A stretch of 64,000 nucleotides of DNA from Caenispirillum bisanense. GTDB lineage: Bacteria > Pseudomonadota > Alphaproteobacteria > Rhodospirillales > UBA2165. The stretch is taken from positions 8,596-72,595 of the forward strand of contig CAMDWJ010000019.1 in the NCBI GenBank assembly GCA_945877815.1. The letters run 5' to 3'. Of the stretch, positions 1-64,000 are shown one piece after another; within the stretch, counting starts at the first letter, position 1; each line of letters begins with the position of its first letter. Below the pieces are notes generated by a model. It was not told the DNA's origin, did no database searches, and saw only the letters and a program-made list of their open reading frames with translations. A program made the position numbers and the translations under genes.

Positions 1-1372
1 TCGGAATCGGCAGCATGCCCCATTCGGGCATGCCCGGCGCACCGATGGGCCCGGCGCCCTTGAGCACCAGGACAGAATCCTCGGTGACTGGCAGATCCTC
101 ATCGTCGATGCGTTTCGACAGATCGGCATAGTTCTCGAACACGACAGCCGCGCCGCGATGTTTGTGGAACCTCTTGTCAGCGGCCGTCTGTTTGATGACG
201 CAGCCGTTAGGCGAAAGATTCCCCCTGAGGATCGCCGTGCCGCCTTCGGCGTAGAGCGGATTGTCGAGTGGACGGATCACGTCGTCGTTGTAGATCGCGG
301 CCGCTTCGATGGATTGAGCCAGCGTTCCGGTGACCGTGCGCTGAGTCAAATCGAGCAGGCCGCTCATCCGCGACATCAGGCCGCGTAGCCCGCCCGCGTA
401 ATAAAAATCCTCCATCAGATATTTGCCCGACGGCTTAATATTGACCAAGACGGGGGTAGCACGCGAGATCGCATCGAAGCGGTCGAGCGTCAGCGGTATG
501 CCGGCGCGTCCCGCCACCGCGATCAGATGGATCATGGCGTTGGTCGAGCCGCCGAGCGCCATGTCGATCTTGGTCGCGTTGTCGAACGAGGCTTCGGTCA
601 GGATATCGGACGGTTTCAGATCCTCCCACACCATATCGACGATGCGCCGACCCGTCGCGACCGCCATCAGCGCGTGATTGGCATCCGAGGCCGGGATCGA
701 GGAGGCGCCGGGAAGGGTGAGGCCGAGCGTTTCGGCGACCGACATCATGGTCGCGGCCGTTCCCATGACCATGCAGGTGCCGGCCGAACGCGCGGTGCCG
801 CCCATGGCATTTTCCATCGCCTCGGCATCGACCACGCCGGCGCGATAGTTCGCCCAGTAGCGCAATGCGTCGGTGCCACTGCCCAGGGTTTCGCCGGCAT
901 ACCAGCCGCGCAAGCCGGGCCCGGCCGGCATATAAATCGCGGGCACGTTCATCGTGAGTGCGGCCATCAGAAGGGCCGGGGTCGTCTTGTCGCAGCCGCC
1001 CATCAGCACCACGCCGTCGATCGGGTGCGAACGGATCAGCTCCTCGGCTTCCATCGCGAGGAAATTGCGATAGAGCATGGTCGAAGGTTTCACCATGATT
1101 TCGCCCAGCGACATCGCCGGAAGTTCGATGGGAAAACCGCCGGCCTGCCACACACCGCGTTTGATCTGCTCGGCGCGCTCCTTGAAGTGGGAGTGACAGG
1201 TATTCATGTCGCTCCAGGTATTGATGATGCCGATCTTGGGCTTGCCGGCAAAATCCTCGGACGAAAATCCAAGCTGACGGGACCGCCCGCGATGCGCGAA
1301 GGATCGCTGATCGTCGGCGCCATACCAGCGATGGCTGCGCAGTTCGCTCGGCGTCTTACGGTTGCTCGTCAT
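1..1372 (-). CDS. IlvD/Edd-family dehydratase (dihydroxy-acid / sugar-acid dehydratase type); C-terminal part lies beyond the window start
   Basis: Absent from the ORF track because it is open at the window edge. My reverse-strand translation from ATG at 1372-1370 reads MTSNRKTPSELRSHRWYGADDQRSFAHR..GIINTWSDMNTCHSHF..VLMGGCDKTTPALLMAA..GTCMVMGTAATM..ALGGSTNAMIHLIA, which are hallmark blocks of this family. About 457 codons are inside the window. Confidence 0.85.
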   Translation of the reverse strand, partial: MTSNRKTPSELRSHRWYGADDQRSFAHRGRSRQLGFSSEDFAGKPKIGIINTWSDMNTCHSHFKERAEQIKRGVWQAGGFPIELPAMSLGEIMVKPSTMLYRNFLAMEAEELIRSHPIDGVVLMGGCDKTTPALLMAALTMNVPAIYMPAGPGLRGWYAGETLGSGTDALRYWANYRAGVVDAEAMENAMGGTARSAGTCMVMGTAATMMSVAETLGLTLPGASSIPASDANHALMAVATGRRIVDMVWEDLKPSDILTEASFDNATKIDMALGGSTNAMIHLIAVAGRAGIPLTLDRFDAISRATPVLVNIKPSGKYLMEDFYYAGGLRGLMSRMSGLLDLTQRTVTGTLAQSIEAAAIYNDDVIRPLDNPLYAEGGTAILRGNLSPNGCVIKQTAADKRFHKHRGAAVVFENYADLSKRIDDEDLPVTEDSVLVLKGAGPIGAPGMPEWGMLPIP

Positions 1373-1374
1373 GA

Positions 1375-2256
1375 CTAAAGCGGCTCCTGCGCGTAGAGCC
1401 ACATCAAACCGGTCTGGCCTTTGCCGCCGTCGCCTTGGGCCTGCAGCTTGCGGTAAAGACCCGCGACGAGGCTCGTCACCGGCATAGCCGCATCGACCTT
1501 CTTGCCCATCTCCTCGGCGATGCCGATATCCTTGAGCATCAAGACCTGAGTGCCCTGATTAGGGTATGTCGCCGCGATCATGCGGCGCGCGTGATCCTGC
1601 AGAACCGCCGAATCCGCCCAGCCGCCCTTGAGCGCGTCGGGAAGATTTTTGCAGGTCAGGCCGTATTTGGATGCGAAGCCGAGCGCCTCGGCGATCACCG
1701 CCACCTCGGCGGCGATCAGCATCTGGTTCACGACCTTGGTCGCCTGACCCGAGCCGACGGGGCCCATCGGCGTGATGCGTTGCGCCGTTGTCAAAATCGC
1801 CGGGCGATACCGATCGATATCGGCATCGCTGCCGCCGGCCATCGCCACCAGCGTTCCGGCCTTGGCCCCGGTGTCGCCGCCCGACACAGGGGCATCGATC
1901 CAGTTCATGCCCACTTGCTCGGCGAGCCGTGCTGCAAATTCGCGCGCGGCTTCGGGATGGATCGTCGAATGATCGACCAGCAGCTTACCCTTGGCGCCGC
2001 CGGCCGCTACGCCATTGGGTCCGAAAACCACTTCTTCGACGGCTTTGCCGTCCCATACGCACAAACAAACGATGTCCGATGCTTCGGCCAAGGCTTTCGG
2101 CGATTCGGCCCATTTCGCGCCGGCATCGAGGGCGGGCGACAGCTTTTCCTTGTTCCGGCCCCAAACCGTCAGCTCGTAACCGCCTTTCATCATGTTCAGG
2201 ACCATTGGCATTCCCATGGTGCCGAGCCCGATAAATCCCAGTCTTTCCTTGGCCAT
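1375..2256 (-). CDS. NAD(P)-dependent oxidoreductase, 3-hydroxyisobutyrate dehydrogenase / 2-hydroxy-3-oxopropionate reductase family
   Basis: ORF 1375..2286. Rossmann N-terminus MAKERLGFIGLGTMGMPM plus the typical HIBADH body. I prefer the start at 2256 because GGAGG lies about 5 nt upstream. The stop is 2 nt from the downstream dehydratase start, so they likely form an operon. Confidence 0.85.
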   Translation of the reverse strand: MAKERLGFIGLGTMGMPMVLNMMKGGYELTVWGRNKEKLSPALDAGAKWAESPKALAEASDIVCLCVWDGKAVEEVVFGPNGVAAGGAKGKLLVDHSTIHPEAAREFAARLAEQVGMNWIDAPVSGGDTGAKAGTLVAMAGGSDADIDRYRPAILTTAQRITPMGPVGSGQATKVVNQMLIAAEVAVIAEALGFASKYGLTCKNLPDALKGGWADSAVLQDHARRMIAATYPNQGTQVLMLKDIGIAEEMGKKVDAAMPVTSLVAGLYRKLQAQGDGGKGQTGLMWLYAQEPL

Positions 2257-2370
2257 TTCGCCTCCCGAACACGGTTCTTGGGTCATTCTTGCCGCATCCG
2301 AACTGGCTTCACAACCGCCGCGCGGATGGGCGCAATTGCCGCACTAGCCGACGGGGAGTATCACCGCCCA

Positions 2371-3171
2371 ATGTTCTTCATCCTGTCCAAAGTCCTCTGG
2401 TTCCTTACGGATCCGGGCAATCTCGTGCTAATCTTACTGACGATCGGTACGGTTCTGTTGTGGACGCCGTGGCGGCGCGGCGGACGAAGATTGGTCCTAC
2501 TGTCGACCCTCGCTTTCATCTTGCTGGCAGTCTTCCCCGTCGGCGCGATCATGCTGCAGACGCTCGAAAACCGAATCCCCGCGCCGACGCAACTGCCCGA
2601 GCGCGTCGGCGGCGTCATCGTGCTGGGAGGTATGGTCGATCAGTTTGTTTCGCGCGCGCGCGGCCAGGCGAGCATGGGGGGCGCCGTTGAGCGCCTGACC
2701 GAATTCGCAGCCCTGGCCCGGCGTTACCCTGATGCAAAATTGATCTTCACTGGTGGGTCCGGAAATCTGCTCAATCAGCAGGACAAGGAAGCCGATTATG
2801 TGGAGCCGTTTCTCCATTCGCTCGGAATGGATACCGCAAACGTGGTGTTCGAAAGCGAATCGCGCAATACCTATGAAAATGCCGTTTTATCGAAACGGCT
2901 GGTTTCGATCGCGCCCGACGAGCCGTGGATTTTGGTGACATCCGCATTTCATATGCCGCGAGCGCTCGGCGTTTTTCGCCAGGCCGGATGGCCCGTCATT
3001 CCTTATCCCGTCGACTACGGCACGACCGGCACGATGGAACTCGAACCGACTTTCAATCTGCTAGGCGGGGTGGGAAATGGGTCGGTCGCGCTGCATGAAT
3101 GGTTGGGGTTAACTTTTTATTACCTAACCGGCCGTACAAATACATTGTATCCAGCGATCGATTCTAATTAG
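2371..3171 (+). CDS. YdcF/ElyC-like DUF218 membrane-anchored protein
   Basis: This is the C-terminal 266 codons of ORF 1435..3171. It starts MFFILSKVLWFLTDPGNL (TM helices), followed by the DUF218-type body VIVLGG..IFTGGSG..ESESRNTYENA. The upstream part of the long ORF is antisense to the oxidoreductase gene. Confidence 0.75.
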   Translation: MFFILSKVLWFLTDPGNLVLILLTIGTVLLWTPWRRGGRRLVLLSTLAFILLAVFPVGAIMLQTLENRIPAPTQLPERVGGVIVLGGMVDQFVSRARGQASMGGAVERLTEFAALARRYPDAKLIFTGGSGNLLNQQDKEADYVEPFLHSLGMDTANVVFESESRNTYENAVLSKRLVSIAPDEPWILVTSAFHMPRALGVFRQAGWPVIPYPVDYGTTGTMELEPTFNLLGGVGNGSVALHEWLGLTFYYLTGRTNTLYPAIDSN

Positions 3172-3197
3172 CGATTCAGCTGGCGGAGATTTGAACA

Positions 3198-4199
3198 GTG
3201 GATTTTATGAGCAAGCGCCGTTATCTGCACGCGCGAGGGATATTACTCGCCGCCCTGCTTGCCGTCTCCGTTCCCAGCATTGGTAATGCCGCCGATCAGG
3301 ACTTTGCCAGCTGGCTCCAGGGCCTGCGGGCCGACGCGCTCGGCAAAGGCATCCGTCCCGAAACGCTCGACCGCGCGCTCAAGGGGCTCGCGCCGATTCC
3401 GCGTGTTGTCGAACTCGACCGCAAGCAGCCGGAATTCTCGTTGACCTTCGAGCAATATCTGGCGCGCGTTGTGCCCCAAGTACGCGTCGATCAGGGCAAG
3501 GCTCGCCTCAAGGAACACCACGAGCTTCTCGCCGAGATCAGCAAGAAGTATGGCGTCCAGCCGCGCTTTATTGTCGCCTTCTGGGGAATCGAATCGGATT
3601 TCGGACGGTTGGACGGCGGCTTTTCGGTCATCCAATCCTTAGCGACGCTCGCATATGACGGACGCCGGTCGACATTTTTTCGCGGCGAATTGATCCGTGC
3701 GCTGCGAATTGTCGATCAGGGGCATATAGCGCCTGAAACCATGCGCGGCTCGTGGGCCGGAGCGATGGGCCATTTCCAGTTCATGCCGTCCACCTTCGAA
3801 TCTTATGCCGTCGATTATGACGGCGACGGCAAACGCGACATTTGGGCCAACAAGCGCGACGCTTTTGCTTCGGCCGCCAATTACCTGTCGAAGTCCGGAT
3901 GGAAGGGCGATCAGACCTGGGGGCGGGCGGCGAAGGTACCGGCCGGGTTCAATATGTCCCTCGTCGGGCTGGACACGAAAAAGAGCTTGGAAGAATGGCA
4001 GAAGCTTGGCGTGACCCGGACCGACGGCGGACCATTACCCATCCGCGCGGACGTATCGGCTTCGCTCGTTCTGGCCGAGGGCACCAAAGGCCCGGCCTTT
4101 CTCATTTACGACAATTACCGCGTCACCTTGAAGTGGAACCGCTCGACATTTTTCGCGGTCGCCGTCGGGACACTCGCGGAACGCATCGGGGATAGCTGA
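3198..4199 (+). CDS. Lytic murein transglycosylase (MltB-like)
   Basis: Signal peptide, then FWGIESDFG..GAMGHFQFMPSTF..DYDGDGKRDIW, characteristic of the MltB/family-3 lytic transglycosylases. The exact start (3198 or ATG 3207) is uncertain. Confidence 0.85.
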   Translation: MDFMSKRRYLHARGILLAALLAVSVPSIGNAADQDFASWLQGLRADALGKGIRPETLDRALKGLAPIPRVVELDRKQPEFSLTFEQYLARVVPQVRVDQGKARLKEHHELLAEISKKYGVQPRFIVAFWGIESDFGRLDGGFSVIQSLATLAYDGRRSTFFRGELIRALRIVDQGHIAPETMRGSWAGAMGHFQFMPSTFESYAVDYDGDGKRDIWANKRDAFASAANYLSKSGWKGDQTWGRAAKVPAGFNMSLVGLDTKKSLEEWQKLGVTRTDGGPLPIRADVSASLVLAEGTKGPAFLIYDNYRVTLKWNRSTFFAVAVGTLAERIGDS

Positions 4200-4223
4200 C
4201 AACTCCTATCAAAGCACGCGAAT

Positions 4224-5237
4224 ATGACCGACGACTATATTGAATTTACACAGAATAATTCGCGGCCGAAGCTGACCAAATTGTCGCGACTGGCGATCTG
4301 CGCGGCGGCGCTCGTGGCGCTCGGCGCGTGTTCCGAATCGAAGCTTCTGTTGCATACGGCGAAAACGCTGCAAGGGCCGGGGTCCAATACTTCGCCCGGT
4401 ATCTACAAAGTCGGCAATCCCTATCAAATCAACGGCGTTTGGTATTATCCGTCCGAGGATTGGAGCTACGACGAATCCGGCATCGCATCTTGGTATGGTC
4501 CGGGTTTTCATGAAAAGAATACCGCGAACGGCGAAATCTTCGACCAAAACGACCTGACCGCCGCGCATCGCACCTTGCCGATGCCAAGTGTTGTCGAAGT
4601 GACGAACCTCGAAAATGGGCGATCCCTGCGTCTGCGCGTCAACGACCGAGGTCCTTTCGCTCACGGGCGCATCCTCGACGTCTCGCGGCGCGGCTCGCAG
4701 CTTTTGGGCTTCAACAACCAAGGCACGGCGCGGGTCCGGGTTCGTATCCTGGTGGACGAAACCCAGCAGGCTATCGCCGCCATGCGAAACGGAACGCAGG
4801 TTGCGCGTGCCGACACCCCAATCCGCAGCGATCTCGATGTGTCGCGCCCCGGCGTCGGCGCCCAGACCTTGGCGCCGCCGCCGGGTGCCAAGGCCGCGCC
4901 GGTGACGACCACCGCGCAACCCGAAATCAAGAAAGCATCGGCGCCCGAGCGGTCTTTCACCCCGCCGGCGGCTCTCGACGGCTCGGTTACCCAAGTCGCT
5001 GTCAGGCCGACCAATATCTATGTCCAGGTTGGGGCCTTCTCTCAGCATCAGAACGCCTATCAGGTTCAAGCTCGGCTCGCGAAGGTGCCCAACATCGCCA
5101 TCACATCGGCCCGGATCAACGGAAAAGAAGTGTTCCGCGTCCGCTCCGGCCCGCTGCAGTCGGTCGAGCAGGCCGATACCGTACTCAACCAAATCATCAA
5201 ATCCGGCTATGGCGACGCGAGGGTGGTTGTCGATTGA
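4224..5237 (+). CDS. rlpA: Septal ring lytic transglycosylase RlpA family protein (DPBB domain plus C-terminal SPOR domain)
   Basis: Lipobox-like LVALGAC. DPBB block ASWYGPGFHEKNTANGEIFDQNDLTAAHRTLPMPSVVEVTNLENGRSLRLRVNDRGP. C-terminal SPOR-like YVQVGAFSQHQNA... Confidence 0.85.
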   Translation: MTDDYIEFTQNNSRPKLTKLSRLAICAAALVALGACSESKLLLHTAKTLQGPGSNTSPGIYKVGNPYQINGVWYYPSEDWSYDESGIASWYGPGFHEKNTANGEIFDQNDLTAAHRTLPMPSVVEVTNLENGRSLRLRVNDRGPFAHGRILDVSRRGSQLLGFNNQGTARVRVRILVDETQQAIAAMRNGTQVARADTPIRSDLDVSRPGVGAQTLAPPPGAKAAPVTTTAQPEIKKASAPERSFTPPAALDGSVTQVAVRPTNIYVQVGAFSQHQNAYQVQARLAKVPNIAITSARINGKEVFRVRSGPLQSVEQADTVLNQIIKSGYGDARVVVD

Positions 5238-5389
5238 GGCGGTCGGAATAGAGGTCGCCCTAAAAGAGCCAAAATTAGACTCGATCAGGGGCACTTGGTA
5301 AAATGCCGGACGCTCGGACATCGGCACGATATGCCGCTCTTGGCCGGTTCGGCGTTCAACTTCGTTTTCGCAATTTTTTGAGGACTTCG

Positions 5390-6538
5390 ATGCAACAGCG
5401 ACCGACGATCCGCACCTTGTTCTTGATTGGAGTTGCGCTGTTCATCGACGCGCCCGCAGCGCATGCGGCATCCATCGAAACACCGGCGAAACAGGCCATA
5501 TTGCTCGACTATGCCACCGGCAATGTCCTGTTCGAAAAGAACTCCGACGTCCGCATGACGCCGTCGTCGATGAGCAAAATGGCGACCGTCTACAGGATAT
5601 TCGAACGTCTCAAGGAGGGCCGTCTTTCTCTCGAAGACACATTTCCGGTCAGCGAGCGCGCCTGGCGCAAGCAGGGCTCCAAGATGTTCGTGACACTGAA
5701 TTCGCGGGTGAAGACCGAAGACCTATTGCGCGGCATCGTCGTGCAGTCCGGCAACGATGCCTGCATCGTCATCGCCGAAGGACTATCCGGTAACGAGGAT
5801 GCCTTCGCGCGCGAATTAACGGAACTCGCCAAGAAGCTCGGCATGACGAATACCAATCTCATGAATTCCAGCGGCTGGCCCGATCCGAACCATTATTCGA
5901 CGGCACGCGATCTGGCGACGCTGGCCACAGCAACGATTCGCAACTTTCCCGAATATTATCCGTACTACGCGGAAAAGAATTTCGTCTACAACGGGATCAA
6001 ACAGGGCAATCGCGACCCGCTGCTTTACAAGGATGTCGGCGCCGACGGGCTCAAGACCGGCCATACCGAAGAGGCCGGTTACGGCCTGACCGCCAGCGCG
6101 GTTCGCAATGGAAGGCGACTGGTCCTGGTCGTCAACGGATTGTCCTCCATGAATGAGCGCGCGCGCGAAAGCGAGCGGTTGATCGACTGGGGATTCCGCG
6201 AATTCAACAACTACACGCTGTTCACAGCGGGTGCCACGGTGAACGAGGCGCCGGTCTGGCTCGGCGAGCAAGCCCGCGTACCGCTGATCGTCAAAGGCGA
6301 TCTGACGCTGACGCTGCCCGTCAAATCGCGCAAGGACATGGTGGTCAAGGCGGTCTACGATTCGCCGATCCAGGCACCGGTGTTGGAAGGAACGCGCATC
6401 GCCACCTTGCGAATCGAAGCGCCCGAGCGCCCGGTACTAGAGGTGCCGCTGTATGCGGCCCGCAGCGTCGAGAAACTCGGCATGATGTCGCGCCTGAGCG
6501 CGGCGCTCCGCCATATCATGTGGGGCGAGAACGGTTGA
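5390..6538 (+). CDS. D-alanyl-D-alanine carboxypeptidase (serine peptidase S11, PBP5/6 type)
   Basis: ORF 5303..6538. I chose the start at ATG 5390 because GAGGA lies upstream and a signal peptide MQQRPTIRTLFLIGVALFIDAPAAHAA follows. Active-site motifs SMSK, SGN and KTG are all present. Confidence 0.88.
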   Translation: MQQRPTIRTLFLIGVALFIDAPAAHAASIETPAKQAILLDYATGNVLFEKNSDVRMTPSSMSKMATVYRIFERLKEGRLSLEDTFPVSERAWRKQGSKMFVTLNSRVKTEDLLRGIVVQSGNDACIVIAEGLSGNEDAFARELTELAKKLGMTNTNLMNSSGWPDPNHYSTARDLATLATATIRNFPEYYPYYAEKNFVYNGIKQGNRDPLLYKDVGADGLKTGHTEEAGYGLTASAVRNGRRLVLVVNGLSSMNERARESERLIDWGFREFNNYTLFTAGATVNEAPVWLGEQARVPLIVKGDLTLTLPVKSRKDMVVKAVYDSPIQAPVLEGTRIATLRIEAPERPVLEVPLYAARSVEKLGMMSRLSAALRHIMWGENG

Positions 6539-7188
6539 CGCTTCCGTCCACTCGACGCGGCCAATTCATCACCTTCGAAGGCGGCGAGGGCACAGGCAAG
6601 TCGACCCAGGCCCGTCTCTTGACGGATTTTGTTCGCGGCCAGGGCAAAAACGTCGTCACCACCCGCGAACCCGGTGGCTCGCCGGGCGCCGAAACCATCC
6701 GCAAGCTTCTGGTGGAAGGTGAACCCGGACGCTGGGATGGCATTACCGAGACGTTGTTGCTGTGCGCGGCGCGGCACGACCATGTCGAGCGGCTGATCCG
6801 CCCCGCACTCGAACGCGGCGATTGGGTCATTTGCGATCGGTTCATCGATTCGACCATCGCCTATCAGGGCCATGGCGCCGGGGTCGATATCGATCTGATC
6901 AATCGGCTGAGCGCGGCGGCCGCCGGCGACGTCGTCCCGGACCTGACCATCATTCTCGATCTACCCGTCGAAGCCGGGCTCGCGAGGGCGACGCAGCGCG
7001 CCGGCGGAGAAGACCGTTTCGAACGCAAGGGAATCGATTTTCACCGCCGGATTCGCGACGGATTCCTTGCCATCGCGGAAGCCGCTCCCGAGCGCTGCGA
7101 GATCGTCTCTGCGGCCGAACCGATCGACAGAATTGCGGGACGAGTTTCAGCGATCCTTGCCGAGCGTTTGGGGATCCCGGCAGCATGA
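6520..7188 (+). CDS. tmk: Thymidylate kinase
   Basis: FITFEGGEGTGKSTQ P-loop and the Tmk body. The start is either GTG 6520 or TTG 6535, which overlaps the upstream TGA. Confidence 0.9.
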   Translation: MGRERLTLPSTRRGQFITFEGGEGTGKSTQARLLTDFVRGQGKNVVTTREPGGSPGAETIRKLLVEGEPGRWDGITETLLLCAARHDHVERLIRPALERGDWVICDRFIDSTIAYQGHGAGVDIDLINRLSAAAAGDVVPDLTIILDLPVEAGLARATQRAGGEDRFERKGIDFHRRIRDGFLAIAEAAPERCEIVSAAEPIDRIAGRVSAILAERLGIPAA

Positions 7189-8288
7189 GCGAGCCGGACG
7201 AGATCGATCCCTTCGCGCCACGGCATCAAACCGCCTTTGTCGGTCAGGACGCTGCCGAGCAGGAGTTTTTGTCCGCCTTCAATGCCGGGCGGATGCCCCA
7301 TGCCTGGCTGATCGCCGGGCCACGCGGGGTCGGCAAGGCAACCTTGGCGTTTCGCATCGCTCGCTTCGTGCTCGCGCAAGGCGACGCCGCTGCAAAGGAC
7401 GAAGGCCCAAGCCTGTTCCGCGACCCGTTACCCAAAACCGTTCCGACGAATTTGAAGATCGGCCCCGAGCATCCGGTCTTTCGCCGCGTGGCGTCGGGCG
7501 GACATTCGGATCTGCGCGTGTTCGAGCGCACCGTCAACGCCAAGACCGGGCGTATGCATCGCGACATCGCGGTCGAGGAAATCCGTGAAGTCCGCTCGTT
7601 CCTGTCGCTCACTCCGGCCGAGGGAGCCTGGCGCGTCGTCATCGTCGATAGCGCCGACGACATGAATCCAAGTTCCGCCAACGCACTGCTCAAAATTCTC
7701 GAGGAACCGCCGAACCGCGCTTTGTTGCTGCTTGTCAGCCATGAGCCGGGCCGCCTGTTGCCAACAATCCGCTCGCGCTGCCGCCGCTTGTGGCTCGGTC
7801 CGCTCGACGAAGCCGCCATGAGCGCCTTGCTGGCGACCCGGGCATCCGACCTGTCCGCCGACGATCTGGCTCTCCTGACCCAGCTTTCGGAGGGCAGCAT
7901 CGGCCGCGCGCTTAAACTTGCGGAGGAGGGGGGGATCGAGTTGTTTCGCGAAGTACGCGACCTGATGGGGTCCCTGCCGCGGATTGATCTCATCGAACTG
8001 CATCGCTTGGGTGAAAAGGTCGCCCGCGATACCTCTGGCGACACCATGCGGGCGCTGGGCGAAATGATCGACTGGCTGCTGGTCCGCTTCGCGCGCGTTT
8101 CGGCCCATGTCGACAACGGGCCGGTCGTCGCAGGCCTGCCGGCGCAAATGGCCGGCAGCCTTGATCGCTGGATCGCGGTGTGGGAAAAGACGCGGCGCTT
8201 GTTCGGCGAGGCCGAGGGCCTCAATCTGGACCGCAAGCAAGTTGTCCTGGAGACGTTTCTGGCCATCGAGGAAGCGGCGCGGTCGTAA
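7185..8288 (+). CDS. holB: DNA polymerase III delta-prime subunit
   Basis: In-frame ATG at 7185 within ORF 6762..8288, overlapping the tmk stop. HAWLIAGPRGVGKATLAFRIARFVL, SANALLKILEEPP and PTIRSRC motifs. Confidence 0.88.
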   Translation: MSEPDEIDPFAPRHQTAFVGQDAAEQEFLSAFNAGRMPHAWLIAGPRGVGKATLAFRIARFVLAQGDAAAKDEGPSLFRDPLPKTVPTNLKIGPEHPVFRRVASGGHSDLRVFERTVNAKTGRMHRDIAVEEIREVRSFLSLTPAEGAWRVVIVDSADDMNPSSANALLKILEEPPNRALLLLVSHEPGRLLPTIRSRCRRLWLGPLDEAAMSALLATRASDLSADDLALLTQLSEGSIGRALKLAEEGGIELFREVRDLMGSLPRIDLIELHRLGEKVARDTSGDTMRALGEMIDWLLVRFARVSAHVDNGPVVAGLPAQMAGSLDRWIAVWEKTRRLFGEAEGLNLDRKQVVLETFLAIEEAARS

Positions 8289-8343
8289 CGGCGACCGAGA
8301 CCGTTAACCGTGGCACGTTTCCGCCGAGTTTGGAGCATCAATC

Positions 8344-9894
8344 GTGGTCACACGTACTCCCTATTTCATTACCACGGCGATCGACTACGTGAACGGCAAG
8401 CCGCATCTCGGTCATGCCTATGAGAAGATCTCGAGCGACGTGCTAGCTCGCTTCAAACGCCTCGACGGATATGACGTCTTTTTCCTGACGGGGACCGACG
8501 AGCATGGCCAGAAGGTCGCGAAATCGGCCGCCGCGGTCGGCAAGAAACCCCAGGAATTCACCGACGAGAATTCAGCCTATTTCAAGGAGATGGACGGGTA
8601 TCTGAATGTCTCTTACGACCAGTTCATCCGCACCACTGAGCCACGCCATTACAAGGCATCGCAAGCGATCTGGAAACGTATCGCCGATGCAGGCGACATC
8701 TATCTCGGCGGCTATGCCGGCTGGTATTCCGTGCGCGACGAAGCCTATTTCGCCGAAGATGAGCTAACCGGTGGACCGGACGGCAAGAAATTCGCACCCT
8801 CGGGCGCCGAGGTCGAATGGGTCGAAGAGCCGAGCTATTTCTTCAAGCTCTCGGAATATACCGACAAGCTGCTCGAATATTACGACCAGCATCCCGATTT
8901 CATCCAACCGGCCTTTCGACGCAACGAGGTCGTTAGCTTCGTTAAGCAAGGCTTGCGCGATCTATCGGTCTCGCGCACGACCTTCGATTGGGGCGTGCCG
9001 GTCCCCGACGCGCCCGGGCACGTAATGTATGTCTGGCTCGATGCGCTCACGAATTACATCACCGCGCTCGGCTTTCCCGACGACGAGGCCGCGATGGCCA
9101 AATTCTGGCCCGCCGACGTCCATATCATCGGCAAGGACATCGTGCGCTTCCACGCGGTCTATTGGCCGGCCTTCCTGATGAGCGCCAAGCTGCCGATCCC
9201 GAAAAAAATATTCGGACACGGCTTCATCAACGTCGAAGGCGCCAAGATGTCGAAATCGCTCGGGAACGTCTTGTCCCCCGAGGCAATGGTTCAGGAATTC
9301 GGCGTCGATCAGCTGCGCTATTTCCTGATGCGCGAAGTGCCCTATGGACAGGATGGCTCATTCTCGCGCGAGCAGATCATCAATCGCATCAACAGCGAGC
9401 TGGCCAACGATTACGGCAATCTAGCGCAGCGCGTGCTGAGCTTCATCAACAAGAATGCCGATGCAAAGGTGCCGACGCCCGGCACGCTCACGGAAGACGA
9501 CGAAGCGCTCCGCAAAACGCTCCAAGAACTCCCCGATGCGGTCCGGGCGGCCTTCGACACTTTGGCCTACAGCCAGGCGTTGGAAACGATCTGGGCGGTC
9601 ATCCGCGCCGCCAACGTCTATGTTGACAAGCAGGCGCCGTGGGCTTTGCGCAAGACCGATCCGGCGCGCATGGAAACCGTGCTCTATATGCTGTGCGAAG
9701 CAATCCGAAGGGTTGCGATCCTCACGCAGCCATTCATGCCGACCGCATCGGAGAAGATGCTCGACCAGCTCGGCGTTGCGCCGGACGCGCGCAGTTTCGA
9801 GGCGCTGAAAATCGGCGGCCGTCTGACACCCGGAACCCCCTTGCCGAAGCCGGAAGGGGCATTTCCGCGTTTCGTCGAGAAGGCCGCCGAGTAG
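8344..9894 (+). CDS. metG: Methionine--tRNA ligase (short form)
   Basis: Class I signatures KPHLGHAYE (HIGH-type) and KMSKS, with typical MetRS architecture. Confidence 0.95.
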   Translation: MVTRTPYFITTAIDYVNGKPHLGHAYEKISSDVLARFKRLDGYDVFFLTGTDEHGQKVAKSAAAVGKKPQEFTDENSAYFKEMDGYLNVSYDQFIRTTEPRHYKASQAIWKRIADAGDIYLGGYAGWYSVRDEAYFAEDELTGGPDGKKFAPSGAEVEWVEEPSYFFKLSEYTDKLLEYYDQHPDFIQPAFRRNEVVSFVKQGLRDLSVSRTTFDWGVPVPDAPGHVMYVWLDALTNYITALGFPDDEAAMAKFWPADVHIIGKDIVRFHAVYWPAFLMSAKLPIPKKIFGHGFINVEGAKMSKSLGNVLSPEAMVQEFGVDQLRYFLMREVPYGQDGSFSREQIINRINSELANDYGNLAQRVLSFINKNADAKVPTPGTLTEDDEALRKTLQELPDAVRAAFDTLAYSQALETIWAVIRAANVYVDKQAPWALRKTDPARMETVLYMLCEAIRRVAILTQPFMPTASEKMLDQLGVAPDARSFEALKIGGRLTPGTPLPKPEGAFPRFVEKAAE

Positions 9895-9901
9895 ATAACA
9901 G

Positions 9902-9994
9902 CCTCATGCAGAGCCTGTCGAAGGATGGGCCAACCGCACCGATATGCCCAAGCGTGCTCACACGCGTAAGCGCGTGACCAAGCTCAGCATGAGG
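9902..9994. repeat. Family-A intergenic palindromic repeat (CCTCAT..GAGCCTGTCGAAGGATG / ..GCTCAGCATGAGG arms)
   Basis: Left arm cctcatgcagagcctgtcgaaggatgg (9902-9928). Partial right arm caagctcagcatgagg (9979-9994). The same arms recur at 34818, 38044, 39640 and 45898. Confidence 0.8.
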
Positions 9995-10005
9995 ACACTT
10001 AATTC

Positions 10006-10962
10006 CTAATCGAACGGATAGATTCCGGTTTCCGCGCGATAGGCATGCTCGATGCCGTGGATGCCGGAACTCAGCATCGCATGCCATGATTCGCGCGTTG
10101 TCGCCCCGATGTGCGGCGAGGCGAAGAAGTTCGGCAGATCGATCAAGGGGTGATTGTTGGCGGGCTCGACCGCGAAGACATCGAAGGCCGCCCCTGCAAT
10201 ATGGCTGCTTTCCAGCCGTTCCTTGAGCGCCACCTCGTCGACCATTTGGCCGCGCGCGCAATTCACCAGGATCGCGCCCGGCTTCATCTTGTCCAAAACC
10301 GCACCGGTATAGAGACCGATCGTGGATTTGTTCTTGGACAGATGGATGGTTACGACGTCGGACCGCTTCAGCATCTCGTCCATGCTGACGACTTCGATAT
10401 TTTCGAACTGCTTATAGAAGTCCGAATAATCCTCGCGATCGCAGGCGAGGATTTTCACACCGTAGGGCTGCAGCAGCTTGACCACTTCCTTGCCGATATG
10501 ACCGACGCCATGGATGCCGACGGTGCGGCCGCGCAGATCGGCGCCGAAGCCCATCGGCCCTTTCCAGGCACCCTGCTTCAACACGGACGAGAAGAAGTGT
10601 ACGCGGCGGATGACGAAAACCATGTAGCAGACGGCGAGTTCGGACACCGAGATTTTATTGATCCCCGGCGCCCACCACATCTTGATGCCGTATTTGTTGA
10701 GAATATCGGGATCGACGTGATCGACGCCGGCCGAGCACAGCGAGACAACTTTAAGATCGGGCAATTGGCGGCAGACTTCGTCGGTAAAGCGATTGAGCCC
10801 GATCACGGCGATCTCGGCGCCCTTCAGGAAATCGACCAACGCCTGGCCCTGCATCAAGTTCCCTGGAGGCGCCCATTTGACGCCGGGATATTTCGTCTCC
10901 ATTTCCGCCTTCAGTTCCGGAAAAAATTCGAAGTAGGACAGCGGAACTGCAACACGCGGCAT
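10006..10962 (-). CDS. D-isomer-specific 2-hydroxyacid dehydrogenase family protein
   Basis: NAD-binding GIHGVGHIGKEV, catalytic-type region NCARG..D, and C-terminal PHIG.T. Confidence 0.85.
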   Translation of the reverse strand: MPRVAVPLSYFEFFPELKAEMETKYPGVKWAPPGNLMQGQALVDFLKGAEIAVIGLNRFTDEVCRQLPDLKVVSLCSAGVDHVDPDILNKYGIKMWWAPGINKISVSELAVCYMVFVIRRVHFFSSVLKQGAWKGPMGFGADLRGRTVGIHGVGHIGKEVVKLLQPYGVKILACDREDYSDFYKQFENIEVVSMDEMLKRSDVVTIHLSKNKSTIGLYTGAVLDKMKPGAILVNCARGQMVDEVALKERLESSHIAGAAFDVFAVEPANNHPLIDLPNFFASPHIGATTRESWHAMLSSGIHGIEHAYRAETGIYPFD

Positions 10963-11133
10963 GGTCGATTCTCCCTTTTATAATTGTATGGCCGCAACAC
11001 TAGCGACGGGCCTGCACCTTGGAAAGCGCTCGCGGGCCCATAAAGGCGGATAAAGATTGACAGAAGTGAGGCCGAATATGACATTAAGGTGTCCATGCCC
11101 GGATCGATTGTCGATAGGGACACGGAGGGGAAA

Positions 11134-11316
11134 ATGTCGACGAATACTGACACGCAAACTACTGTATCCTCAACGCTTTCTCAGCGAGTTGCGACCGCCG
11201 CCTTCGGAAGCCTGATCGGACTTTTTCTGATTTACGGCGTCGGCTTCGCCCAGCCCGAAACTATCCATAACGCGGCCCACGACACTCGGCACGCAGCCTC
11301 CTTTCCCTGCCATTAG
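11134..11316 (+). CDS. cbtB: Cobalt transporter small subunit CbtB
   Basis: A 60-aa single-TM protein ending HNAAHDTRHAASFPCH, the characteristic CbtB tail. I chose ATG 11134 because GGAGGGG lies about 5 nt upstream. It sits immediately upstream of cbtA. Confidence 0.8.
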   Translation: MSTNTDTQTTVSSTLSQRVATAAFGSLIGLFLIYGVGFAQPETIHNAAHDTRHAASFPCH

Positions 11317-11324
11317 GCGATAGA

Positions 11325-12050
11325 ATGCTGCAGCGACTGTTACTGTCAGGTGTGCTGTCGGGCCTGATCGTCGGGGTATTCGTCACCCTGATCCATCTTG
11401 CGATGGTGACGCCGATCATCCTCGAAGCCGAAACCTACGAAACGAAATCGGAAGCTCCGGCGGCCGCGCACGTCCATGGCGCCGGCACTGCGGCGCATAG
11501 CCACGACACCGAAGCCTGGGCACCCGAGGACGGTTGGGAGCGGAGTCTTTACACGCTCGCCGCCGACCTGATCATGGGCGTCGGCTTCGCACTGCTGCTG
11601 GCCGCCGGCTTTACCTTGTCCGGCCAGGATATTAGCGCTCGCGCGGGCGTGCTATGGGGTGCTGCGGGTTATCTCGCTTTTTCGTTCCTGCCCGCATTGG
11701 GTTTGCCGCCCGAATTGCCGGGCGCCGCCGCCGCCGATCTCGCCGCGCGGCAAATCTGGTGGTTCGGAGCTGCCGTTGCCTCGGTCGGTGGATTGGGACT
11801 GATCGCGTTCGGCAAACGCTGGATGCAAGGTGCCGGACTTGTTTTGCTGATCTTGCCCCATATTATCGGCGCGCCTCATGCGCCGGCAGGCGAAGCGGGT
11901 TCGGTTCCGCCAGAACTTGCGGCTCATTTCGTCGTCATGACGATGTTCATGAACGCTGGCATGTGGATCGCGCTGGGTTGGATGACCGCCTATTTCTTCC
12001 AGCGCTTCGCCGGCAGCACGCGCGGCCGGATCGTCGATATCAACGCCTAA
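11325..12050 (+). CDS. cbtA: Cobalt transporter subunit CbtA
   Basis: Multi-TM protein with a His-rich loop (AAHVHGAGTAAHSHDTEAW) and a PHIIGAPH motif. Paired with cbtB. Confidence 0.8.
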   Translation: MLQRLLLSGVLSGLIVGVFVTLIHLAMVTPIILEAETYETKSEAPAAAHVHGAGTAAHSHDTEAWAPEDGWERSLYTLAADLIMGVGFALLLAAGFTLSGQDISARAGVLWGAAGYLAFSFLPALGLPPELPGAAAADLAARQIWWFGAAVASVGGLGLIAFGKRWMQGAGLVLLILPHIIGAPHAPAGEAGSVPPELAAHFVVMTMFMNAGMWIALGWMTAYFFQRFAGSTRGRIVDINA

Positions 12051-13065
12051 TCCTTATCGCTGACACCTGCCTCGTCGAACGTCGCCATGCCGGAATGGCA
12101 GGCGGCGGCTCCACGCACGATGGCGAGGGCGAGGGCGGCCCCCGTTCCCTCGCCAAGCCGCATCCCGAGATCGAGCAGCGGAGGCATTCCAAGACGATCG
12201 AGCAACCGGCGATGTCCCGGTTCGGCCGACACGTGCCCAGCGATACAGTGATCGAGGGCGCGCGGATTGACGGCATGCGCGGCGCAGGCGGCAGCACCGC
12301 AAACATAGCCGTCCAGGATCACGGGAATACGTAAATGGCGCGCGGCGATGATTACGCCGCACATCGCTGCGATTTCCTTGCCGCCGACATGACGGAGAAT
12401 TTCAAGACCGTCGCTCATCGCGGCGCGATGCAGCGCCACGCTCTCCTCGACGATACGAACCTTGTTTTTCAGGGCCTCGCCGCTCACTCCGGTTCCCATC
12501 CCGACCCAATCGGACGCCGCCCCGCCGAGCGCCGCCATACAGATCGCGGCCGCAGCAGTGGTATTGCCGATCCCCATTTCGCCCACGCAGACGATGTCGC
12601 TATCGGCCTTCACGCTGGCCGCCCCGAGCCGAATCGCAGCCGCGCAGGCCTCCGCACTCATCGCCGGCTGGGATGAAAAATCTTCGGTCGGATCGTCGAC
12701 GCCGGCATCCACGACCTCCAAATCAATACCGCCGTCACGACAGAGCTGATTAATGGCGGCGCCACCCGCTTGAAAATTCAAAACCATTTGGCGTGTGACC
12801 TCGACGGGGAAGGCGGAGACGCCGCGCTGCGCAATTCCGTGATTCGCCGCAAAGATCAGCATGCGCGACCGTTCGACCTTGGGTGGATGCCGACCCTGCC
12901 AAGCTGCCAGCCATTCGGCGATGGCCTCCAGCCGACCCAAGCCGCCCGGGGGTTTCGTCAGCCTTGGCTCGCGCGCGCGCGCGGCATTGGCCGCACCTTC
13001 ATCGCGCCCACCTAGTTGTCGAACGACCGCGCGTATATCATTAATTGTTTGTAGAGGCAGGATCA
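12047..13065 (-). CDS. cobT: Nicotinate-nucleotide--dimethylbenzimidazole phosphoribosyltransferase
   Basis: TKPPGGLGRLE, FAANHGI and GEMGIGNTTAAAAI motifs. ORF 12047..13279 has no nearby ATG, so I propose the GTG at 13065 as the start (uncertain). Confidence 0.85.
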
Positions 13066-13124
13066 CGTAATTGGCTTTCACAATAGTGACTGCGTGACGC
13101 GTTATAAGGACTGCGGATAGACAG

Positions 13125-13946
13125 ATGGAAGACCAAAACCAAGAGAAATCGCCACAGGACGATCCGTTCACCGAACGGTCCAACGCCGAACGGCTGTGGC
13201 ACGAGGCGCGGCTCTGCCTTGGTTTCCTCACACGCATTCCGGTCTTTTCGATCGAATATTCGGGCCACAGTTCGCTCACCGGCGCCTGCTGGGCGTTTCC
13301 CCTGGTCGGCGTCTGCGTAGGGCTTGCCGCAGCACTTGTGCTCTGGCTTGCCGATGGGTTTGGGCTGGCGAGTCAGCTCGCAGCCTTACTGGCCATCGCC
13401 TCGATGATCCTGCTCACCGGTGCCTTACACGAAGATGGATTGGCCGATACCGCCGACGGTTTCGGACTCGGTGGCGATACCGAAAAGCGGCTCGCCGCGA
13501 TGCGCGATCCACGGATCGGGGTCTTCGGGATGGTCGCGTTGATCGTCGTTTTCTCGGCGCGCTGGACGGCGCTCGCCGATCTGGTTTCCATCTCGTTCGC
13601 TGAGGGGGCAACAGCTATCATCGCCGCAGCCGCAATATCGCGCGGCATTCTGCCCTATGTCATGCATGCCGTCGCGAACGCGCGCCAGGATGGACTGAGC
13701 GCCTCCGCCGGCCGGCCGGAATCGCAACCGGCCCTGATCGCGCTCGGGATTGCCGCTTTCATCTCCTTATTCGTATTCGGCATTAGCGGAACGATAGTCG
13801 TTGCGATCGTTACCGCGATCGTGACGATCGCAATCGTCGCGATCGCCCGCCGCCTGATCGGCGGGCAGACCGGCGATGTGCTGGGCGCCATTCAGCAAGT
13901 GACCGAAGCGGCGGTCTTGATCACAGCAGCAGGCCTTGTCGCTTGA
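13125..13946 (+). CDS. cobS: Adenosylcobinamide-GDP ribazoletransferase (cobalamin synthase)
   Basis: Polytopic membrane protein with LTRIPV and HEDGLADTADG motifs. Confidence 0.88.
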   Translation: MEDQNQEKSPQDDPFTERSNAERLWHEARLCLGFLTRIPVFSIEYSGHSSLTGACWAFPLVGVCVGLAAALVLWLADGFGLASQLAALLAIASMILLTGALHEDGLADTADGFGLGGDTEKRLAAMRDPRIGVFGMVALIVVFSARWTALADLVSISFAEGATAIIAAAAISRGILPYVMHAVANARQDGLSASAGRPESQPALIALGIAAFISLFVFGISGTIVVAIVTAIVTIAIVAIARRLIGGQTGDVLGAIQQVTEAAVLITAAGLVA

Positions 13947-14577
13947 GCCCGACGTGAACGAGGGTATTCTGCGGTGGTGGTGGATACGTCATGCACCCAC
14001 CGTGGGCCCCGCCCATCTGATCCATGGCACCGACGATACGCCAGCCGACCTGTCGGATGCGATTGCCATGTCGCGCTTGGCAAAATTACTGCCAGCCGAC
14101 GCGATGGGACTGACAAGCGCCGTGCCGCGCGCAATCCAGACCTATGACGCGCTGCGGCAGCTCAATCGCGACCTTACGACCGCAAACATCGATCCCGACT
14201 TTGGCGAACAGGATTTCGGCAAATGGACAGGCCGAAGCTGGGACGAACTCGCGCCAATCACCCGGACATTCTGGAAAGATCCGATCGGCACGGCACCGCC
14301 CGGGGGCGAATCCTATCGCGCCATGTGCCAGCGCGTGCAGCGCTGCATCGTAATGCGGTCGGAGACCCAGCGGGGAAATCTCGTCACCGTCGCCCACGCG
14401 GGGCCAATTCGCGCCGCACTTGCAATTGCGCTCGATATGCCCTTCGAATCGTCGATCCGCTTCGAAATCGCCCCATTGTCCCTCACGCGGATCGACGCGA
14501 TTGCTACCACCTCCGGCGTTTCGTGGCGCGTCTTGGCCGTGAATGTGCGGCCCGGCGATTTCAACGCGGATTATTGA
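13936..14577 (+). CDS. cobC: Histidine-phosphatase family protein, probable alpha-ribazole phosphatase (Salmonella CobC nomenclature)
   Basis: An RHA..T variant of the RHG motif near the N-terminus (WWWIRHAPT) and a later VAHAGPIRA block. It overlaps the cobS stop. The start is TTG 13936 or GTG 13954. Confidence 0.65.
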   Translation: MSLEPDVNEGILRWWWIRHAPTVGPAHLIHGTDDTPADLSDAIAMSRLAKLLPADAMGLTSAVPRAIQTYDALRQLNRDLTTANIDPDFGEQDFGKWTGRSWDELAPITRTFWKDPIGTAPPGGESYRAMCQRVQRCIVMRSETQRGNLVTVAHAGPIRAALAIALDMPFESSIRFEIAPLSLTRIDAIATTSGVSWRVLAVNVRPGDFNADY

Positions 14578-14599
14578 CCCTGGCCTGTTTGCCGCGTCC

Positions 14600-14800
14600 T
14601 TTGGGCAATGTTAGGTTCCCACAGCCAAGTTAGGGAAGCCGGTGAGACACCGGCGCTGCCCCCGCAACTGTAAGCGGCTTGGCATCCGCAGCCTTGGGGC
14701 CGTCCAGCCCCAGGCGCCACTGGCCGAAGCAGGCTGGGAAGGCGCGGATGCCGCAAAGCCCGAGCCAGGAGACCGGCTTGGCGTACCGCAACCCTCGTGA
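14600..14800 (+). promoter_or_regulatory. Cobalamin (B12) riboswitch
   Basis: GGTTCCC..AGGGAAGCCGGTGAGA.ACCGGCGCTGCCCCCGCAACTGTAAGCGG core. GCCACTGG at 14716-14723, then GGGAAGGCG. B12 box AGCCAGGAGACCGGC at 14763-14777. It fills the 248-nt gap ahead of cobU. Confidence 0.88.
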
Positions 14801-14825
14801 TCCTCGGGTGGAGGATGGAACGTGC

Positions 14826-15365
14826 ATGACACAGAGTTTGCCTAGCCCATCGATCCAACTGCCGCGCGTGACGCTCGTGCTGGGTGGCGCGCGTTCGGGC
14901 AAAAGCGCCTATGCCGAACGACTCGTTCTCGGAGCGTCCGAGGCGGGCGTATATGTGGCGACGGCGCAGGGGCGCGATCCCGAAATGATGCAGCGCATCG
15001 CCTTGCACAAGGAACGCCGCGGCTCGAAATGGCAGACCATCGAAGCGCCCATCGAGGTGGTCGGCGCGTTGTCGTCTATTCCCAAAACGACGCCGGTTCT
15101 CGTCGATTGCCTAACGCTTTGGCTGTCGAACCTGATGGAAGCCGAAATCGATCCCGATCGCGAATCCGAACGTCTCGTCGAGTGTCTTTACGCGATCGAC
15201 GGGCCCGTCATCCTCGTCTCAAATGAAGTCGGCCTCGGCATCGTCCCGGACAATGCACTGGCGCGCCGCTTCCGCGACCATGCGGGTCGTCTCAATCAAA
15301 CCGTTGCCGCCTCCGCAGACCAGGTTTTCTTCATCGCTGCCGGCCTAGCCATGAGATTGAAATGA
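14826..15365 (+). CDS. cobU: Bifunctional adenosylcobinamide kinase / adenosylcobinamide-phosphate guanylyltransferase
   Basis: In-frame ATG at 14826 of ORF 14679..15365, downstream of the riboswitch. P-loop LVLGGARSGKSAYAE and NEVGLGIVP. Confidence 0.9.
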   Translation: MTQSLPSPSIQLPRVTLVLGGARSGKSAYAERLVLGASEAGVYVATAQGRDPEMMQRIALHKERRGSKWQTIEAPIEVVGALSSIPKTTPVLVDCLTLWLSNLMEAEIDPDRESERLVECLYAIDGPVILVSNEVGLGIVPDNALARRFRDHAGRLNQTVAASADQVFFIAAGLAMRLK

Positions 15366-16387
15366 AAAAAGTCCCCGTCACCGTCATCACCGGCTTTCTC
15401 GGCGCCGGCAAAACCAGCCTCATCCGTCACCTGATCCAGAATGCCGATGGCCGCCGCTTGGCACTCGTCATCAATGAATTCGGCGATATTGGCGTCGACG
15501 GCGAGATTCTCAAAAGCTGCGGCACCGAGGCCTGCACCGAAGACGATATCGTCGAACTGGCCAACGGCTGCATTTGCTGCACCGTCGCCGACGAATTCAT
15601 CCCGACGCTAACGAAGCTGCTCGACCGTCCGGAGCCGCCCGATCACATCATCATCGAGACCTCGGGATTGGCCTTGCCGAAACCGCTGGTGAAGGCGTTC
15701 CAATGGCCGGAAGTGCGCTCGCGCGCGACCGTCGACGGCGTCGTCACAGTGGTCGATGGGCCCGCGGTGGCCGCCGGCCTGTTCGCAGTGGATCCGGATG
15801 CCATAGCAGCGGCGCGGGCACTCGATCCCAACGTGGATCACGACGCCCCGCTCGAAGAGCTGTTCTCCGATCAATTGGCCTGCGCCGACATGATCGTCGT
15901 TAGCAAAAGCGATCTCATGCAACCGAGCGAAATCGACGGCGTCTTGGAGACCGCACGGAACGGGGCGCGCGATCGCGTCAAAACATTGGTCGCGTCCTTT
16001 GGCCGCATACCGGCCGCGATCCTGCTCGGACTCGATTCGTCGGCCGAGGAAGACATCGATGAACGCTGGTCCCATCACGATTCCGAGCCCGACCACGATC
16101 ACGACGATTTCGAGAGCTTCATCGTCACTCTGCCGGCAGCCATATCGCCCGAACATCTGGCGGCGCGGGTGCAACGCGCACTCGGCGCCGACGGCGTTCT
16201 TCGCATCAAGGGGATCGCCGCCGTCGCGGACCGGACCGCGCGGCTCGTGGTCCAGGGCGTGGGCGAGCGCTTGGAAACCTATTACGACCGGCCGTGGCTG
16301 GAGTCCGAAGACCGCACGACGCGGCTCGTCGTCATCGGACTCAACGGGCTGGACCGCGCGCGGATCACTGAGCTGATCGCGGACTGA
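15362..16387 (+). CDS. cobW: Cobalamin biosynthesis GTPase CobW (COG0523 family)
   Basis: ITGFLGAGKTSL P-loop, CICCT metal motif and an acidic His-rich linker HHDSEPDHDHDD. ATGA overlap with cobU. Confidence 0.9.
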   Translation: MKKVPVTVITGFLGAGKTSLIRHLIQNADGRRLALVINEFGDIGVDGEILKSCGTEACTEDDIVELANGCICCTVADEFIPTLTKLLDRPEPPDHIIIETSGLALPKPLVKAFQWPEVRSRATVDGVVTVVDGPAVAAGLFAVDPDAIAAARALDPNVDHDAPLEELFSDQLACADMIVVSKSDLMQPSEIDGVLETARNGARDRVKTLVASFGRIPAAILLGLDSSAEEDIDERWSHHDSEPDHDHDDFESFIVTLPAAISPEHLAARVQRALGADGVLRIKGIAAVADRTARLVVQGVGERLETYYDRPWLESEDRTTRLVVIGLNGLDRARITELIAD

Positions 16388-16390
16388 TCC

Positions 16391-19300
16391 ATGCATCTGC
16401 TCCTCACCCAGGCAGGCGCGATCGGCGACGGCACCACGGCCGTCGATCTCGGGCAATCGCCGGGCGATATCGTCGTCCTCAGTGCGGCCGCGAGCGATCT
16501 TGCGCTGCTGGCGGGTGCCCGCAAACGATTGGACGCCGTGGGCTTGCCGAGCCTGCGTCTCGCCAATCTCATGCAGCTGTCGCACAACCTGTCGGTCGAC
16601 CACTATCTCGACCGGACCGTACGCGGAGCCAAGCTCGCGATCGTGCGCGTGATTGGCGGTGTCGGTTATTGGTCCTACGGTCTCGAACAACTGAGCGCGC
16701 TGACGCGCGAAACCGGAATTGAACTCGCCGTGATCCCGGGCGACGAGCAACCCGATCCAGAACTGATGGACTATTCGACCGTACCGGTCGAGGCGCGCCA
16801 TCGGCTCTGGCAATATTGTGTGCAGGGCGGTCCCGGCAATGCAGAACAGTTCCTGTGCTACGCCGCGCACCTGATCGGACGCCCCATGGCGTGGCGCGAA
16901 CCGACGCCGCTGATCCGATCGGGTTTCTATCGGCCGGGCGAGGGGATCGGCGATCTCGCGACCGTTCGGTCATTTTGGCGCGCCGACGCGCCGGTCGCCG
17001 CGATCGTCTTTTATCGCGCGCTGTTCCAGGCCGACGATCTGGCGCCCATCGATGCCTTGATCGAAGCCTTGAACGCGCGCGGACTCAATGTCCTGCCGAT
17101 ATTCGTCAACAGCTTGAAGGATACGGGGACCGCCGAATTCGTTACCAGAGCGCTGTCGGAAACCCAAACCGCCATCGTCTTGAACACGACCGGCTTCGCC
17201 GTCTCGACCCCGGGCGCCACACACGCGACCCCGTTCGATGTCGCCGATTGCCCCGTTCTCCAGGTGATCCTGTCGGGCGGGACACGCGAAACCTGGGAGA
17301 GCGGGAAGGGCGGCTTGAGTGCGCGCGATCTCGCCATGAGCGTGGCGCTGCCCGAAATCGACGGGCGTATCGTCACCCGCACGGTTTCATTCAAGGAAAC
17401 CGCCGAAATCGATCCGTCCACCGAAAGTGCGGTGGTGCGCAACGCCGCCCATCCCACACGCATCGCGTTCGTGGCCGAGCTGGCCGCTCGCTGGGTAAAA
17501 TTGCGCATCGCCCAGCCCGCCAAGCGCCGTATCGCCATTGTGCTCGCCAATTATCCGAACAAGGACGGACGCCTGGCCAATGGCGTCGGACTCGATACGC
17601 CCGCCAGTGTTGCGCAGACATTGGCATCCTTGGCGAGCGCGGGGTACGACCTCGGCTCGAACGCCCCGGACAGTGGTGCTAACCTGATCCAGAACCTGAT
17701 GGACGCACGAACCGATGGCATCCGCTTCGATGGCGCAGATTACACCGGGATGTATGCGACACTGCCGCTTGCGATCCGCGCGGCGGTGCAGAACCGTTGG
17801 GGCGCCCACGAGGCCGATCCGTTCTATGCCGATGGCTCATTCCGTCTGCCCGCGCGGCGACACGGCAATATCGTGATCGCGGTGCAGCCGGCGCGCGGCT
17901 ACGAGATCGATCCGACCGCCACCTACCACGATCCGGAACTGGTGCCGCCGCACCGCTATCTCGCCTTCTATCTTTGGCTGCGCACGAACTTCGACGCCCA
18001 TGCCGTCATCCACTACGGCAAACACGGCAATCTCGAATGGCTGCCCGGAAAATCCATCGCGCTCGATGAAAGCTGCTTTCCCGAAGCCGCATTCGGACCG
18101 ATGCCGCACCTCTATCCCTTCATCGTCAACGATCCCGGCGAAGGCACGCAGGCCAAGCGCCGTGCGCAAGCCGTCATCCTCGATCATCTTACGCCGCCGC
18201 TGACCCGCGCCGAAACCTATGGGCCTTTGCGCGAACTCGAGCGTTTGGTGGACGAATATTATCTCGCCTCGGGCATGGATTCGCGACGCCTTGTCGTGCT
18301 GCGCGACGATATCTTGGCATTGACCGCGCGCATCGGCCTCGATCGCGATCTCGGCATCGACCGCGAGACCGAAAGCACCCAGGCGCTGGTCCAGATCGAC
18401 CGGCATTTGTGCGAGCTGAAGGAACTGCAGATCCGCGACGGGCTGCATATCTTCGGCCGTTCCCCCGAAGGACGCCAGGAAACCGACCTTCTCGTCGCCC
18501 TCATGCGCGGCGATTTGACCCGCGCGATCGCCGCCGATCTTGGTTTCGCCGGGTTCGATCCGCTCGATTGCGACATGGCGGCACCCTGGACCGCCGAACG
18601 CCCCGATGCCCTTCAGGGTGAGGCGCCCTGGCGCACGGCGGGAGACACGGTCGAACGCATCGAACTGCTCGCCGCCGCCCTGGTAGCTGGAACCCAAACA
18701 CCGAACGAGGGCTGGCAGCGCACGCGCGCGGCCTTGGTTCACTTGGAAACCGATGTGCGGCCGAAGCTTCGAAGCTCCGGCCTGGCCGAAACCGCCGGGC
18801 TGTTGGCCGGGCTCGACGGGCGCTTCGTGGTACCCGGGCCGAGCGGTGCGCCGACACGCGGACGGCTCGATGTCCTGCCGACCGGGCGCAACTTCTATTC
18901 GATCGATTGTCGCGCGGTACCGACGCCGGCGGCCTGGATGCTCGGATGGAAATCCGCGACCCTGCTGATCGAACGCCATTTCCAGGACAACGGCGACTAT
19001 CCGCGCCGCATCGTTCTGTCGGCCTGGGGCACCGCCAATATGCGCACCGGCGGCGACGATATCGCGCAAGCACTTGCCCTGATGGGCGTGCGGCCGACCT
19101 GGGATCGCAATTCCTCGCGCGTCACCGGATTCGAGATCATGCCCGCCGAGGTGCTCGGCCGCCCGCGCGTCGATGTCGTCTTCCGAGTATCAGGTTTCTT
19201 CCGCGATGCCTTTCCCGCCCAAGTCGATCTGATTGATTCCGCCGCGCGCGCCGTGGCACTCCTGGACGAACCCGCCGAGATCAATCCGCTTGCGGCCACG

Positions 19301-20011
19301 CCAGGCTATCGCGTTTTCGGCGCCAAGCCCGGCGCCTACGGGGCCGGGCTGCAAACCCTGATCGACGAGCAATGCTGGCAAGACGATGCCGACCTCGCCG
19401 AGGCCTATGTCGCCTGGGGCGGCTATGCCTATGGCAACGGTGCGGCCGGCATCGATGCGCGCGATCAGTTCCGCCTTCGGCTTTCGGCCGTTCAAGCGGT
19501 CGTGCAGAACCAGGACAACCGCGAGCACGATCTGCTCGACAGCGACGATTATTATCAGTTCGAAGGCGGGGCGGCGGCCGCGGTCCGGCATCTGTCCGGC
19601 GTGCAGCCGATCCTGTATCACAACGACCACAGCCGACCGGAAACGCCCAAGATCGGCACGCTCGGCGAGGAGATCGGGCGTATCGTGCGCGCCCGCGCCG
19701 CCAATCCGAAATGGATCGCGGGCGTGATGCGCCACGGCTACAAGGGCGCCTTCGAGATCGCGGCGACCGTGGATTATCTTTTCGCCTTCGCCGCGACTGC
19801 GCGCGTGGTCGAGGATCATCATTTCGACCAATTGTTCGATGCCTATCTCGGCGATCCCATCGTGCGAGCCTTTATGGAAGCCAACAATTCACCGGCCCTG
19901 GCTGAGACTGCCGCGAAATTCGAGGAAGCCATCGATCGCGGCTTCTGGCATCCGCGCTCCAATTCGGCGCGCGATCTTTTGAAAAGCCTGAGCACAGGAG
20001 TGGCCGCATGA
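16391..20011 (+). CDS. cobN: Cobaltochelatase large subunit CobN
   Basis: A 1206-aa ORF with CobN/Mg-chelatase H-type sequence throughout (for example HYGKHGNLEWLPGK, RDGLHIFG, LLDSDDYYQFEGG). Confidence 0.92.
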   Translation: MHLLLTQAGAIGDGTTAVDLGQSPGDIVVLSAAASDLALLAGARKRLDAVGLPSLRLANLMQLSHNLSVDHYLDRTVRGAKLAIVRVIGGVGYWSYGLEQLSALTRETGIELAVIPGDEQPDPELMDYSTVPVEARHRLWQYCVQGGPGNAEQFLCYAAHLIGRPMAWREPTPLIRSGFYRPGEGIGDLATVRSFWRADAPVAAIVFYRALFQADDLAPIDALIEALNARGLNVLPIFVNSLKDTGTAEFVTRALSETQTAIVLNTTGFAVSTPGATHATPFDVADCPVLQVILSGGTRETWESGKGGLSARDLAMSVALPEIDGRIVTRTVSFKETAEIDPSTESAVVRNAAHPTRIAFVAELAARWVKLRIAQPAKRRIAIVLANYPNKDGRLANGVGLDTPASVAQTLASLASAGYDLGSNAPDSGANLIQNLMDARTDGIRFDGADYTGMYATLPLAIRAAVQNRWGAHEADPFYADGSFRLPARRHGNIVIAVQPARGYEIDPTATYHDPELVPPHRYLAFYLWLRTNFDAHAVIHYGKHGNLEWLPGKSIALDESCFPEAAFGPMPHLYPFIVNDPGEGTQAKRRAQAVILDHLTPPLTRAETYGPLRELERLVDEYYLASGMDSRRLVVLRDDILALTARIGLDRDLGIDRETESTQALVQIDRHLCELKELQIRDGLHIFGRSPEGRQETDLLVALMRGDLTRAIAADLGFAGFDPLDCDMAAPWTAERPDALQGEAPWRTAGDTVERIELLAAALVAGTQTPNEGWQRTRAALVHLETDVRPKLRSSGLAETAGLLAGLDGRFVVPGPSGAPTRGRLDVLPTGRNFYSIDCRAVPTPAAWMLGWKSATLLIERHFQDNGDYPRRIVLSAWGTANMRTGGDDIAQALALMGVRPTWDRNSSRVTGFEIMPAEVLGRPRVDVVFRVSGFFRDAFPAQVDLIDSAARAVALLDEPAEINPLAATPGYRVFGAKPGAYGAGLQTLIDEQCWQDDADLAEAYVAWGGYAYGNGAAGIDARDQFRLRLSAVQAVVQNQDNREHDLLDSDDYYQFEGGAAAAVRHLSGVQPILYHNDHSRPETPKIGTLGEEIGRIVRARAANPKWIAGVMRHGYKGAFEIAATVDYLFAFAATARVVEDHHFDQLFDAYLGDPIVRAFMEANNSPALAETAAKFEEAIDRGFWHPRSNSARDLLKSLSTGVAA

Positions 20012-20628
20012 TCGAGCCGAACGAAGACGAGATCAACGCCGCCGCGAATGCGAAACGACGCAAGCACAAGGAAGCGAAGGACCGCATCCTGGCCACCAAG
20101 ACCCGCGAGGGCGGATTGATTGCGGTCCATACCGGCAAGGGCAAGGGCAAGACCACCGCCGGCATGGGTCTCGTCCTGCGCTTCCTCGGCCACGGTAAAC
20201 GCGTCGGCATCGTGCAGTTCGTCAAAGGTAAATGGGAAACAGGCGAGCGTACGTTGCTTGAAAAGCTCGGCGGCGATCAGCTGAGCATTACAGCTATGGG
20301 CGAGGGCTTCACCTGGGAAACCCAGGATCGCGCCCGCGACATCAAGGCCGCCGAGACGGCTTGGACGCGCGCCAAGGAAATGATCGCCGATCCGAGCATC
20401 GATCTCGTGCTGCTCGACGAGATCAACATCGTGCTGCGCAACGATTACATCGATATCGCCGACGTTGTCGCGACCCTGACGGCCAAACCCGCCGGGCAAC
20501 ACATCGTCTGCACCGGTCGCAATGCCAAGCCTGAATTAATCGAGGCCGCCGATCTGGTCACCGAGATGACCGAGATCAAGCATCATTTCCGCGCCGGCTA
20601 TAAGGCCCAGATCGGGATGGAATTCTGA
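20008..20628 (+). CDS. cobO: Cob(I)yrinic acid a,c-diamide adenosyltransferase
   Basis: HTGKGKGKTTAGMG P-loop, LDEIN and KHHF motifs. ATGA overlap with cobN. Confidence 0.9.
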   Translation: MIEPNEDEINAAANAKRRKHKEAKDRILATKTREGGLIAVHTGKGKGKTTAGMGLVLRFLGHGKRVGIVQFVKGKWETGERTLLEKLGGDQLSITAMGEGFTWETQDRARDIKAAETAWTRAKEMIADPSIDLVLLDEINIVLRNDYIDIADVVATLTAKPAGQHIVCTGRNAKPELIEAADLVTEMTEIKHHFRAGYKAQIGMEF

Positions 20629-20631
20629 TCA

Positions 20632-22104
20632 ATGACCGTACACGCCCTCATGATCCAGGGCACCGGCTCGGATGTCGGTAAATCGGTGATCGTCGCCGGA
20701 TTGTGCCGCGCGTTGACGCGGCGCGGATACCGCGTACGCCCGTTCAAGCCGCAAAACATGTCGAACAATGCCGCCGTGACCGCCGACGGCGGCGAAATCG
20801 GCCGCGCCCAGGCCCTGCAGGCATTGGCCTGCGGCATCGCACCCACAGTTCACATGAACCCTATTCTGCTCAAGCCTCAATCCGATGTCGGCGCGCAATT
20901 GGTGATCCAGGGCAAGGTCGCCGGCAATTTCCGCGCGCGCGAGTACCATGCAAAAAAACCCGAACTCCTGGCCATCGTCCTCGATAGTTTTGCAACAGTG
21001 AGCGAGGGGGCGGATTTCGTGTTGGTCGAAGGGGCGGGCAGTCCCGCCGAAATCAACCTGCGCGCCGGCGATATCGCCAATATGGGATTCGCCGAGGCTG
21101 CCGAGGTGCCGGTTATCCTGGTCGCCGATATCGAGCGCGGCGGCGTAATCGCCAGCCTGATCGGCACCTGGGCCTTGTTGAGCGAGCGCGAACGCGCGCT
21201 GACCAAAGGCTTCATCGTCAATAAATTTCGCGGCGACGTGTCTCTGTTCAACGAAGGTGTCACCGAGATCGCAACCCGAACCGGCATGGCCTCCTTCGGC
21301 GTGCTGCCGCATCTACCAAGCGTCATCCGTCTGCCGCAAGAAGACACGATGGGATTGTCGGGGGCTGGGAACGTTACTGCAGACGCCGTAGTCCGCATCG
21401 CGATCCCCCGCATTCCGCACATCTCGAATTTCGACGATTTCGATCCGTTGGCCGCCGAACCCCGCGTGTCGCTCCGCTTCATCCAACCGGGACAGGCTTT
21501 GCCGGGCGATGCCGATCTCATCATCCTACCGGGATCGAAGACCACGCTCGCCGATCTCGCGGCCTTGCGCGCCGAGGGCTGGGACATCGACCTCGCCGCC
21601 CATGTGCGCCGCGGCGGCGCCGTGTTGGGAATCTGCGGCGGCTATCAGATGCTGGGCACGACGGTGGCCGATCCGTTTGGCATTGAGGGTGCGCCGGGAC
21701 AAGCCGCCGGCCTTGGCCTGCTCGATGTCGCAACCGAACTGAGCCCGCGCAAGACCCTTGTCCATATCGAGGGGACGGAGGTCGCGAGCGGCTTTCCGGT
21801 CGCCGGATACGAAATGCATATGGGCCTGACAGAAGGGCCTGACTGCGCCCGCCCCATGTTGCGCATGGAGGGCAAGCACGACGGCGCTGTTTCGTCGAAC
21901 GGCCGGGTCATGGGCTGTTATCTCCATGGGCTCTTTTTCAAGGACGCCTTCCGAAAGGCATTTCTCGCGCGGCTCAAGACTGAGTTCGAAAGTTCGCTCG
22001 ATTACGGCGCAACGGTTGAGGATGCCCTCGACGGGCTCGCCGATGCCATCGAAGTGCATCTCGATGTCGAGGGGCTTATCGCGACAACGAAAGCCATAGG
22101 ATGA
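20632..22104 (+). CDS. cobQ: Cobyric acid synthase
   Basis: [10 protein letters not shown]-terminal ATPase domain and a C-terminal glutamine amidotransferase domain [14 protein letters not shown]. Confidence 0.92.
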
Positions 22105-23050
22105 GCAGCAGCATCCCCACCAGAATAAAGGTGGCGAGCGCGAGCTTCCCGGCCGCCGTCATATCGCCGACAGTTGCTTCGGTGCGGCCGTCGCCCATCC
22201 ACGGCGCATCGTCGCGGGCACCGTCATAGACGCGCGGGCCCCCGAGACGCAGACCGAGCGCGCCTGCGGCGGCAGCCTCGGGAAAGCCGGCATTGGGCGA
22301 GGCATGTTTGCGCGCATCGCGGCGCAGAACCGCGAATGCGCCGCGCACCGAAGCCTCCGGCGTGAAATGGGCCGCGATGCAAATCAATACGCCGGTCAGC
22401 CGCGCCGGGATGAGATTGAGAAGATCGTCGAGCCGCGCCGAAGCCCAGCCGAATTCTTCGTAGCGTTCGTCGCGATGGCCGATCATGCTGTCGGCGGTGT
22501 TGACCGCCTTGTAGATCAAAATCCCCGGCAAACCGAACAGGGCCGCCCAGAAGATCGGCGCCACCACGCCGTCCGACGCATTTTCGGCCAGCGACTCGAT
22601 CGACGCGCGGGCAATGCCGGCGTCGTCCAGCACGCTCACATCGCGCCCGACGATTTGCGCCAAGGCGTGCCGCGCGCCATCCGTTTCTCCGCGCAGGAGC
22701 GGAGCGGCAATCGCTTGGAAATGCTGCAACAAGCTGCGTTGCGCGATCAGGATGGACATGAGGACTGCTTCGACCAGCGCACCCCAGGCATAGGGTGCCA
22801 GCAATACCGTGATCGCAACGCCAATCGCGCCGGCGACAACGACGACAACCATCGCCGTCGCGATCCCTTTGACACGCAGGGCGGCGCCATGATTGAGGTT
22901 GCGGTCGAGTGCAGCGATCAACCGGCCGATGAGTGCGGCCGGATGGGGCAGGCGACGCCAGACGAAGGCGGGATCGCCGACCACAGCGTCGATCAATACT
23001 GCCGCCAAGGTCACGCCCAGCGTGTAGGCCAGTGTGTAGGAGAGAGGCAC
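22076..23050 (-). CDS. cbiB: Adenosylcobinamide-phosphate synthase (CbiB; CobD in Pseudomonas nomenclature)
   Basis: Polytopic membrane protein with [12 protein letters not shown]-terminus and SPNAG motif. Its 3' end overlaps cobQ by 29 nt. Confidence 0.88.
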
Positions 23051-23114
23051 GGGCGTTTCCTTGCCTTTAATCGAAGGGGCCCATCATTTACCATATTCTC
23101 CGCGAGGAGAAGAC

Positions 23115-24020
23115 ATGCCTGATATCGGCGTTTTGATCTGTGGCCATGGCAGCCGCGATGCGGCCGGCACGCGCGAGGTGGCGAACCTCGCGGCCAAGGT
23201 CGCACGTCGGTTTCCCCATTGGCCGCTCGATCACGGCTTCCTTGAATTCGCCGAACCATCCTTGCACGAAGGTCTTGCGAAGCTTCAATCGCAAGGCGTG
23301 ACCACAATCGTGGCCGCGCCCAACATGCTGTTCGAGGCCCGCCACGCCAAAACCGATATTCCCGCCGTCCTCGACGCCTTTGCACGCGACCATGCGCGAG
23401 ACGGCGTCTCGATCATTTATGGACGCGCCCTCGGCTTCGATCCCAAGATGCTGCGCGCCGCTGCCGATCGCATCGAAGAGGCGGAGCTTGCCGCCGGTGC
23501 CCATATCGGCCGATCCGAAACGCTGCTGATGGTCGCCGGGCGCGGCACCAGCGATGCCGAGTCCAATGCCGATATCGCGAAACTATCGAGCCTGTTGTGC
23601 GACGGTATGAAATTCGGCGGGGGCGGAACCTGCTATTCCGGCGTCGCCGAACCGATGACTGAAACCGCATTGCGCGAGGCGGCGAAGCTCGGCTATCGGC
23701 GTATCGTCGTCATGCCCTATTTCCTGTTCACCGGCGCGCTGGTCGAACGGGTCTATGCCGGCGTGGACGCGGCTGCGGCGCATTATCCCGAAATCGAATT
23801 CGTGCAGGCGACTTATCTCAACGATCATCCCCTGGTCATCGAAACGCTCTCCGAACGCATCATCGAAGCTATCGAAAGGCCGCGCGCCCAACAGAGTCAT
23901 CGCCACGATCACGACGAGACATGCGACGAGGAATGGCACAACCATGCGCCCGCGCAAGGCGAGGCGAACGACGAGGCCTTTTCCCTGGCACCGCGCCGTG
24001 TTGCCGGAGGGAATCCTTGA
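23115..24020 (+). CDS. cbiX: CbiX-type (long-form, two-domain) sirohydrochlorin chelatase with His-rich C-terminal tail
   Basis: In-frame ATG at 23115 with GAGGAGA upstream. Duplicated class-II chelatase halves (ICGHGSRD.. and VAGRGTSD..). Tail QQSHRHDHDETCDEEWHNH. The stop overlaps the cobL ATG by 1 nt. Confidence 0.75.
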   Translation: MPDIGVLICGHGSRDAAGTREVANLAAKVARRFPHWPLDHGFLEFAEPSLHEGLAKLQSQGVTTIVAAPNMLFEARHAKTDIPAVLDAFARDHARDGVSIIYGRALGFDPKMLRAAADRIEEAELAAGAHIGRSETLLMVAGRGTSDAESNADIAKLSSLLCDGMKFGGGGTCYSGVAEPMTETALREAAKLGYRRIVVMPYFLFTGALVERVYAGVDAAAAHYPEIEFVQATYLNDHPLVIETLSERIIEAIERPRAQQSHRHDHDETCDEEWHNHAPAQGEANDEAFSLAPRRVAGGNP

Positions 24021-25243
24021 TGGATGGTGCTCGAACCGTTCCTCCGTGGCTCACCGTCGTCGGGATAGGCGAGGACGGAACGGCCGGACTGAGCCCCATC
24101 GCGCGCGCAGCGATCGACGACGCCGAAATCCTGGTTGGCGGCGCTCGCCATCTCGCGATGATTCCCGACGACGGACGCAGACGCATCGCCTGGGCCTCGC
24201 CGATGGAGCGCACCGTCGCGGAGCTGGCCAGCCTCGCCGGGAAAAGAGTGACGATTGTTGCGACCGGCGATCCTATGTGGTTCGGGATTGGTGCCACCCT
24301 CCGCCGTACCTTCGCCGCCGATGCCATGCGCGTCATCCCATCGCCCTCGGCCTTTTCGCTGGCCGCTGCGCGCATGGGCTGGCCCATCGCTGATGTCGAG
24401 TGCCTGACCGTCCACGGCCGTCCGCTCGAACGCATCCGCGCCTTCGCCCATCCCGGACGGAGGCTGTTGGTCCTGTCACACGACGGCGCGACACCGCTAC
24501 GCGCCGCTGCGATGCTGAACGAAATGGGCTTCGGCGCGAGCACCCTGACCGCGCTGTCGCATTTGGGCGGTACTCAGGAAGATATCGTCTCCGCGCCGGC
24601 CGCCGAGTGGGGCAACCGCACCGTCGCCGATCTCAATACTCTCGCCATCGCGTGCGTCGCCGCACCGGGTGCGAAAATTTTCGCGCGCGTTCCGGGCTTG
24701 CCCGACGATGCCTTCCGCCACGACGGGCAACTCACCAAACGCGAGGTCCGCGCCATCACGCTCGCGGCCTTGGCACCCTTGCCGAGCGAGCATCTGTGGG
24801 ACATCGGGGCGGGCTGCGGCTCCATCGCCATTGAATGGCTGCGGTCCGGCCCGGCAATGCGCGCCAGCGCGGTCGAGCAAAATACGAGCCGCGCGGCCAT
24901 TATTGTCGAAAACGCCCTGGCGCTCGGCGTGCCCGACCTCGCCGTCGTGCAGGGACCGGCGCCGGACGCACTCGCAGGCCTCGCACGTCCCGACGCCGTC
25001 TTCATCGGCGGCGGCATCAGTAATCCGAAATTGCTGGAGACATCCTGGTCGGCGCTGCCGTCCGGCGGTCGCCTTGTCGCCAATGCCGTGACCCTGGAGG
25101 GCGAGGGGGCCTTGATCGCAGCACGCCAAACCCACGGCGGCGATCTGGTGCGATTGGAGGTTTCGCACACCGAACCCATCGGCCGCTTCACCTCGTGGAG
25201 GCCGAAACTCGCCGTCACGCAATGGCGCGCGGTTAAGCCGTGA
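24020..25243 (+). CDS. cobL: Precorrin-6Y C5,15-methyltransferase (decarboxylating), CbiE+CbiT fusion type
   Basis: In-frame ATG at 24020 of ORF 23921..25243. N-terminal tetrapyrrole methylase domain (VVGIGEDG..GDPMWFG) and a C-terminal SAM-MTase domain (WDIGAGCGSIAIEW). Confidence 0.88.
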   Translation: MDGARTVPPWLTVVGIGEDGTAGLSPIARAAIDDAEILVGGARHLAMIPDDGRRRIAWASPMERTVAELASLAGKRVTIVATGDPMWFGIGATLRRTFAADAMRVIPSPSAFSLAAARMGWPIADVECLTVHGRPLERIRAFAHPGRRLLVLSHDGATPLRAAAMLNEMGFGASTLTALSHLGGTQEDIVSAPAAEWGNRTVADLNTLAIACVAAPGAKIFARVPGLPDDAFRHDGQLTKREVRAITLAALAPLPSEHLWDIGAGCGSIAIEWLRSGPAMRASAVEQNTSRAAIIVENALALGVPDLAVVQGPAPDALAGLARPDAVFIGGGISNPKLLETSWSALPSGGRLVANAVTLEGEGALIAARQTHGGDLVRLEVSHTEPIGRFTSWRPKLAVTQWRAVKP

Positions 25244-25665
25244 GTGGCGCCAAGACCATCGCGCTCGGCATCGGCTGCGACCGCAAGGCCGACGAGAAAG
25301 AACTCAAAAAACTGGTGCGCGACGTGCTCAAGGCCAACAACATCGATCCGTCCGAAATCATGTGTGTCGCGACCATCGAAAGCAAAAAGCACGAACCCGC
25401 CATCCATGCGGTGTCGCGCGAGCTTGGCGCATCGATCCGATTGTTCACCGCCGAGGCCTTGAACCGCGAGGGCCCGCGCATCGCCAGTATCTCGGATATC
25501 GCGCAAAGCGCCGTAGGGACGCCGAGCGTGTCGGAGGCCGCCGCCCTTGCCGCCGCCGGGGTGGAAGCTTCGCTGCTGGTGACCAAGCAAAAGAGCGCGC
25601 ATTGCACGGTCGCCTTGGCCGGACGCGCGCCGGCCGATCGCGACACCAAAGGGGCGCGGCGGTGA
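25240..25665 (+). CDS. cobE: CobE / CbiG C-terminal-domain protein
   Basis: A 141-aa protein with IALGIGC..., TIESKKHEPAI and GTPSVSEAAALAAAG blocks typical of the CbiG_C/CobE family. GTGA overlaps on both sides. Confidence 0.75.
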   Translation: MSGAKTIALGIGCDRKADEKELKKLVRDVLKANNIDPSEIMCVATIESKKHEPAIHAVSRELGASIRLFTAEALNREGPRIASISDIAQSAVGTPSVSEAAALAAAGVEASLLVTKQKSAHCTVALAGRAPADRDTKGARR

Positions 25666-26417
25666 CGGTTCATTTCATCGGCGCCGGGCCGGGCGCGCCA
25701 GATCTGATTACGGTGCGCGGGCTGCGGCTGATCGAACGCTGCCCGGTTTGCCTCTATGCAGGTTCCTTGGTGCCGCGCGAGATCGTGGCCGCCGCGCCCA
25801 AGGATGCCGAGGTGATCGATACGGCTTCGCTGCATCTCGACGAGATCGTCGCCAAGATGGAAGAGGCGCATAGGGCGGGCAAGGATGTCGCGCGCGTGCA
25901 TTCCGGCGATCCTTCGATCTACGGCGCCATCGGCGAACAGATGCGACGGCTCGATGCACTCGGTATACCTTACGACGTGACGCCGGGCGTGCCGGCCTTC
26001 GCCGCCGCCGCCGCCGGATTGAAAGCGGAACTCACCTTGCCCGGCGTGTCACAAACCGTTGTGCTGACCCGCACCCAGGGCAATGCCTCGCCGATGCCCA
26101 AGGGCGAGGAGCTTGAAACCCTCGCGGCCTCGGGGGCCACCCTCGTCCTCCACCTATCGGCGAAGAACCTCGCGAAAATCGTGGCAACCCTCGCGCCGGT
26201 CTACGGCGCCGACTGCCCGGCCATCGTCGTCTTCCGCGCGAGCTGGCCGGACGAGCAAATGGTGAGCGGCACGCTCGCCGATATCGAAGGCAAGCTCGCA
26301 GGCACCGACATCAAACGCACCGCCTTGATCTTCGTCGGGCGCGTTTTCGGCGCGGACGGCTTCACCGACAGCCGCCTCTATCACGTCGATCACCGCCACA
26401 TCCACCGGCGCGGCTAA
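25662..26417 (+). CDS. cobM: Precorrin-4 C11-methyltransferase
   Basis: GTG 25662 in frame within ORF 25362..26417. VHFIGAGPGAPDLITVRG and SGDPSIYGA motifs. Confidence 0.9.
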   Translation: MTVHFIGAGPGAPDLITVRGLRLIERCPVCLYAGSLVPREIVAAAPKDAEVIDTASLHLDEIVAKMEEAHRAGKDVARVHSGDPSIYGAIGEQMRRLDALGIPYDVTPGVPAFAAAAAGLKAELTLPGVSQTVVLTRTQGNASPMPKGEELETLAASGATLVLHLSAKNLAKIVATLAPVYGADCPAIVVFRASWPDEQMVSGTLADIEGKLAGTDIKRTALIFVGRVFGADGFTDSRLYHVDHRHIHRRG

Positions 26418-27502
26418 CCACCCGCGAAGGGCGCGCGGCCGACGATTTCGGCGCCGCGATCGCACACGATGATCTCGACATCCGTTTGCGCGCTCACCTC
26501 GGCGCGCACGCGAAGCGCGCATTCGCGTGCGACGGCATCGCCGATGCGAACCCCGGCTGCCTCGGCGATCTGAAGTACGTGTAAGCCCGTCTCGGCCTGC
26601 GCGATCTTGGCAGCAAGCTCAGGATCGTCCACCAGTGTCGCCAGAAACGCCGGATCGACCTGCGAACGTTTGGAATGCAGATCCATGTGACCGGCCGCGA
26701 GCTTGGACAATTTGGCGAAACCGCCGGCGAGGGTGAGGCGCGCCACCGGCTTGCGGCGGAGATATTTGACCGTGCCGCCGACGAAATCGCCCATATCGAT
26801 GATCGCGCTGTCGTCCATGCCGTAAAGCGCTTGGACCATCTTTTCCGAGGTCGAGCCGGTGCAGGCGGCGATGTGGGTCAATCCGGCGGCGCGCGCCACA
26901 TCGATGCCTTGATGGATCGAGGCGATCCAGGCCGAACAGGAATAGGGAATGACGATCCCGGTCGTGCCCAGGATGGAAATGCCGCCGAGAATGCCGAGCC
27001 GCCCATTCCAGGTGTGCTTGGCGAGCTTGGCGCCGTCATCGACCGAAATGGTGATCCGGCAATCGGGATGGGTCGCAAGGGCCGCCGCCGCTTCGGCGAT
27101 ATTGTCGTGCATCATGCGGCGCGGTCCGGGATTGATCGCGGGCTCACCGACATCGAGCGGCAAGCCGGGCTTGGTCACGGTGCCGACGCCGTCGCCGGCC
27201 ACGAACAGGATGCCGCTGCCTGGGGCCAAGCGCTCGACATGCGCGCGGATCACCGCGCCATGGGTCACGTCCGGATCGTCGCCCGCATCCTTGACGATGG
27301 CGGCCTCGGCGGTGGCGCCGTCGATCTTGTGTTGATCGAGGGCGAAACCGACCCGCTGACCCTTGGGCAACAGGATTTCGACGGGATCGGGGAATTCGCC
27401 GGTCGCGAGTGCCGTGAACGCCGCGCGCGCGGCGGCCGTGGCGCAGGCACCGGTGGTCCAGCCGCGTTTCAGTTCGCCCGATGTCCGGTTGCTTTCGCTC
27501 AT
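26414..27502 (-). CDS. cbiD: CbiD-type precorrin-5B C1-methyltransferase
   Basis: LKRGWTTGACATAAARAA N-terminus and the CbiD body. Convergent 4-nt overlap with cobM. Confidence 0.88.
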   Translation of the reverse strand: MSESNRTSGELKRGWTTGACATAAARAAFTALATGEFPDPVEILLPKGQRVGFALDQHKIDGATAEAAIVKDAGDDPDVTHGAVIRAHVERLAPGSGILFVAGDGVGTVTKPGLPLDVGEPAINPGPRRMMHDNIAEAAAALATHPDCRITISVDDGAKLAKHTWNGRLGILGGISILGTTGIVIPYSCSAWIASIHQGIDVARAAGLTHIAACTGSTSEKMVQALYGMDDSAIIDMGDFVGGTVKYLRRKPVARLTLAGGFAKLSKLAAGHMDLHSKRSQVDPAFLATLVDDPELAAKIAQAETGLHVLQIAEAAGVRIGDAVARECALRVRAEVSAQTDVEIIVCDRGAEIVGRAPFAGG

Positions 27503-27528
27503 GGCCCAACCGTTGTAATACGGGTCCC

Positions 27529-28857
27529 ATGAGCGAAAAAGCGCCTTCGGGCCAAGTGTCTGGTCTCATTGTCGCCGCACCGTCGTCGGGGAGCGGCAAA
27601 ACCGTCCTAACCCTCGGGCTTCTGCGCGCGCTGCGCAATCGGGGCGTGCGGGTGTCCTCGCTTAAGATCGGACCGGACTATATCGATCCGGCCTATCACG
27701 CGGCGGCGACCGGTCGGCCGACCGCCAATCTCGACCTCTGGGGGATGCGGCCTTCGACCGTCGCGGGGCTCGTCGATTTCGCCGGACGAGGCGCCGATCT
27801 CGTCCTGGCCGAGGGCGTCATGGGCCTGTTCGACGGTGCCGCCGACGGCAGCGGCAGTACGGCGGATGCCGCGGCACTGACCGGGTGGCCGGTATTGCTG
27901 ATCGTCGATGTGCGCGGGCAGGGGGCATCGGCCGCTGCTGTGGTGCGCGGATTTCGCGATCATCGCCCTGACGTGACCATCGCCGGAATCATCTTCAACC
28001 GAGGCGGAGGAGATAAGCACCGCACGATCCTGACGAACGCGATGCAAGGAATCGACATTCCGATCCTCGGCTTCTTGCCCCGCGATCCGACCCTGGCCGT
28101 CGACAGCCGGCATCTCGGGCTCCGGCAAGCCGGCGAGCACAACGACCTGGACGGCTGGATCGAGGCCTCGTCGCGGATCGTCGCGGCCCATGTCGATATC
28201 GCCCGGATCGAACAGCTCGCGCGGCCGGGACGGAGTCTTCCCGGTCTCTCGAACGATACCGTACCGCCGCTCGGCGCCCGGATCGCCGTCGCCCGCGACG
28301 AGGCATTCGCCTTTTCCTACCCTCATCTTTTAACCGGCTGGGAAGAGCAGGGGGCGCGGCTTTCGTTCTTCTCGCCGCTGGCCGACGAGGGGCCGGTCGA
28401 GATAGCCGATGCCGTCTATCTGCCCGGCGGCTATCCCGAACTTCATGTCGGCCGGATCGCCGGCAATACCCGGTTCCTAAGCGGATTGCGCGCGGCCGCC
28501 GGCCGTAAAGCCGCCGTCTATGGCGAATGCGGAGGCTATATGGTTCTGGGACGCGCGCTCACCGACGCCGACGGCAAGGCCCACGCGATGGCTGGGCTTT
28601 TGCCGCTCGACTCATCTTTTGCGGCACCCCGGCTTCATCTCGGCTATCGCCGCCTTACGCTGGCAACCGATTGCGCGCTGGGCGTGCACGGTGCTGAGTT
28701 TCGCGGTCACGAATTCCACTATGCCTCTGGATCGGCGGACGGCGCCGCAGAACCACTGTTCCAGGCTTCCGATGCCCAAGGTAAATCCCTGGCCGCCATG
28801 GGTTGCCGCGTCGGATCCGTCAGCGGATCTTTCGCTCACCTGCTCGATCGCGCATAA
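27529..28857 (+). CDS. cobB: (Hydrogeno)cobyrinic acid a,c-diamide synthase
   Basis: In-frame ATG at 27529. SGSGKTVLTLGLLRAL ATPase domain and an amidotransferase domain YGECGGYMVLG. Confidence 0.9.
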   Translation: MSEKAPSGQVSGLIVAAPSSGSGKTVLTLGLLRALRNRGVRVSSLKIGPDYIDPAYHAAATGRPTANLDLWGMRPSTVAGLVDFAGRGADLVLAEGVMGLFDGAADGSGSTADAAALTGWPVLLIVDVRGQGASAAAVVRGFRDHRPDVTIAGIIFNRGGGDKHRTILTNAMQGIDIPILGFLPRDPTLAVDSRHLGLRQAGEHNDLDGWIEASSRIVAAHVDIARIEQLARPGRSLPGLSNDTVPPLGARIAVARDEAFAFSYPHLLTGWEEQGARLSFFSPLADEGPVEIADAVYLPGGYPELHVGRIAGNTRFLSGLRAAAGRKAAVYGECGGYMVLGRALTDADGKAHAMAGLLPLDSSFAAPRLHLGYRRLTLATDCALGVHGAEFRGHEFHYASGSADGAAEPLFQASDAQGKSLAAMGCRVGSVSGSFAHLLDRA

Positions 28858-29816
28858 CCGGTCAGCGCCGAGTCCAGCCGCGCGAGATCGCTCTTCGATC
28901 CGGGCAGGCCGAACCTGAGCCACGTAGGCCGATCGGCAAAGCCACGCACCAGGATTCCGGCCCGGCCGAGATGATCGTGGATCGACCGAGCGGCCGGCAA
29001 GGCGACTAGGCGAAACAAATCGGTTCCCCCAAGGATTTCAAACCCGGCCGCCGCCAGGACCCGGTCCAGATCCTGCCGGGCTTCCAACAGGCGCTTTCGG
29101 GTCGCGACGATCCAGGCTTCGTCGCCCAAGGCGCGCGCGCCGATCTCCAGCGCCGGCCCTGACACCGCCCAAGGTCCCAATTCTTCGAGCAATTTCAGCG
29201 CAAAAGCAGCCGAACTGACGCAGAATCCGAGGCGCAAACCGGCCAGTCCGAAGAACTTGCCAAAGGATTTGAGTACGATGACCCGGCCGCCCGGGGTCGA
29301 AGCGACGGCGCTGGTTTCAGGGACGACATCGCCGAAAGCCTCGTCGACGATGACGGTCCCGGCTTCGGGCAGGCCCGTCATGATCCGACCGTCCGGATTG
29401 TTCGGATTGACCACCACGGCAATATCGGCGAGGCCACCGGTAATAATCGTTCGCCCGGCACGGCGCCACGCCAATTCATGCTCGCTATAGGTCGGACGAG
29501 CGATCGCGACCGTCGCCCCGGAGAGAAGACGCGGCAGAACTTGAATGAACTGCTGGGTCCCAGCCGCCGCCGTGATTACCGCACCCTGCGGCACTCGGTA
29601 ATAGCTTCGCGCCCCGACAATGAGGCGCTCTAGCGCAGCTGAAGATGGCAGAAGATGCAAGACATCCGATGCCACATCGACATTCAGGTAGGGAAACGGG
29701 TTGATCCCGGTGGACAGGTCGAGCCAGCCCGGCGCGGGTGGGGCTCCGAAACGCCTTTCGGCGGCAGCCAAATCGCCGCCATGTCCATCGAATTCGGTGG
29801 TGTCGCTGCTGTCCAT
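28836..29816 (-). CDS. cobD: Threonine-phosphate decarboxylase, class I/II aminotransferase fold (CobD in Salmonella, CobC in Pseudomonas nomenclature)
   Basis: HGGDL N-terminus, NPNNPDG, and a PLP-lysine region LKSFGKFFGLAGLRLG. Its 3' end overlaps cobB by 22 nt. Confidence 0.85.
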   Translation of the reverse strand: MDSSDTTEFDGHGGDLAAAERRFGAPPAPGWLDLSTGINPFPYLNVDVASDVLHLLPSSAALERLIVGARSYYRVPQGAVITAAAGTQQFIQVLPRLLSGATVAIARPTYSEHELAWRRAGRTIITGGLADIAVVVNPNNPDGRIMTGLPEAGTVIVDEAFGDVVPETSAVASTPGGRVIVLKSFGKFFGLAGLRLGFCVSSAAFALKLLEELGPWAVSGPALEIGARALGDEAWIVATRKRLLEARQDLDRVLAAAGFEILGGTDLFRLVALPAARSIHDHLGRAGILVRGFADRPTWLRFGLPGSKSDLARLDSALTGYARSSR

Positions 29817-29844
29817 ATGGGGGCAAGTCTTATATGGTCGGGCG

Positions 29845-30636
29845 ATGCTGGTCGACAGTCATTGCCATTTGAATTATCCGGGCCTCATCGAGGAATTGCC
29901 AGATGTCTTGTCCCGCGCCCGGACCGCCGGCGTCGGGACGATGGTCTGCATTTGTTCCAGAATGGGCGAATTTCCCGATATTCGTGCCATCGCAGAGGCA
30001 AATCCCGACGTTTATTGTAGCGTCGGCGTCCATCCGCACGATTCCGGCGACGATGCCCCAGTCGCCTTGGAAACCCTGCTGCACGAGGCCAAACATCCCA
30101 AAGTCGTCGGGATCGGCGAAACCGGGCTCGATTTCTATTATGACAAGAGCCCGCGCGACGCCCAGGAAATCAACTTCCGCACGCACATCGCCGCAGCGCG
30201 GGAAACCGGCCTGCCGCTGATCGTCCATACCCGTGACGCCGATGCGCGCACCGTCGAAATCCTCACCGAGGAATACCAAAAAGGCCCATTTCCCGGCCTC
30301 ATACATTGCTTCACGGCAGGATCAGAACTCGCTGAAAGCGTTATTGAATTAGGTTTTTATATCTCGCTATCCGGAATCATCACCTTCAAGAACGCCGAAG
30401 CCATCCGCGAGACCGTAGCGCGCTTGCCGTTAGAGCGGATTTTGGTCGAAACCGACTCGCCGTTTCTGGCCCCGATCCCCAGGCGCGGCAAAAGGAACGA
30501 GCCGGCCTATGTCGTTCATACCGCCGAGCGTGCGGCCGAACTATTCGGATTGAGCCCGGCCGGTCTGGCTCGCACGACCACCGCCAATTTCTTCCGCTTG
30601 TTCACGCGGGCCAAGGCGCCCGCCGCCGCAGTCTGA
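29845..30636 (+). CDS. tatD: TatD-family metal-dependent hydrolase
   Basis: In-frame ATG at 29845. MLVDSHCHL, GETGLDFYY, IHTRDA and ETDSPFLAP motifs. Confidence 0.9.
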   Translation: MLVDSHCHLNYPGLIEELPDVLSRARTAGVGTMVCICSRMGEFPDIRAIAEANPDVYCSVGVHPHDSGDDAPVALETLLHEAKHPKVVGIGETGLDFYYDKSPRDAQEINFRTHIAAARETGLPLIVHTRDADARTVEILTEEYQKGPFPGLIHCFTAGSELAESVIELGFYISLSGIITFKNAEAIRETVARLPLERILVETDSPFLAPIPRRGKRNEPAYVVHTAERAAELFGLSPAGLARTTTANFFRLFTRAKAPAAAV

Positions 30637-30640
30637 CCTC

Positions 30641-31417
30641 ATGCGCGTGACGATCCTTGGCTGCGGCAGCTCGGGCGGCACGCCGACAATCAATTCCGGT
30701 TGGGGTGCCGCGGATCCAAAAGAACCGAAAAACCTCAGATTACGGCCATCTATTTTGGTCGAGGAGGGGGCAACCCGTGTCCTTATCGATGCCTCGCCGG
30801 ACCTGCGGGCCCAATTGCTGAATGCCGGTGTCAATCGGCTCGATGCCGTTTTGTTCACCCATGCCCATGCCGATCATTGCCATGGCATCGACGATCTACG
30901 GCCCGTCAACGAGGCCATGAACGCCGATATTCCGGCCTACACCGATTCACCGACCTGGGATCAGCTTCGGGCGCGGTTCGCCTATACGCTCGGTGCCCGC
31001 GACCCCAGGGCCACGTTTTATTATAAGCCGTGCCTGACCCCGAATACGATCAGGCCTGGAGAAAGTTTTCGGATCGGCGCGCTGACCGTCAGCGCCTTCG
31101 AACAAGATCATGGCCGGATGACGACGCTCGGCTATCGCTTCGGCCGATTCGCTTATTCGACCGATCTGGTCAATTTGCCGGAGGAAGGCTTCGAAGCGCT
31201 CAAAGGTGTCGAGGTCTGGATCGTCGGCACGCTCGGACCAGCCCAGCACCCGACCCATGCCCATGTCGCAAAGGCCGTCGAATGGATCGAGCGGGTGGGG
31301 CCGAAGCGTGCCTATCTGACGCATATGAGCAACCGGCTCGACTATGCCACACTGTGCTCGACTTTGCCGCCGCATATCCGACCAGCGTTTGACGGATTGA
31401 TCCTCGAAATCGACTAA
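30641..31417 (+). CDS. MBL-fold metallo-hydrolase
   Basis: LGCGSSGGTP N-terminus and an HAHADHCHGIDDLR metal-binding motif. Confidence 0.85.
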   Translation: MRVTILGCGSSGGTPTINSGWGAADPKEPKNLRLRPSILVEEGATRVLIDASPDLRAQLLNAGVNRLDAVLFTHAHADHCHGIDDLRPVNEAMNADIPAYTDSPTWDQLRARFAYTLGARDPRATFYYKPCLTPNTIRPGESFRIGALTVSAFEQDHGRMTTLGYRFGRFAYSTDLVNLPEEGFEALKGVEVWIVGTLGPAQHPTHAHVAKAVEWIERVGPKRAYLTHMSNRLDYATLCSTLPPHIRPAFDGLILEID

Positions 31418-31591
31418 GAATTTTAAGTGAGGAATGGATCATAAGCATTTAATTCAAAACATATTATTTTCTCACTCAGAAATAATACATAATATACATT
31501 ATGCGACACTTTGATATAATTTAAAGGGCAGAGGAAAGCTAAACCATGGCCTCCGCTCCGCCCTAAACCCGATCCAAACGATCTCTAGAAA

Positions 31592-32245
31592 TTAGCGCTT
31601 CATCGGCGTCATCGCCGAAGCGCGATTCAATTTATCTGGCGCCCAAGTGCTCGGTGCGACAGGCGCGCTGGCTTCGCCGATGACCGAAGTGCCATCGCCC
31701 GGCGTCGTGATCTCGACCCGACCGGCTTTGTTTTCGACGATGATCGCGCCTTTCGAAAGCAATGCGAATTGATGAACGCCATCCAGCAACCCACCCCAGA
31801 ATTCCGTACCGCGGACACCGATGGTAGCTACTTCGGTACGCATCTGGAACGGATGGCTATCCAATTGAGCGATCTTGCCGCTGACCGCCCTCACCGCGCC
31901 GCTCATCAAACGGATCACGGCATTTCCATCCTTGCCGTCCTGGTTCAAAAAATATTCCTGAACGACAAAAACACTTCGTTCACTGAGCGAAAATTCGGCC
32001 TCATCGACCATTTTGATCTGAAGACGGCTGTCGCGAGCGGTCGAAAGCACGTCCCCGATCCTGATATCGGCGCCGTTTTTAAGGGCGCGCGGCATGGCAT
32101 CCTGCATGGCGACCGCGCTTCCCGACAGTTCCGTTACTTTGCCGACAACCTCGTCGTCGGTGCTCTGCGCCGCGCCCCCGATCACCGGGACGATCAGGAG
32201 CAGAAAACTGAGTCTGAGCAAGGGTTTGACGAGGAAATTGGTCAT
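31592..32245 (-). CDS. Secreted FecR-domain protein
   Basis: Signal peptide, then a FecR-like block GKVTELSGSAVA...LKNGADIRIGDVLSTARDSRLQIKMVDEAEFSLSERS...VRGTEF. Confidence 0.65.
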   Translation of the reverse strand: MTNFLVKPLLRLSFLLLIVPVIGGAAQSTDDEVVGKVTELSGSAVAMQDAMPRALKNGADIRIGDVLSTARDSRLQIKMVDEAEFSLSERSVFVVQEYFLNQDGKDGNAVIRLMSGAVRAVSGKIAQLDSHPFQMRTEVATIGVRGTEFWGGLLDGVHQFALLSKGAIIVENKAGRVEITTPGDGTSVIGEASAPVAPSTWAPDKLNRASAMTPMKR

Positions 32246-32317
32246 ATTTGGGAATCCATTTTGCGGGATACCATCTTATAGTCCTATAACCACGTTGAAA
32301 CGAGCGACCCGGATCAC

Positions 32318-33115
32318 ATGTCCCCAGAAATCGCGTCCCAAATCGAGCGACTTTTGGCCATCATGGTCCGCCTGCGCGACCCCAAGGGTGGCTGTCCATG
32401 GGACCTCGAACAGAGCTTCGAGACCATCGCCCCCTATACGATCGAGGAAGCCTACGAGGTCGCGGATGCGATCGAGCGCCAGGATATGGCGGCATTGCGC
32501 GATGAGCTCGGCGATCTCCTTCTCCAAGTCGTCTTCCATGCCCAAATGGCGTCGGAAAATGGCGATTTTGCCTTCTCCGATGTCGCCAAATCGATCGCGG
32601 ACAAGATGGAACGCCGCCACCCACATGTTTTCGGCGAGATCCGGATCGATAACGCCGATGCCCAAACTCGCGCCTGGGAGGAACAAAAGGCCACTGAGCG
32701 GGCTGCGTCGGGCAATGCCAGCGCAATTGCCGGGGTCGCGCGCGGTCTACCCGCCCTGCTCCGGGCCTTCAAGCTGCAGAACCGAGCCGCCCGTGTCGGC
32801 TTCGACTGGCCCGACGCCGACGGCGCCCTCGGCAAATTACGCGAGGAAATCGAGGAATTGGCCGCCGAAATCGTGCCGGACGCCCCACCCTCGGCCGCGT
32901 TGGCCGAAGAAGTCGGCGACGTCTTGTTCTCGGCCGTCAATCTGGCCCGCAAGCTCGGAATCGAACCCGAAGACGCGCTGCGCCGGGGCAATGCCAAGTT
33001 CGAACGCCGCTTCGCCTATATCGAGCGCACTTTGGCCGCCGAGGGACGCCGCGCCGAAGATACCCCGCTGGCCGAGATGGAAGCGCTGTGGCAGGACGCC
33101 AAGACTAGAGTATGA
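32318..33115 (+). CDS. mazG: Nucleoside triphosphate pyrophosphohydrolase MazG
   Basis: Tandem MazG domains: GCPWDLEQSFETIAPYTIEEAYEVADAIE..ELGDLLLQVVFHA and a second EE.GDVLFS domain. Confidence 0.9.
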   Translation: MSPEIASQIERLLAIMVRLRDPKGGCPWDLEQSFETIAPYTIEEAYEVADAIERQDMAALRDELGDLLLQVVFHAQMASENGDFAFSDVAKSIADKMERRHPHVFGEIRIDNADAQTRAWEEQKATERAASGNASAIAGVARGLPALLRAFKLQNRAARVGFDWPDADGALGKLREEIEELAAEIVPDAPPSAALAEEVGDVLFSAVNLARKLGIEPEDALRRGNAKFERRFAYIERTLAAEGRRAEDTPLAEMEALWQDAKTRV

Positions 33116-33747
33116 TGCCGCCCATCATGCAGTCCGTCTCCGCCCTTTTGCGCCCCCTGCGATCCATTGCCTTGGCATCGTTCGCCTTGCTGGCGCTGTC
33201 GTCGTGCTATCTGCCCGGCAGTTTCGATGCCGAGATCGAACTGTCGCGCACCGGCCTCTACAAGATGAGCTTCGACGGCTATATCGTCGATGTGCAACTC
33301 TACGACGATATGCGCAAAAACAAGCTTACCAAGGAGCAACAGGACACCAAGATCGCTAACGTGATCAACGATTTCAAACGCGACAGCGACACCAAGGAAA
33401 TCTCTTATTTCGGCCAGGGCGCCTTCAAGGTCGTCTGGCAGACCTCCGGCGATGTGACCCAGACCAAGCAGATCACCTTTTTCCGGCGCAACGAAAACAT
33501 GCTGTCGATCCTGTACGACGAGAAGGAAGGAACGATCAGCCTCGCCGGCAAATACGTCAAAAAGCAGGATGCCGAGCGCATCCTGGAAATGGGCCTCAAC
33601 GTCCAAGGCGTGCTGCGGGTCAAAACCGACGCCCGCATCATCGCCCATAACGCCCAGCGCGTGACCAAGGACGGGCTCACCACCATCTATGGCTTCCGCC
33701 TCAATTCGGTGACCGACCCCTCGCCGCGCATGAAGGTGGCGTTTTAA
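33112..33747 (+). CDS. Hypothetical lipoprotein, translationally coupled to mazG
   Basis: Lipobox LLALSSC. ATGA overlap with the mazG stop. I recognise no family. Confidence 0.55.
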   Translation: MMPPIMQSVSALLRPLRSIALASFALLALSSCYLPGSFDAEIELSRTGLYKMSFDGYIVDVQLYDDMRKNKLTKEQQDTKIANVINDFKRDSDTKEISYFGQGAFKVVWQTSGDVTQTKQITFFRRNENMLSILYDEKEGTISLAGKYVKKQDAERILEMGLNVQGVLRVKTDARIIAHNAQRVTKDGLTTIYGFRLNSVTDPSPRMKVAF

Positions 33748-33771
33748 AAGACGCCCTTCTCCTTTTTAATC

Positions 33772-33888
33772 GTCATGGCCGCACTTGTTGCGGCCATCCA
33801 CGAGTTTTTTCGCGCTATCGCGCTTTCGTCCGTGGACGCCATGCGCGCCTCGGGCGCGATGAACGCGCGACACAAGTCGGGGCATGAC
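33772..33888. repeat. Family-B intergenic palindromic repeat (GTCATGCC..ATCCACG / CGTGGA..CAAGxCxGGCATGAC arms)
   Basis: gtcatggccgcacttgttgcggccatccacgag ... cgtggacgcc...cacaagtcggggcatgac. Related copies at 39510 and 42601. Confidence 0.75.
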
Positions 33889-33912
33889 GGCTGAGAGTGA
33901 ACCGCGTTCCGC

Positions 33913-34785
33913 TTATTTCCGTCGCAATCTCCGAATCAAACTCGAAGTATCCCAGCGCCCGCCGCCCATCTGGCTGACCTCGCGGTAGAACTGGTTGATG
34001 ATCGCAGTGACCGGCATCGCGACGCCCTTGGCCTTGCCCTCGGCCAGCGCGATGTCGAGATCCTTGCACATCCAATCGACGGCGAAGCCGAAATCGAACT
34101 TGTCCTCGACCATGGTCTTGCCGCGATTTTCCATCTGCCACGAGGTCGCAGCACCCTTGGAGATCACATCGACAACGAGGCTGCCGTCGAGCCCGGCGCG
34201 CGTCGCGAAATTGAGCGCCTCGGCGAGCGCCTGAAGATTGCCGGCCACACAAATTTGGTTGGCAATCTTGGTGAGCTGGCCGGCCCCCGAAGCACCCATC
34301 AAGGTGACCGCGCGCCCATAGGCCTTCATCACAGGCTCCGCTGCACTGAACGTCCCCGCCTCGCCGCCGACCATGACCGTGAGCGTGCCGCCTTCGGCGC
34401 CCGCCTGCCCGCCGGAGACGGGTGCATCGAGAAAGCCGATACCTTTCGCCTTGGCCGCTGTTTCCAACTCGACCGCCAAACTCGCCGAAGCGGTGGTGTG
34501 ATCGATCAGGGTGGCACCTTTCGCCATGCCGGCAAGTGCGCCGTCCGCGCCCAGCGCTACGTGCCGCACATCGTCGTCGTTGCCGACGCAGACGAAGACG
34601 AACTCCGAACCCGCCGCCGCTTCGCGCGGCGTTTTGGCACTTTTGCCGCCATGTTCCTTCGCCCACTTTTCCGCTTTCGCGGCGGTGCGGTTATAGACGG
34701 TCACGTTGTGGCCCGCCTTGGCCAGATGGCCCGCCATCGGATAGCCCATGACTCCGAGACCGATGAAGGCAACGTTGTGCGGCAT
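33913..34785 (-). CDS. NAD(P)-dependent oxidoreductase, HIBADH family (second paralog in the window)
   Basis: VAFIGLGVMGYPMAGHL Rossmann motif and the HIBADH body. Confidence 0.85.
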   Translation of the reverse strand: MPHNVAFIGLGVMGYPMAGHLAKAGHNVTVYNRTAAKAEKWAKEHGGKSAKTPREAAAGSEFVFVCVGNDDDVRHVALGADGALAGMAKGATLIDHTTASASLAVELETAAKAKGIGFLDAPVSGGQAGAEGGTLTVMVGGEAGTFSAAEPVMKAYGRAVTLMGASGAGQLTKIANQICVAGNLQALAEALNFATRAGLDGSLVVDVISKGAATSWQMENRGKTMVEDKFDFGFAVDWMCKDLDIALAEGKAKGVAMPVTAIINQFYREVSQMGGGRWDTSSLIRRLRRK

Positions 34786-34817
34786 GATTGTTCTCTCCCC
34801 TGATTTTTAAGCATCAA

Positions 34818-34902
34818 CCTCATGCTGAGCCCGTCGAAGCATGGAGGCACCCCAATCCTTCGACAAGCTCAGGATGAGGGCATCAACAAACTCAGGATGA
34901 GG
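34818..34902. repeat. Family-A intergenic palindromic repeat
   Basis: cctcatgctgagcccgtcgaagcatgg (34818-34844) and ccttcgacaagctcaggatgagg (34857-34879), plus an extra ctcaggatgagg (34891-34902). Confidence 0.8.
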
Positions 34903-34912
34903 ACATTAAAAC

Positions 34913-35758
34913 CTACGCCAGCGCCGCCGCCAGCAAATCGCGCAGTTCGCGCCAGCGCGCTTCGTCGGCGGCCAGGATATAGCGGCCTTCCTGCATGGCG
35001 CCCGGCCGGTAGATGCCGCCATCCTCGGCCCGCCCACTATGCCCGCCGGCCTCGGCGTGCAGCAAAACGCCGGCGGCGTGATCCCAGGCCTTGAGCTGCC
35101 CATACATGGCGAAATCCAATTGGCTGCGGATGAGTTCCATATATTCGCGGCCGCAGCAACGGTGGCGCAGCATCTCGCGCGGCACCGGCGTGCCCTTGGC
35201 CTGTCCCATCTCCTCCAGCCGGTCGCGCGGTCGCTTCGGGACCGAGCCGCGCATGGCGGCGACATCCACGGAAGGCGACGCGAGGCGAATCCGCCCCTTC
35301 GCATCCCACGCCCCCTCGCCCAAAACACCATGGATCATGTCGTCGGCAAGCGGATCGTAGATCCAGCCGGCCTTGGTCTCGCCGGCAACCGCGAGCGCGA
35401 TGATGACCGCGAAGATCGGACGTCCCTCGGCGAAGTTGCGCGTGCCGTCGAGCGGATCGACGATCCATACCGGCTCGCCACGCGTGAAATGCTCAATCAC
35501 CGATGCGTCGGCGGCATGGCCCTCCTCGCCGACCACAACGCTGCCCGGCAGCAGCGCGCTCAATTCGGCCTCCAGGCGCTTCTCGGACGCGATGTCGGCG
35601 GCGGTGACGATTTCGCCGGCGGCCTTCTCGTTGATCTCATGGCGCTCGAGCTTTTCGTAGCGCGGTAAAATCTCCTCGGCGGCGATGCGGCGCACGATCT
35701 CGCTCACCGCGGCGGGATCCGGAACCTTAAAAGACGTGATTTTGGAAGATTCGGTCAC
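34913..35758 (-). CDS. Inositol monophosphatase family protein
   Basis: EEG.., WIVDPLDGTRNF and WDHAAG motifs. I propose the GTG at 35758 as the start of ORF 34913..35818 (uncertain). Confidence 0.82.
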   Translation of the reverse strand: MTESSKITSFKVPDPAAVSEIVRRIAAEEILPRYEKLERHEINEKAAGEIVTAADIASEKRLEAELSALLPGSVVVGEEGHAADASVIEHFTRGEPVWIVDPLDGTRNFAEGRPIFAVIIALAVAGETKAGWIYDPLADDMIHGVLGEGAWDAKGRIRLASPSVDVAAMRGSVPKRPRDRLEEMGQAKGTPVPREMLRHRCCGREYMELIRSQLDFAMYGQLKAWDHAAGVLLHAEAGGHSGRAEDGGIYRPGAMQEGRYILAADEARWRELRDLLAAALA

Positions 35759-35925
35759 GATTCGAACTATTCTCCGTCCCCGCGAATGGCCCGGCGCGCG
35801 GCGTTCTCGGCCTCGCACGCCACTCTACTCTTAGAAAGCGACAATCCAAGGGCGGTTTCGACGTTTTAATTTACCTGAAATTCGCAAATTTATCCCGGAA
35901 AACCGCCATTCAAGGGCGAAACAAG

Positions 35926-36046
35926 ATCGACATTGGGGCGACACCGGATCGCCATTCGATCGACACGGGATCGACATCGGATCGACATTTCATCTACATC
36001 CTGTCGACATCCGATCTACCGAAGCTCAACACCCCATCGACAGGTT
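35926..36046 (+). repeat. Array of eleven head-to-tail 11-bp units with conserved heptamer ATCGACA
   Basis: Units read from 35926: ATCGACATTGG GGCGACACCGG ATCGCCATTCG ATCGACACGGG ATCGACATCGG ATCGACATTTC ATCTACATCCT GTCGACATCCG ATCTACCGAAG CTCAACACCCC ATCGACAGGTT. The register is exactly 11 bp throughout. Confidence 0.9.
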
Positions 36047-36309
36047 TTTTTGGGGGGCTTGATCGATAGACGTCGCCCGCCCAAAAGGCCAGCCTCGGCG
36101 AGCAGTCTAGCCGAACGGCTGTTGAAAATAAAGAATTAAATTCTATTTATAAGGATATAATGGATTAAGAATCTTCGAACCGATCCGTCGGCGCGGATCA
36201 CGCAGTTCAAGGGGCGCGGACAGAATGCTCAACGCGCGACGGACTCGCTGTTCGGTTCGTGCCCAGGGCGGGTGGCATTTTTGGCCAAGTTCGCCACGAT
36301 CGTATCGTA

Positions 36310-36338
36310 TTGAATGTATTTGTATATGATAGTAATAC
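36310..36338 (+). promoter_or_regulatory. Putative sigma-70-type promoter of brnTA with an embedded inverted repeat
   Basis: TTGAAT (36310-36315), a 17-nt spacer, then TAATAC (36333-36338). GTATT/AATAC inverted repeat at 36316-36320 and 36334-36338. The brnT ATG at 36345 has no upstream SD, which would fit a leaderless transcript. Confidence 0.35.
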
Positions 36339-36344
36339 ACACTT

Positions 36345-36659
36345 ATGATCGATTTCGATCGGATCGACGGATTCGAGTGGGATGACGGCAACCGCCGCAA
36401 GAGCGAGGACAAGCACGACGTTGCTCAGGCCGAGGCGGAGCAGATTTTCTTCAATCGGCCACTGCTGATGCTGGACGATGTGACGCACAGCGCCGCTGAA
36501 CCCCGATTTCTGGCATTGGGCCACACCGATGCCGGACGGCACCTGTTCGTCGCCTTCACGCTGCGTCAAAGTGGCCGGCAAGACGGAACCAAAATCCGCG
36601 TGATCTCGGCCCGCGACATGAACCGCAAGGAGCGAACCCGCTATGCCTCGCAAAGCTGA
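36345..36659 (+). CDS. brnT: BrnT-family (DUF497) type II toxin
   Basis: FEWDDGNRRKSEDKHDV N-terminal signature and a RVISARDMNRKER tail. Confidence 0.85.
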   Translation: MIDFDRIDGFEWDDGNRRKSEDKHDVAQAEAEQIFFNRPLLMLDDVTHSAAEPRFLALGHTDAGRHLFVAFTLRQSGRQDGTKIRVISARDMNRKERTRYASQS

Positions 36660-36933
36660 CAAGGCACCTGCCACGCCCCGCAAACCGGTCCCGCGCTTTC
36701 GCGGCGAGGCCGAGGAGCGCGCCTTTTGGGAAACGCACGATTCAACCGACTATGTCGATTGGAACCGCGCGACCGTGGCCGAATTTCCCAACCTCAAGCC
36801 GACCACCACGGCAATTTCGCTCAGGCTTCCGGTCGGGCTGCTCGACCGCATCAAGATCGCGGCCAACAAGCGCGACATGCCCTATCAATCGCTCATCAAA
36901 GCGTGGCTCGCCGAAAAGGTTGAGAGGTCGTAA
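36643..36933 (+). CDS. brnA: BrnA/CopG-type ribbon-helix-helix antitoxin
   Basis: Overlaps brnT by 17 nt. FWETHDSTDY and ISLRLPVGLLDRIKIAANKRDMPYQSLIKAWLAEKV. Confidence 0.82.
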   Translation: MPRKADKAPATPRKPVPRFRGEAEERAFWETHDSTDYVDWNRATVAEFPNLKPTTTAISLRLPVGLLDRIKIAANKRDMPYQSLIKAWLAEKVERS

Positions 36934-37004
36934 GCGCAACCTTGCGCTACCGCCCGTAAAGATGCTTCTGGAACCCGACGACGGCATCGCGGATGCGCCG
37001 CCAT

Positions 37005-37931
37005 TCAGCCGGCTCCGGCATCGAAAAAATCCTCGTCGATCTTCTTAATATGCAGGATTTGCTCGTCACGACAGCCGATGTTGTAGCGCGTCATCAATCG
37101 CGCAAGCTGAATACCATCGATCAAGACAATGCGCGAACCAAGATCGTGGGCGGTCTGAATGGCGTTCGGGCTAAAAGCCGATGTCGTAACAAAAATTCCC
37201 TTGTGTGCCTTCTTGAGACTCAATGCGCCGAAGAAATCACGGATAGCCCCGGCCCCGATATTGTTTCCATCGGCGTACCGCTTCGCCTGAAGATAAATTT
37301 GATCCAACCCCAACGCATCCTGATCGATGACACCGTCGATACCATCATCCCCGCTCTTGCCTAAGGCGCGCCCGGCATCTTCCGAAGTGCCGCCATAGCC
37401 CATGGCCAATAGAAGCTCGACGATTAAATTCTCAAAAAATGCCGGCGGGGCTTGGCGTACACGGTCCAAAAGATCAGCCGCGAGCGCTTCATTGATTTGC
37501 TTGTGTGCCGCGCGCAGCACTTCATCGGGTGTCGCGGTACTTTCGATCACGGCCTGAGCAAGCACGGCGGGAGCACCGATTTCCTTGGTGTTCGTGCGTG
37601 CACGGAATTCCTGGAACTCGGGGAACTGTTCGAGATAGGCAACATCTATCGTAGCCGCGCCGTGGGCCAACGCTGCCTTGCCGCGATCGGTTATCACGAA
37701 ATGTGCCCATTTCGTCGGCCGTACGAGGCCAGCTTGTTTGAGGAAACTTTTGGCCCAATGAACACGGTTGGCGAAACGAGTCTGCTTACCGCTGGGAAGC
37801 AATTCATCCCGTTCGTCCTGGGTCAGGCCGAGTTTGCCGGCAAGTTCTTCGACGACTTCGCCGATCCGCGCTTCGCCCGCAGCAGCGCATTCAAGCACCG
37901 GGCGCATAAGTGTCTCATGATCCGGAATCAT
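37005..37931 (-). CDS. mrr: Mrr-family restriction endonuclease (Mrr_N winged helix plus Mrr_cat nuclease)
   Basis: MIPDHETLMRPVLECAA...FANRVHWAKSFLKQAGL N-domain. Catalytic region SGDDGIDGVIDQDALGLDQIYLQAKRY. I chose the start at ATG 37931 within ORF 37005..38018. Confidence 0.85.
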   Translation of the reverse strand: MIPDHETLMRPVLECAAAGEARIGEVVEELAGKLGLTQDERDELLPSGKQTRFANRVHWAKSFLKQAGLVRPTKWAHFVITDRGKAALAHGAATIDVAYLEQFPEFQEFRARTNTKEIGAPAVLAQAVIESTATPDEVLRAAHKQINEALAADLLDRVRQAPPAFFENLIVELLLAMGYGGTSEDAGRALGKSGDDGIDGVIDQDALGLDQIYLQAKRYADGNNIGAGAIRDFFGALSLKKAHKGIFVTTSAFSPNAIQTAHDLGSRIVLIDGIQLARLMTRYNIGCRDEQILHIKKIDEDFFDAGAG

Positions 37932-38043
37932 TCCATCCCCCAAGAAACCCCAACTCATGCTGCCGTTTGGGTTGCACGGCCGCAACGACAATCCACTTCG
38001 CGCGGCAAGCCGGACCACCCAAAGCGGTCGATAGCGCCCTCAC

Positions 38044-38067
38044 CCTTCGACATGCTCGGGATGAGGG
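38044..38067. repeat. Family-A repeat, solitary right arm
   Basis: ccttcgacatgctcgggatgaggg matches the right arm of the family-A palindromes. Confidence 0.6.
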
Positions 38068-38161
38068 TCATTACCGGAATTCCTTGACGCTTCGCGGGAA
38101 ATGTTCTTGAATTGTTCTTATCATATCCTATGCGATTGTACATGAAGGTTCGCGACATCAT

Positions 38162-38350
38162 TTGATTGATCATGGACACGCGCGTTCTTGGAGTTGGTAT
38201 CTGGTGACGACACGCGGCAGTCATCGGCAGTATAAACATGCGACGAAGCCTGGGCGCGTGACGGTGGCGGGAAAACCGTCCGACGATGCCGGGCCGGGCA
38301 CGCTGAGCAGCATTCTGAAACAGGTCCAATCGACGAAGGACAAAAGTTGA
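38162..38350 (+). CDS. hicA: HicA-family toxin; the N-terminus is possibly frameshifted
   Basis: WYLVTTRGSHRQYKHATKPGRVTVAGKPSDDAGPGTLSSILKQ is a canonical HicA core. The ORF starts at TTG. A typical HicA opening, MKVRDII (ATG 38142), lies in a different frame just upstream. Confidence 0.75.
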   Translation: MIDHGHARSWSWYLVTTRGSHRQYKHATKPGRVTVAGKPSDDAGPGTLSSILKQVQSTKDKS

Positions 38351-38556
38351 TGCGCTACGCGGTGGTGATCGAACAGGCCGAGGGCAATTATTCGGCCTAT
38401 GTGCCCGACCTGCCCGGCTGCGTCGCAACCGGCGCAACCATCGCCGCCGTCGAGCGTGAAATCCGCGCGGCCATCCGCTTCCATATCGAAGGGCTGACGG
38501 AGGACGGCGCCGCCGTGCCCGCCCCCAGCAGCATCATCGAATATGTCGAGGCGTAA
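38350..38556 (+). CDS. hicB: HicB-family antitoxin
   Basis: MRYAVVIEQAEGNYSAYVPDLPGCVATGATIAAVEREIRAAIRFHIEGL. The ATG overlaps the hicA TGA (TGATG). Confidence 0.85.
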   Translation: MRYAVVIEQAEGNYSAYVPDLPGCVATGATIAAVEREIRAAIRFHIEGLTEDGAAVPAPSSIIEYVEA

Positions 38557-38576
38557 GCGGGCGAAGGCCGGTCGAA

Positions 38577-38849
38577 ATGAACGAAAAAGATACCGCGCAA
38601 TTCTCGGCGGATGAACTCAAGGCGCTGCGCGCGCGCGGCGCAACCGCGACCCGCGCCGACGCGCCCGAACGCGCCGTCGAGCCTGAATTCTGGCGCACCG
38701 CACGCGTCGTCCTGCCCGGCCCGAAAACCTCGATCCATCTGCGCGTCGATACCGACGTGTTCGAATGGTTCCGCGCGCGCGGCAAGGGGCATCTCAGCCG
38801 CATGAACGCGGTGCTGCGCTCCTATATGGAGGCCCATTCGCGCGACTGA
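38577..38849 (+). CDS. BrnA/DUF4415-family antitoxin-like protein with no adjacent BrnT
   Basis: C-terminal block SIHLRVDTDVFEWFRARGKGHLSRMNAVLRSYMEAH is typical of this antitoxin family. It lies 20 nt downstream of hicB on the same strand. Confidence 0.7.
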   Translation: MNEKDTAQFSADELKALRARGATATRADAPERAVEPEFWRTARVVLPGPKTSIHLRVDTDVFEWFRARGKGHLSRMNAVLRSYMEAHSRD

Positions 38850-39002
38850 AGCGTGGGGCCCCGATAAGTCGAAAGATGGATACGCGGGTCCAGTGTTTAG
38901 CCGCGACATGACGGACGGATCAGTCCCTCTTGCCGCCCCTGTCCCTCCCCTATATCGATAGCGACCCCTGAGTATTCTGCCTCCCCGTGGGACCCAAAAC
39001 GA

Positions 39003-39479
39003 ATGACGCCCGTACAAATGCTCGCCGTGGCGCTGGCCTATATGGTCGACGTGGATCACTCCCGGCCGGCGGAAGAACGCGCCGAACTGATCGTCGTGTT
39101 CGGCAAGATGGTGACACGCGGCGAACTCAACGATGCCGGCCTCGCCGCCTTGGTGAAGTTCGCCTTCGACTATGCCGAGACGACGCCGATCGACGATTTC
39201 CTGACCGAGGCAGCGGAAAAACTGGCGCCGCTGCAAAAGGTCGCGATCTATGTCAACGCGCTCGACGTCATGCTGGCCGACGGGCGCGTGGTCGAATCCG
39301 AACAGGGCCTGCTCCAGAAAATACAAGAAGCGTTCGGTATCGAGCACGATACCGTACGGGCGATCCGCGAGGTGCTCCACGTCAAGAACGACACAGCGAT
39401 GTTTCTGCACCCCGAGCACCCACGCAATGCGCGCGATTCCTTCCTCCGCGTCGCCTATCGGCAGGGGCGCAACGATTAG
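39003..39479 (+). CDS. Hypothetical protein, TerB-like fold suspected
   Basis: Helical protein with LAVALAYMVDVDH..EERAEL.. and VMLADGRVVESEQGLLQKIQEAFGI, resembling TerB/DjlA-N-type repeats. This is assigned by eye only. Confidence 0.45.
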   Translation: MTPVQMLAVALAYMVDVDHSRPAEERAELIVVFGKMVTRGELNDAGLAALVKFAFDYAETTPIDDFLTEAAEKLAPLQKVAIYVNALDVMLADGRVVESEQGLLQKIQEAFGIEHDTVRAIREVLHVKNDTAMFLHPEHPRNARDSFLRVAYRQGRND

Positions 39480-39587
39480 GGTTAAGAACCCAGGTTATTA
39501 AAAAGAGCCGTCATGCCCTTACTTGTTACGGGCATCCACGAGTCTTTTCGCGCCGACGCGCTTTCGTCCGTGGATGGCCAGGACAAG

Positions 39588-39807
39588 CCCACTGCTGTCC
39601 GGTTTAAATCGGCCGTCATGCCTCGGCTTGCCCCGAAATCCTCATCCTGAGCCTGTCGAAGGATGGGCAGCGGCCCCCCTATGCTTCGACAGGCTCGGCA
39701 TGAGGCACGCATTGGAGCAAGTCCTCGTCCGAATCGAGCATGCAAAAAGCATAACCGCCGTAAGGCATTGCGCGGCCTCAGTACATTTTAAACCGGACAG
39801 CAGTGGG
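39588..39807. mobile_element. Miniature inverted-repeat element (about 0.2 kb, no coding capacity) with perfect terminal inverted repeats and a flanking direct duplication
   Basis: CCCACTGCTGTCCGGTTTAAA at 39588-39608 is the exact reverse complement of TTTAAACCGGACAGCAGTGGG at 39787-39807. GGACAAGCCC occurs directly outside or overlapping both ends (39581-39590 and 39806-39815). Confidence 0.7.
39640..39705. repeat. Family-A palindromic repeat (complete copy), located inside the miniature element
   Basis: cctcatcctgagcctgtcgaaggatgg ... gcttcgacaggctcggcatgagg. Confidence 0.8.
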
Positions 39808-39839
39808 ACAAGCCCGGCCATGACGGTCAAGAGTGATAC

Positions 39840-41378
39840 TTATTGTTTCCAGCCGTAATCGCCGAGGATCGGCACCGCCTTGGTCAGCGGGTTCGCCTTG
39901 ATGAAGACGTCCTTGTTGTGCGCCCACACGATCGGCAATTCCGATACCGGCAGGATGTAGGCCCCCTGATTCACCCGATCGAGCGCGGCGGTATAGAGCT
40001 TGCCGCGCTTTGCATCGTCGAATTCCATCTCGCCGTCGGAGGAGGCCTTGGCGATCACCGGGTCCTTCCAATAATCGCGGTTGGATTCGAAGAAGAAGGA
40101 CAGCATCACCTGGGCGTCCGGATGCGTGCCGGCCGGATAGAAACCGGTGAAGGCGGTGAATTCGCCGTCGCCGCGCTGGCGCACATAGGCCGCGTTCGGC
40201 AATCCTTCGACCGAGGCGCGGATGCCGACCTTACGGACCTCGCCCGCGATCGTCTCGGCCACGTATTTGACCGGCTCGTGCGCGTGCAGCACCAGATCGA
40301 AGCCGTTCGGGAAGCCTGCTTCGGCCAGCAGACGTTTCGCCTCGGCCGGGTTATAGCCATAAGGCTGCGTGGTCGGTTCGCATGCGATCGCCGAGCGCCA
40401 GCAGATCGTATCTGGAGTCAGCGCGATGTCGCCGCCGGGAAGAACCTGTTTCTGGATCAGCTTGCGGTCGATCGCCATCATGAAGGCCTTACGAACCCGC
40501 TCGTCCGTCATCGCCTTGTTCTTGGAGCGGCCGAGCGCATCGAGCGTCACATACAACAGCATGCTGCTGCTGGTCGGCGTCACCCCGATATTCGGCTGCT
40601 TGGCGAGATTGGTCTGATCATCCTGTGTGATGTTGCGGATCAGGTCGAGATTACCCGTCAAAAGCTGCGCGACCTGGGTTTGGCGGTCGGGCACGAAGAC
40701 GGCCCGCACGCGTTTGATCGGCGCCGGGTAATAACCCGACTTGTCCCAATAATTGTCGACGCGTTCGACGATCATGCCTTCGTTGCGGCCGATCGAGACG
40801 ACCTTCCAATGGCCGGTGCCGCTCGGATTCTTGCCGTAATCGGCCATGTCGTTGAGGGTCTTCATATATTTGGAATCGTGCATGCGCATGCGATAGCCGA
40901 GAATGCCCATGTCGGTCGAAAAGGCACGCTTGGAATGGATGCGGACTTTGTAGGGATCAAGGATCTCAACCCGCTCGACCCAATCGTAGCGTTCCTTGAA
41001 ACGGATCGTCACCTTGGGGTCGGCGAGATATTCGAGCGTCGCCTTCACATCCTCGGCGCTGAATTTGTTGCCGGTATGGAAGACAGCGTCGTCGCGCAGC
41101 TCGAATTCCAGGGTCTTGTCGTCGATGCGTTTCCACGATTTGGCGAGGATGCCGACCCACTGTTTTTTGTATTCGTCATAGGTCAGCAACGGCTGATAGA
41201 CGCTGCGATCAAAGGCGCCGGCCTCGTCCGAGGCGAAGTGATATTCGTCGAGCACCGCGAAGGTGTCGTTGATCGCGACACGGATGGTGTCTTGCGCTTT
41301 TTGTGCCGCGACCGGAAAAGCCGCAAGGCCGACGCAGAGTCCGAGTGTGGCCATCGCAGGCCGGAGACCTTGGAACAT
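39840..41378 (-). CDS. ABC transporter substrate-binding protein, family 5 (peptide/nickel/opine type)
   Basis: I chose the start at ATG 41378 because AGGGAG lies upstream and a signal peptide MFQGLRPAMATLGLCVGLAAFPVAAQ follows. Typical SBP_bac_5 body. Confidence 0.85.
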   Translation of the reverse strand: MFQGLRPAMATLGLCVGLAAFPVAAQKAQDTIRVAINDTFAVLDEYHFASDEAGAFDRSVYQPLLTYDEYKKQWVGILAKSWKRIDDKTLEFELRDDAVFHTGNKFSAEDVKATLEYLADPKVTIRFKERYDWVERVEILDPYKVRIHSKRAFSTDMGILGYRMRMHDSKYMKTLNDMADYGKNPSGTGHWKVVSIGRNEGMIVERVDNYWDKSGYYPAPIKRVRAVFVPDRQTQVAQLLTGNLDLIRNITQDDQTNLAKQPNIGVTPTSSSMLLYVTLDALGRSKNKAMTDERVRKAFMMAIDRKLIQKQVLPGGDIALTPDTICWRSAIACEPTTQPYGYNPAEAKRLLAEAGFPNGFDLVLHAHEPVKYVAETIAGEVRKVGIRASVEGLPNAAYVRQRGDGEFTAFTGFYPAGTHPDAQVMLSFFFESNRDYWKDPVIAKASSDGEMEFDDAKRGKLYTAALDRVNQGAYILPVSELPIVWAHNKDVFIKANPLTKAVPILGDYGWKQ

Positions 41379-41485
41379 GTTGCACTCCCTATAGGTGCGT
41401 TTCAGTAACGCTTCTTTATTTGAAGCTTTTGTTAAACCCATCATACATGGGAATTTCGGCCGTGACGAATGCGACGATTGAATTC

Positions 41486-42211
41486 TCAACGCCCGAAAAG
41501 CGCCAAAACCAGGGGTACCAGGGCTGCGGTGAAAAGGGCATTCAAGCCAAGCGCGATGCCTGCGAATGTGCCCGCCAGGGGATTTATGTGAAAGGCGTGC
41601 GCCGTGCCGATTCCGTGCGCGGCAAGGCCGGCGGCGAACCCTCGCGCCCTCCAGTCCTTGATGTGAAGGCCGTTCATCAGCGGCGTGACGATCATCGCGC
41701 CGACGATACCGGTCAGGATAACCAGCACCGCCGTCAGGGCCGGATCGCCGCCGAGCGCCTCACCGATACCCATGGCGACGCCGGCGGTCACCGACTTCGG
41801 CGCCAAGGCGGCAAGTACAGGACCAGGCGCGCCTAAAAGCTGTGCGATCCCCACCGCCGAAACAACGGCGACGAAGGAGCCGACCACCAGCGCCGCCAGC
41901 ATCGGCACCAACGCCTTCATCACGGTCGCACGGTTTTCGTAAAGCGGGATCGCCAAGGCGACGGTCGCCGGCCCGAGCAGGAAATGGACGAACTGGGCGC
42001 CCTCGAAATAGGTCGGGTAGGCGGTGCCGGTCAGCGTCAGGATCGCGCCGATAATCCACACCGCATGGAGAACCGGATTGGCGAGCGGATGCCGATTGCT
42101 CGCCACCGAAACGCGGTCGGCTGCCCAATAGGCGGCGAGCGTGACTGTCAGCCATAGCAGCGGCGTGTGTGAGAGATAAACCCACAAGGCAAATGGATTG
42201 TCGCCGATCAC
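41486..42211 (-). CDS. lrgB: LrgB/CidB-family membrane protein
   Basis: Polytopic membrane protein of typical LrgB sequence and size. 4-nt overlap with the upstream lrgA-like gene. Confidence 0.82.
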   Translation of the reverse strand: MIGDNPFALWVYLSHTPLLWLTVTLAAYWAADRVSVASNRHPLANPVLHAVWIIGAILTLTGTAYPTYFEGAQFVHFLLGPATVALAIPLYENRATVMKALVPMLAALVVGSFVAVVSAVGIAQLLGAPGPVLAALAPKSVTAGVAMGIGEALGGDPALTAVLVILTGIVGAMIVTPLMNGLHIKDWRARGFAAGLAAHGIGTAHAFHINPLAGTFAGIALGLNALFTAALVPLVLALFGR

Positions 42212-42588
42212 GCGGACGTCCTTTCCATCAGACGTGCGACCAGCAGGAAAGTGCCGACCGTCGCCAACAGCGCCAACAGTGAGGAAACAATCACCGCGAC
42301 GCCAAGGGCCACGCCGTATTGTGCAAAGACTCCGAGATTCTGCACCACGCCAACACCGGCCGGAATGAACAGCAACGAAAGATGTGTGAGCAACCCCTGC
42401 CCCGTGCTGACCAACGCATCATCCGACAACGCCGCCGGTAGATGACGCGACACGCGATCGCGCAGCAGCAGCAAGGCGAACAGCAGCGCCATGCCCATCA
42501 CCGGGCCCGGCACCGCGAGACCGAAGCCGCGCGCCAGAGCTTCGCCTGCAAGTTGACACGCCAGGATGACGATAAGCGAAGCGATCAT
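42208..42588 (-). CDS. lrgA: CidA/LrgA-family holin-like protein
   Basis: A 126-aa protein with four TM segments, paired with lrgB. Confidence 0.8.
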   Translation of the reverse strand: MIASLIVILACQLAGEALARGFGLAVPGPVMGMALLFALLLLRDRVSRHLPAALSDDALVSTGQGLLTHLSLLFIPAGVGVVQNLGVFAQYGVALGVAVIVSSLLALLATVGTFLLVARLMERTSA

Positions 42589-42600
42589 TCCAACTCTACC

Positions 42601-42686
42601 GTCATCGCCGGACTTGATCCGGCGATCCAGCTTTCGGTCTCGGTAGCAAAGTGAAGATGGATGCGCGGGTCAAGCCCGCGCATGAC
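42601..42686. repeat. Family-B-like palindromic repeat
   Basis: gtcatcgccggacttgatccggcgatccag ... gatggatgcgcgggtcaagcccgcgcatgac. Confidence 0.7.
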
Positions 42687-42697
42687 GCGGACTGGAA

Positions 42698-44053
42698 TTA
42701 ATCCCCTTTCGCGAACCGCGCGAAGCGTTCGACGTCTTCGGGTTCCAGGCTGACCGAGAGTTCGACATAGTCTCCGGTATCGCGACGCTCGACGACCTCG
42801 CCGCGTTCATAGACGCGCGTCAGCACGGCCCCTTCGCTCCACGGGATCTGCAATTCGACGGTGCGGCGGCGCCGGCCGAGGATATCGTCGAAGCGTTGGG
42901 CCAGCACATCGAGCCCCTCACCGGACTCGGCCGACACGAGGATCGCCTCTTCGTTGCCGCGCTCGACGCGATTGGCGAGTATCTCGCGCGTCTCCGGCGA
43001 CAATAGATCGGCCTTGTTCAGCACCTCGATCATCGGCGGCGGATTGTCGTCCTCAGCCGGGCGAAGTTGGGCCAGCACGTCCTCGACATCGCGCTTCTGT
43101 GCGTCGCTATCAGGATGGGCGGCGTCGCGCACATGAACCAGCAGATCGGCTTCCTTGACCTCTTCGAGCGTCGCTTGGAAGGCCTCGACCAACTCGTGCG
43201 GAAGATCGGAGACGAACCCCACCGTATCGGACAGGATCGCGGTCCGCCCGGACGGCAGAACGAATCCCCGCATGGTCGGATCGAGGGTTGCGAAAAGCTG
43301 ATCGCGCGCTTCGACCTTTGCCTCGGTCAGGCGATTGAACAGCGTCGACTTGCCGGCATTGGTATAGCCGACAAGCGCGATCGTCGCATGGGCATCGCGG
43401 CGCCGGGCGCGTCGATGCAGATCGCGGGTGCGGCGCACTTCCGCTAGGTCGCGCTTGAGCGACAATATACGCTCGTCGATAGCGCGCCGGTCGGATTCGA
43501 TCTGGCTTTCGCCGGGACCGCCGAGGAAGCCGACGCCGCCGCGCTGGCGCTCAAGATGCGTCCAGGCGCGCACGAGACGAGAGCGCTGATAGGTCAACGC
43601 CGCCAGTTCGACCTGCATCGTGCCTTCGCGGGTCCGCGCGCGCGCGCCGAAGATTTCAAGGATCAAGCCGGTGCGGTCGATCACCTTGCACTTCCACGCG
43701 CGTTCCAGGTTCTGTTGCTGGACCGGGCTCAGCCCCGCATCGACCACGGCCACATAGATCTCGGCTTCAGCAATCGCTTCGCCCAGCCGCTCGACCGCGC
43801 CCGAGCCGAAATAGGTGCCTGGACGCAGGCGCGAAATCCCAACGACCTCGGCCAAGCGTATATCGAGATCGATCGCCTCCGCCAAACCGACCGCTTCGTC
43901 CAGGCGTGCGGAAGAATCGCGGCGGGCACCACGTGAAGACCGTAAATCCGGGTGAAATACGGCGGCGCGGCCGGTTGTCGGCCGGGCGCGATAGTCCTGG
44001 GTACTATCCGTACTAGGCGGTGGCTTCTTCGTCGTCTTTCTTCTCGGGCTCAA
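42698..44053 (-). CDS. hflX: GTPase HflX
   Basis: HflX N-domain, G-domain [12 protein letters not shown] .. DTVGF .. NKAD. Directly downstream of hfq. The annotated ORF start overlaps hfq by 41 nt, so the true start may be internal. Confidence 0.9.
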
Positions 44054-44270
44054 AGAGTGAAATCGGCCCGGATGGCATCACCGTCGAGATGGCGTGCTTG
44101 TAAACCAATTGCGTGTGGCCGTCGCGGCGCAGAAGCACCGAAAAATTATCGAACCACGTAATGATCCCCTGAAGCTTGACGCCGTTGACCAAAAATACGG
44201 TCACAGGATTCTTGTTCTTGCGGACATAGTTGAGGAACACGTCTTGAACGTTTTGTGATTTTTCTGACAT
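44013..44270 (-). CDS. hfq: RNA chaperone Hfq
   Basis: [58 protein letters not shown] is an unmistakable Sm-like Hfq core. Confidence 0.97.
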
Positions 44271-44391
44271 GGGTATGCCCCTAGTTCGTCTTTTTAACGG
44301 CGATCTGCGAACGTAGCCGTTCCACCGCGTGCAATCTTTTTCACCCGTAGAGTATTACATTCATAAGAACCTATTTAAAGGCCAGTTTTCG

Positions 44392-45039
44392 TCACAGAAC
44401 GGCGAGAAAACCCAGCAATTCGGCCGGAAAAGCGAAGGTGTGCTGCGGCGGATGCGCATCGAACTCGCCCGGCGTCGTCGGTGCCTCGCGCAACAAGACC
44501 GGTACGCAAGCGCCTGCATGGGCGCATTCCATATCGATGTTCGTGTCACCGACATACCAAATGCCGGCTTTAGCGGGCAAATGCGACGGCTTGAGTGCCA
44601 AATCGATGGGATCGCGGGCGGGCTTATCGCGTGTCGCATCGCCGGCGCCGACAAGTGCTCCGAAATAGCGATCCCAACCGAGATGGCCGACCTCGGCGCG
44701 CAACAACGCACCATCCTTGTTGCTGACGACGCCGAGATAAAAACCCGACCGGCTGAGCGCCGCGATCATATCGCCCGCACCCGGCATGGCGCGCAGATCT
44801 TCCAAATGATGGGCGCGGAAATGACCGTAATAGACCTCGCGCGCCTCCTCCCACCGATCGCCGAACATGACCGGAAAGGTGTCGCGGAGCGATTTGCGCA
44901 CGCGCATCTTCGTCTCCTCGAATGTCCACGGCGGATGCCCCATCGCCGCCATGACGGCATTCGTCGCCGAATGGATCGCAGGCCAACTGTCGATCAGGGT
45001 ATTGTCCCAGTCGAAGAGGATCGCACTTGGCCGCGTCAT
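44392..45039 (-). CDS. HAD-superfamily hydrolase (phosphoglycolate-phosphatase-like)
   Basis: ILFDWDNTL motif I, VVSNK motif II, GDTNIDMECA motif IV. Confidence 0.8.
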   Translation of the reverse strand: MTRPSAILFDWDNTLIDSWPAIHSATNAVMAAMGHPPWTFEETKMRVRKSLRDTFPVMFGDRWEEAREVYYGHFRAHHLEDLRAMPGAGDMIAALSRSGFYLGVVSNKDGALLRAEVGHLGWDRYFGALVGAGDATRDKPARDPIDLALKPSHLPAKAGIWYVGDTNIDMECAHAGACVPVLLREAPTTPGEFDAHPPQHTFAFPAELLGFLAVL

Positions 45040-45887
45040 ACCGTCTCAAGCGCGTCGAAATAGGCATCGACGAGACGGCGCGCGACTGGGCCGACAACGC
45101 CATCGCCGATCTTGGTTTCGTCGATCTGGATCACCGGGCGCAAAATCGCCGTCGCACTGGTATAGAACGCTTCTCGCGCCGTCTTCGCCTCGGCCAGCGA
45201 AAAGGCGCGCTGCACCACGGGCATTTGCGCACGTTCGGCGAATCCAATCAGCGCGCGACGGGTGACCCCGGGCAATATGCCCTCATCGAGATATCGCGTG
45301 ACCAATTCTCCCGTGGCGGTGACGATCCAGGCATTGGACGTCGTACCCTCCGTCACCATGCCGGCTTCGTCGATCATCCAGGCCTCGGCCGCGCCAGCGC
45401 GCATCGCCTGCTTCTTGCCAAGAATATTGGGCAACAAGCCGACGCTTTTGATGTCGCAGCGTTTCCAGCGAATGTCCGGGATGGAAATGACTCGATAACC
45501 GGCCAGCGAGGCCGAGCGCAACGGCGGCGTGGCGCGTCGCACGGCCACCGTCAGTACCGGGCGCATCGCATCGACATAAGCGTGGTCGCGACGCGCGACG
45601 CCGCGCGTCACCTGAAGATAAAGGCTGCCGTGCTTCAGCCGGTTGCGGCGCATCATTTCGCGCAAGACGATACCCAAAGAAGCGCGCGAACCGGGAAACG
45701 CGATACCAACTTCGGACAGTGAACGCTCTAGCCGATCGAGGTGCGATGCCTCGTCTACAAGCTTGCCGCCGTAAACCGCGATCACCTCGTAAACGCCGTC
45801 GGCGAACTGATAGCCGCGGTCCTCCATATGTACGAATGCTTCGGCATGGGACACGTAACGGCCATCGACATAGGAAATGCCGGTCAT
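45036..45887 (-). CDS. Class IV aminotransferase, D-amino-acid aminotransferase type
   Basis: EDRGYQFADGVYEVI, a YLQVTRG..RDH block, and EGTTSNAW. Confidence 0.82.
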   Translation of the reverse strand: MTGISYVDGRYVSHAEAFVHMEDRGYQFADGVYEVIAVYGGKLVDEASHLDRLERSLSEVGIAFPGSRASLGIVLREMMRRNRLKHGSLYLQVTRGVARRDHAYVDAMRPVLTVAVRRATPPLRSASLAGYRVISIPDIRWKRCDIKSVGLLPNILGKKQAMRAGAAEAWMIDEAGMVTEGTTSNAWIVTATGELVTRYLDEGILPGVTRRALIGFAERAQMPVVQRAFSLAEAKTAREAFYTSATAILRPVIQIDETKIGDGVVGPVARRLVDAYFDALETV

Positions 45888-45897
45888 AACGAAGATA

Positions 45898-45960
45898 CCT
45901 CATCCTGAGCTTTTCGAAGGATGAGGCGGCCCTCGTGCTTCGACAGGCTCTGCATGAGGG
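45898..45960. repeat. Family-A palindromic repeat
   Basis: cctcatcctgagcttttcgaaggatgagg ... gcttcgacaggctctgcatgaggg. Confidence 0.8.
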
Positions 45961-45978
45961 CAACATTAATCTTGGTCA

Positions 45979-47355
45979 TCAAAAATATTCCAGCCGAACC
46001 GAGAACATCTTCTCGACCTGGCGCACGGCATCGGGCCTGGCGAACAGGACGACGCGATCGTCTTCCTCGATCACCGTCGTGCCGCGCGGCACGATGACCT
46101 CGCCGTTGCGCACGACCGCCCCGATGATAACGCCGTCCGGCAGTTCCGCTTCCTGCAACGGCTTGCCGACGATGCCCGAGGTTTCGATCGCATCGGCCTC
46201 GATCAATTCGCCAAACCCGTCGCGCAATGTATGAACCGAATGAATGCGGCCGCGCCGAACATGGTGCAGGATCGATGAAACCGTGATGGCGCGCGGCCCG
46301 ACCAGAACGTCGATGCCGAGCGTAGGCATCAACGGAATATAAGATTCGTTGTTGACCAGCGTGATAACCCGGCCACAGCCTTTTTTCTTCGCTAGAAGCG
46401 AAGCAAGGATATTGGTCTCATCGTCATTTGTAACAGCCACGACGGTTTCCGCCGCCGCGACATTAGCTTGATCGAGGATTTCTCCGTCAAGCACGCTACC
46501 TTGCAACACCACCGAGCGCTTGAGACTACGCGCCACGATTTCCGCTCGCGCCTTGTCGAATTCTACGACCTTGAGGTTCACTTTGGGATGTTCCTGCTCG
46601 ATCTGTTTGACCAGGAACTCGCCGATATTTCCACCGCCGAAAACGACGATCCGGTGCGCCTCGTGCTCCTCATGGCCGAAGGCAGCAAGCGCGCGTTTGA
46701 GATGTTTCGTATCTACAACGAAGTAGATCTCGTCTCCTGCTTCCAGCTGGTCGTCACCCTCGGGGATGAACGAATTATCCCCGCGCACGATGCCGACCAC
46801 CACGACATTGAGATCGGGAAACAATTGGGTGAGTTGTCGCATCGGCGTCTTGATGACCGGGCAACTCTCGAAGATGCGCACACCGACCAATTTAACCTTG
46901 TCGTCCACCAGACTGATCAGATCGAAGGTTCCGGGCACCTCGAGGCGGCGCGCAATCGCGCGCGCGATCTCGCGCTCTGGCGAAATCAAGACATCAATCG
47001 GCACCCCATCGCGCGTATAGAGGTTCGCCCATTGCGATTCGAGATAACCCTGCTGTCTAATGCGGGCGATCTTGGTCGTGATATTGAACAAAGTATGCCC
47101 AACCTGACAGGCAATCATGTTGACTTCGTCGGCATGGGTCACCGCGATCAGCATTTCTGCGTCATTGGCCCCGGCCATTTCGAGAACGGCCGGGTGCGAT
47201 GCATGCCCGACGACGGATTTGACGTCCAAGGTGTTGGCAATCTTACGTGCCAGATCAGGCGAATTATCAATGACGGTGACGTCATTTCCTTCTTGCGCCA
47301 GATAGCGGGCAATCGAAAATCCGACCTGCCCCGCGCCGCAGATGATGACCTTCAT
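45979..47355 (-). CDS. trkA: Trk system potassium uptake protein TrkA
   Basis: Two RCK/NAD-binding halves: MKVIICGAGQVGFSIA.. and VFGGGNIGEFL.. Confidence 0.92.
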   Translation of the reverse strand: MKVIICGAGQVGFSIARYLAQEGNDVTVIDNSPDLARKIANTLDVKSVVGHASHPAVLEMAGANDAEMLIAVTHADEVNMIACQVGHTLFNITTKIARIRQQGYLESQWANLYTRDGVPIDVLISPEREIARAIARRLEVPGTFDLISLVDDKVKLVGVRIFESCPVIKTPMRQLTQLFPDLNVVVVGIVRGDNSFIPEGDDQLEAGDEIYFVVDTKHLKRALAAFGHEEHEAHRIVVFGGGNIGEFLVKQIEQEHPKVNLKVVEFDKARAEIVARSLKRSVVLQGSVLDGEILDQANVAAAETVVAVTNDDETNILASLLAKKKGCGRVITLVNNESYIPLMPTLGIDVLVGPRAITVSSILHHVRRGRIHSVHTLRDGFGELIEADAIETSGIVGKPLQEAELPDGVIIGAVVRNGEVIVPRGTTVIEEDDRVVLFARPDAVRQVEKMFSVRLEYF

Positions 47356-47357
47356 GA

Positions 47358-48764
47358 CTAGTCCGCGCCCGTGCGGGGACGTTCATCGGACTGGACGCCG
47401 AGCGACTTGAGTTTGCGATGCAACGCGGAACGCTCCATTCCGACAAATTCGGCTGTCCGCGAAATATTGCCGCCAAACCGCGTGACCTGGGCGATGAGAT
47501 ACTCGCGCTCGAAAATCTCGCGCGCCTCGCGTAGCGGCAAACCCATGACCTCCGCATTATTGGTATTCACGGAGGCGATCGGCACCGCCGAAGAAATCTC
47601 CGCCGGCACCATATCGGCGCGGACGGCGTCGTTCTCGCTCCCCGGTGCCATGATCAACACGCGCTCCACCACATTGCGCAATTCACGCACATTGCCGGGC
47701 CATTCGTAGGATTGCAGCCGTGCCAAGGCATCTTCCGAAAAGCGCCGCGGCGGCTGGCCGCTGGTTTTCGACATCTGTGTCACGAAATGTGTCACCAGGG
47801 CGGGAATATCCTCGCGATATTCGCGAAGCGGCGGCACCAAAAGCGGCACGACGCTCAGGCGATAGAACAAATCCTCGCGAAAGCGCCCCTCCGACATTTC
47901 TAAATGAAGATTGCGCGACGACGACGCCAGAACCCGCACATCGACCTCGACCCGGAGCGATCCGCCGACGCGCTGGAACGTTTGGTCCTGCAGCACGCGT
48001 ACGATCTTGCCTTGGGTTTCAAGCGGCATATCGGCGACTTCGTCGAGAAACAACGTCCCATTGTGCGCCTGTTCGAACAGCCCGACCACGCGCGGGCCTC
48101 CGCCGCCATTCGCGGACGCCTCGACGCCGAACAGACTCGCCTCGAAACCGTCCGGCTGCATCGTGGCGCAATTCAGGGATATAAAGGTACCGTTGGCGCG
48201 GCTCGATTGCTTATGCAACAGACGAGCAACCACATCCTTCCCGGCTCCTGCGGGACCTGTGATCAGGACGCGGCTGTTCGTCGGCGCAACCTTGTTGATC
48301 GATTGTCGCAAGGTAACGATTTCGTGAGATCCGCCGACCAGCTCGGCATCGCCGCCGACGCGAAGCCGCAATTCCTCATTCTCACGCTTGAGGCGGGCCG
48401 CCTCGATCGTGCGCCGTACGGCCAGGAGAACTCGGTCGGAGTTGAACGGCTTCTCGATAAAATCGTGAGCGCCAAGATTGATCGCGCTTACCGCCGTCTC
48501 GATATTGCCATGGCCGCTCATCATGACGATCGGCACGCTCGGATGCTCTTGGCTCAAAGCCTCCAAGATTTGCATTCCGTCGAGCTTGCTGCCCTCCAGC
48601 CAAATATCAAGCAAAACGAGATTAGGCCGGCGCGCGGCGATTTCGGCCAAAGCCTGATCGCTGTTCGCGGCTTCGCGCGTCTGATAGCCCTCATCCTGCA
48701 ATATCCCGGCGGTGAGGACGCGGATATCGGCCTCGTCGTCAACGATGAGGATTTCATGCGCCAT
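47358..48764 (-). CDS. ntrX: Sigma-54-interacting-type response regulator NtrX
   Basis: Receiver domain (ILIVDDE..DIWL), AAA+ domain (ITGPAGAGKD), and a C-terminal HTH. Positioned after ntrY as in other alphaproteobacteria. Confidence 0.88.
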   Translation of the reverse strand: MAHEILIVDDEADIRVLTAGILQDEGYQTREAANSDQALAEIAARRPNLVLLDIWLEGSKLDGMQILEALSQEHPSVPIVMMSGHGNIETAVSAINLGAHDFIEKPFNSDRVLLAVRRTIEAARLKRENEELRLRVGGDAELVGGSHEIVTLRQSINKVAPTNSRVLITGPAGAGKDVVARLLHKQSSRANGTFISLNCATMQPDGFEASLFGVEASANGGGGPRVVGLFEQAHNGTLFLDEVADMPLETQGKIVRVLQDQTFQRVGGSLRVEVDVRVLASSSRNLHLEMSEGRFREDLFYRLSVVPLLVPPLREYREDIPALVTHFVTQMSKTSGQPPRRFSEDALARLQSYEWPGNVRELRNVVERVLIMAPGSENDAVRADMVPAEISSAVPIASVNTNNAEVMGLPLREAREIFEREYLIAQVTRFGGNISRTAEFVGMERSALHRKLKSLGVQSDERPRTGAD

Positions 48765-51048
48765 GCACGGCTACCCCAGTGGAAGCATCTTGATTCGCTC
48801 GCGAAGACGTGGCGGCTGATCCAGCTTTGTAGAACATGAGGATGACCGTCGCACCTTCGGTGTCATTATTGCCGAGCATCAATTCGCCGTCATGGTCTTC
48901 CATGATTTTCTTGGCGATGGCCAGCCCGAGACCCGTTCCGCGTTCTCGGGTGGTAACATAGGGCTCCGTGATCCGATCAAGTAGTTCGGGTGGAAACCCG
49001 CCGCCGTTGTCTACAATTTCGACCCGCGGACCATCCTCGTCAACTGTCAATTTGAGGGAAATTTTACCAGGCGAAACACTGGATTTCGGGGAATTTTTCT
49101 CTCGATGTCCCTCAATTGATTCAGCGGCGTTTTTAAGGATATTGGTCAAAGCTCGCCCGATCTGCTGACGATCGCAACGCACCTGAACGGGCGTATCGGA
49201 CAAATTTTCCTCATAGATAATATCGGGATATCGATTGCGCTCCAGAAAAATCGCCTGGCGGACAAGCTCGTTCAAATCGATCTGTTTGAGATCGGGACGC
49301 GGCATCCGCGCGAAGGCGGAAAACTCATCGACCATACGGCCGATTTCCTCGACCTGTCGAATGATCGTATCGGTACAGATATTGAATGTCTCAGGATCGG
49401 TTTTGATTTCCTTGGCATAACGTCGCTTGAGGCGTTCCGCCGCCAGTTGGATTGGCGTCAGCGGGTTTTTGATTTCATGCGCGATACGCCGAGCAACGTC
49501 CGCCCATGCAGCCTTGCGTTGAGCGGACAAAAGCTCGGTGACGTCGTCGCAAGTAATAACAAAGCCGACGATTTCATCGTCCGCACGTTCGGCCGCGATA
49601 GAGACAACCAGAGTGCGCTGACGCCCACCGCGAGACACCATCACTTCGCCGGAGAAGGTCCGATGGGGCGCGGCCTTTACCTGGGCAAGGAGTGCCGCCA
49701 TTTCCGGCACGACATCTTCGAGGGGTTCCGAATTGCGAGCCAAAAGATCGGCGTCCACCAAGTCGGATGCTGAGCGATTGGCCAGATGGATATTTCCAGC
49801 GGCGTCGAGACCGATAACGCCCGCCGAAACGCCCGTCAGCACGGTTTCGGTAAAGCGACGACGCTCGTCGAGTTGGCGATTGGCTTCGATCAGCCCTCGC
49901 TGTTGATTGTCGATCTGCTCGGTCATCCGATTGAAGGCTCGGATCAGCGTGCCGACCTCACTCTTCTCACCGCGCGCGTCCTCAACGCTTGCCGTCAGAT
50001 CGCCGCGACGGACGCGCTCGGCCGCATCGATCAATTTTCCGATTGGACTGGCCAAACGATTGGCAAGGTTCCAGCCGACCCAAGCAGCGATCAAAAACAT
50101 TAAGAGCGCGACAACACCGAACACCGCCAGGAAGCGAACCTGAAGGCGTTCACGGCTACTTTGGATTTCCGCATATTGGGACGCCGCACCCCGTGTACGC
50201 GAAATATGCTCGAGCACGCTGGCATCCACGAAACGCCCGACCAACAGGTAGGCATCGACATAGGCTTCTAGCTTTACCCCTGCGCGTATACGCTCGTCGT
50301 CCTGATTGCTGATGATCTGCACTTCGCCGGGCGTGCTCGATAGCATCTGGCGCAAGAAATTGTCGGTCGTGAAATCGAAGAACAGGGAAAAGCTCAGACC
50401 CGATTGGGCGATCAATCGGCCGCTGCTGTCAACAATGACTGCCTCGGGCAGTTCGCGCACCAGCGCCTGGGTCGTCATGAATTCGGCGAGCAATCGTGCA
50501 CTTTGGCGCAAACTCGCGGCCTGGCGGTTAATGTCGTTGGCCATGGCGAGCGCATCGGCGCGGATATTCTGTTGATGTTCGCGCAAATACAATTGGGCAA
50601 CGTCGCGCGATTCCTCGACCGCGGTGCGGACACGGTCCCCAAACCACGCCTCGATACCGAAATTCAGGAATACGCCGGAAAACACGGCGACCAGGATCGC
50701 CGGAATGACCGCGACAAGGCTGAACGACAAGACCATGCGGAAATGCAGTTTGGAACCTGCCGAGCCGAACTGACGCTCCATCCATTCGCCGAGTATGCGC
50801 CGCGCCAGGATGACGGCGAGCGCCACGGCGAGCCCGATATCGATATTGAGCAACGTGATGACGGTCGCAACATCCGCAGCGCGCGGCGTCAAATCTGCCA
50901 TAAGCGCGATCGTCGCCGAAACAGCGGTCAACAAGGCGAAACCGACGACGAACGCGGCAATACGGCTCGCGCTAATCCCGCGGCGTGTTTCGGACACTGC
51001 AGGAGTCTCGCTCGCCGCAGCTATATCCACGTTTTTGCTTTTTTCCAT
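48754..51048 (-). CDS. ntrY: Sensor histidine kinase NtrY
   Basis: N-terminal TM segments, HAMP, PAS, H-box RIAHEIKNPLTPI, and an HATPase domain. Confidence 0.88.
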   Translation of the reverse strand: MEKSKNVDIAAASETPAVSETRRGISASRIAAFVVGFALLTAVSATIALMADLTPRAADVATVITLLNIDIGLAVALAVILARRILGEWMERQFGSAGSKLHFRMVLSFSLVAVIPAILVAVFSGVFLNFGIEAWFGDRVRTAVEESRDVAQLYLREHQQNIRADALAMANDINRQAASLRQSARLLAEFMTTQALVRELPEAVIVDSSGRLIAQSGLSFSLFFDFTTDNFLRQMLSSTPGEVQIISNQDDERIRAGVKLEAYVDAYLLVGRFVDASVLEHISRTRGAASQYAEIQSSRERLQVRFLAVFGVVALLMFLIAAWVGWNLANRLASPIGKLIDAAERVRRGDLTASVEDARGEKSEVGTLIRAFNRMTEQIDNQQRGLIEANRQLDERRRFTETVLTGVSAGVIGLDAAGNIHLANRSASDLVDADLLARNSEPLEDVVPEMAALLAQVKAAPHRTFSGEVMVSRGGRQRTLVVSIAAERADDEIVGFVITCDDVTELLSAQRKAAWADVARRIAHEIKNPLTPIQLAAERLKRRYAKEIKTDPETFNICTDTIIRQVEEIGRMVDEFSAFARMPRPDLKQIDLNELVRQAIFLERNRYPDIIYEENLSDTPVQVRCDRQQIGRALTNILKNAAESIEGHREKNSPKSSVSPGKISLKLTVDEDGPRVEIVDNGGGFPPELLDRITEPYVTTRERGTGLGLAIAKKIMEDHDGELMLGNNDTEGATVILMFYKAGSAATSSRANQDASTGVAVHGA

Positions 51049-51082
51049 ATCCGTTCCCGAATGGCGCGGTTCGGGCCGTCCG

Positions 51083-52516
51083 TCACTTCGGCGTCCGCAT
51101 GACCGGAATGCCGAGATCGCGAATTTTCTTGCGCAGCGTATTGCGATTCAATCCAAGCAAATGCGCCGCGCGCAGCTGATTGCCCCGCGTTGCCGACAAG
51201 GTAAGCGAAATCAGCGGACGTTCGACCTCGCGCAAGACCCGTTCATAGAGCCCCGGCGGCGGCAATCCGGTCCCATGCGCGGAGAAGTATTCGCGCAGAT
51301 GAGGTTCCACCGCGTCCGAGATCCCGTTGCCCGTAAGCGTCGGCGGCTCGGCAACGGTGCCGCCGACCAGCTCAGCCTCGATCGCATCGACGCCGATCGT
51401 TTCCTGCGAATATAGCGCCGCCAGACGGCGGACAAAATTCTCAAGCTCGCGTACGTTGCCCGGCCATGAATATTCCTTGAGCCGCTCCAACGCCCCCTCA
51501 TCGAGAATCTTCCACGGCAAGCCTTCGTCGGTGCATTGCGCGAGGAAGCGGCGGACAAGGTCCGGAATGTCCTGCCTGCGTTCGCGCAAAGGCGGCATGC
51601 GGATCGGCACGACGTTCAAGCGATAATAAAGATCTTCGCGGAACAGCCCTTGGCGGATCAGTTGGGTGAGATCGCGATGCGTCGCGGCGATGATGCGCAC
51701 GTTGGTCTTAATCGAGGTGCGCCCGCCGACCGTCGTGTATTCGCCTTCCTGCAGGACGCGCAGCAGACGTGTCTGCGCGTCGGGCGGCATGTCGCCAATC
51801 TCGTCGAGAAACAGTGTGCCGCCTTCGGCCTGTTCGAAACGGCCGTGGGCGCGCGCCGTGGCCCCGGTAAACGACCCCTTCTCGTGACCGAACAATTCGC
51901 TTTCGATCAACTCGCGCGGGATCGCCGCCATATTGATCGCAACGAACGGACGGTTCTTGCGCCGCCCGTAATCGTGAAGAGCACGCGCGGCTAATTCCTT
52001 GCCTGTGCCCGATTCACCCGTGATCAACACCGTCAGATCAGTGTTCATCAGGCGCGCAAGCGACCGATAGACGTCTTGCATCGCCTGCGAACGGCCGATT
52101 AGCGGAAGTGCCTCCTCGCGCGTTCCGTCGTCGGCACGCACCACATCTGCCGTCGAAGACAACGCACGTTTGACCACGTTGATCAGTTCGTTCAAATCGA
52201 ACGGCTTCGGCAGATATTCGAACGCGCCGCGCTGCGTGGCATTCACCGCCGTCATCAGCGTGTTCTGCGCGCTCATAACGATGACGTGAATTTCAGGACG
52301 GATTTTCTTGATGCGCGGAATCAGATCGAGACCGTTTTCGTCCGGCATGATGACGTCGGTAATGACAAGGTTGCCCTCGCCGTTGCTCACCCATTTCCAT
52401 AGCGTCGCGGCATTGCCGGTCGTCCGCACCTCGAAGCCGGCCCGGCTCAACGCCTGATTCAACACTGTACGGATCGCCGCATCGTCGTCTGCAACTAGAA
52501 TAGTTTCTCCGCTCAA
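51083..52516 (-). CDS. ntrC: Nitrogen regulation response regulator NtrC
   Basis: Receiver, sigma-54 activation domain ([20 protein letters not shown]-like EKGSFTGA), and a Fis-type HTH. Confidence 0.92.
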
Positions 52517-53637
52517 ATCACGTCCTCGATTGGTTCGCCACGCGCCATTGGGAGCATGACGCGAAATGCAGTTCGTCCAGGCTGGCTATCGAACTCGATA
52601 ATTCCACCGTGGTCGTCGACCATCTTTGCGACGAGCGCCAGGCCAAGCCCGCTCCCCTTCGCCTTGGTGGTCACGAAGGCATCGAACAGATGGTTTTGCA
52701 GCCCTTCAGGAATGCCGGGCCCGTTGTCCTGGATCGACACCACGAGCGGCAATTGAGTCAACGCCGTGGAGCCCGGAATGGCGAAGCGAACACCATGCTG
52801 ATAAGACGTCGTCAAAACGATCTCGCCACCCTTGATGGGCGCTGCCTCGGCGGCGTTCTTGACCAGGTTCAGGAAAATCTGAACGAGCTGGTCTCGGTTG
52901 CCATCGACCGACGGCAATGACGGATCGTAATTCTCGATAATCGTGACGTGCTTCGCAAAGCCGTTTTGAGCAAGCCGCTTCACGCGTTCCAGAACGACGT
53001 GGATGTTGACCGCGCCGCGTTCAAGCGGACGCTGATCGGAAAACACGTCCATGCGATCGACGAGCGCGCAGATACGGTCGGTTTCGTCGCAAATAAGGCG
53101 GGTCAGATTGACGTCTTCGCCATCGACCGAACCTTCGAGCAGTTGCGCAGCACCGCGAATGCCCGAAAGCGGATTCTTGACCTCGTGAGCCAGCATGGCA
53201 GCCATCGCGCTAACCGAGCGCGCGGCATTGCGATGGTTGAGCTGACGATCGATCTTGTCAGCGATGTTGCGTTCGAAAATAGCAACAACGACGCTGCCAG
53301 GACGATCGTTGAGCGGCGACACCTGCACATTGACCAATTGGGTTCGTGTGCGCGGCGTGTCGAGCACCAACCCATATTCCGATACTCCCACGCCTCGGCG
53401 CTGGGCTTGGCGAATCAAGGCAATGATTGGGCTATCGCGCGGAACCAAATTATCGATCGGATTGCCGCACAGTTGCGATGCGCTCGCTGCGAAAAAGCGC
53501 TGCGCGGAATCGTTCACGAATGACACCGAGCCATCGGCATCGACTGCTACGATGGAGCATTCGAGCGCCCCCAAAATGCTTTCTGTATCCACCGAGGGTG
53601 ACGGCGCATCAAATAGGCGGATGGGTTTGATGCTCAT
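52513..53637 (-). CDS. ntrB: Nitrogen regulation sensor kinase NtrB
   Basis: PAS domain, H-box [12 protein letters not shown], and an HATPase domain. Overlaps the ntrC start. Confidence 0.9.
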
Positions 53638-53643
53638 AAGGAC

Positions 53644-54684
53644 TCAGGCGGCCTGTCGTTCCAACAACGGCTCGTAAAAATCCTTCACCGCGCGTTTGAC
53701 CGCGGCGACATCGTCCAGCCGCATGACCAGCGAGCGGAATTCGGCCGAGCCCGGCAATCCCTTGGAATACCAAGCCAGATGCTTGCGCGCGATCCTGAGT
53801 CCGCCTTCGACGCCGTAATGTTCGAGCATGGCTTCGTAATGTTCGAGTACGATGCCCAATTGTTCGCTGAGCGGCGGCGCTGCCAGGCGCTGACCGTTTT
53901 CCAGATACGCCCTGACCTGGCCCAGGAACCACGGCCGCCCATAGCTGCCGCGACCGACCATGACCGCATCCGCGCCGGATTGTTCCAGCAGCGTTGCCGC
54001 ATCCTCCACTGTCGTCACGTCGCCATTGCCGACGACGGGAATCGAAACCGCTTCCTTGACGCGCCGGATGAAGGCCCAATCCGCGCGGCCGTTGTAGAAT
54101 TGCTGCCGGGTACGGCCATGGATCGTGATCATTTTCACGCCCGCCTGTTCCGCGATGCGCGCCAACGTCGGCGCATTGCGGTTGTCGAGATCCCAACCCG
54201 TGCGCATTTTCAAGGTAACCGGCAGATCGACCGCCTTCACGGTCGCCTCGATCAAGGCGCCGGCCAGCTTTTCGTCGCGCATCAGGGACGAGCCGGCATG
54301 CCCGTTGGTGACCTTTTTGACCGGGCAGCCCATGTTGATATCGATAATCGCGGCACCCCGGTCAGCATTGAGGCGTGCGGCTTCGGCCATCATCTCGGGC
54401 TCGCAGCCGGCAAGCTGGACCGACATCGGGAATTCCTCGGCGCAGTTGCTCGCCATCTTCATCGTCTTGCGATTGGCGTGAATCATCGCCTGAGATGCGA
54501 TCATCTCAGAGATCACCAACCCCGCGCCGTAACGCTTGGCGAGACGCCGATAAGGCATATCCGTCACGCCTGACATAGGCGCGAGGATCACCCGATTGTC
54601 CAATGAAATTTGCCCGATTTTCAGGCTCACGCCTGTATGCTCCACACCAGTTGATGCCCAATTTATAGGCATATTAGCGCGCAA
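53644..54684 (-). CDS. dusB: tRNA-dihydrouridine synthase B
   Basis: [16 protein letters not shown] and HGRTR motifs. Conserved position upstream of ntrBC. Confidence 0.9.
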
Positions 54685-54717
54685 TACAAACCCTTTGAAG
54701 AGACTGGTGCAAAATAA

Positions 54718-55521
54718 CTAGAAGGCGGGCCCAAGAATGATGTCGGTCACGAATTTGACGCCCGGATATCCGAGGGTGAGCAAAAGATAGGCGAGCAAAA
54801 CCGCCTGAACGGCAGCCCGGCCGCGCACGCCCCATCGGGCATGGGCGAGCAGCAGCATACCGACCACGACGAAGACCGAGGCCGTGAAAAGCGTTTTATG
54901 GTCGATCAATAAGAACCGGCCTGTCTCCATATAATAGGTCGCAACGCCGGTCATCAGACCGGCTGCCAACACCGCTTCGCTGATCGCAAGAAGCCGCATC
55001 ATCAGGGATTCACTATCGGTCAACGACGGCAGCAGCTTGGCAAAGGGCGAATAGATCTTCGCCTTGAGGGCACGGCCCTGAAGACAGGCGGCAAGTGCCG
55101 CCACCGCCGAAAGCGTAATGAGGCCGTAAGTCGCGACGGAAACCACGATGTGCGTGCCGATCCAGGCCAGCGGGGCGGTCGGATTCAGCGGGCGTTCCGG
55201 CGCCTGGTCCCAGACCGTCGCCAAAACGGCCAGCACGATCAGATACGGCATCAACAGCGGCGTGAGCCGCCACGCCTCGTGCGTCGCCGCCGATAAGATC
55301 AGGAAAAAGAGCAGACACGCGACGATCGTCAGCCACAGCGCCGACGAAATCCCGGTGCTCCAGCCATCCGATTGGCGCACCACCACCAAGGCCATCGTAC
55401 CCGCGAACGCGACCACCAGCGTCGACCAAAATACGGTGTCGCGCTTGGCGGGCTTGCGAAACAGCGTCAGCGCGGCCGGCACGAGCGAAATCAGGGCGGC
55501 GAGCCGGAGGAGTGTCAATTC
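54718..55521 (-). CDS. Cytochrome c assembly CcsA-like / YpjD-family membrane protein
   Basis: Polytopic membrane protein. I prefer the start at MELTLLRL (55521). The family assignment is by overall resemblance only. Confidence 0.55.
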   Translation of the reverse strand, partial: ELTLLRLAALISLVPAALTLFRKPAKRDTVFWSTLVVAFAGTMALVVVRQSDGWSTGISSALWLTIVACLLFFLILSAATHEAWRLTPLLMPYLIVLAVLATVWDQAPERPLNPTAPLAWIGTHIVVSVATYGLITLSAVAALAACLQGRALKAKIYSPFAKLLPSLTDSESLMMRLLAISEAVLAAGLMTGVATYYMETGRFLLIDHKTLFTASVFVVVGMLLLAHARWGVRGRAAVQAVLLAYLLLTLGYPGVKFVTDIILGPAF

Positions 55522-55655
55522 CATCGCAATCCAACTATGTTTGAGAGGTTCGGCCGCTGGCTTCGCGCGGTGACACATCAACACCGCGCTTGGCATGCGA
55601 ACGAGGCTATTCTAGCTTGATTCTCGAATCGGGAAAGCCTTTGGGGTTTAAGTTG

Positions 55656-56822
55656 ATGTCAGATTGCGCGGCCCTACTGGTCGCAGCCGGACGCGGGCAT
55701 CGCGTCGGCGGGCCGCTGCCGAAGCAATATGCGAAAATCGGCGGGCAAGCCGTGCTGCGCCATACCGCGCGGCACTTCCTCGCCCATCCGCGAATCTCGA
55801 CAGTCATCGTGGTCATCCATCCCGACGATATCGCGCTCTACGAAGACGCCGTCGCCGGCCTCAATCTTCCGGCCCCCGTGATGGGTGGTGCCGAACGCCA
55901 GGATTCGGTGCGCAACGGGCTCTTGCGGCTGCAGGACATGGGCGCGCCGTCCAAGGTGCTCATCCACGATGCGGTCCGCCCCTTCGTCGCGGCGAGCGTG
56001 ATCTCCGCCGTCATCGACGCGGTCACGGAAGACACCGGCGCCCTGCCCGCACTTCCGGTCGCCGATACCTTGAAACGCGCGGACGGCGGACAGGTAAAGG
56101 CGACGGTCGACCGTGCCGGGTTATGGCGCGCGCAAACGCCACAGGGATTTCCCTTCGCACCCTTATTAGCCGCCCACCGCGCCGCTGCCGGCTCGGTGCT
56201 GACTGACGATGCCGCCGTCGCCGAGGCCGCCGGGCTTGCCGTCGCTCTGGTCGCCGGCAGCGAAAGCAATTTCAAAATCACGGGACCGGACGATATGGAG
56301 CGCGCCGAACGCATACTGAACCCGCCAAGCTGGATCACGCGGGTCGGAACCGGTTTCGATGTCCATGCCTTCGAAGAGGGCGATACCGCAATGATCTGCG
56401 GTGTGGCGATCCCGCACACGCACAAGCTGGCCGGACATTCCGATGCCGATGTCGGGCTGCATGCGCTCACCGATGCTTTGCTCGGCGCCGCCGGCAAGGG
56501 CGATATCGGCGTCTATTTTCCGCCGAGCGATGCGAAATGGCGCGGCGCCGCCTCGGATATCTTCCTGAAAGCCGCCGGCGACATGATCGCGGCCGACGGC
56601 GGGCGCATCGAAAATCTCGACATCACCATCATCTGCGAGACGCCGAAGGTCGGTCCCCACCGCGAAACCATGCGCGCGCGCGTCGCCGAGATATTGGGCA
56701 TTCCGCTTGGCCGCGTGAATATCAAAGGCAAGACCACCGAGAAGCTCGGTTTTCTCGGACGTAGCGAAGGTATCGCCGCGCAGGCAGTGGCGAGCGTCAC
56801 CTATCCGGCGCTGCGCGACTGA
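55656..56822 (+). CDS. ispDF: Bifunctional IspD/IspF (MEP cytidylyltransferase / MEcPP synthase)
   Basis: In-frame ATG at 55656. The IspD half has LVAAGRGHRVGG. The IspF half has GTGFDVHAF..GHSDADVGLHALTDALLGA. Confidence 0.92.
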   Translation: MSDCAALLVAAGRGHRVGGPLPKQYAKIGGQAVLRHTARHFLAHPRISTVIVVIHPDDIALYEDAVAGLNLPAPVMGGAERQDSVRNGLLRLQDMGAPSKVLIHDAVRPFVAASVISAVIDAVTEDTGALPALPVADTLKRADGGQVKATVDRAGLWRAQTPQGFPFAPLLAAHRAAAGSVLTDDAAVAEAAGLAVALVAGSESNFKITGPDDMERAERILNPPSWITRVGTGFDVHAFEEGDTAMICGVAIPHTHKLAGHSDADVGLHALTDALLGAAGKGDIGVYFPPSDAKWRGAASDIFLKAAGDMIAADGGRIENLDITIICETPKVGPHRETMRARVAEILGIPLGRVNIKGKTTEKLGFLGRSEGIAAQAVASVTYPALRD

Positions 56823-56832
56823 AATTTGGTCG

Positions 56833-57156
56833 TTACCTAGCGCCGGCCGTTTCCCGATCGATCCAATTCAGGAAATCTACGTTCCCGCCGGTGATCGGCA
56901 CGGCAACGACGCAGGGCACCGTATAACCATGCAGGGCCTTCACCCGCGCCGTAGCCTCGGGCACAAGTTCGCTCCGCGTTTTCAGGATCAACGCGACTTC
57001 AAGTTCCCGCTGCACTTTGCCCTCCCATCGGAAGATCGAGGTGGTGCGGCCGAGCACATTGGCGCAGGCGACCAATTGCTCCTCAACGAGCGTTTCGCCG
57101 ATCTTGATCGCCTCGTCTTCCGAAGCGCAAGTTATGTAGAGAAGCGATTGCGTCAT
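56833..57156 (-). CDS. cutA: Divalent-cation tolerance protein CutA
   Basis: MTQSLLYITCASEDEA..LVACANV..SIFRWEGKV..YTVPCVV is typical CutA1. Start at ATG 57156. Confidence 0.85.
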   Translation of the reverse strand: MTQSLLYITCASEDEAIKIGETLVEEQLVACANVLGRTTSIFRWEGKVQRELEVALILKTRSELVPEATARVKALHGYTVPCVVAVPITGGNVDFLNWIDRETAGAR

Positions 57157-57236
57157 GACGGGCTCCCGGCGTCGCTTGGACAGATAAACCAATTTATCCT
57201 AGGATGCGGAAAGCATCAGCGAAGAGGAAGCTGAAT

Positions 57237-57527
57237 ATGAGCGCTGAAGAATTCGGCGTTGGCGCGTCGGTTGGCAAGAAGGCGGCGGCAGCACCGACGA
57301 AACCAACGGAACTGCAACGTAAGTGGCTGATGCGAGGGCTAGGCCAGCCCGGCGGCAAATTACCGCTGTTCGACGAAGAAGGACAGCGTGTCAGCAAACG
57401 CACCGTCGATAGCTGTCTGCGCCAAGGCTGGGCAGAACCCTGGTTCATCAATCCGATCAAACCGGACTGGCTGGTCTGCAAACTGACCGATCAGGGGCGC
57501 CAGGCCCTCGGCCTGCCCAGGATCTAG
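57237..57527 (+). CDS. Hypothetical protein
   Basis: ORF 57204..57527, with the start probably at MSAEEF (57237). I recognise no family. Coding status rests on length and composition only. Confidence 0.45.
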   Translation: MSAEEFGVGASVGKKAAAAPTKPTELQRKWLMRGLGQPGGKLPLFDEEGQRVSKRTVDSCLRQGWAEPWFINPIKPDWLVCKLTDQGRQALGLPRI

Positions 57528-57619
57528 CCTCCCCTTCGAGCATGAATGGCCGATTTCCTGGGTATTTCCCGTTCCGTTGGCCGGTAATTCAAATTTTATT
57601 TCGAATTTTATGAAAATTC

Positions 57620-57731
57620 CGCCGACTTGTGATTCCAGTCACATCGCTTGGACGGCCGCTCAGGCACTCTCCAATCTTCCCTCAAGAGCATAACTCAACC
57701 GGTCCGACGTAAGTCGGGCCGGTATTTTTTT
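57620..57731 (+). ncRNA. Candidate small RNA or 5' attenuator ending at the strong terminator upstream of queF
   Basis: An AT-rich promoter-like stretch (TTCAAA 57588-57593 ... TATGAA 57609-57614). A pyrimidine tract TCTTCCCTC at 57675-57683. A 10-bp-stem terminator at 57699-57731. The 5' end is not determined. Confidence 0.3.
57699..57731 (+). terminator. Rho-independent terminator
   Basis: CCGGTCCGAC GTAA GTCGGGCCGG (10-bp stem with one G-U pair, tetraloop), followed by TATTTTTTT. Confidence 0.85.
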
Positions 57732-57765
57732 GCGTTCAGCCATGGAGCGAAGTAGGTTCCGCCCC

Positions 57766-58230
57766 ATGACCGATCCAGATTACAAGAACCTCGACCAACT
57801 CGGTCGCCACGCCCCCCTTCCCGCCTCGCCCGACGAAGCGGTACTAGAGCATGTGCCGAACCCGCACCTGGATTCGCCCTACCTCGTCCGTTTCACCTGC
57901 CCGGAATTCACCTCGCTCTGCCCGGTGACCGGACAGCCGGACTTCGCCCATCTGGTGATCGACTATGTGCCCAACGGCGCCATCGTGGAGAGCAAGTCGC
58001 TGAAGCAATATCTGGCTTCCTACCGCAACCATGCCGCCTTCCACGAGGCCTGCACGATCGACATCGCCAAGCGCATCGAAGCCGCTATCACGCCCGCGTG
58101 GCTCAGGATCGGTGGCTATTGGTATCCGCGCGGCGGCATTCCCATCGATGTGTTCTACCAGTCCGGCCCGCCGCCCGCAGGCCTATGGCTCCCCGACCAG
58201 GGTGTCGCGCCGTACAGAGGACGCGGTTAG
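57766..58230 (+). CDS. queF: NADPH-dependent 7-cyano-7-deazaguanine reductase (type I QueF)
   Basis: [19 protein letters not shown] and ESKSLKQYL motifs. The start could be ATG 57766, 57742 or 57730. Confidence 0.9.
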
Positions 58231-58232
58231 GC

Positions 58233-58610
58233 TTGGCCGAACAGGCGCGCTTTCTCGTTGTCGTCATCGCCCTCATCGAAGATGAGGGCCACATCCTGTT
58301 CCTCAAACGCGCGGACTGGAAGGACCACGACCCCGGTTCCTTGGAATGCGTGTCCTGAACTGTCGATTCTGGTGAAAGCCCGGCACAGGCAGCAATCCGC
58401 GAAGCGAAAGAGGAAAGAGGCTTCGACGTCGAGATCGTAGCCGTCCTTGATAATTTCAACTTCCGACTCGGACCAAGGCGCGAAGAAGCGATCGGAATCA
58501 CATTCCATTGCAAGCGCCTGCGCGGCGAACTGTGACTGTCGGACGAGCATACGGACTCTCGTTGGGTCGCCATCGGCACCGACCAAGGTTCGATGCTAAT
58601 GCGGAGTTGA
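58233..58610 (+). pseudogene. Nudix hydrolase (NudB/MutT-like) reading frame interrupted by two in-frame TGA codons
   Basis: A single frame reads (L)AEQARFLVVVIALIEDEGHILFLKRADWKDHDPGSLECVS*TVDSGESPAQAAIREAKEERGFDVEIV...CKRLRGEL*LSDEHTDSRWV... The TGA at 58356-58358 replaces the first Gly of the Nudix box GX5EX7REUXEEXGU. The second TGA is at 58533-58535. Confidence 0.75.
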
Positions 58611-58671
58611 TCAACTGTTTTCACCAGCTGAGCCGCAGAAGGTAAGAGTCGGGATAACCATACCCCTCGCC

Positions 58672-58700
58672 GTCATTCCCACGAAAGCGGGAATCCAAGG
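58672..58700. repeat. Family-C REP-like hairpin (GTCATTCCCGCGAAAGCGGGAATCCAGG type)
   Basis: gtcattcccacgaaagcgggaatccaagg. It lies 27 nt beyond the stop of the GIY-YIG gene. Confidence 0.8.
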
Positions 58701-58727
58701 GCCAAATTTCAGCGCGTCACTATCTTC

Positions 58728-59000
58728 TTAGAGATCGCGCCATTGCGGATTGTCGCGCTCGATTAGTTCGAGCTTCCAAGCCCGCCGCCACTTCTTGATT
58801 TGCTTTTCGCACGCAATTGCGTTGGGCATGGTGTCGTGGAATTGGGCATAGACCAGCCGATGAGCCGCATACTTTTTCGTGAACCCATCGACGGCATCGG
58901 ATTTATGTTCCCAGATGCGTCGAATGACGTCGTTGGTTACGCCAACATAGAGCGTGCCGTTCCGTTCGCTCGCCAATATATAAACGCAAGGTTGAACCAT
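58728..59000 (-). CDS. GIY-YIG nuclease family protein (small, UPF0213-like)
   Basis: VYILASERNGTLYVGVTNDVIRRIWEHK ... a GIY-YIG-type N-terminus and KQIKKWRRAWKLELIE. Confidence 0.85.
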   Translation of the reverse strand: MVQPCVYILASERNGTLYVGVTNDVIRRIWEHKSDAVDGFTKKYAAHRLVYAQFHDTMPNAIACEKQIKKWRRAWKLELIERDNPQWRDL

Positions 59001-59004
59001 GATC

Positions 59005-59032
59005 CCTGGATTCCCGCTTTCGCGGGAATGAC
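59005..59032. repeat. Family-C REP-like hairpin, inverted relative to the copy at 58672
   Basis: cctggattcccgctttcgcgggaatgac is the reverse complement of gtcattcccgcgaaagcgggaatccagg. It starts 4 nt from the GIY-YIG start codon. Confidence 0.8.
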
Positions 59033-59085
59033 GGCTAATAGGATTGCAACTCTACTGCATCAGTTTATCAGCCATATACCTCATC

Positions 59086-59113
59086 GTCATTCCCGCGAAT
59101 GCGGGAATCCAGG
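59086..59113. repeat. Family-C REP-like hairpin, same orientation as the copy at 58672
   Basis: gtcattcccgcgaatgcgggaatccagg. Confidence 0.8.
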
Positions 59114-59258
59114 CGGCACCCTCATCGTCCGTGACGCTTCAGCCATTGGTCGCGCGCAATTCGCGCACCGCAACGCGATGAACGCCGCCGCGCGCCGGGG
59201 CGTCTTCCGTTCACTCGCCGCTATATCGCATACCGAGGTCGGAACAAACGAGACGGAC

Positions 59259-60149
59259 TCAGCCACCGAACCCGTACAACCGCGCCGGATTATCGACCAG
59301 GATCTTCTTGCGCAAGCTCTCGTCCGGCACATAGAGGCCGAAGAGATCGACGAGATCGGCATCGTTTGGCATATAGCCGTCGATATTCGGATGCGGCCAG
59401 TCGGTGCCCCACAGGATGCGGTCCGGCGCCGCCGCAACGAGTTCTTGCGCATAGGGGATGACATCGTGGAACGGCGTGCCCGCGACCGACAGACGCTCGG
59501 CACCGGTTATTTTCACCCAGGCGTCGGAATTCTTCAGATACCCGAGCAGCAGCTGAAACGCCTTTTGCTGAAGGCCCTGATCGGGATGGATTCGTGCCAT
59601 ATGGTCGAACACCACCGGCACCCCGAGCTTACTGAGTTCGGCAGCATTTTCGACCACGTCGTCGGCTTCCATATAGATGACAGCGTGCCAGCCGAACGGC
59701 TTCATCTTGTCGCACACCATTTTGATCTTGGAAAAATCCGGCTTGTTGCCGCCCGACAGATGGCGCGCGAAGGAAAAACGCGCGCCGCGCACGCCGCCTT
59801 TGTGCAGGCGTTCCAGTTCCGTGTCGCTGACATCGGGGTTGACCATGCAGATGCCGCGATAACGCTCCGGCGCCCAGGCGATGCAATCGAGCATCGCTTC
59901 GTTGTCGTCGCCATGACAGGTCGCCTGCACGATCACGGCGCGCTCCAACCCGAGCAGATCGTGCAGTGCCCGTAGCTTTTCCCTCGGCGCATCAGGCGGC
60001 GTGTAGCTGCGCTTTGGATGATAGGGAAACTTGTCGCCCGGCCCGAAGATGTGGCAATGCGCGTCGCAGGCGTGCGCCGGCAATTTCAGCATCGGTTTGG
60101 TCGTGTTTGGGTTGGGGCCCTGGATCGTCGGGATCGTCTCGTCCGGCAT
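59259..60149 (-). CDS. Amidohydrolase-2 family protein, LigI (2-pyrone-4,6-dicarboxylate lactonase)-like
   Basis: DAHCHIFGP near the N-terminus and WGTDWPHPN near the C-terminus are typical of LigI-type lactonases. Confidence 0.75.
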   Translation of the reverse strand: MPDETIPTIQGPNPNTTKPMLKLPAHACDAHCHIFGPGDKFPYHPKRSYTPPDAPREKLRALHDLLGLERAVIVQATCHGDDNEAMLDCIAWAPERYRGICMVNPDVSDTELERLHKGGVRGARFSFARHLSGGNKPDFSKIKMVCDKMKPFGWHAVIYMEADDVVENAAELSKLGVPVVFDHMARIHPDQGLQQKAFQLLLGYLKNSDAWVKITGAERLSVAGTPFHDVIPYAQELVAAAPDRILWGTDWPHPNIDGYMPNDADLVDLFGLYVPDESLRKKILVDNPARLYGFGG

Positions 60150-60152
60150 GGT

Positions 60153-61268
60153 CTATTCCGCCGCCTTTGAAAGATACTGTTGCTTGCCGTCCCACACGGA
60201 GGACGGAACCAGGATATTGCCTTCGAACAGACGTCGCGCGGTGCGCAGCAGGGCGGCGCGCTTGATGACCGGCGCATTGGCCGGCCCCTCGAATTCCATC
60301 TCGACCGACATCTCCCCGGTCGGATGTTCGACCGAGAACATCTTGCGCTTGCCTTCGGGGATCTTGGCGACGCGCGAGGCGGTCGTGCCCGGCAGGATGC
60401 AGGCGGTCGCCACTGATACGGCGGCAAAGACTCCGATGGCGGCGTGGCAATCGTGCGGAATAAAGGAGCGCGTGGCGATCGAGCCGCTGTTCTGAGCGGG
60501 CGCCACGAGCGTCATCTTGGGCACCGACAGATCCTTCACGTCGCCGAGATTCATCATCGGTCCGACCTTGAGGCGAAGATCTTCGATGATCTTCTTGAGT
60601 TCGACGTCGGCGTTCAGTTCGTCGCGGGATTCATATCCGGTACGCCCAACCGCCTTGGCTTCCAGGATCACGCAGGGCATGCCGTTATCGACGAGGGTCA
60701 CTTCGATGCCGTTGACGACATCGACGAGATTGCCGGTCGGCAGAAGTGCTCCGCAGGTCGAACCTTCGGTGCCGCGAAAATTGGTCATCACCGAGGCCGA
60801 GGTGCCGGGTACGCCGTCGATGCGTGCCGCGCCGTCATAGGTGACCACGCCGCCCGGCGTCGGGAAGGTCAAATCGCACAGCGAGTCGGTGTTTTCCATA
60901 TAGACGGTGAGCGTGGTTTCGTCGCCGCGCGCCGTGATCATCCCCTGCTCGATCGCGAACTGGCCGACACCGGCCAGCATATTGCCGCAATTCTGCTTGG
61001 TGGTGGCCACCGGCTTTTCAACCATCACCTGGATGAACAGGTAATCGAGATCGACGCCGGGTCGGGTCGAGCGTTTGACGACGGCGACCTTACTGGTCAG
61101 CGGATCGGCGCCACCGACGCCGTCGATTTGGCGTTCGTCCGGCGAGCCCAATGCGGCCAACAGAACCTGCTCACGCAGCTTTTCGTCTTCGGGCAGATCG
61201 GACGCCTTGAAGAACGGTCCCTTGGACGTGCCGCCGCGCATCAACACACAGGGGATTTTTGTTTGCAT
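60153..61268 (-). CDS. PrpF-family isomerase (4-oxalomesaconate tautomerase / methylaconitate isomerase type)
   Basis: IPCVLMRGGTSKGPFF N-terminus, DGVGGADPLTSKVAVV, and a second-half CHAAIGV-type motif. Confidence 0.78.
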   Translation of the reverse strand: MQTKIPCVLMRGGTSKGPFFKASDLPEDEKLREQVLLAALGSPDERQIDGVGGADPLTSKVAVVKRSTRPGVDLDYLFIQVMVEKPVATTKQNCGNMLAGVGQFAIEQGMITARGDETTLTVYMENTDSLCDLTFPTPGGVVTYDGAARIDGVPGTSASVMTNFRGTEGSTCGALLPTGNLVDVVNGIEVTLVDNGMPCVILEAKAVGRTGYESRDELNADVELKKIIEDLRLKVGPMMNLGDVKDLSVPKMTLVAPAQNSGSIATRSFIPHDCHAAIGVFAAVSVATACILPGTTASRVAKIPEGKRKMFSVEHPTGEMSVEMEFEGPANAPVIKRAALLRTARRLFEGNILVPSSVWDGKQQYLSKAAE

Positions 61269-61398
61269 GATTGCCTCCCGTTCACGAAACCATACGCAAA
61301 TCTCATTTGCGGCCGATATTTAACCGCCACAACGAGGTTTTGCGGTATCATAAGCAACGCTATTTCCCGCCACAACCTGTCACAACTGGACATTTCCG

Positions 61399-62367
61399 AT
61401 GACGCTTCCGCGCAGATTTCCTGCCATCGGCCTTGGCGTCCTCACTATTCTTCTCTGCGTGCTTGCCGGAATGATCGCATTCGGCACTGAGTCCCCGTCG
61501 CCGCCCCTCGCCTCCATCGGCGCACCGTTCCGCTCAGTCGACTATTCCGATCTGCCGCGCCCGGCCAAGTACCCTGCCCGCGACGACGCCCAACTCACGT
61601 TCCGCACCTATCCCGCAGATCCGGCGCGCATCGCCGTCATGGTACATGGCTCTTCATCCAATGGCCCTTCGCTCCACTCCATGGCCAAGGCGGCTCAAGC
61701 CGCTGGATTCACCGTAGAGGCCCTCGACGTGCGCGGCCATGGCGAGTCGGGAACAACGGGCGACATCACTTACAACGGTCAGCTCGACGACGATCTCGCC
61801 GACTTCGTGGCTTACTTGCGCAAGCAATCTCCCGGCGCAACTCTCGTGCTGGTGGGATTTTCCTCCGGCGGCGGCTTCGCACTGCGCACCGCCGGCGGTG
61901 TCAACGGCGATTTGTTCGACCGTTACGTCTTGGTATCGCCCGCTCTGCCGCACGACGCACCGACAATCCGACCCAATACCGGCGGATGGGTCACGCCGTT
62001 CATCCCCAGGATCATCGGACTGACCATCCTGGACCGGTTGGGCATCCATGCCTTCGAACATCTCGCCGTCGTCGCCTTCGCGGTTAATCCGGCCTCGTCC
62101 TCAAACCCGACACCGAGCTATTCCTATCGTTTGCAGCAGAATTTCGCCGCGCATGCCGATTTCCGTGCCGATATCAGAAACATACGCAAGCCAACGCGCG
62201 TAATGGTCGGCTCCAACGACGAGCTGTTCATCGCCGACGAATTCGCTCCTTTATTCAGGAGCGAGCGAGCCAGCATACCGGTCAAGATACTGCCCGGCCT
62301 CGGCCATACCGAAATGAGCGTGAGGCCAGAGGCGCTGGCCTCTATCGCAACAGCGCTCACCGACTAG
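61399..62367 (+). CDS. Alpha/beta hydrolase with N-terminal membrane anchor
   Basis: HGSSSNG oxyanion region, nucleophile elbow GFSSGGG, and C-terminal LGH. Confidence 0.75.
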   Translation: MTLPRRFPAIGLGVLTILLCVLAGMIAFGTESPSPPLASIGAPFRSVDYSDLPRPAKYPARDDAQLTFRTYPADPARIAVMVHGSSSNGPSLHSMAKAAQAAGFTVEALDVRGHGESGTTGDITYNGQLDDDLADFVAYLRKQSPGATLVLVGFSSGGGFALRTAGGVNGDLFDRYVLVSPALPHDAPTIRPNTGGWVTPFIPRIIGLTILDRLGIHAFEHLAVVAFAVNPASSSNPTPSYSYRLQQNFAAHADFRADIRNIRKPTRVMVGSNDELFIADEFAPLFRSERASIPVKILPGLGHTEMSVRPEALASIATALTD

Positions 62368-62381
62368 ACGACACACGTCGA

Positions 62382-63920
62382 TCATTTCCAGAAATAATCC
62401 CCCGGCCGCGTCTCGGTCTTCGAGGTTAGGCCCGGCTTGATCTCGACCTCCTTCGCGTGGATGAAGAGGTTGGGCTGCTCGCTGATCGGCATGATGAGTG
62501 CCTCCTGGTTCACGCGATCCATGGCTGCCTTGTAGATCTCGGTTCGCTTGGCGAGATCGAGGGTCTTAGCGCCCTCGTCATAGGCCTTCTTAATCAGCGG
62601 ATCGCCGGAATAATCGCGGTCGGCGCCGAAGAATACATCCATGATGTTGATCAGATTGGGCTGCGAGAAGGTGGGATATTCCGCCACCAACGCCGTCAGC
62701 TTCCCGTCGCCGCGCAATTTCGTATAGACCGCGATGGTCAGCGGCTGCACCGAGGCGCGGATACCGACCCTGCGCAGATCGCCCGCGATGGCTTCGGCGA
62801 CCGCCTTGTATGGCGTGAAGGCCGACAGCTCCATCTCGAAACCGTCGGGCTTGCCGGCCTCGGCCAACAACTTTTTGGCGCCTTCCGGATCATAGGCATA
62901 GGGCTTGGTCGAACTGGCGCACCCGATGTTGTCGCTGAAACAGATGGCATCGGGGCGCACCGCGATGTTGGCGCCCGGCACGAAAGCCTTGATGATCTTT
63001 TCGCGATCGACCGCCTTGATGAAGGCCTCGCGCATCCGTTTATCGGTGAATATCTTGTTGTCGGAGCGTCCGGCCGCGTCGAGCGTCACGTAAACCAACA
63101 GGCGCGTCGAGAATGGCGTGATGGTGAAGTTTGGATTGTTCGCGAATTCGGCCAGAAGGTCTGGCTGCACCTTGGCAAGTACGTGCACGCCCCCGGTCAG
63201 AAGCTGCGCAATCTGGGTCTGGCGGTCGGGAACCGGTACGCCGACAATATTCTTGATGGGGGCGCGGATATTCGTGAGCTTGGAAACGGCTTCGTCGTTG
63301 CGCGTCAGGCGAATATTGCCGCCATGATCGATCGAGACGAGTTTATAAGCACCGGTCGAGGATGCCGACGTGCGACCGTAGGATTGTTTATCCTCAAGCT
63401 TCTCGTGAATATTCTTGTCGAGAATATGGAATCGGTAGGCCATGACCTCTAGATCGTCGGGCCGCGCCGCCTTGGCATGAACGCGCACTTTGTAGGGAGA
63501 CAGAATTTCGACCTTCTCGACCCAATCGTAGCGCTGCTTGAAGCGGATGCTGACCTTGGGATCGGCGATATATTCGAGCGTATATTTGACGTCTTCCGCG
63601 CTGAAATGGTTGCCGCTCGAGAAATTTATGTTTTCGCGCAGATCGAATTCGAGCGTCTTGTCGTCGATACGGCGCCATGCCTTGGCAAGCTCGCCGACGA
63701 ACTCGCCCTTATACTCGTCGTAAACGACGAGACGGCCGAAGACCTCGCGGTTCCATTGATTGGCCTCGTTGGCCGGGACCCAGAACGGATCGATCATCGG
63801 AAAGGGATCGAGCACCGTGAGCTTCAGGGTATCGCTCGCCTTTTGCGCCATCGCCGGAGCCACAAAAGCCGCACCCGTCAAAAGCAACGCCGCCGCTGCC
63901 GTCATTGTTTTCAAACGCAT
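62382..63920 (-). CDS. ABC transporter substrate-binding protein, family 5; paralog of 39840..41378
   Basis: Signal peptide MRLKTMTAAAALLLTGAAFVAPAMAQ. AAGGAG lies upstream. Long shared blocks with the other SBP (W.RIDDKTLEF.LR, FSAEDVK.TLEY.ADPKV.IRFK.RYDWVE.VEIL.PYKVR.H). Confidence 0.85.
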   Translation of the reverse strand: MRLKTMTAAAALLLTGAAFVAPAMAQKASDTLKLTVLDPFPMIDPFWVPANEANQWNREVFGRLVVYDEYKGEFVGELAKAWRRIDDKTLEFDLRENINFSSGNHFSAEDVKYTLEYIADPKVSIRFKQRYDWVEKVEILSPYKVRVHAKAARPDDLEVMAYRFHILDKNIHEKLEDKQSYGRTSASSTGAYKLVSIDHGGNIRLTRNDEAVSKLTNIRAPIKNIVGVPVPDRQTQIAQLLTGGVHVLAKVQPDLLAEFANNPNFTITPFSTRLLVYVTLDAAGRSDNKIFTDKRMREAFIKAVDREKIIKAFVPGANIAVRPDAICFSDNIGCASSTKPYAYDPEGAKKLLAEAGKPDGFEMELSAFTPYKAVAEAIAGDLRRVGIRASVQPLTIAVYTKLRGDGKLTALVAEYPTFSQPNLINIMDVFFGADRDYSGDPLIKKAYDEGAKTLDLAKRTEIYKAAMDRVNQEALIMPISEQPNLFIHAKEVEIKPGLTSKTETRPGDYFWK

Positions 63921-63925
63921 GATAT

Positions 63926-64000
63926 TTACTCCTTCGAAATAGCGCGCAAGCTTGCCGTCAATTCGGATACATCCGTCATCGTGGGCAGGCGTCGAATCTG
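63926..64000 (-). CDS. 3' end of an unidentified gene running in from beyond the window end
   Basis: The reverse strand is open from the window edge to TAA at 63928-63926 (..QIRRLPTMTDVSELTASLRAISKE*). Only 24 codons are visible, so neither identity nor reality can be judged. Confidence 0.25.
   Translation of the reverse strand, partial: QIRRLPTMTDVSELTASLRAISKE

Follow-up and report, generated by a model that had tools for sequence, protein, structure and literature searches.

Apart from plasmid centromeres, origins of replication and a handful of response-regulator operators, DNA seldom carries arrays that present a dozen binding sites on the same face of the double helix. The parC centromere of plasmid R1 contains about ten 11-bp direct iterons, each taken by roughly one ParR dimer, and also serves as a promoter operator (PMC2241845). 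In Escherichia coli oriC, arrays of low-affinity DnaA sites share one orientation and an 11-bp centre-to-centre spacing, and guide the cooperative growth of a filament (PMC6727663). PhoP operators are assembled from two to eight 11-nt direct repeat units (DRus), strong and weak units being mixed and bound cooperatively; class III operators carry weaker 'extension' units beside strong 'core' units (PMC2275107).

An array of similar geometry lies in a 64-kb stretch of DNA (64,000 nt, the window) from an uncultured alphaproteobacterial lineage, where it sits in chromosomal core DNA and bears a clear signature of selection. It offers a short, well-defined bait for finding its putative binding protein, marks the exact border of a hotspot for toxin-antitoxin (TA)/Mrr cassettes, and may reveal how promoters of housekeeping genes live side by side with defence cassettes that are exchanged rapidly. 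The analysis also brought to light, as a side result, a strongly conserved orphan family of 89-aa proteins and an almost invariant 12-bp palindromic site, neither of which has been described before.

Results

An array of eleven in-register units

The features of the window discussed below are as follows.

34913..35758, minus strand: inositol-monophosphatase-family gene (IMPase), 281 aa, GTG start, the first gene downstream of the array
35824..35835, no strand assigned: degenerate palindrome remnant TCTACTCTTAGA, with 2 mismatches to TCTACTAGTAGA
35915..35925, minus strand: weak twelfth, promoter-proximal unit, GGCGAAACAAG, TTTCGCC on the minus strand
35926..36046, minus strand: iteron array of 11 head-to-tail 11-bp units, from sequence read-out and period statistics
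36045..36057, no strand assigned: T7G6 tract (C6A7 on the minus strand), bordering the distal end of the array
36058..36125, minus strand: spacer from the distal box to the array
36129..36144, minus strand: distal box AGAATTTAATTCTTTA, at the junction with the variable TA/Mrr islet
36345..38849, no strand assigned: variable islet with BrnT, BrnA/CopG, Mrr, HicA, HicB and an orphan BrnA-like gene; context, outside the array module

A sequence-only reading that preceded this analysis had listed eleven consecutive, in-register 11-bp units from 35926; reading out the sequence returned exactly these units and the same tally of the plus-strand core ATCGACA, which is perfect in five units, has one mismatch in three and two mismatches in three. 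On the minus strand, the sense strand of IMPase, the core is TGTCGAT, and the units run as TGTCGAT plus four variable bases in the register 36042->35922. The weak twelfth unit is also found in the second strain, L120 (fetched loci are numbered with an L). The T7G6 tract lies where that reading had placed it and is species-specific, being C4A7 in strain L120 and absent from L127 and L219. The interval between the IMPase start at 35758 (minus strand) and the BrnT start at 36345 is non-coding, and the ORFs that cross the array are merely the translated repeat, both as originally proposed. No Rfam family matches this interval or eight related loci.

The eleven-unit array is far above chance. TRF reports periods of 11, 22 and 33 at 35914-35989, and, when units with at most two mismatches are counted, the array has an in-phase run of 11, the only one of that length, whereas the best run on the opposite strand of the window is 2. 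Self-identity at an 11-bp offset, taken over 110 bp, reaches 0.63 at the array; elsewhere in the 64 kb it is at most 0.40, and none of 200 shuffles gave more than 0.48. TGTCGAT-N4-TGTCGAT dimers with at most three mismatches number 23 against an expected 7.9 +/- 2.7, and ten of them fall in the array.

Comparison with described systems

Like R1 parC, which is bound by the ribbon-helix-helix (RHH) protein ParR, the array consists of ~11-bp tandem direct iterons in a similar number (about ten there, 11 units of 11 bp here). The R1 iterons, however, are divided five and five around a promoter, whereas the array forms one block upstream of a promoter, on conserved chromosomal synteny rather than on a plasmid or low-copy mobile replicon. 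No par gene is found within about 12 kb, where parM and parR would adjoin a parC site, and a blastn search of 72,556 plasmids gave no match to the array. The neighbours are IMPase, BrnTA, Mrr, HicAB and TerB. The parC precedent suggested by the sequence-only reading thus did not hold, whereas its remark that no partition, replication or regulator gene explains the array was correct for about 12 kb around it.

The DnaA precedent fared no better. The single orientation and the 11-bp spacing recall the low-affinity arrays of E. coli oriC, and a layout of 9-mers 2 bp apart does describe the array, in geometry only; the oriC arrays have flanking high-affinity boxes and an origin context, whereas the array has neither. 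No match to TTATCCACA with at most one mismatch occurs in the interval, and no high-affinity anchor boxes flank it. Over the 64 kb, the cumulative GC skew runs monotonically, without a switch, which bears on oriC and not on sites of the datA or DARS type. The core ATCGACA is indeed one mismatch from ATCCACA, as had been pointed out, but the units match the DnaA box at six of nine positions at best; arrays of related genomes (TGTAGAG) fit the DnaA box still worse. The core position that drifts among relatives, C or A in TGTNGA, aligns with the G in TGTGGATAA, and the relaxed DnaA-box consensus keeps that G fixed.

Operators of Streptomyces PhoP and E. coli PhoB are also close in layout, with contiguous head-to-tail 11-nt units, each a conserved block and less-conserved bases, upstream of a gene; the array likewise has head-to-tail units within the 10-11-bp range, with a conserved block and a variable spacer. 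The core is nevertheless GTNGA here and GTTCA/TGTCA in PhoP/PhoB operators, the unit number is 11-14 as opposed to 2-8 in PhoP operators, and the array ends 45-100 bp before the -10 element whereas PHO boxes replace the -35 element. The Pho-box half-site CTGTCAT shares TGTC with the array core. A Pho box was rejected nonetheless, as no pair of units in the array fits CTGTCAT-N4-CTGTCAT with up to three mismatches. The only response regulators in the window are NtrC and NtrX, both of the sigma-54 type.

Arrays in related genomes

An IMPase protein identical to that of the window is encoded on two metagenome contigs, L120 and L121, which represent a second strain in which the array again has 11 units. 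Between these two strains, the only pair available for this comparison, the arrays differ by one 11-bp deletion, one 11-bp duplication and a few substitutions, all within the five distal units, and the total stays at 11. Such gain and loss of whole units implies that slippage or recombination does operate on the array. Two other species-level lineages, represented by L127 and L219 and with IMPase proteins 73-76% identical to that of the window, carry arrays in the same place and orientation: 14 units in L127, mostly TGTAGAG with some TGTCGAT/G, and 11-12 units in L219, mostly TGTCGAG. The spacing is 11 bp throughout, save for a 21-bp step over a degenerate 10-bp unit in L127 and a first unit of 12 bp in L219, the latter read by eye.

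Comparison of the interval in close relatives, which the sequence-only reading had suggested as a check, thus shows that, in those relatives that carry the array, its 11-bp period and its orientation are kept, with 11-14 copies and a core that drifts between C and A from lineage to lineage. Both period and orientation have been retained where the proteins differ by about 25%, a distance at which neutral DNA no longer aligns. From the cores and invariant positions shared across the lineages, the common contact would appear to be GTNGA, offered once per helical turn.

The distribution of the array is patchy. It is absent from L126, L211 and L122, the last having only a 107-bp spacer although its IMPase is 89% identical to that of the array-bearing L127, and in the IMPase tree array carriers are interleaved with array-less relatives. 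Among 84 loci that bear the palindrome described below, only L127 and L219 have at least three upstream matches to GT[AC]GA[GT]. In L128, five 10-bp units of TGCCTAK, with another core and another period, occupy the same place, even though an associated protein, p89 (see below), is 97% identical in L128 and L127. These L128 units (1330-1380) read TGCCTAKTTT in full, and their phased T-tracts would make intrinsically curved DNA.

Conserved cores and free spacers

In the window, core positions match the unit consensus in 68 of 77 cases (88%) and spacer positions in 23 of 44 (52%; Fisher p = 2e-5). The same contrast is found in L120 (92% versus 55%), L127 (90% versus 39%; p = 7e-11) and L219 (88% versus 45%; p = 1e-6), the Fisher p values of the four arrays ranging from 2e-5 to 7e-11. 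Positions G2, T3, G5 and A6 of TGTNGAK are conserved to ~100% in each of the four. The information content of the window unit is high over positions 1-7, with 1.6-2.0 bits at T1, G2, T3, G5 and A6, but falls to about 0.2 bits at positions 9-10.

Tandem 11-bp repeats with the same pattern were collected from unrelated genomes and phages, genome contigs being scanned for three copies of TCGACA at 11 bp; among the matches listed, most are near-perfect, spacers included. Near-perfect copies are the look of young slippage products, from which the array differs by its sequence. A minisatellite would be expected to show similarity over the whole unit with no position-specific constraint, and the contrast between core and spacer in four arrays does not agree with that expectation. 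Concerted evolution could inflate the similarity between units.

A module of distal box, array, palindrome, p89 and IMPase

In all array-bearing loci, the elements follow a fixed order and one strand orientation: a divergent TA cassette or TerB, the distal box, 70-150 bp, the array, 45-100 bp, the palindrome TCTACTAGTAGA, p89 and IMPase. The distal box is AT-rich, with the consensus GGAATTTAATTCTTGA and an internal palindrome GAATTTAATTC, and among 230 fetched loci (1.4 Mb) it is restricted to those that bear the array. The spacer between box and array at 36058..36125 is about 87% identical between the two strains and not conserved in other species; it holds an imperfect hairpin, CAGCCGTTCGGC...GCCGAGGCTG.

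The palindrome stands upstream of p89 in relatives L122-L128 and L131-L219. Its 10-bp core CTACTAGTAG occurs, sometimes twice, in 84 of the 96 loci fetched in the palindrome search, a set that includes six loci obtained through IMPase homologues and several duplicate contigs. The palindrome often overlaps a -10-like TAGAAT hexamer downstream of TTGACA and may therefore be the promoter/operator of the operon; in the window its remnant is a putative promoter/operator, P1, that would now drive IMPase. In L127 and L219, the last unit of the array starts 46 bp before CTACTAGTAG, in L219 through a TGTCGGG unit placed by eye. The only matches to the palindrome in a search of the literature were BioBrick scars.

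In the other relatives with upstream sequence, IMPase is preceded by an orphan gene, p89, whose product is always about 89 aa. It is missing from the whole 64-kb window (tblastn) and from strain L120. Comparison of window positions 35759-35850 with L122:4721-4990, L127:2492-2761 and others indicates that the gene has been deleted, and by a coordinate estimate a deletion of roughly 270 bp would have fused the p89 promoter region to the IMPase gene. That the array itself is a remnant of p89 was considered and rejected, tblastn of p89 against the window being without a match. Pfam, a PDB sequence search and AlphaFold with Foldseek gave no fold for p89, nor did a profile search of 1.84 billion representatives or hhalign against the CopG/BrnA protein of the window; the AlphaFold monomer is all-helical. 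On present sequences, p89 and the palindrome probably form an undescribed autoregulated system.

In a more distant group (L137, L142, L149, L150, L154 and L170), about 210 nt separate the palindrome from p89 downstream of it, and after the palindrome comes a well-conserved leader, about -230 to -1 before the p89 ATG, of the form ...TTAACCATAT...CCAACCGATTGCCGCG...GGGGGGTCGCCTGCGGCAACGGGGAA...GCTTGGCCGGGGG. No Rfam family matches this leader, which may be an unknown leader RNA or a small ORF.

When L122 and L127 are aligned by eye, the segment from distal box to array stands out as a clean indel. It measures about 400 bp, and its end falls a few bases short of the palindrome, on the upstream side. 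Judged from such alignments, the box-to-array module is a discrete segment of 300-400 bp that is either present or absent. Since close relatives do without it, it must be dispensable for expression of p89-IMPase. It would have been either lost repeatedly or transferred horizontally, and it possibly travels with TA cassettes.

Chromosomal setting and the cassette hotspot

The gene order of the window is ntrBC, ntrYX, trkA, hfq, hflX, lrgAB, SBP, TerB, the islet, IMPase, a dehydrogenase gene, mazG and cobalamin genes, and the synteny ntrBC-ntrYX-trkA-hfq-hflX...mazG-cob is conserved in relatives; the locus is chromosomal core. Beside the distal box lies a cassette hotspot (window 36150-38900, L120:1-2200, L128:485-1068 and L219:142-727). 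The site is flanked by BrnTA in the window, by HigBA in L120, L128 and L219, and elsewhere by TerB. The islet of the sister strain comprises HigBA, Mrr and BrnT, with HigBA in place of BrnTA as the pair next to the box; its Mrr is 76% and its BrnT 41% identical to the counterparts in the window.

The two strains diverge by 0.6% over the IMPase gene but by 13% over the 105 bp on the far side of the array. So steep a rise indicates that recombination has had a breakpoint within the array or next to it. An attachment-site duplication was not found, as the other end of the islet has no matching array or direct repeat. The array has been retained through exchange of its distal neighbour (BrnTA, HigBA or TerB) and through deletion of p89. 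An antitoxin operator was rejected, as the array persists beside different cassettes or none; BrnA and HicB, named by the sequence-only reading as candidate binders, are likewise unlikely, given that the array is kept at loci with HigBA or TerB as the neighbour instead.

Several intergenic gaps of the window (34863-34906, 38041-38066 and 39640-39696) hold GC-rich, palindromic REP-like elements (…CCTTCGACA.GCTC.GGATGAGG…), which yield spurious ORFs containing 'LRQAQDE'.

Discussion

Cores are conserved and spacers free in four arrays, and the second strain and other species share the period and the orientation. The array therefore looks like a series of protein-contact motifs in helical phase that selection has maintained, and not like a product of slippage. 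Both of these general propositions of the sequence-only reading therefore stand. The explanation that we favour, and to which we attach about an even chance, is an upstream iteron operator on which a sequence-specific protein polymerises cooperatively along one face of the DNA and modulates the adjacent promoter or promoters. The array would be a cis-acting operator of 11-14 head-to-tail sites, one per helical turn, in which each unit TGT[C/A]GA[T/G] offers a GTNGA contact on the same face. A putative DNA-binding protein would load cooperatively to give a filament-like nucleoprotein complex, placed 45-100 bp upstream of the palindrome-bearing (p89-)IMPase promoter and downstream of the AT-rich distal box, where it would most likely tune the promoter of the IMPase operon, the divergent neighbouring promoter, or both. 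Here we infer the binding of a protein, its cooperativity and the adjacent promoter as its target. Established designs with one protein per unit support this reading (PMC2275107, PMC2241845, PMC6727663). By analogy, the geometry would best fit a winged-helix protein of the OmpR/PhoB type that binds head-to-tail, or a small RHH-type protein. The design of the array is thus already known, but none of the families tested accommodates this example; what is unusual is the combination of 11-14 units, a chromosomal core location, modular presence and absence, a position at the border of a TA hotspot and an association with p89 and the palindrome.

Several other explanations have to be weighed against such an operator. 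A neutral minisatellite at a recombination hotspot, amplified by slippage beside the site of the TA cassettes and now decaying without function, would account for the exact 11-bp deletion and duplication between the two strains, for the recombination breakpoint in or next to the array and for the presence and absence of the module among close relatives, and perfect 11-bp tandem repeats are common in genomes. We nevertheless consider it improbable, because neutral decay should strike all 11 positions equally, whereas in four arrays from three species-level lineages four positions are near-invariant and the spacers near-random, and because period and orientation outlast about 25% protein divergence. 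An operator for an OmpR/PhoB-family response regulator, whose winged-helix monomers would sit head-to-tail on 7+4-bp repeats and activate or repress the IMPase operon, seems unlikely in its turn, if less so. In its favour are contiguous 11-nt units of about 7 conserved and 4 free bases on the sense strand, upstream of the promoter, and the TGTC common to the core and to the Pho-box half-site CTGTCAT; however, CTGTCAT-N4-CTGTCAT finds no match at up to three mismatches, the L127 units read TGTAGAG, no regulator gene of this family lies within about 12 kb, and the array does not abut the -35 region. Weak units stand beside strong ones as in PhoP class III operators, yet 11-14 contiguous units exceed the 2-8 reported (PMC2275107). 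The factor that recognises TCTACTAGTAGA, possibly p89 itself acting as an autorepressor, might also spread along the repeats: their cores, GTAGA/GTCGA, are similar to the half-site GTAGA of the palindrome, the L127 units are TGTAGAG, the window keeps GGTAGAT and TGTAGAT units, and the window, which has lost p89, also has two mutations in its palindrome. This factor would have a widespread site, CTACTAGTAG being present in 84/96 fetched loci (duplicates and six IMPase-derived loci included) and the palindrome overlapping the -10-like TAGAAT hexamer in several of them, and the basic N-terminus of p89 has an alternating K-x-Q-x-N pattern that, read by eye, is reminiscent of ribbon-helix-helix strands. 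On the other side, searches of Pfam, of PDB sequences and with Foldseek gave p89 no match, its AlphaFold monomer is all-helical, most p89 loci are without an array, and L127 and L128 combine p89 proteins that are 97% identical with different repeat cores. Moreover, the array of the window is as well kept as in species that have p89, although p89 is absent from the 64 kb, and the 5-mer half-site match, with a chance expectation estimated at roughly 2%, is suggestive only. We regard this explanation as decidedly improbable.

A role at the level of RNA would have a promoter at the distal box transcribe the array as a leader or small RNA, whose UGUNGAK repeats bind or sponge an RNA-binding protein. 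By eye, a -35/-10-like TTGAnn-17-TAnnnT recurs at the same position of the distal box in all five sequences, and the units always point the same way with respect to the genes that follow; even so, a consensus promoter scan calls no distal-box promoter on the sense strand, no Rfam family matches, and folding z-scores are weak or absent (-2.4 and -2.1 for the window, both strands folded, and +0.7 for L127). An exact 11-nt phase, moreover, has a natural meaning on duplex DNA and not in unstructured RNA, which leaves this role very improbable. We give almost no credence to a DnaA-titrating or DnaA-oligomerising array of the oriC, datA or DARS type, or to a parC-type centromere. ATCGACA is one mismatch from ATCCACA, but the position at which the core drifts is fixed in the DnaA box consensus, the window has a monotonic GC skew, and near the array there is no DnaA box even when one mismatch is allowed. 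The 11-bp period does equal a 9-mer plus 2 bp (PMC6727663) and the length of an R1 parC iteron (PMC2241845); the setting, however, is a single block in conserved chromosomal core with no par or rep genes, and the array has no match in 72,556 plasmids.

Beyond the iteron operator that we favour, distal box and array together might constitute a new kind of chromosomal nucleoprotein site, on whose 11-14 GTNGA iterons a putative protein polymerises. This is a speculative reading that we hold to be unlikely. Such a site could insulate a housekeeping promoter from the cassette island, or could be the recombination or capture site of the island. If this reading were true, the site, the orphan p89 and the invariant palindrome would make up an uncharacterised regulatory system of Rhodospirillales-like alphaproteobacteria.

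Similar arrays in other genomes

A metagenome-assembled genome of Parapedobacter sp. (L031:7828-7915) contains about ten 11-bp units with a conserved core, TTCGAC, and variable spacers; phased conserved-core arrays therefore also exist in Bacteroidota. In gene orientation this core is TGTCGAA, and the array lies upstream of a gene for a secreted putative member of the TlpA/thioredoxin family, as read from the sequence.

A scan of viral sequences found 11 phage contigs with arrays of three TGTCGAT copies, which are short, near-perfect repeats in AT-rich promoters; their number is compatible with chance among generic 11-bp tandem repeats. In the IMG/VR sequences L221, L227, L228 (3089-3117) and L229 (782-810), short tandem arrays are accompanied by dispersed copies of TGTCGATTT in AT-rich non-coding DNA, and TGTCGATTT is probably a phage regulatory motif. 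The arrays of L228 and L229 lie 200-650 bp upstream of an ORF for a putative phage GroEL-like chaperonin, as read from its translation.

Follow-up and report, generated by a model that had tools for sequence, protein, structure and literature searches.

The locus described here very probably belongs to the Ssn/NTS family, on the analogy of its characterised homologues: it would consist of a gene for an SsnA-type, Mg-dependent, site-specific endonuclease of single-stranded DNA (ssDNA) and three NTS recognition sites. A small GIY-YIG gene is enclosed between two inverted hairpins, with a third copy further upstream, and these are the only three copies within the window, i.e. the whole 64-kb stretch of DNA which was analysed (Table 1). 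The arrangement is the one reported in the original prediction. The assignment is carried by the gene, its domain and catalytic residues, the match of the hairpins to the NTS, the inverted geometry and its recurrence at other loci, and the co-occurrence of gene and hairpins, all of them observed here. The class had been predicted to be an undescribed one; the NTS-ssnA-NTS arrangement, including its likeness to insertion sequences and to REP/BIME, was in fact published in March 2025 (PMC11893778).

The Ssn family was defined by Chenal et al. (Nat Commun 2025;16:2388, March 2025; PMC11893778). SsnA is a 94-aa single-domain GIY-YIG protein (CDD cd10448), and membership was assigned in that paper by tblastn matches to N. 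meningitidis SsnA with E<1e-10 and by cd10448. The NTS (Neisseria Transformation Sequence, CGTCATTCCCGCGMAVGCGGGAATCYRG) is an oriented subset of the dRS3 repeats. The typical gene arrangement is NTS-ssnA-NTS, with NTS-like motifs on at least one side of 71% of the ssnA homologues and on both sides of 42% of them. Purified SsnA binds the NTS only as ssDNA, and not as dsDNA, RNA or the complementary strand; the cut falls a few nt upstream (5') of the NTS, within the variable flank, and is abolished by the Y6A, Y17A and E64A substitutions. The SsnA proteins of three Neisseria species and of Wolbachia bind and cut ssDNA beside their own flanking NTS/SRM hairpins, and in N. meningitidis SsnA lowers transformation by NTS-bearing DNA. 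In the Discussion of the same paper the NTS-ssnA-NTS architecture is called identical to that of insertion sequences, IS200/IS605 transposases with REP/BIME are brought in for comparison, and a domesticated mobile element is proposed, mobility being raised only as a hypothesis (PMC11893778). A literature search for later work on Ssn mobility returned no follow-up.

Table 1. Coordinates of the features described in the text. Positions given without a prefix are those of the window.
Feature	Position	Strand	Description
ssnA-like gene	58728..59000	minus	90 codons/90 aa, single-domain GIY-YIG; Pfam PF01541, E=4.4e-15
NTS hairpin, 3' flank of gene	58671..58698	+	CGTCATTCCCACGAAAGCGGGAATCCAA; 2 mismatches to NTS consensus, one in the stem
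NTS hairpin, 5' flank of gene	59006..59033	-	CGTCATTCCCGCGAAAGCGGGAATCCAG; 28/28 match to NTS consensus
Third NTS hairpin	59085..59112	+	CGTCATTCCCGCGAATGCGGGAATCCAG; 1 mismatch, in the loop
Nudix-like frame	58233-58610	+	probable pseudogene
Small GIY-YIG gene	C20:73764-74033		own hairpin pair, stem GCCCCGG
Small GIY-YIG gene	C22:27085-27354		own hairpin pair, stem ACGCGGG
Small GIY-YIG gene	C25:32598-32852		
Region of the C25 paralog	C25:32400-33000 (L095:1990-2410)		104-aa ORF, 39% identical
Small GIY-YIG gene	C43:7017-7244		
Truncated GIY-YIG copy	C3:114143-114295		downstream hairpin only, stem GCCCCGC
Composite repeat	~39509-39539 (G000:C19:48104)		~170 bp
Composite repeat, further examples	C8:55769-55909; C23:7940-8080		
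Mixed-stem doublets	G000:C8:90707-90770; C27:1557-1625; C14:68172-68231		
Four-copy unit, CAVTQA01	L026:1318-2072; L028:1309-2073; L031:1309-2073; L037:126-670		590-770 bp

In a Pfam search, residues 4-77 of the 90-aa protein were matched to positions 2-77 of the 78 of profile PF01541, and no second domain was found beyond the GIY-YIG one. The protein carries residues Y7, Y18, R27/R28, H32 and E65. Among its paralogs Y7, Y18 and E65 are invariant, and they stand 11 and 47 residues apart, exactly as do the catalytic residues Y6, Y17 and E64 in N. meningitidis SsnA. Among solved structures the uncharacterised UPF0213 protein 1ZG2 comes closest (E=4e-4), and NCBIfam holds no model for the family. 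Identity to the homologues in three betaproteobacterial genomes is 63-65%, and the two of these loci that were checked, L085 and L039, have Neisseria-type NTS on their flanks. No match was obtained in five genomes rich in the Neisseria uptake sequence, which were picked from a 401-genome sample of the order holding a betaproteobacterial homolog locus. The locus has queF as its neighbour on the upstream side and an Amidohydro_2 (LigI-like) gene on the downstream side. Directly after queF a single open frame reads as a small Nudix hydrolase; it contains two in-frame TGA codons, one of them at the first glycine of the Nudix box.

The hairpin units were placed on the published 28-nt NTS frame, which shifts by 1 nt the coordinates originally proposed. 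Their core, ATTCCCRC-N4-GCGGGAAT, is found at three sites in the window, all beside the GIY-YIG gene, where shuffled sequences lead to expect 0.02. The CGTCAT ends of both flanking hairpins face outward, and the third hairpin is divergent from the gene-proximal one, from which it is separated by an AT-rich spacer of 51 nt. When folded as ssDNA, the 5' flanking copy and the third copy form stable 8-bp hairpins, with energies of -9.2 kcal/mol (z -2.7) and -9.8 kcal/mol (z -3.4), respectively. The copy on the 3' flank, 29 nt downstream of the gene, has its seventh stem pair broken and a DNA fold of -4.3 kcal/mol, no better than shuffles. No target-site duplication was seen at the ends of the hairpins. 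Neither a sigma-70-like promoter nor a terminator was detected at the hairpins by a promoter/terminator scan. The sole match in an Rfam scan of the region was a sub-threshold one to the plant microRNA MIR3627 (29 bits, where the gathering score is 64), which was discarded as an artefact of two facing hairpins.

Hairpins adjacent to genes are often terminators or stabilisers, and the upstream NTS ends only 5 nt before the ATG, with its 3' CCAGGGA tail overlapping the likely Shine-Dalgarno sequence of the ribosome-binding site. Both points would suit hairpins that are mainly cis-regulatory for the gene, as an autoregulatory operator, as a stabiliser or terminator of the mRNA, or as an element of translational control at the ribosome-binding site, the other copies being incidental; the authors of the Ssn study themselves started from a regulator hypothesis (PMC11893778). 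We consider this explanation very unlikely. The hairpins have no U-tract, in addition to the negative terminator scan, and about 70 of them lie away from any ssn gene. In the best 80 homolog loci described below they lie anywhere between 8 and about 150 nt from the start codon, and the characterised SsnA proteins bind neither dsDNA nor RNA (PMC11893778).

The search was extended to the whole assembly (G000; 3.98 Mb, 84 contigs, 100% complete by marker genes). The exact NTS family, identified by a strict pattern, amounts to 11 copies and is therefore not a high-copy REP here. With hundreds of NTS present in Neisseria, a role throughout the genome is harder to argue for in this organism. A wider class, sharing the frame CGTCAY-stem-loop-stem-RTCYA, includes about 70 hairpins: a tighter pattern for this class matched 69 times and its reversed control once, and the published degenerate Ssn-related motif gave 86, of which 75 with a stable hairpin. 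Among its members are a 31-nt family whose stem is 9 bp long, with about 35 copies, and a variant of the 28-nt family with CCCCCGC.

Further small GIY-YIG genes, one truncated copy and UvrC were detected by a tblastn and Pfam scan of the same genome (Table 1). As suggested in the original prediction, the flanks of these paralogs were inspected. The C20 and C22 genes each lie between a hairpin pair of their own, and the truncated C3 copy retains one on its preserved side; all these hairpins show the frame CGTCAT-stem-loop-stem-ATCCA toward the gene, with the CGTCAT end outward. Given about 73 hairpins in 4 Mb, the chance of finding one within 100 nt on both sides of a given gene is ~3e-6. The hairpin-gene-hairpin geometry is a property of the gene family. 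The genome holds three full-length Ssn paralogs plus the truncated copy, associated with distinct hairpin families; the paralogs are only 39-54% identical, so no recent copying has taken place in this genome. Several paralogs, each with its own hairpin family within one genome, would make a natural test bed for specificity and co-evolution.

The C25 gene is a more distant GIY-YIG paralog. It is flanked by direct, not inverted, copies of a two-hairpin unit, CTCATCCTTCGACAAGCTCAGGATGAGG + CCTCATGCTGAGCCTGTCGAAGCATG, which does not fit the published Ssn motif; the unit has kept its position in the sister species, whose genome holds at least 25 more of them.

In order to evaluate the association in other organisms, homologs were sought in one genome per species. 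At least 575 relatives were found, and the best 80 loci were analysed; these encode proteins 58-77% identical to the focal one and are spread over at least 10 phyla; their hosts are Alpha-, Beta- and Gammaproteobacteria, Chloroflexota, Planctomycetota, Bacteroidota, Elusimicrobiota, Omnitrophota and others. According to the published motif, a hairpin oriented toward the gene ('+') is found upstream at 51/80 loci, against 13/80 in the opposite orientation, while downstream the figures are 43/80 ('-') and 25/80. Motifs directed toward the gene on both sides were found at 38 of the 80 loci, the opposite orientation not being counted here.

The two components were also compared across 41 relatives. 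Of the 20 in which three or more hairpins were counted, 13 had a strong Ssn match, as had 1 of the 21 below that number (Fisher p 5e-5, kin not being independent). Three near-complete genomes deviate from the rule, with 81 (G012), 16 (G019) and 11 (G008) hairpins and no intact Ssn gene. Only a 31-residue C-terminal Ssn fragment was found in G012, and no Ssn match in G019 and G008; either the hairpins seem to outlast the gene, or the gene seems to fall in unassembled sequence. On a tree of 83 proteins the stem type of the hairpins requires 22 changes, compared with a mean of 30.2 and a minimum of 25 over 1000 label shuffles. This result is consistent with a co-variation of enzyme and hairpin, though related rows share labels.

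Relatives with many hairpins and no intact Ssn gene, together with hairpins which are arms of a larger MITE-like repeat (see below), could suggest that gene and hairpins are unrelated neighbours, the gene lying by chance in a repeat-rich gap and the hairpins being an ordinary REP family moved by another enzyme. We regard such a coincidence as extremely improbable, and it is effectively refuted by the recurrence statistics. The only three NTS copies of the window are all at the GIY-YIG gene, the C20 and C22 paralogs each have a matching pair, the geometry recurs in 38/80 of the best homolog loci across phyla, the stem type follows the protein tree, and direct biochemistry is available for the homologues (PMC11893778). 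As to another enzyme, no Y1_Tnp domain (PF01797) was found in the whole assembly by a search that was positive in 6 control genomes; in the absence of a RAYT/Y1 transposase, the hairpins are not RAYT-linked here. The idea, contained in the original prediction, that the nuclease is the cognate enzyme of the hairpins is right, being backed by the experiments on homologues, the flanks of the paralogs, the 38/80 loci and the co-occurrence, and was already published, as was the REPtron analogy (PMC11893778).

For the preferred Ssn/NTS reading, the activity of the protein and its cellular role are taken from the Neisseria and Wolbachia work. By analogy with the characterised homologues, the protein would ignore duplex DNA and RNA, and would bind the NTS when the strand carrying it is single-stranded, as may occur in incoming transforming or conjugative DNA, in replication or repair intermediates, or in an extruded hairpin; in duplex DNA the sites would be inert. 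Recognition is expected to read the stem sequence plus the asymmetric flanks, namely the 5' CGTCAT and the C just after the stem. The nick would fall a few nt 5' of the NTS, which places the predicted cuts just outside the cassette, near 58665-58670 (+) and near 59034-59039 (-), and, for the third copy, near 59079-59084 (+). The cellular role is probably restriction of NTS-bearing ssDNA, or modulation of its recombination, and gene and hairpins are probably inherited and horizontally transferred as a block. Points against this reading are the low number of NTS copies in the genome, the broken stem pair of the downstream NTS and the relatives rich in hairpins that carry no intact Ssn gene.

Compared with the published system (PMC11893778), the locus shares a single-domain GIY-YIG protein of about 90 aa with the same Tyr/Tyr/Glu spacing, the exact NTS hairpin, the inverted NTS-gene-NTS arrangement and the co-occurrence of gene and repeat across genomes. 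It differs in the host, an uncultured alphaproteobacterium, in the presence of about 11 canonical NTS and about 60 related 31-nt motifs instead of hundreds, and in having three full-length paralogs and a truncated copy side by side in one genome, their hairpin families being distinct. At their palindromic core the hairpins have the sequence of the Neisseria dRS3 repeats/NIMEs (ATTCCC-N8-GGGAAT), although this is a different organism, in which neither RS-element mosaics nor a connection with filamentous-phage integration are present. As in the REPtrons built around RAYT genes, an enzyme gene lies between inverted hairpin repeats, which also occur as gene-less inverted doublets (the REPINs) and are recognised as ssDNA by the enzyme; here the enzyme is a hydrolytic GIY-YIG nuclease rather than an HUH/Y1 transposase, the genome yields no Y1_Tnp domain, strand-transfer chemistry is not expected, and a doublet usually has one stem variant in one arm and another in the second. 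IS200/IS605 elements similarly have subterminal hairpins, recognised as single strands by TnpA, with cleavage offset from the hairpin, but one strand carries their hairpins at both ends, and TnpA works through a covalent 5'-phosphotyrosine intermediate; since the hairpins are inverted here, the predicted cuts are on opposite strands. GIY-YIG homing endonucleases such as I-TevI have in common with Ssn the GIY-YIG core, a small, selfish-looking gene and a patchy, horizontally mixed distribution; they have a separate DNA-binding domain and cut duplex DNA at the empty allele, whereas Ssn is single-domain and ssDNA-specific, and its gene lies between the sites rather than interrupting them.

By itself the locus matters little, as it adds an alphaproteobacterial example to a family with thousands of predicted members. 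The multi-paralog genome, the convergent doublets and the sites alternating between cassette and doublet are of modest value; they extend the 2025 paper and overturn nothing in it (PMC11893778). The last two, i.e. the predominance of convergent doublets and the alternation at orthologous sites, bear on whether Ssn spreads its own repeats.

Beyond an Ssn/NTS pair, the hairpin-gene-hairpin unit might be an active selfish mobile element: nicking of ssDNA by Ssn would start copying, host recombination would complete it, and the gene-less doublets would be non-autonomous derivatives or homing sites, in the way of REPINs and RAYT. We think this unlikely, and the mobile cassette extending from one inverted repeat to the other, which was part of the original prediction, finds indirect support only. 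When the focal cassette was aligned to the loci of its closest homologs, in unrelated metagenome-assembled genomes (MAGs), similarity was bounded exactly by the outer CGTCAT ends, with nothing in common outside the hairpins. The protein tree mixes phyla without taxonomic order over the 58-77% identity range (Pseudomonadota, Chloroflexota, Planctomycetota, Bacteroidota, Elusimicrobiota and others). Neighbouring hairpin pairs of this genome are convergent ('+ then -'), as around the gene, in 16 of 20 cases (p 4e-7), and no RAYT/Y1 transposase able to move the hairpins otherwise was found in it. In the interval between queF and the amidohydrolase gene, the sister species G001 is without the focal gene. 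The intergenic site occupied by the C22 cassette holds a gene-less convergent doublet in G001, and at another site the roles are exchanged, with a cassette in G001 and hairpins without the gene in this genome.

Against active mobility, GIY-YIG enzymes hydrolyse DNA without a covalent intermediate, and the protein itself cannot therefore carry out strand transfer. The paralogs show no recent copying at their level of identity, and no target-site duplication is visible at the focal cassette. Other cassettes have a stable synteny, as observed for the C25 type in the two sister species, for L018/L023/L024 and for L070/L084. The doublets have a conserved spacer of ~30 nt of their own and are a repeat family in their own right, and hence not simple deletion products of the local cassette. 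The features of an IS or autonomous transposon, namely near-identical copies, target duplication and element-exact empty sites, were not found for the focal cassette, and the G001 sites carry gene-less hairpin doublets rather than being clean empty sites. The comparison of the queF-to-ligI-like interval, suggested in the original prediction, showed that G001 has both queF and the amidohydrolase gene; between them lies an unrelated gene for a 418-aa membrane protein, with neither ssn nor the Nudix-like frame, so that no junction is readable and the focal cassette has no clean empty site in G001.

The only genome with near-identical ssn copies (four, 96-99.5%) also speaks against mobility of the hairpin-bounded cassette, as the repeated unit extends beyond the hairpins and ends in different inverted repeats of ~20 bp, flanked by TA. 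From its sequence, this unit indicates carriage by a conventional transposon or MITE. The genome is an alphaproteobacterial MAG, CAVTQA01, in which ssn and hairpins are contained within a larger unit (Table 1) with inverted repeats GTACCTGGTTGCGTAAATT ... AATTTTCGCRACGAGGTAC and TA on both sides; the Ssn cassette appears to ride in an IS630/MITE-like vehicle. One of the copies is without an internal 175-bp hairpin insert.

A more specific proposal, which we advance with low confidence, is that Ssn cassettes and gene-less convergent doublets form an autonomous/non-autonomous pair, a nuclease-driven counterpart of RAYT and REPINs. On this view, nicks made by Ssn in single-stranded hairpins would set off a copying process dependent on recombination, by which the gene enters doublets or doublets reach new sites, and several paralog/hairpin specificities would coexist and compete in one genome. 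The cassette/doublet alternation at two orthologous sites in two species of this genus is compatible with such a pairing, and no proof of it; for the spreading of the hairpins by their nuclease the evidence is likewise suggestive, not proof. The spacer of the G001:C30 doublet might have been left over from the 3' end of the gene; this was rejected because the ~30-nt spacer recurs in other doublets and in a MITE-like repeat.

Some hairpins are part of a composite repeat of ~170 bp, whose convergent arms are the hairpin CGTCATGCCCGTACTTGTTACGGGCATCCAC and the partner CGTCATGGCCGTACTTGTTACGGCCATCCAC, with conserved ends CACTGCTGTCCGGTTTAAATTAAGC... One copy lies within the window and about 25 others elsewhere (examples in Table 1). 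The composite repeat is repeatedly enclosed in the loop of a further hairpin belonging to this class, and looks like a MITE both carrying and targeting Ssn-type hairpins.

The convergent doublets usually pair two stem variants, e.g. CGTCACCCCCGCG... with CGTCATTCCCGCG...; besides those in Table 1, many were observed in G033 and G036. Because two stem variants are present in each doublet, the long hairpin formed between the arms would contain C-A mismatches if folded from one strand and G-T wobbles if folded from the opposite one.
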